Shown: positions 1-14,293, numbered from the stretch's first letter. The stretch is 14,293 nucleotides of DNA from Bacteriovoracaceae bacterium (GCA_049599895.1 JBMYPC010000082.1:1-14293); one strand, 5' to 3'. The notes: generated by a model not told the origin, from the letters alone. Program-made: numbers and translations.

Positions 1-2469
1 GAAAACTTTAAAGACTTCAAAATAGCTCTTTCTCAAGTCTTTAATGGCGCCATCTCATTCGAGAGTAATGGTGTTGATGTAACGACCCCGATTACAGAGG
101 GTGCTATACCTGTAGATCCTAAAAACCCACAATGTCTTTCCAGCAGAGGGAAGGAAAAGCTAAATTTGAGCAGCAGTCTCAATGAAACTATACTAGAGGT
201 AATAAGCAGCAATAAGGACCTTGAAAAAATCATTCCCCAACTCATTAATCACAGTCAGATTCCACCTTTCTCTATCCAATTTTACAAAACACTCAAGTCA
301 AAAATGAAACAAAAATATCCAAATTTCAATATTACTAAGAATGCATCTAAATCCAGAGAATACTTTGCTGAACTCAATAAAAACATTGCCGAACTTGCCT
401 CTGATGAAGAAATGAAAAGAATCAGAGATTCATTCCAAAAGAAATGTTCAAAACTTTTCTCTCATATTACAAACCTTCTTTGCCAGAAAGAAGACTCCCA
501 CATTGCAATCACAAGCGAGAAGTATCATAAAGTTGATTTTAATCCAAAAGAAGAAAATGATGATGATCTCTTTGATGAATTCAGTGATGGAGAAGACGAT
601 GAAAATCACAAGAAACTCGTTTCTTATTGCAGAGAAAGAGAAGATGCCATTTTCATTGCGAGAGACCCAAATGTAATTGGCTCAGATAGCTCTCCTTGCC
701 AGACTTTTAGTCAAGATATGCCATTGATGAGTATTTCTGAAAGAGATAAGGCAATGGAGATCACAACACCTCACATTCTCTTTAATCAAGAAGAGCTAGC
801 GTGTCTTTCACAGTCACTTAATGAAACTGAAGAGGCTCTCGCTGAACCAACTTCAAAAAAGGATAAAGACGCATTAAAAATTATACAATTTGAAGATAAC
901 ATCTGCCTTCACCTCTCATGTAAGAACTACGCATTGACAGGTGGAACTGCAAAGCTGGCCGGTGGTAAATGTGACCCCAGAGAATCACCAGAGCTTTATT
1001 CAGCTATTCAGGAACTACAACAATTTAATTGTTCGAAAGAGCCTGAAAGAGTTGATGAAATGTGTAACAAAGGTGAAATGACTTTAGCTTTCCAGAACAT
1101 CCTAGAGCTCTATCTTGAGCAATGTCTTGAGGGTGGAGAAGAATGTATTGGAAAAGATAATATCGATACAATCTTAGGAAAAGATACTGATCTTAGAAAA
1201 TACTACGATACCAATATTGATAGAGTAAGAACTTCACATCGGTCTCGAAAAAATATCACAGGAAATGATTTCAGTAGTGATTGGGCTGTTAGCGAGTTTC
1301 TTAATACTGATCTTGAGTCTGCTCAAAACTTAGTGAACTTAAGAGGGTTTGATAAGAGCGAGGTCGTTAAATTAACTCCTAAAAAGGAAGAGGCTGCAAG
1401 TACTCCAGCTTACGCTAGCTCTTCAACTTCTCAAGCTCAAGTTGCCTCGAAGGCACCTACTGTTGAACAGCAAGTCATTATGGATAACAGCAGCTCCGCG
1501 AATACTCAGCTTGAAAGAAAGATTGAGAGAGACAGAAGCTCGATCATTGCCAAGGCCAAAGAAATGACGAGGCAGCAAAACCTATTGAGTGAGTTAACAA
1601 GAGCGGTTGTAAAAGCGAATTCAATTAAAGCTTCAAATAAGAATAAGAGATACATGACTAAAGACGACTATTTCAAATCAAGAGAATTAGATGCAAGAAT
1701 CAGAACTTTAACTGATGCTCTAAAAGAAACTCCAAGTAATCCGTCGGTCGATTCTGTCATTTCTGATGGGCAACGTATTACAGGTACGTTTATACCCGCA
1801 CCAAAAAACACAAAACCCGCACCAAGCTTCGCCTATGGAAACAACGACTTAAACCGTAAATATCCAGCATCGACTCCGAATACTTCGCTTGGAAAGATTG
1901 GAGCCTTTGGAACTGGAGTTTCAGGGGCGACGAATTCAACTAATCGTGAAGATTCTGTTGAAAGTGAGCCAGAAGTTTCGACAGGTGGGAGCTCTCCTTC
2001 TGAAGGTGCTTCTTCAATTCAAATTTCTGAAGAAGTAGGATCGTTTGGGGGAAGTGGTGGATCTAGTGGGGCTTCAAGAGCTCCTGGAAGTGTTTCTGGT
2101 TCAGGCGGTTTTGCTGGTCTGTCATCAGGCAAATACAGCGAAGAAGAGTATGATGAATTAGAAAATGTTGATGTTCCTGAAATTGTCTTTACTGATGACA
2201 ATCCTGTTCTTGATGAAGGGATTGAGAAGTTCTTTCAAGACAACTCCGAGTTTAGTTTTGGGCATCCTTTAAAAATACGCCATGAGAACTTCAAAAAAGG
2301 TGAGTATATTGAGCTTGCTCCGATGTTTGAGAATGGGGAGTTCTCTCATTACTCTTTGCTTGGGACCACTGAGCAGATTTCAAAGTTTCAAATCAATAAT
2401 CCTTCGGCTTATATGCAAAGTCTCTCTTACAACTTAAAACTTGTTATTCAAAGTGCGCAACTTCGCTAG
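1..2469 (+). CDS. Large hypothetical protein, 5'-truncated by the window edge; Cys-rich N-terminal/central region, coiled-coil-like segment and Ser/Gly-rich low-complexity linker
   Basis: The frame of ORF 166..2469 is open from base 1 (GAA AAC TTT AAA GAC...), so TTG 166 is not the true start. About 12 Cys in the first half and none later; GGSGGSSGASRAPGS linker; TAG at 2467-2469. Confidence 0.85.
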   Translation, partial: ENFKDFKIALSQVFNGAISFESNGVDVTTPITEGAIPVDPKNPQCLSSRGKEKLNLSSSLNETILEVISSNKDLEKIIPQLINHSQIPPFSIQFYKTLKSKMKQKYPNFNITKNASKSREYFAELNKNIAELASDEEMKRIRDSFQKKCSKLFSHITNLLCQKEDSHIAITSEKYHKVDFNPKEENDDDLFDEFSDGEDDENHKKLVSYCREREDAIFIARDPNVIGSDSSPCQTFSQDMPLMSISERDKAMEITTPHILFNQEELACLSQSLNETEEALAEPTSKKDKDALKIIQFEDNICLHLSCKNYALTGGTAKLAGGKCDPRESPELYSAIQELQQFNCSKEPERVDEMCNKGEMTLAFQNILELYLEQCLEGGEECIGKDNIDTILGKDTDLRKYYDTNIDRVRTSHRSRKNITGNDFSSDWAVSEFLNTDLESAQNLVNLRGFDKSEVVKLTPKKEEAASTPAYASSSTSQAQVASKAPTVEQQVIMDNSSSANTQLERKIERDRSSIIAKAKEMTRQQNLLSELTRAVVKANSIKASNKNKRYMTKDDYFKSRELDARIRTLTDALKETPSNPSVDSVISDGQRITGTFIPAPKNTKPAPSFAYGNNDLNRKYPASTPNTSLGKIGAFGTGVSGATNSTNREDSVESEPEVSTGGSSPSEGASSIQISEEVGSFGGSGGSSGASRAPGSVSGSGGFAGLSSGKYSEEEYDELENVDVPEIVFTDDNPVLDEGIEKFFQDNSEFSFGHPLKIRHENFKKGEYIELAPMFENGEFSHYSLLGTTEQISKFQINNPSAYMQSLSYNLKLVIQSAQLR

Positions 2470-2488
2470 AGTTGCATGAAACAAAAAT

Positions 2489-3436
2489 CTATTTGCAAAG
2501 ATCTTTTAATTCTTCAAGCAAAGATTCAACTTTATCTCCGAGAGTTTTTGAAGGGAGTTCAACAATTGCAACAGCTGTCTCGTCGTGTTTACCTGTTCGG
2601 TAAAAATTGTGGGATACAAATCTTCCTGAAGTAAGATTTGGAGCTCTGTCATATTGACAAGTGTTTATATCATATAAAGTTGAAATGGCTCTCTGTGCCT
2701 TCATTTTCCTGTCATCCATTAGAACTTTAGTTGTGTAGAATGCATTTTCTTCCCATCTTGTTGTAACAACCTTCGAAACATCTTTGAGGTTAAACTTTGA
2801 TCTGTCCCAAGTATTATTACTAGTATGGGTTGAGTCACAGTTTTTATAATGAAGTTGTCGGTCGTAGATTAATGTACAATAGTCTCCTGTGTGAGAGATT
2901 GATTGCCTTACATATGGTTTTTTAGCTCGATGTCTGACGTATGCCTTAGGGGAAGTATCCACCTTTATATAGAAGTCACCAATTTCTTGTTCAATATAAT
3001 ATTTAAGCTCTCTAAATACATCTGCTTTCATTCTTCCTGCCAGATTTAGTCTGTAATCACTGTATGACCCTTCAGGCAAGGTTCCATTTCCTGTAATAAC
3101 AGAACTCCCTTCAATAGAGGTGCTTCCCTTTACAGTTATGTTTCCTTGTATTCTTACGTTGTCAGTAATGAAAGCAAACCCTGTAATGACTGATGTGCCT
3201 AATATTCTCGCCTGGCCATCTACGTTTGCATTGCCGCATATTGCTGCTGATGGTGCCAGAAAAACGTGCTCGCCAATATAAGCGGTGTTGGCTACAAATC
3301 CTCCTCTTTGAGGATTGCGATGTCTATAATTTTCAAAATAATAACCTTGCTCGCCAGGACAGAGACCAGAAGTTGCAGCTATGGCTTCAAGAGTTATAAG
3401 TGCCTGAATAACAAAAAGTAGTTTTTTCATAATCAT
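2489..3436 (-). CDS. Secreted protein with left-handed beta-helix (hexapeptide-repeat-like) N-terminal domain and unknown C-terminal domain
   Basis: Signal-peptide-like MKKLLFVIQALITLEAIA; HRNPQRGGFVANTAYIG followed by 6-residue periodic repeats (ICGNAN/VDGQAR/ILGTSV/ITGFAF/ITDNVR/IQGNIT/VKGSTS/IEGSSV). AGGA RBS upstream; start at 3436 or 3430. Confidence 0.8.
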   Translation of the reverse strand: MIMKKLLFVIQALITLEAIAATSGLCPGEQGYYFENYRHRNPQRGGFVANTAYIGEHVFLAPSAAICGNANVDGQARILGTSVITGFAFITDNVRIQGNITVKGSTSIEGSSVITGNGTLPEGSYSDYRLNLAGRMKADVFRELKYYIEQEIGDFYIKVDTSPKAYVRHRAKKPYVRQSISHTGDYCTLIYDRQLHYKNCDSTHTSNNTWDRSKFNLKDVSKVVTTRWEENAFYTTKVLMDDRKMKAQRAISTLYDINTCQYDRAPNLTSGRFVSHNFYRTGKHDETAVAIVELPSKTLGDKVESLLEELKDLCK

Positions 3437-3494
3437 TGGTTTCCTAAATTTATTCTATATCGAATATCCTATTCTCAACTCTTTCTCAAGTGGG

Positions 3495-3519
3495 TATTCA
3501 TAATTTCACAATATGAATA
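3495..3519. promoter_or_regulatory. Inverted repeat TATTCATA-N9-TATGAATA, candidate transcription-factor site in the divergent intergenic region
   Basis: Perfect 8-bp arms at 3495-3502 and 3512-3519; AT-rich, so chance is not excluded. Confidence 0.35.
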
Positions 3520-3564
3520 AATATTAATCACTCTTGTTTTATAGCAAAAACATCTCCCTCACTT

Positions 3565-3578
3565 TTTCAGTTCTGAAA
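3565..3578. promoter_or_regulatory. Palindrome TTTCAG-TT-CTGAAA, candidate upstream activator sequence
   Basis: Perfect 6-bp arms about 45 bp upstream of a sigma54 -24 box; same TTTCA-N4-TGAAA core as 9358-9371. Confidence 0.45.
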
Positions 3579-3622
3579 CAAAAATATCTTTCTTAAGTTG
3601 TTAAAATCATTGAGCCAGATTC

Positions 3623-3638
3623 TGGCACAGGCCTTGCT
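3623..3638 (+). promoter_or_regulatory. Sigma54 (RpoN) -24/-12 promoter of the peptide cassette
   Basis: TGGCAC-AGGCC-TTGCT is an exact match to TGGCAC-N5-TTGCW; GG 3624-3625 and GC 3636-3637 are 10 nt apart; about 60 nt upstream of ATG 3700. Confidence 0.88.
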
Positions 3639-3699
3639 TCATTCTCCAGCATCGAAAAACTGATTCCCAAGAATATAGGGATCATATGAAGGAGAACTC

Positions 3700-3843
3700 A
3701 TGAAAAAGATGGAAGAACAAACAGTGATCATTCCAGAAGGGAAGAGAACATCAATGGACAACATGCTTTGCCTTGTGGACTTTGAAGAGCTGAGCGCTGA
3801 AGAAGAAAGAGAAGTTGAAGAAGCGTTAGCACTTGCTTTCTAG
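3700..3843 (+). CDS. 47-aa acidic peptide, putative RiPP precursor/scaffold: MKKMEEQTVIIPEGKRTSMDNMLCLVDFEELSAEEEREVEEALALAF
   Basis: Hand-translated; not listed in the ORF track (shortest entries 60 aa). Strong RBS AAGGAG at 3689-3694, ATG 3700, TAG 3841-3843; flanked by a sigma54 promoter and a terminator; directly upstream of tailoring enzymes. Confidence 0.85.
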   Translation: MKKMEEQTVIIPEGKRTSMDNMLCLVDFEELSAEEEREVEEALALAF

Positions 3844-3849
3844 ATTAAT

Positions 3850-3874
3850 GGGGTCAATGTTGGCCCCTTTTTTT
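3850..3874 (+). terminator. Rho-independent terminator/attenuator between the peptide gene and the enzyme genes
   Basis: GGGGTCA-ATGT-TGGCCCC (7-bp stem with one U-G pair) followed by T7 at 3868-3874. Confidence 0.8.
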
Positions 3875-3884
3875 GGGTGAATTT

Positions 3885-5072
3885 ATGTTTTACAGTAATG
3901 ACGAAGTTAAAATTCAAAACCAGTTTAGCTCGATTGATGGGAAACAAATCTATACCGGGACCTATTGGGATGAGTTTGGTCTTTCTCAGGCCTTTCTCCC
4001 TTACGACTCAGATGTTCTCGTTCTAGGACTTGCTGAAGGAGCTTGTGTTCGACCCATTCATGCTTCTGGTCGAGTGGGAAGTCTTGATTGTGTCGACTAT
4101 GATGGAAAGCTTCTTGCGAAATGTCGAAGCCTTTTTGAAAAAAAGTTTCGTGAAATTCCATTTCAAACTTATGAGTCATGTGCTTTTGATTTTCTTGGGC
4201 AAACGACGAAGAAATATGACCTTATCTGGATTGATCTCTATCTCAAAGAGAGTTATAGCCCAATTTATTTTAATCCTTATTTTTGGAAGCTTGCGAGTGA
4301 GAAGTTAAATCCCAGAGGAAGAGTTCTTGTGAATTCCTTTGGGCTTCCGATGCATCTAAAGCCATTTTCTACAGACAATCCGCAGTTTAAGTTTCTTAAC
4401 TTCATTAATCTCCAATTTGATGAGATTCGTGTGATTCCTTATAGAAGAAATATGACTCTTGTGATTGAAGACAAAAAATCACCATTAAACTTCTCAGTTC
4501 CTTCTCTTAAGCTTTGTGACCAGATGGTCATGAAAACCTTTGCACACAAGTATTATCATGCTGAAAAACTATCTGATCTTTTAAAAATCAAAACTTCGTC
4601 TGAACTAGGAGAGTTGAAACTTGAAAGTATCGACGTTTCAATGAGAGCGGGGTGGAAACTTTTTATTGAGAAGTTAAACGACAGAATTAGAGACCTTAAA
4701 TTAAAAAGACCACTTCTTAAAGCACCTCGAGAGATCCGAGACCTTGTTCAGGATGAAGTTTCCTCACTCTCATTATTAGAAGACATGCTAAAAAAGAAAA
4801 GTCGAGAGATTATCTTTTTCCCTGTGTTTTTATCGGGTGAAGTGAATTGTTCAGAACTCGACGTCACTTGGTTTGTGAATTGGTTTTTTCAAAATCACAA
4901 CCGACTGCGCCTTGAGATGAAAGAGATCTTTTTTAGTTATTTTCTTCCTTTAATTACATCAATCGTTATTAATCCAAATGCAAGTAGTAAAAGTTATAGC
5001 TTTCGAATGAATCAGGTTCTTGATTTCTATCTTCAAGAGCTAAAGCTGATAACAATTGAGGGTCTTCAATGA
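3885..5072 (+). CDS. Class I SAM-dependent transferase (spermidine-synthase-like/methyltransferase N-terminal domain) with about 190-aa unknown C-terminal domain
   Basis: Motifs VLVLGLAEG (motif I), LDCVDYD (acidic end of strand 2), YDLIWIDLY, LNPRGRVLVN. ATG 3885 with GGGTGA RBS is preferred over TTG 3873, which lies in the terminator U-tract. Confidence 0.78.
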   Translation: MFYSNDEVKIQNQFSSIDGKQIYTGTYWDEFGLSQAFLPYDSDVLVLGLAEGACVRPIHASGRVGSLDCVDYDGKLLAKCRSLFEKKFREIPFQTYESCAFDFLGQTTKKYDLIWIDLYLKESYSPIYFNPYFWKLASEKLNPRGRVLVNSFGLPMHLKPFSTDNPQFKFLNFINLQFDEIRVIPYRRNMTLVIEDKKSPLNFSVPSLKLCDQMVMKTFAHKYYHAEKLSDLLKIKTSSELGELKLESIDVSMRAGWKLFIEKLNDRIRDLKLKRPLLKAPREIRDLVQDEVSSLSLLEDMLKKKSREIIFFPVFLSGEVNCSELDVTWFVNWFFQNHNRLRLEMKEIFFSYFLPLITSIVINPNASSKSYSFRMNQVLDFYLQELKLITIEGLQ

Positions 5073-5671
5073 AAGAGAATCATGATTTTTTTGTTGTTGA
5101 TAACTTCTATCAAGACCCTCTAAAGGCAAGAGAGTTAGGACTAACTTGCGAATATCTTCCTAAAGAAGCGGGGCTTGATGGCGAGATCTGCATCGAGTCT
5201 CGGAAATCTTATTTCAATGAGGCCTTGGTCAAAAAACTTGAAAGTATTATTCAAAAGCCAATTGATTTTGATCCCGCAAAGTTTGCTTTTGGCGTTTTTG
5301 CAAAGGCAGAAACTATTAATCAAGGAAGATCAAGAGTTCACGTTGATCCTACTGATTGGGTTGGGATTGTTTATTTAAGTGAGAGGTGCTCATCCCAATC
5401 AGGCGGTGGCACAAGTTTTTATCAACATATTAAAACAGGTTTCTCAAGGCTTCCTAATGATAAAGAGGCCTTCATCAAAAATGTTCTTAAAAGAGATGCG
5501 AAAGACTTAAGCGCCTGGAGAGAAATCCATAAAGTTGAAATGAAGTTTAATCGGCTTCTTCTTATCAAAGCCGGAGAGCTTTTTCATAAGGCGACAAATT
5601 ATTTTGGGGAGAACTCTCAAAGTGCACGGTTGACTCAACTCTTTTTCTTTAACGAAAAGAAGGCATTATGA
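5069..5671 (+). CDS. Fe(II)/2-oxoglutarate-dependent dioxygenase, DUF6445-like (paralogue 1)
   Basis: VVDNFYQDP, HVD (HxD), GIVYL, GGGTSFYQH, MKFNRLL, distal FH, RLTQLFF (candidate 2OG-binding Arg). ATGA overlap with the upstream stop at 5069-5072. Confidence 0.82.
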   Translation: MKENHDFFVVDNFYQDPLKARELGLTCEYLPKEAGLDGEICIESRKSYFNEALVKKLESIIQKPIDFDPAKFAFGVFAKAETINQGRSRVHVDPTDWVGIVYLSERCSSQSGGGTSFYQHIKTGFSRLPNDKEAFIKNVLKRDAKDLSAWREIHKVEMKFNRLLLIKAGELFHKATNYFGENSQSARLTQLFFFNEKKAL

Positions 5672-6279
5672 AAAAGCTTAAAGTGATTGATAACTTCTAT
5701 AAAAAACCTGAAGAGATTCGAAATTTGGCACTTAAGACCGATTATATCAATGTCAAAAAACTTCGCTATCCAGGAATTCAAAGTCGAAAGAGTTTTACGA
5801 ACTTAGATCTTCAAAAGAAGTTTGAAGATGTTCTTGACACTAAACTTGAGATCGATCCAAAGAAATACACCTTTGGAAAATTTCGCATAATGATCAATGA
5901 ACCATTCACCTTTAAAGCTCATCTTGATGGTCTGACGAATCTCACAGGTCTTGTTTATCTCAACCCAGAAGATTCTTGCTCTGGTGGAACTGCTTTTTAT
6001 CGCCACCGAAAGTCTGGACTCGAAGGGCCTTTGTCTCAAAATGAAGTTGAGGCCAGAGGTTTTTCTTCAAACGAAGAGATGTTTAAAGAGCTTATTGGAG
6101 ACGACAAGTACGATCCTGAATCTTGGGAGATGACGGACTTTGTCCCAATGAAATTTAATCGACTCCTCGTTTTTAAAGGCTATCACTACTTTCACTGTCA
6201 TACGAGTTCCTTTGGAACTGACAAAGAGAGTGGTCGTATGACTCAGCTTTTTTTCTTTAACGAAGTATTAAACTCATAA
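5668..6279 (+). CDS. Fe(II)/2-oxoglutarate-dependent dioxygenase, DUF6445-like (paralogue 2)
   Basis: VIDNFYKKP, YPGIQS, HLD, GLVYL, GGTAFYRH, MKFNRLL, YFH, RMTQLFF. ATGA overlap at 5668-5671. Confidence 0.82.
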   Translation: MKKLKVIDNFYKKPEEIRNLALKTDYINVKKLRYPGIQSRKSFTNLDLQKKFEDVLDTKLEIDPKKYTFGKFRIMINEPFTFKAHLDGLTNLTGLVYLNPEDSCSGGTAFYRHRKSGLEGPLSQNEVEARGFSSNEEMFKELIGDDKYDPESWEMTDFVPMKFNRLLVFKGYHYFHCHTSSFGTDKESGRMTQLFFFNEVLNS

Positions 6280-6293
6280 CCAAAAGAGGAATT

Positions 6294-7454
6294 ATGAAAA
6301 ATCGAATCTATTTTGCTTCACTTATGACGAACATCGGAAACTGGTTAACCTTTCTTGCGATTGCTCTTTTAGTGAAAGAAAAGCATGGTGTCCATCAAGT
6401 TGCCTACACTTTTATGGTTCAGGCGATTATCCCACTTTTGTTTTCTCAATCGTTAGTCAAATTTATTCCCGAATCAAAACAGAAAAAGGCATTTTTTATT
6501 GTGCAAATCCTTTTTGCTCTTAATCTTGGCCTTCTTTTAAGTTTTAAATCAATGGGAGCGATTTATCTCTTTTTAATTGTTTCAAGTCTTCTTAAAACTC
6601 TCTCAAATCCCTTATTTCAAAGTTTAATTGGAAGGTGGGTGAAAACTGAAGAGCAAAAAGAAGTTTATACTAGAGTAGGGGCGATCAATGCGACTTGCTT
6701 AGCCATTGCTCCTCTTTTTGGCGGTTATGTTTCCCTTAAGTTTGGTTATGACTCGGTTTTTCTTATCGACATGATAAGTTTTTTGATTCCACTTTTTGTC
6801 TTAGCACCAATGAAGGCCTTAAAAGAAGCCTCTTCAGAAGTGGAAGAGTTTAAGTTTTCAAAACTCTTTAAAAGCATTGCCGGCGTCCCTAAAGGTCTCA
6901 ACCTTGAACTGAAAAAAGTCTTATTTATTTGGTTTTTATTTTTAAATGTTGGAGCCTTTATTAACGGAATTGAATTTCCTATCTTTGAAAAGCTTTCTCT
7001 TTCAAAAGATCAAATTGGTCTTATTATTGGGATGTGGGGTCTTGGCAGTCTTCTTTCTTTTCTTTTGGCAAAGACTTCCTTTAGTAAAAAAGACCTGTTT
7101 GCATTAAATTCAGTTTCTTTAACTTCTGGAATCGTTGCCTTCGCTTTTACACAAAACTTTTATATTCTCGCTATTAGTTTTCTTGTTCTAGGGTTTTCGA
7201 TTGCTAATCTCAGTGGTGAAATTCGAGCAAAGCTTCAAAAGAGTGTTCCGGAGAATACGAATCCTCTGCCAATATGGGCCTTTTCAAATCAAATCATCTC
7301 TCTTTCTAATATAATCTGTTATGGATTACTTGGACTTTTGACGAATAAAGTTGACCTTGAATATTTAGGAGGTGGTCTTGCTCTGCTGACAATGATTCTT
7401 CTCTTTGGAAAGATTCAGGTGGAAAAGAGATTTTCGGTACTTCGAAAGGCTTAG
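6294..7454 (+). CDS. MFS transporter (efflux-type, 386 aa)
   Basis: About 11-12 hydrophobic segments; N-terminal TNIGNWLTFLAIALLV and APLFGG motifs typical of MefA/DHA3-like MFS exporters; AGAGGA RBS. Confidence 0.85.
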   Translation: MKNRIYFASLMTNIGNWLTFLAIALLVKEKHGVHQVAYTFMVQAIIPLLFSQSLVKFIPESKQKKAFFIVQILFALNLGLLLSFKSMGAIYLFLIVSSLLKTLSNPLFQSLIGRWVKTEEQKEVYTRVGAINATCLAIAPLFGGYVSLKFGYDSVFLIDMISFLIPLFVLAPMKALKEASSEVEEFKFSKLFKSIAGVPKGLNLELKKVLFIWFLFLNVGAFINGIEFPIFEKLSLSKDQIGLIIGMWGLGSLLSFLLAKTSFSKKDLFALNSVSLTSGIVAFAFTQNFYILAISFLVLGFSIANLSGEIRAKLQKSVPENTNPLPIWAFSNQIISLSNIICYGLLGLLTNKVDLEYLGGGLALLTMILLFGKIQVEKRFSVLRKA

Positions 7455-7491
7455 GCTCTGGTATTTTCAGAGTCCCTATATTCTTTGATTG

Positions 7492-7851
7492 TCACCATGA
7501 GCTTAGAGTAAATCGGATGGGGTCATCAATAACATCTGAAAGTTTTTTGATGAGACCCAGAGATTGAAGTGATTTATAGATTCGATCAAAAAGAGTGATT
7601 GAAACCTTTAAGTTTTAAATTCTGTAATAGCGATGACCATCTTTAAAGCCAATGTTTTCAAACATGTTTTCAAAGTTCTTCCCAAGATTTTCCTTTGCAA
7701 AATTAATAATGGGGTAGAACTCTTCAGCCTTATGGCCTTTTTCTGTTCGAAATAGCTCTGGAACGAGTGAATCGACATCGAACTTCTATGATATTGGAGT
7801 AGCGAGACTATCGTTACTTGAAAAGCTATCTTTATTCCGAGTGGAATGACC
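7492..7851 (-). pseudogene. Degraded ORF remnant with in-frame stops
   Basis: The minus frame continuing from the activator stop reads ...TPIS*KFDVDSLVPELFRTEKGHKAEEFYPIINFAKENLGKNFENMFENIGFKDGHRYYRI*NLKVSITLFDRIYKSLQSLGLIKKLSDVIDDPIRFTLSSW*, with stops at 7786-7788, 7615-7617 and 7492-7494. Protein-like composition, no clear start. Confidence 0.45.
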
Positions 7852-9219
7852 TTAGGGACATGGATCTGATTTTATATCTTCCAAGATTCTGTACATGAGA
7901 GCTTTTGAAAGCCTTAGTTGACGGCAAACCTCATTAATCTTTCCATGGTTCGATTCAAGCCAGTGTTTAACCATTAGTTTTTCCACCTCACGAAGCAAAG
8001 GTTGAAGACCGTTCACTTTTACGAATTCGTAAGCTTTAGTTCCAAGTAAATTTGTAGGGTCTTCATTTTGGTTTCTCTCATGGCCGAAAAGGAATTTCTG
8101 ATTCTTGTTCATATAAACAGGAAAGTCATTGTCCGTAACAATTCCCTTAGACTTCATTACGACCTCTTGAGCCACATTCTTAAGCTCTCGAATATTGCCA
8201 GGCCAGGCATAATCAAGAAGAAATTCTTTGGCCTCGTCTGTGAGATAGAGTCGTCTTGCGCTTTGGTTTAAAAAGCTTTCAAAGAGATCGAGAATGTCCT
8301 CTTTTCTGTTTTCTAATGGGGGAACTTCAATTTCCTGACCTCTTAAACGAAAGTAAAGATCAAGGCGAAACTTTTTTTCTTCAATCAGATCTTCAAGAGC
8401 GTCACATGTGGCGCTTATAAGAGTGAATTGACTCTGAATTTCCTCGTGGCTTCCCACTGGACGAAAAGACTTTTCTTCAATAACTCGTAAGAGTTTCTTT
8501 TGAATCTCAATATTGATAGAGCCAATCTCATCTAGAAAAAGTATTCCACCATTTACCTTTTTTAAAATTCCTTCTTTATCAGAAGTGGCCCCAGTGAAGG
8601 CCCCTTTTTTATGTCCAAAAAGTTCTGATTCGATTAACTGTGAAGACATTTCTGAAAGATTGAGATGGAAGAAAGGTTTATCAGGTCTTGTTGCTTGATG
8701 GAATGCTTTTGCAAGTTGCGTTTTCCCAACTCCTGTTGGGCCAGTGATGAGAAGATTTGATTGATGTTTAATTTGGTTTTGAAAGAGTTTTAGAATTTCA
8801 TTTCGAAATGAAGGGTCTTTCGTTCGATATTCTTTAAATATTTCTCCTTCAAGTTCAAGGAGTTTTAGAGTTTGCACTGACTTTTGAATCTCCTCAAAAA
8901 TAAGTTCTTTTGACTTGAGCTTATTTAAAAAACTATGGCAGCCAAGTTCGTAAGCTTGTCTTAAAGATTGCACATCTTCTGATCCTGTAAGAATAAGAGG
9001 AAGCTTAATTTTTTCTTTAAGAGATCTAAGGACTTCAAGCCCACCCTGTGGTGATTCTTCTAAAGAAAGATCAATAAGAGCAATTTCAAACTTCTTGTTT
9101 TGAGCTTTAAGTTTTGCTGATTGAATTGATCTTGCCAGCGTTACTGTTCCAAGTGTTTCAAGTTGACGGCTGAGCGCAACTGCCCAAAGTGGATCGTCTT
9201 CCACTAATAAAATGTTCAT
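7852..9219 (-). CDS. Sigma54-dependent response regulator (NtrC/AtoC family: REC + AAA+ + Fis-type HTH)
   Basis: Receiver ILLVEDD...LIDLSL; Walker A GPTGVGKT; ESELFGHKKGAFTGA; Walker B LFLDEI; FRLDLYFRL; WPGNIREL; C-terminal HTH GKINEVCRQLRLSKALMYR. Confidence 0.95.
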   Translation of the reverse strand: MNILLVEDDPLWAVALSRQLETLGTVTLARSIQSAKLKAQNKKFEIALIDLSLEESPQGGLEVLRSLKEKIKLPLILTGSEDVQSLRQAYELGCHSFLNKLKSKELIFEEIQKSVQTLKLLELEGEIFKEYRTKDPSFRNEILKLFQNQIKHQSNLLITGPTGVGKTQLAKAFHQATRPDKPFFHLNLSEMSSQLIESELFGHKKGAFTGATSDKEGILKKVNGGILFLDEIGSINIEIQKKLLRVIEEKSFRPVGSHEEIQSQFTLISATCDALEDLIEEKKFRLDLYFRLRGQEIEVPPLENRKEDILDLFESFLNQSARRLYLTDEAKEFLLDYAWPGNIRELKNVAQEVVMKSKGIVTDNDFPVYMNKNQKFLFGHERNQNEDPTNLLGTKAYEFVKVNGLQPLLREVEKLMVKHWLESNHGKINEVCRQLRLSKALMYRILEDIKSDPCP

Positions 9220-9258
9220 CTTTTACCCCCTGCTATCAATGACAGCAGAGTTTGGTAG

Positions 9259-9274
9259 AGCAAGGGCCATACCA
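9259..9274 (-). promoter_or_regulatory. Sigma54 -24/-12 promoter for the response regulator gene
   Basis: Minus strand reads TGGTAT-GGCCC-TTGCT with GG-N10-GC spacing, 40 nt upstream of ATG 9219, which has a GGGGG RBS. Confidence 0.65.
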
Positions 9275-9357
9275 ATTGGAATATCTTCTAAGGGTTTAAT
9301 TTTTCAATCGTGCAAAGTCCTAGAATGTTTGAAAAATGAAATCGCTTTTGAGCGTTG

Positions 9358-9371
9358 TTTCAAGATTGAAA
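9358..9371. promoter_or_regulatory. Palindrome TTTCAA-GA-TTGAAA, candidate activator site
   Basis: Perfect 6-bp arms between two divergent sigma54 promoters; additional IR ATTTTTCAA (9299-9307) / TTGAAAAAT (9329-9337). Confidence 0.45.
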
Positions 9372-9376
9372 TACTT

Positions 9377-9392
9377 TGGTCCAGTAGTTGCA
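9377..9392 (+). promoter_or_regulatory. Sigma54 -24/-12 promoter for the 96-aa secreted protein
   Basis: TGGTCC-AGTAG-TTGCA; GG 9378-9379 and GC 9390-9391 are 10 nt apart; 50 nt upstream of ATG 9442. Confidence 0.6.
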
Positions 9393-9441
9393 GTATAAAA
9401 TCAAGAAAAATTAAACTTAAGAGTATTTAGAGGAGTTTGAG

Positions 9442-9732
9442 ATGAAAAAAGTGTCTATGATTTTTACAGTTGTGGGGCTTTTATTAATAAGTGCTGCTCA
9501 AGCATCGGCTTCCCATCCTATGAAGTCTCAAACGGCCAAATTAGTCCGCTCACAGCTCTGGTATAACGGGCCTGAAGCTCACCAGAGTGTCGATGAACTT
9601 TTGAAGATTGCTTCAGCTAAAATACCAACTGAAATTAAGGTTGAGCAGAACAATCAAAAGCAAGTGGAATTGCCTGAAGAAATCACTCGACCTATGCACT
9701 CAGTGTTAAAAAAACATGCGCCCCAGCTCTAG
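9442..9732 (+). CDS. Small secreted hypothetical protein (96 aa)
   Basis: GAGGAG RBS; Sec signal peptide MKKVSMIFTVVGLLLISAAQASA with an A-x-A cleavage motif. Confidence 0.8.
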   Translation: MKKVSMIFTVVGLLLISAAQASASHPMKSQTAKLVRSQLWYNGPEAHQSVDELLKIASAKIPTEIKVEQNNQKQVELPEEITRPMHSVLKKHAPQL

Positions 9733-9829
9733 ATTCTTTGTAGATTTTCATTAAACTAGGATTGCAAATTTACTGGTTTATAGTATTGTATTCAGACTAA
9801 AAGCGTCGTAGTGTAGTGAAGGAAGATTT

Positions 9830-10276
9830 ATGCGCAAAGTGGCCCAAATAGGCACTCATCTCAAGAAGATTTATAGAACCTATTCTCAATCATTATTAGA
9901 GGCATTGCAAAAGAAAGGTTTCGCTGATTTAAGACCAAGTTTCTTAGAAGTATTACTTTATATTTGTGAACATGATGGATCCTCAATCAAGTCAATTGGA
10001 AGGGGTTGTGGTTTAAAAAAGCAAACCATGACTTCACATCTCAATGAGCTTGAAAAAAGGGGCTATGTAAAAAGACAAGTGAACCCACGTGATAAGCGTG
10101 AGCAGCTGGTTTTTTTAACGGAGTATGGACAGAAGTTTAAGCTCAGCCTTACTGAGTCAGTGAATGAAATTGAAGTGGATTACATCAAAGTTCTTGGAGA
10201 AGTTGAGATGGATCGAATTGATTTTGTTCTTCAAAACTTTTATCAAAAAATTGCGGAAATGCACGAGTCTAAATAG
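9830..10276 (+). CDS. MarR-family transcriptional regulator
   Basis: Winged-helix pattern KQTMTSHLNELEKRGYVKRQVNPRDKREQLVFLTEYG (DxR wing motif); 148 aa; AAGGAAG RBS. Confidence 0.92.
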   Translation: MRKVAQIGTHLKKIYRTYSQSLLEALQKKGFADLRPSFLEVLLYICEHDGSSIKSIGRGCGLKKQTMTSHLNELEKRGYVKRQVNPRDKREQLVFLTEYGQKFKLSLTESVNEIEVDYIKVLGEVEMDRIDFVLQNFYQKIAEMHESK

Positions 10277-10278
10277 TC

Positions 10279-11184
10279 TTAGAAGACCGGATAGAAATCA
10301 CCAAATTGAATGTTACTTGTAATCACTGTGGTGAGATAACCTGATGTGAGAAACAAGGTTCCCTCGTAAATTGAAAAGCCTATAAGCTCGTTTTGGTTCT
10401 CTTCAGCATCAGCTTGTCCTTCGGTATGAACACTGTCATTGAGCTTATAAAATAGCTGAATCCCTTTTTGAATAACAGGGAAGATAATTAATGAGAGCAT
10501 GATCTTAAGAATGACTTGGATTGAGAACCAGCGGATCTCTAACATGTCTTGTTTTAGCGAAGAAGCAATAATCAGACTCCAACCAATAAAGAACCCTAAA
10601 TAAGAAAAAGCAATCGCAAGACTTTTTTGAACGAGTAAACGATTGAAAGAAAGTTTTGAAACGATGGCATAACTTTTGGTGGCAAAGCCAATGAGAACCA
10701 TGGAAAGAAGCCATGTGATCATGAGAAGGACAAGAGATTCTTTTGCAACAAAAAGTGATGACTTAAGGATAATGGCAACTCCAATGCAGTGACCAAAGCT
10801 TATGATCGAGTAGGCAAAGTTTTTTCTTTTTAAGACCTCATCTTGGTACTCGAAGTTATAAAGAACGATACTTTCAATAATGTAAATTGATCCCAAATAA
10901 AGAAGAATTACAATAATTGAAAGAATAAGAAACTCAATAATCGCAACAAGAATTCCCGAAGAGATGTGAAAATAAAACTCTGAAAAAATTATTCCAAGAC
11001 CAATGATTCGAGCGAGAAGATGAAGAGTGTCTGGAGCATTCTTTGAAGGGTGAAAACGGCTAAAGATCGTTTTTCGAGTAGAGGGATAGAAAATCGCGTG
11101 AACGTATTTATAGATGTAGAGGACGGCACAAAGAAGAATTGTAAAAATAACTCTCAGGATGAGTTTATCAAATAGTTCATTCAT
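10279..11184 (-). CDS. Polytopic membrane protein, DUF350 (YjfL/UPF0719)-like with internal duplication
   Basis: About 8 TM segments; repeated motif EVLKRKNFAYSIISFGHCIGVAIIL and LLVQKSLAIAFSYLGFFIGWSLIIA. ATG 11184 forms an ATGA overlap with the upstream stop (11181-11184) and is preferred over 11220. Confidence 0.7.
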   Translation of the reverse strand: MNELFDKLILRVIFTILLCAVLYIYKYVHAIFYPSTRKTIFSRFHPSKNAPDTLHLLARIIGLGIIFSEFYFHISSGILVAIIEFLILSIIVILLYLGSIYIIESIVLYNFEYQDEVLKRKNFAYSIISFGHCIGVAIILKSSLFVAKESLVLLMITWLLSMVLIGFATKSYAIVSKLSFNRLLVQKSLAIAFSYLGFFIGWSLIIASSLKQDMLEIRWFSIQVILKIMLSLIIFPVIQKGIQLFYKLNDSVHTEGQADAEENQNELIGFSIYEGTLFLTSGYLTTVITSNIQFGDFYPVF

Positions 11185-11879
11185 TTCAGGATTGTCCCCA
11201 CTGATTCTGTTATCTTCCATGGAGGAATATTAAAGAGTTTTATAAAGAGTGCTTTAAAATCGATTTTTCTTTCTCGGTTTTCTCTTTGGTATTGAAAGGC
11301 CTCTTTGGTAATGATTCCTTCCGTTCCAAATTCTCTATTGAGTCCATAAAAAGCTCTATTATCTTTTTTGTATTGCTCAAGCTTTATGTAAAAGTCCTTA
11401 GAAGGTCTAAACTCACCCCAACCAAAAAACTTTGGAAATTGTTTATAGACCCGGTGAAATTCCCAAACTCTTTGTCCCGAAGGTTGTCTCTCCCAGGTTC
11501 CGTAAGCAGGACTTCCAAGATAAAGGCTTCCTGGAGGAAGTGGGATTGAGCTTTCAAGGTTTGATCGCTCCGCTCTTCGAAACAATGAAAGACCTATGTT
11601 GGGCTGGTTTCTTTCCCAATGTCTTCTTGAAGTTCTCACGATGACTGTTTTTGGGGAGCGAAAGCCACGGATGACTAAATACTTATGGTAATAAGTTTTA
11701 ATTAGGAATCCAGTTTTAAAAGAATCAATAAGAATGACAGAAAGATCTCCTCCTCTAAAAAAGTTAGAGTAGGTCACTTCGCTAACAATATAAGGAGTTC
11801 CTTTACTTGATCTTGAGAGGGATTTCGTCAATCCCAAAAACATCAAAACCAGAAGGATATAAAGAGAGAACGTTTTCAT
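11181..11879 (-). CDS. Conserved-looking hypothetical exported or membrane-anchored protein
   Basis: N-terminal hydrophobic segment; aromatic-rich motif PPGSLYLGSPAYGTWERQPSGQRVWEF; translationally coupled to the DUF350-like gene. Confidence 0.75.
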   Translation of the reverse strand: MKTFSLYILLVLMFLGLTKSLSRSSKGTPYIVSEVTYSNFFRGGDLSVILIDSFKTGFLIKTYYHKYLVIRGFRSPKTVIVRTSRRHWERNQPNIGLSLFRRAERSNLESSIPLPPGSLYLGSPAYGTWERQPSGQRVWEFHRVYKQFPKFFGWGEFRPSKDFYIKLEQYKKDNRAFYGLNREFGTEGIITKEAFQYQRENRERKIDFKALFIKLFNIPPWKITESVGTILK

Positions 11880-11947
11880 TGGGGAATATTGTCTCGTACT
11901 TGATGTGGAGGATCAATTGAAAACTCTCTTTTTTGTTGCAGCAAGTC

Positions 11948-13258
11948 TTAAGATTGTTCGATTAGAGAGAGGATTTCAGTTTTTTGTTTTTCTGTAAGAG
12001 AGCCAAAGTCGCAGTGAAGGCGGCTGATGGCATGAGATTCACTGAATTTCTTAAAGAGATCAGTAGACTGGTCAATCGGAAAGAGAATTTTCTTATTATT
12101 TTGAAAAAGCTTTCTTACAACCATCATTTTATAGGTGTTGTGGCTAGGCCCATCGGTATAATACTTTGAAAGTCGCCCAAGGGATGAGCTTCTAATAAAC
12201 TCAATCTCTTGCTCTTGAAGGTATTGTTGAATTTTTTCTAATTGAATCAATTGAGACTGGTTAAAAGATTCATAGATTTTTTTGGGAATTTTATTTTTAA
12301 CGATTGCTTGAGCGTATTCATTCTTAGAGTTTCTTAAAACCTTCATAAGATGATGATCGTCGTGAACAATATACTCTTCAATATTTGCAGGAATTTTGTA
12401 TTCATCAGGGGATGAACGAAAATATTTTAACAGAAGTTGCTCTAAGCAGACGGCCCTATAGTGAAAATAGACCATCACAAACATATGGTAACGACTCAAG
12501 AGAAAGTCATCAAAAGTTACGACAGCTCTTTCCGTTATTCCAAGAACAATATCATTGTTTTCAAGTTCACAGGCTTCGAGATTATCGGTGAGCCAATCAA
12601 GATCATAAGATCCGTAACTTACACCACAGAAATAACTATCTCTTAAAAGATAGTCCATTCGGTCACAGTCAAGTTCACTTGAAACAAGTTGGTGAAGAAT
12701 CGGAAAGTAGTTTTTATTATTAATCGTAAAGTACTCTTTATCGTGAGTTCTTCCAATTATAAGATCGGCGATTCTTGCTCGATCAACTCCAAGCTCTGAT
12801 TCCACGGCATGGAAAGATTCAGCGAAGCTGCTGTCGGCAATAGATTTGATTGTGTAGTCTTCGTGAGTCGCCTGACGGTCGAATTTTTGTTCGTGGTCAG
12901 TGAGAAAGTTTTTTGGAATCTCTAGCTCTGAGAGAAGAGGCATCACAGATTCAGTTGAGTGACTGAGAGGAGCATGGCCAACATCGTGGAGGAGGCAGGC
13001 CAGTTTAAAGGTCTCCTTAATTCGATCGTAGCCCTTTTCTTTTTGAAGAGAGAAAAAGAGTTTATCAAAAACTCTTCTTCCAATGTCCATAACACCAATG
13101 GAGTGGATAAATCTTGTATGAGTGGCCCCTGGGAAAATGTAATCAGCGAAGCCAAGTTGTTTGATATTTCTTAAGCGCTTAAAGAAATCGTGAGTAATGA
13201 TAGGGATTTCAGATTCAAGAATGTGAATTGATCCGTGGACTGGGTCTCTAATTTCCAA
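11948..13258 (-). CDS. HD-domain phosphohydrolase (SAMHD1/YwfO-like dNTP triphosphohydrolase family)
   Basis: IRDPVHG, RLRNIKQLG, FPGATHTRFIHSIG, LLHDVGHAPLSH, LDCDRMDYLLRDSY, VYFH. TTG start with AAGGA RBS. Confidence 0.92.
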   Translation of the reverse strand: MEIRDPVHGSIHILESEIPIITHDFFKRLRNIKQLGFADYIFPGATHTRFIHSIGVMDIGRRVFDKLFFSLQKEKGYDRIKETFKLACLLHDVGHAPLSHSTESVMPLLSELEIPKNFLTDHEQKFDRQATHEDYTIKSIADSSFAESFHAVESELGVDRARIADLIIGRTHDKEYFTINNKNYFPILHQLVSSELDCDRMDYLLRDSYFCGVSYGSYDLDWLTDNLEACELENNDIVLGITERAVVTFDDFLLSRYHMFVMVYFHYRAVCLEQLLLKYFRSSPDEYKIPANIEEYIVHDDHHLMKVLRNSKNEYAQAIVKNKIPKKIYESFNQSQLIQLEKIQQYLQEQEIEFIRSSSLGRLSKYYTDGPSHNTYKMMVVRKLFQNNKKILFPIDQSTDLFKKFSESHAISRLHCDFGSLTEKQKTEILSLIEQS

Positions 13259-13299
13259 AGCTTTTCCTTAAATTGGAAGGATTTTTCTTAAGATGAGTT

Positions 13300-13560
13300 C
13301 TAGGAGACTTTTTCCAGATTGTCCAGGTTCGCATTGAGCCAGTCAATAATATCAGCACTTTCATGCATCGGGTTGCCGTCAATGTAGAGGCAGGGGACGG
13401 TTCGTCGGCCAGTATCAGAAACGAGCTTGTCGAGAGCCGCACGGTCTTGCATGATGTCCTTGTACTCAACTTTAACCTGATGTTCCTGAATAACCACGAG
13501 CACACGTTGGCAAAAAGGGCATGAGGGAAAGAAGTAGTAGTCTAATTTTGGTGCACTCAT
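13300..13560 (-). CDS. Glutaredoxin (dithiol, CPFC)
   Basis: CPFC active site, TVPCLYIDG (cis-Pro motif), ESADII. ATG 13560 with GGAG RBS is preferred over 13578. Confidence 0.9.
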   Translation of the reverse strand: MSAPKLDYYFFPSCPFCQRVLVVIQEHQVKVEYKDIMQDRAALDKLVSDTGRRTVPCLYIDGNPMHESADIIDWLNANLDNLEKVS

Positions 13561-13570
13561 TATTTTCTCC

Positions 13571-13602
13571 AAAAACAAAAAGAGGCCAAAAATAGCCTCT
13601 TT
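13571..13602 (-). terminator. Rho-independent terminator after the H1-like gene
   Basis: Minus strand AAAGAGGC-TATTTTTG-GCCTCTTT followed by TTGTTTTT; arms at 13579-13586 and 13595-13602. Confidence 0.6.
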
Positions 13603-13627
13603 AGAATTACATTAATTTACTTTTGTT

Positions 13628-14293
13628 TTAAAGCTCAGAGCTTCCTTTTTTGCTCTTGTCTAAACCTTTAGCGTAGAGCTCGTCTTCATCAAGATACTCT
13701 GGATCTTCTTCATCGGGTTTATCAAAAGCATCGTTATAACCCCAGCCATAATCAACGTTATTATTATCAGACTCGTCATCATCTTCAGGGTTGTACTCAT
13801 CGTTAAGCTTAACAGAGTTTGGAGAGTCATCTTGAGAAGATGAGAATCCATCGGCTTTTTCTTCAACTTGATCTATTGAAACAGCTTCTCCTTCTTCTTC
13901 AGAGTTTGATCCAAAATCATTTGCGAGAGGAGTCTCTACATAATCAGAGTTTAAGCTCTCTGTTTCTTCAACTTCAGGCTCTGCGTTGAGTTGGTTTTGC
14001 TCTTTGTATTTTCTGATGGCCTCTTCTTTTGAGAGCTTTCCATCATCTGCTTTTTTTGGAGCGGCTGTTTTCTTCGTGGCTTTTTTTGTTGTTTTCTTTG
14101 CGGCTTTCTTTTTCGTCGCCTTTTTCTTAGTGGCCTTCTTTTTCGTCGCCTTTTTCTTAGTGGCCTTCTTTTTTGTCACCTTTTTCTTAGTGGCCTTCTT
14201 TTTCGTCGCCTTTTTCTTAGTGGCCTTCTTTTTTGTCACCTTTTTCTTAGTGGCCTTCTTTTTCGTCGCCTTTTTCTTAGTGGCCTTCTTTTT
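13628..14293 (-). CDS. Histone H1-like Lys/Ala/Thr-repeat protein with a highly acidic C-terminal tail; 5'-truncated by the window edge
   Basis: KKKAT/KKKVT pentapeptide repeats continue in frame to base 14293, so GTG 14239 is internal; D/E-rich C-terminal half. Confidence 0.85.
   Translation of the reverse strand, partial: KKKATKKKATKKKATKKKVTKKKATKKKATKKKATKKKVTKKKATKKKATKKKATKKKATKKKAAKKTTKKATKKTAAPKKADDGKLSKEEAIRKYKEQNQLNAEPEVEETESLNSDYVETPLANDFGSNSEEEGEAVSIDQVEEKADGFSSSQDDSPNSVKLNDEYNPEDDDESDNNNVDYGWGYNDAFDKPDEEDPEYLDEDELYAKGLDKSKKGSSEL
14106..14293. repeat. Coding tandem repeat with 15/30/60-nt hierarchy
   Basis: 30-nt unit TTTTTCTTAGTGGCCTTCTTTTT(C/T)GTC(G/A)CC made of two KKK(A/V)T-coding 15-mers; 14161-14220 is identical to 14221-14280. 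Confidence 0.95.

Follow-up and report, generated by a model that had tools for sequence, protein, structure and literature searches.

Several described systems resemble parts of the locus reported here. Among these is pantocin A (paaP, paaA, paaB, paaC). In the available part of PMC12596934, its precursor is short and has the core in the middle, flanked by leader and follower; an oxidase dependent on 2OG and an efflux pump are also described, and none of the four genes listed encodes a peptidase. From the same excerpt, MccD carries out a SAM-dependent 3-amino-3-carboxypropyl transfer in the RiPP pathway of microcin C. On the polytheonamide peptide, PoyE N-methylates Asn and PoyI hydroxylates Asn and Val (PMC9505594, accessible portion). 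A spermidine-synthase-like fold that methylates protein N-termini is described for the C-terminal domain of METTL13 and for fungal NHMT (excerpts of PMC8624817 and PMC10349129), and the latter excerpt treats as protein N-methyltransferases those spermidine-synthase-like domains in which the acidic residue of GxG(D/E)G is missing.

The window analysed here, a stretch of 14,293 nucleotides from a Bacteriovoracaceae bacterium (GCA_049599895.1, JBMYPC010000082.1:1-14293), carries on its plus strand a cassette that consists, in this order, of a sigma-54 site, a 47-codon ORF, a hairpin, a gene for a SAM-fold enzyme, two DUF6445 genes and an MFS gene. The promoter-like site of the -24/-12 type (3623..3638) matches 11/11 consensus positions and lies 62-77 bases 5' of the peptide start; by chance the strict pattern is expected 0.02 times in the window, and the genome of 3.27 Mb contains it 15 times, compared to 4.6 expected occurrences. 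The RBS AAGGAG (3689..3694) is located five bases 5' of the ATG of the peptide gene (3700..3843). Between the peptide gene and the enzyme genes there is a terminator-like hairpin followed by a T run (3850..3867; -14.1 kcal/mol, z of -2.6 relative to base-shuffled sequences). Two ATGA overlaps link the SAM-fold gene (3885..5072) and both DUF6445 genes (5069..5671 and 5668..6279), and the MFS gene (6294..7454) has its own RBS and begins after a 14-base gap. The first-pass annotation, which had described a consensus promoter, a 47-aa ORF with a strong RBS, a terminator and four co-oriented genes, the first three joined by ATGA overlaps, was thus correct in all of these elements and their places. 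A public contig covering 2400-9500 showed zero differences, but is possibly the source of this DNA and thus not independent; a run from a second study contained short identical pieces at low depth. Apart from two sub-threshold chance matches, the Rfam search yielded nothing. A convergent gene for a sigma-54 activator is found at 7852-9219; it was not observed next to related cassettes and was not counted as a part of the cassette.

When 14 ORFs of the window, excluding the Lys-rich ORF at 13628-14239, were scanned against Pfam, there was no match to ThiF, YcaO, radical SAM, Lan or ATP-grasp families or to a peptidase, in agreement with the earlier claim that neither a class-defining RiPP enzyme nor a peptidase is encoded. 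A ThiF-like cyclodehydratase such as PaaA is accordingly missing from these ORFs, and the cassette genes of the related loci are limited to SAM, DUF6445 and MFS genes. In contrast to pantocin A, the cassette combines a SAM-fold enzyme with two oxygenases of the DUF6445 family, and it has an exporter of the MFS type and a core of the form S-x-Asx-N-M where the available source gives E-E-N; the resemblance is one of working principle only. PoyE and PoyI are alike in the proposed chemistry, i.e. SAM-dependent Asn N-methylation combined with Fe/2OG hydroxylation. In the accessible portion of the source, however, they are tailoring steps on a long precursor with a nitrile-hydratase leader, accompanied by radical SAM enzymes, whereas the cassette would represent a whole pathway with a peptide of 38-51 aa across loci. 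The proteusin class features, a nitrile-hydratase-like leader and a radical SAM epimerase, are missing from the cassette, and no Pfam or NCBIfam match to such a leader was obtained with 26 peptides. MccD, according to the excerpt cited above, has as its substrate a phosphoramidate that the adenylyltransferase MccB produces, and the decarboxylase MccE acts after it; the cassette lacks both MccB and MccE. The microcin C precursor has a C-terminal Asn, which is found in only 2/12 loci of the cassette.

Using the SAM gene alone as anchor, we obtained 14 loci in 13 genomes. The small ORF, the hairpin and the DUF6445 genes were found at 12 of the 14, distributed over 8 genera and 5 families, so that the five-gene module is conserved across scattered Bdellovibrio-type bacteria. 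Since the 12 loci share descent or transfer, they are not 12 independent trials. They show two gene orders; the peptide gene directly precedes the first oxygenase gene in three of them, and the SAM gene is relocated to the cassette end in some loci and solitary in others. An MFS orthologue is present in 10/12 peptide loci, and in the remaining two the locus is cut short where the contig ends or is interrupted by inserted DNA. Purine-rich RBS-type sites precede the peptide gene in 12/12 loci, and a hairpin with z of -2.6 or lower is found in 11/12 (55-base stretches). Sigma-54-like sites with a score of at least 8/11 occur at -46 to -77 in 7/12 loci, not counting the site of G449, the spacer of which is one base short; the description of the cassette as sigma54-driven thus does not hold as a general feature.

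Strong matches to the peptide profile were found solely at the cassette, in 7/401 genomes (E <1e-12) and in 7/384 (E <1e-5). Five weak matches (E 0.002 to 0.2) were left out of the counts; four of these fall within long ORFs or on the strand opposite to them, at places that lack cassette genes, and the fifth overlaps a gene end. Nine short SAM matches covering just the N-domain (E 1e-14 to 8e-13) were also left out and treated as ordinary spermidine synthases; among them, only that of the window genome itself was inspected. Loci of the distant SAM-enzyme clade were not detected in metagenome scans, viral scans or plasmid searches, and the genome scan yielded one weak unrelated locus.

At the other two of the 14 loci, peptide, DUF6445 and MFS genes were not found in genome-wide searches (genomes 99% and 82% complete), and the SAM gene is intact at both. 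In one of them (G177), the region upstream of the SAM gene is readable and contains no peptide gene. These solitary SAM genes were not accounted for by the earlier reading of the locus, which is partly supported. Because they persist without the rest of the cassette, the SAM enzyme may take a free metabolite. The SAM enzyme and the oxygenases might then convert an amino acid or amine into a small molecule, with the peptide acting as a regulatory leader or accessory subunit. Mugineic acid synthesis would be analogous, in that nicotianamine synthase works there together with 2OG hydroxylases and an exporter of the MFS type. However, the peptide is lost exactly where the oxygenases and the MFS gene are lost, and the solitary SAM genes occupy two separate positions inside the cassette clade, which fits cassette decay. 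We consider this explanation unlikely.

The putative precursor peptide of 47 aa (3700..3843) can be divided into a leader of 16 aa, a core of 8 aa (residues 17-24; 3748..3771) and a follower of 23 aa (3772..3840). Among 26 peptides, the core T-S-x-(N/D)-N-M-x-C is conserved such that S18, N21 and M22 are invariant (26/26) and T17, N20 and C24 are kept in at least 90%; Cys24 is absent in one of the 12 loci. Identity among the 8 genera is 0.70 in the core, about 0.35 in the follower and 0.17 in the leader, and the core codons show 183 synonymous versus 134 non-synonymous differences in pairs of the 12 loci. The leader varies in length from 8 to 21 aa, while the follower is fixed at 22-23 aa without indels in 12/12 loci. 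From its residue pattern, the follower is predicted to form an amphipathic helix; conserved positions are L43, kept in 8/8 genera, and V45. This pattern suggests a conserved modifiable core that is distinct from a recognition segment. The first-pass annotation had named a co-conserved short acidic ORF as a finding that would support its claim. Co-conservation was confirmed by the 12/14 loci, but the acidity was not: net charge ranges from -8 to +7 in the 12 loci, with +6 and +7 in two. The protein collection contained 22 clusters of homologues, and none of the 26 members reached the cut-off of a Pfam or NCBIfam family.

The position of the hairpin, 0-12 bases past the peptide stop in 12/12 loci, and the fixed distance of the core from it are what an arrest peptide would need, and thus bear on the idea of a regulatory leader. 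Yet pairing of an antiterminator type between hairpin arm and coding region was better than in 95% of codon shuffles in 0/12 loci, although this test is simple and control by ribosome occlusion is compatible with its outcome. Furthermore, there is no run of a single codon, and both the C-terminal residue and the stop codon vary.

Both middle genes encode predicted Fe(II)/2-oxoglutarate oxygenases of the DUF6445 family, which supports the twin dioxygenases of the first reading. The first paralogue (200 aa, 5069..5671) and the second (203 aa, 5668..6279) match PF20043 above cut-off; in the first, H-x-D...H and the Arg are retained, and the metal triad is present in both. H85, D87 and H176 of the second paralogue are invariant in 120/120 members and R190 is kept in at least 90%; 28/120 match PF13640. 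In a quick tree, first and second copies fall on opposite sides of one branch in 6/6 labelled loci (branch support 84; as low a value arose in 2 and 0 of 500 shuffles). At one locus, the first oxygenase gene is frameshifted. With respect to the double-stranded beta-helix fold typical of such dioxygenases, the structure model of the oxygenase is poor (pLDDT 48.7, 7-row alignment), its Atlas neighbours are DUF6445 proteins only, and sequence and profile searches against solved structures gave only chance matches. DUF6445 is common in bacteria and viruses and elsewhere occurs in fusions with TPR domains, glycosyltransferases and N-methyltransferases, partners that would be expected for a protein hydroxylase.

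The SAM-fold transferase (395 aa, 3885..5072) comprises a spermidine-synthase-like domain (residues 1-240) and an all-helical C-terminal domain (246-394). The ATG at 3885 is supported as its start because the homologues begin with M-F/Y-Y. With a structure model of pLDDT 95.8, the top fold matches were spermidine synthases (Z 16.6) and the METTL13 C-domain (Z 15.1, rmsd 3.2, 179 aligned, 17% identity). METTL13 and NHMT, however, are eukaryotic, act on large protein substrates and have no such C-terminal helical domain in the aligned range. SpeE provides the best fold and profile matches (E 1.7e-19) and shares the G-x-G-x-G motif and the catalytic Asp, which is aligned with D117 and kept in 76/76 relatives. 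This Asp is also a point in favor of a free-metabolite substrate, and the loop R187-R188-N189, which stands where SpeE has P-T-Y-P, could suit a small zwitterionic acceptor. Unlike SpeE, the enzyme scores far under the curated cut-off of TIGR00417 (27.9 bits, cut-off 249.55) and below that of PF01564 (21.7 bits, cut-off 22.9), the acidic residue is mostly lost in its family, and it has an extra helical domain of ~150 aa that is missing from small-molecule spermidine synthases. This domain had no profile match in solved structures or Pfam, and we do not claim a new fold. PqqD/RRE families were not among the Pfam matches. An RRE or other peptide-binding domain is common in RiPP pathways, but not universal; that neither an RRE family nor an encoded peptidase was detected counts against a RiPP. 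Co-folding of the enzyme with SAM and the peptide (score 0.03, mark 0.32) is evidence neither way. The family comprises ~80 clusters at 50% identity, reaches Bacillus, Streptomyces and Nonomuraea, and its members are often annotated as spermidine synthase.

By the criterion of the available part of PMC10349129, use of decarboxylated SAM requires the acidic GxG(D/E)G residue. This is D or E in 6/76 relatives, and SAM decarboxylase of either family was not detected in 2/5 cassette genomes. The aminopropyl transfer (+57) considered in the first-pass annotation is thus disfavoured family-wide, and the enzyme is probably not an aminopropyltransferase across the family; such a transfer may still apply to the present copy, which keeps the acidic residue (Glu51) and whose genome has a SAM decarboxylase gene with a separate canonical speE beside it.

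We favor the explanation, with a probability of roughly 0.65, that the cassette encodes the pathway to a RiPP resembling pantocin, the central core of which is twice oxidised, N-alkylated, excised and exported. The gene content, its co-conservation, the pattern of core and follower and the folds and motifs of the enzymes were observed directly; the role of the peptide as substrate, the modified sites, the transferred group, cleavage and export are inferences. The hairpin behind the peptide gene would cause this gene to be transcribed in excess and thereby provide the precursor. The follower of fixed length may serve as a handle that keeps the core in register, and the short variable leader would be of little importance. 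The two specialised DUF6445 enzymes would oxidise one site each, most simply by beta-hydroxylation of the pair Asx20 and Asn21, although this exact assignment is doubtful. With SAM, the spermidine-synthase-like enzyme would alkylate a nitrogen, either the amide of Asn21 or an amine freed on cleavage. As to the group transferred, methyl has about an even chance, aminocarboxypropyl is a more tentative candidate, and aminopropyl is rather improbable. Host proteases might then free a small modified fragment, which the MFS protein (386 aa; PF07690, E 8e-18), a likely exporter, would carry out of the cell. The cassette contains no gene that would supply another substrate.

A variant, which overlaps with the favored explanation but assumes another order and another chemistry, restricts the action on the peptide to the oxygenases. 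These would go beyond hydroxylation, by desaturation, cyclisation or cleavage at Asn-Met-x-Cys, and the SAM enzyme would have its role at a later stage, on the released product, or in self-protection. This variant would fit the peptide tracking DUF6445 and MFS without exception, its place right before the first oxygenase in 3/12 loci, and the mobile or solitary SAM gene. However, the SAM gene is present at 12/12 peptide loci (partly by construction, being the anchor), and its extra domain is missing from small-molecule spermidine synthases; we regard this variant as very improbable. The modified peptide could also stay whole and intracellular, serving as a signal, as a precursor of a cofactor or as a partner that binds metals or is redox-binding, with the MFS protein moving a substrate or by-product. 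The cassette without a peptidase and the conserved L43 and V45 would be compatible with this, and Met and Cys of the core could bind soft metals. Yet the MFS gene is retained in 10/10 loci complete at that end, the loci inspected show no conserved target enzyme or receptor adjoining the cassette, and pantocin A, with no peptidase listed in the available part of PMC12596934, still releases a tripeptide. Such a retained peptide thus seems quite improbable.

In the open-licence literature, as distinct from subscription journals and supplements, we found no description of the cassette, no work on DUF6445, PF20043 or the peptide motifs, no paper joining RiPP, spermidine synthase, precursor and dioxygenase, and no such cluster for the source phylum. 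That the cassette founds a new RiPP class, with new chemistry and without a known class-defining enzyme, we would put at somewhat less than an even chance. Its maturases would be the DUF6445 oxygenases together with an enzyme derived from spermidine synthase that has a follower-binding helical domain. In the boldest form, an aminocarboxypropyl group on a hydroxy-Asx core would yield a ribosomal metallophore or antimetabolite in predatory bacteria, and Bacillota and Actinomycetota would have a sister pathway; the metallophore detail is a long shot. The five genes offer a test case for two families without known reaction, DUF6445 and the spermidine-synthase-like family, and with a candidate substrate of 47 aa and three invariant residues the chemistry is directly testable. 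If the favored explanation is true, it would add a RiPP class that is missed by marker-based mining.

The cassette lies on the forward strand at 3623-7454. A sigma-54 promoter-like site (3623-3638), in which 11/11 positions match where only 0.02 such matches would be expected within the window, is followed by a peptide ORF of 47 codons with a ribosome-binding site ahead of it (3700-3843), a hairpin (3850-3867) with a T run behind it and a SAM-fold gene (3885-5072; 395 aa, with a sub-threshold Pfam match to spermidine synthase). Two genes assigned by Pfam to DUF6445 (200 and 203 aa) separate the latter from an MFS gene (386 aa) that ends at 7454, and two ATGA overlaps link the first three enzyme genes. 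A Pfam scan of 14 window ORFs, a set that excludes 13628-14239, revealed no class-defining RiPP enzyme or peptidase. The arrangement described in the first-pass annotation, which had proposed a RiPP-like cassette from it, was borne out.

A sigma-54-dependent response regulator (receiver, AAA+ and Fis HTH; 7852-9219, reverse strand) converges on the cassette and may activate the 3623 promoter, but no counterpart was seen next to related cassettes. Divergent from that promoter, 2489-3436 (reverse strand) encodes a protein of 315 aa that begins like a signal peptide and includes a run of hexapeptide repeats; its matches to LpxD and Svx/AvrXca are weak and far under the cut-off. The 767-aa open frame at 166-2469 (forward strand), which may have lost its start at the contig start, has cysteines in its N-terminal half and a Ser/Gly-rich linker, and matches no Pfam family. 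On the reverse strand, a DUF350 membrane protein and an unnamed 232-aa partner (10279-11879) sit downstream of a glutaredoxin and an HD-domain gene, and the product of 13628-14239, which resembles histones in composition, has KKKAT-type repeats in tandem and a tail that is acidic.

To keep the peptide finds non-circular, the SAM gene was chosen as search anchor. Full-length matches were obtained in 8/401 genomes of the phylum and, in genome sets that overlap, in 4/109, 5/182 and 3/12. The peptide of one cassette (genome G703) is identical to a protein labelled Bdellovibrionaceae, by which the searched phylum would be Bdellovibrionota. Within the window genome's own family, only that genome among 237 gave a match. 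The spread is patchy, with 14 loci in 13 genomes in total. The first-pass annotation had looked for support to a co-conserved short ORF upstream of the SAM gene, and a homologous small ORF does head the operon in 12 of the 14 loci (11 genomes, 8 genera, 5 families). Nine of these 12 share the window gene order, while three are ordered peptide, DUF6445, DUF6445, MFS, SAM; in ten, both oxygenases are intact and the MFS gene is present. In genome G089 (C134, locus L033, 429-1063 and 2607-4998) a frameshift splits the first oxygenase and the locus runs into the contig end; upstream on the same strand are a gene resembling CoA ligases and another MFS gene. A serine-recombinase-like gene cuts short a second cassette copy in genome G058 (C6, L039, 4466-6232) behind its first oxygenase, and the G050 cassette adjoins tRNA-like repeats, which together suggests that the cassette is mobile.

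A profile built from eight peptides retrieved 22 clusters from the protein collection. In 26 peptide sequences, selected in part by the motif itself, S18, N21 and M22 never vary, and conservation reaches ≥90% at T17, N20, C24, L43 and V45. Across the eight genera with anchored loci, identity averages 0.70 in the eight-residue core, 0.17 in the preceding nine residues and 0.34-0.36 in the follower; the leader varies from 8 to 21 aa, whereas the follower has 22-23. Core codon differences over pairs were synonymous in 183 cases and non-synonymous in 134, so the constraint acts on the protein. The core Cys is missing in one peptide, and Asp replaces the first Asn in two, the window's included. Net charge spans -8 to +7, and the description of the peptide as acidic does not hold as a general trait. 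Strong profile matches occurred at cassettes only (7/401 genomes; 7/384 in a second set), and the family libraries hold no named family for the peptide. A short frame weakly like the core (E 0.004) in G271, a member of the window's family (L070, 1426-1584), overlaps the end of a 321-aa gene with no cassette genes nearby and is probably either a chance match or a decayed remnant.

A hairpin follows the peptide stop within 12 bases in 12/12 loci. Sigma-54-like sites scoring at least 8/11 were found in 7/12 (shuffle p < 0.05 in five); sigma-54 control is plausible for the window and these loci, but is not supported as a general feature. Two genomes, G177 (L035, C5; 99% complete) and G733 (L081, C67; 82% complete), carry an intact SAM gene with no peptide upstream, and in both, genome-wide searches for the peptide, DUF6445 and MFS came back empty. 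In a FastTree tree they branch at two separate places inside the cassette clade, and since P0027 in the protein collection is a relative of the G733 protein, a lone SAM-gene lineage may persist. Such solitary genes, like the fixed core-to-stop distance, would suit a free-metabolite pathway in which the peptide is regulatory or accessory. This main rival is unlikely, given the variable peptide C-terminus and the lack of any sign of antiterminator pairing in the 12 loci.

The prediction of twin Fe/2OG dioxygenases agrees with the alignment of 120 relatives, in which H85, D87 and H176 are invariant and R190 is conserved at ≥90%; 28 of them also match PF13640 (2OG-Fe(II) family). First and second copies from six loci separate across one branch (support 84, quick tree), which points to an ancient and probably specialised pair. 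Outside the cassette, DUF6445 is fused to TPR, glycosyltransferase or N-methyltransferase domains and is often viral. The window genome has a third, stand-alone DUF6445 gene without a peptide (L041, C112, about 81-710), adjoining an acetyltransferase-like ORF.

The SAM enzyme family comprises 80 clusters at E < 1e-30; the 20 looked up place Bacillus, Parageobacillus, Sutcliffiella, Nocardioides, Nonomuraea and Streptomyces in a second clade. The predicted model of the window enzyme (pLDDT 95.8) has two domains, one resembling spermidine synthases (Z 16.6; METTL13 C-domain, Z 15.1) and one helical (246-394). All 76 sequences compared share G25, D29, G48, D117 and N150, and D117 corresponds to the catalytic Asp of SpeE, the second in its D-V-I-I-V-D motif. 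According to PMC10349129, decarboxylated SAM requires the acidic residue of the GxG(D/E)G motif. That position is D or E in 6/76 relatives, the window protein among them, and a SAM decarboxylase was found in 3/5 cassette genomes tested (in the window genome, beside a canonical speE on another contig). Aminopropyl transfer is thus less likely, and the family more likely transfers methyl or aminocarboxypropyl to nitrogen.

We favour, at a probability of about 0.65, a RiPP-like pathway in which all the chemistry is inferred. The follower would keep the core in register while each oxygenase oxidises one site; our best guess is the Asx-Asn pair, because the first position tolerates Asp and the second always has an amide. 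A nitrogen would be alkylated by the SAM enzyme, and host proteases would release a short fragment for export by the MFS protein. The layout works like that of pantocin A (PMC12596934) and the guessed chemistry resembles that of PoyE and PoyI (PMC9505594). However, the cassette lacks the enzymes that define pantocin, microcin C and proteusins, and we therefore assign it to none of these. No description of the cassette was found in the open-licence literature searched. We conclude that the cassette is real, conserved, RiPP-like and apparently undescribed.
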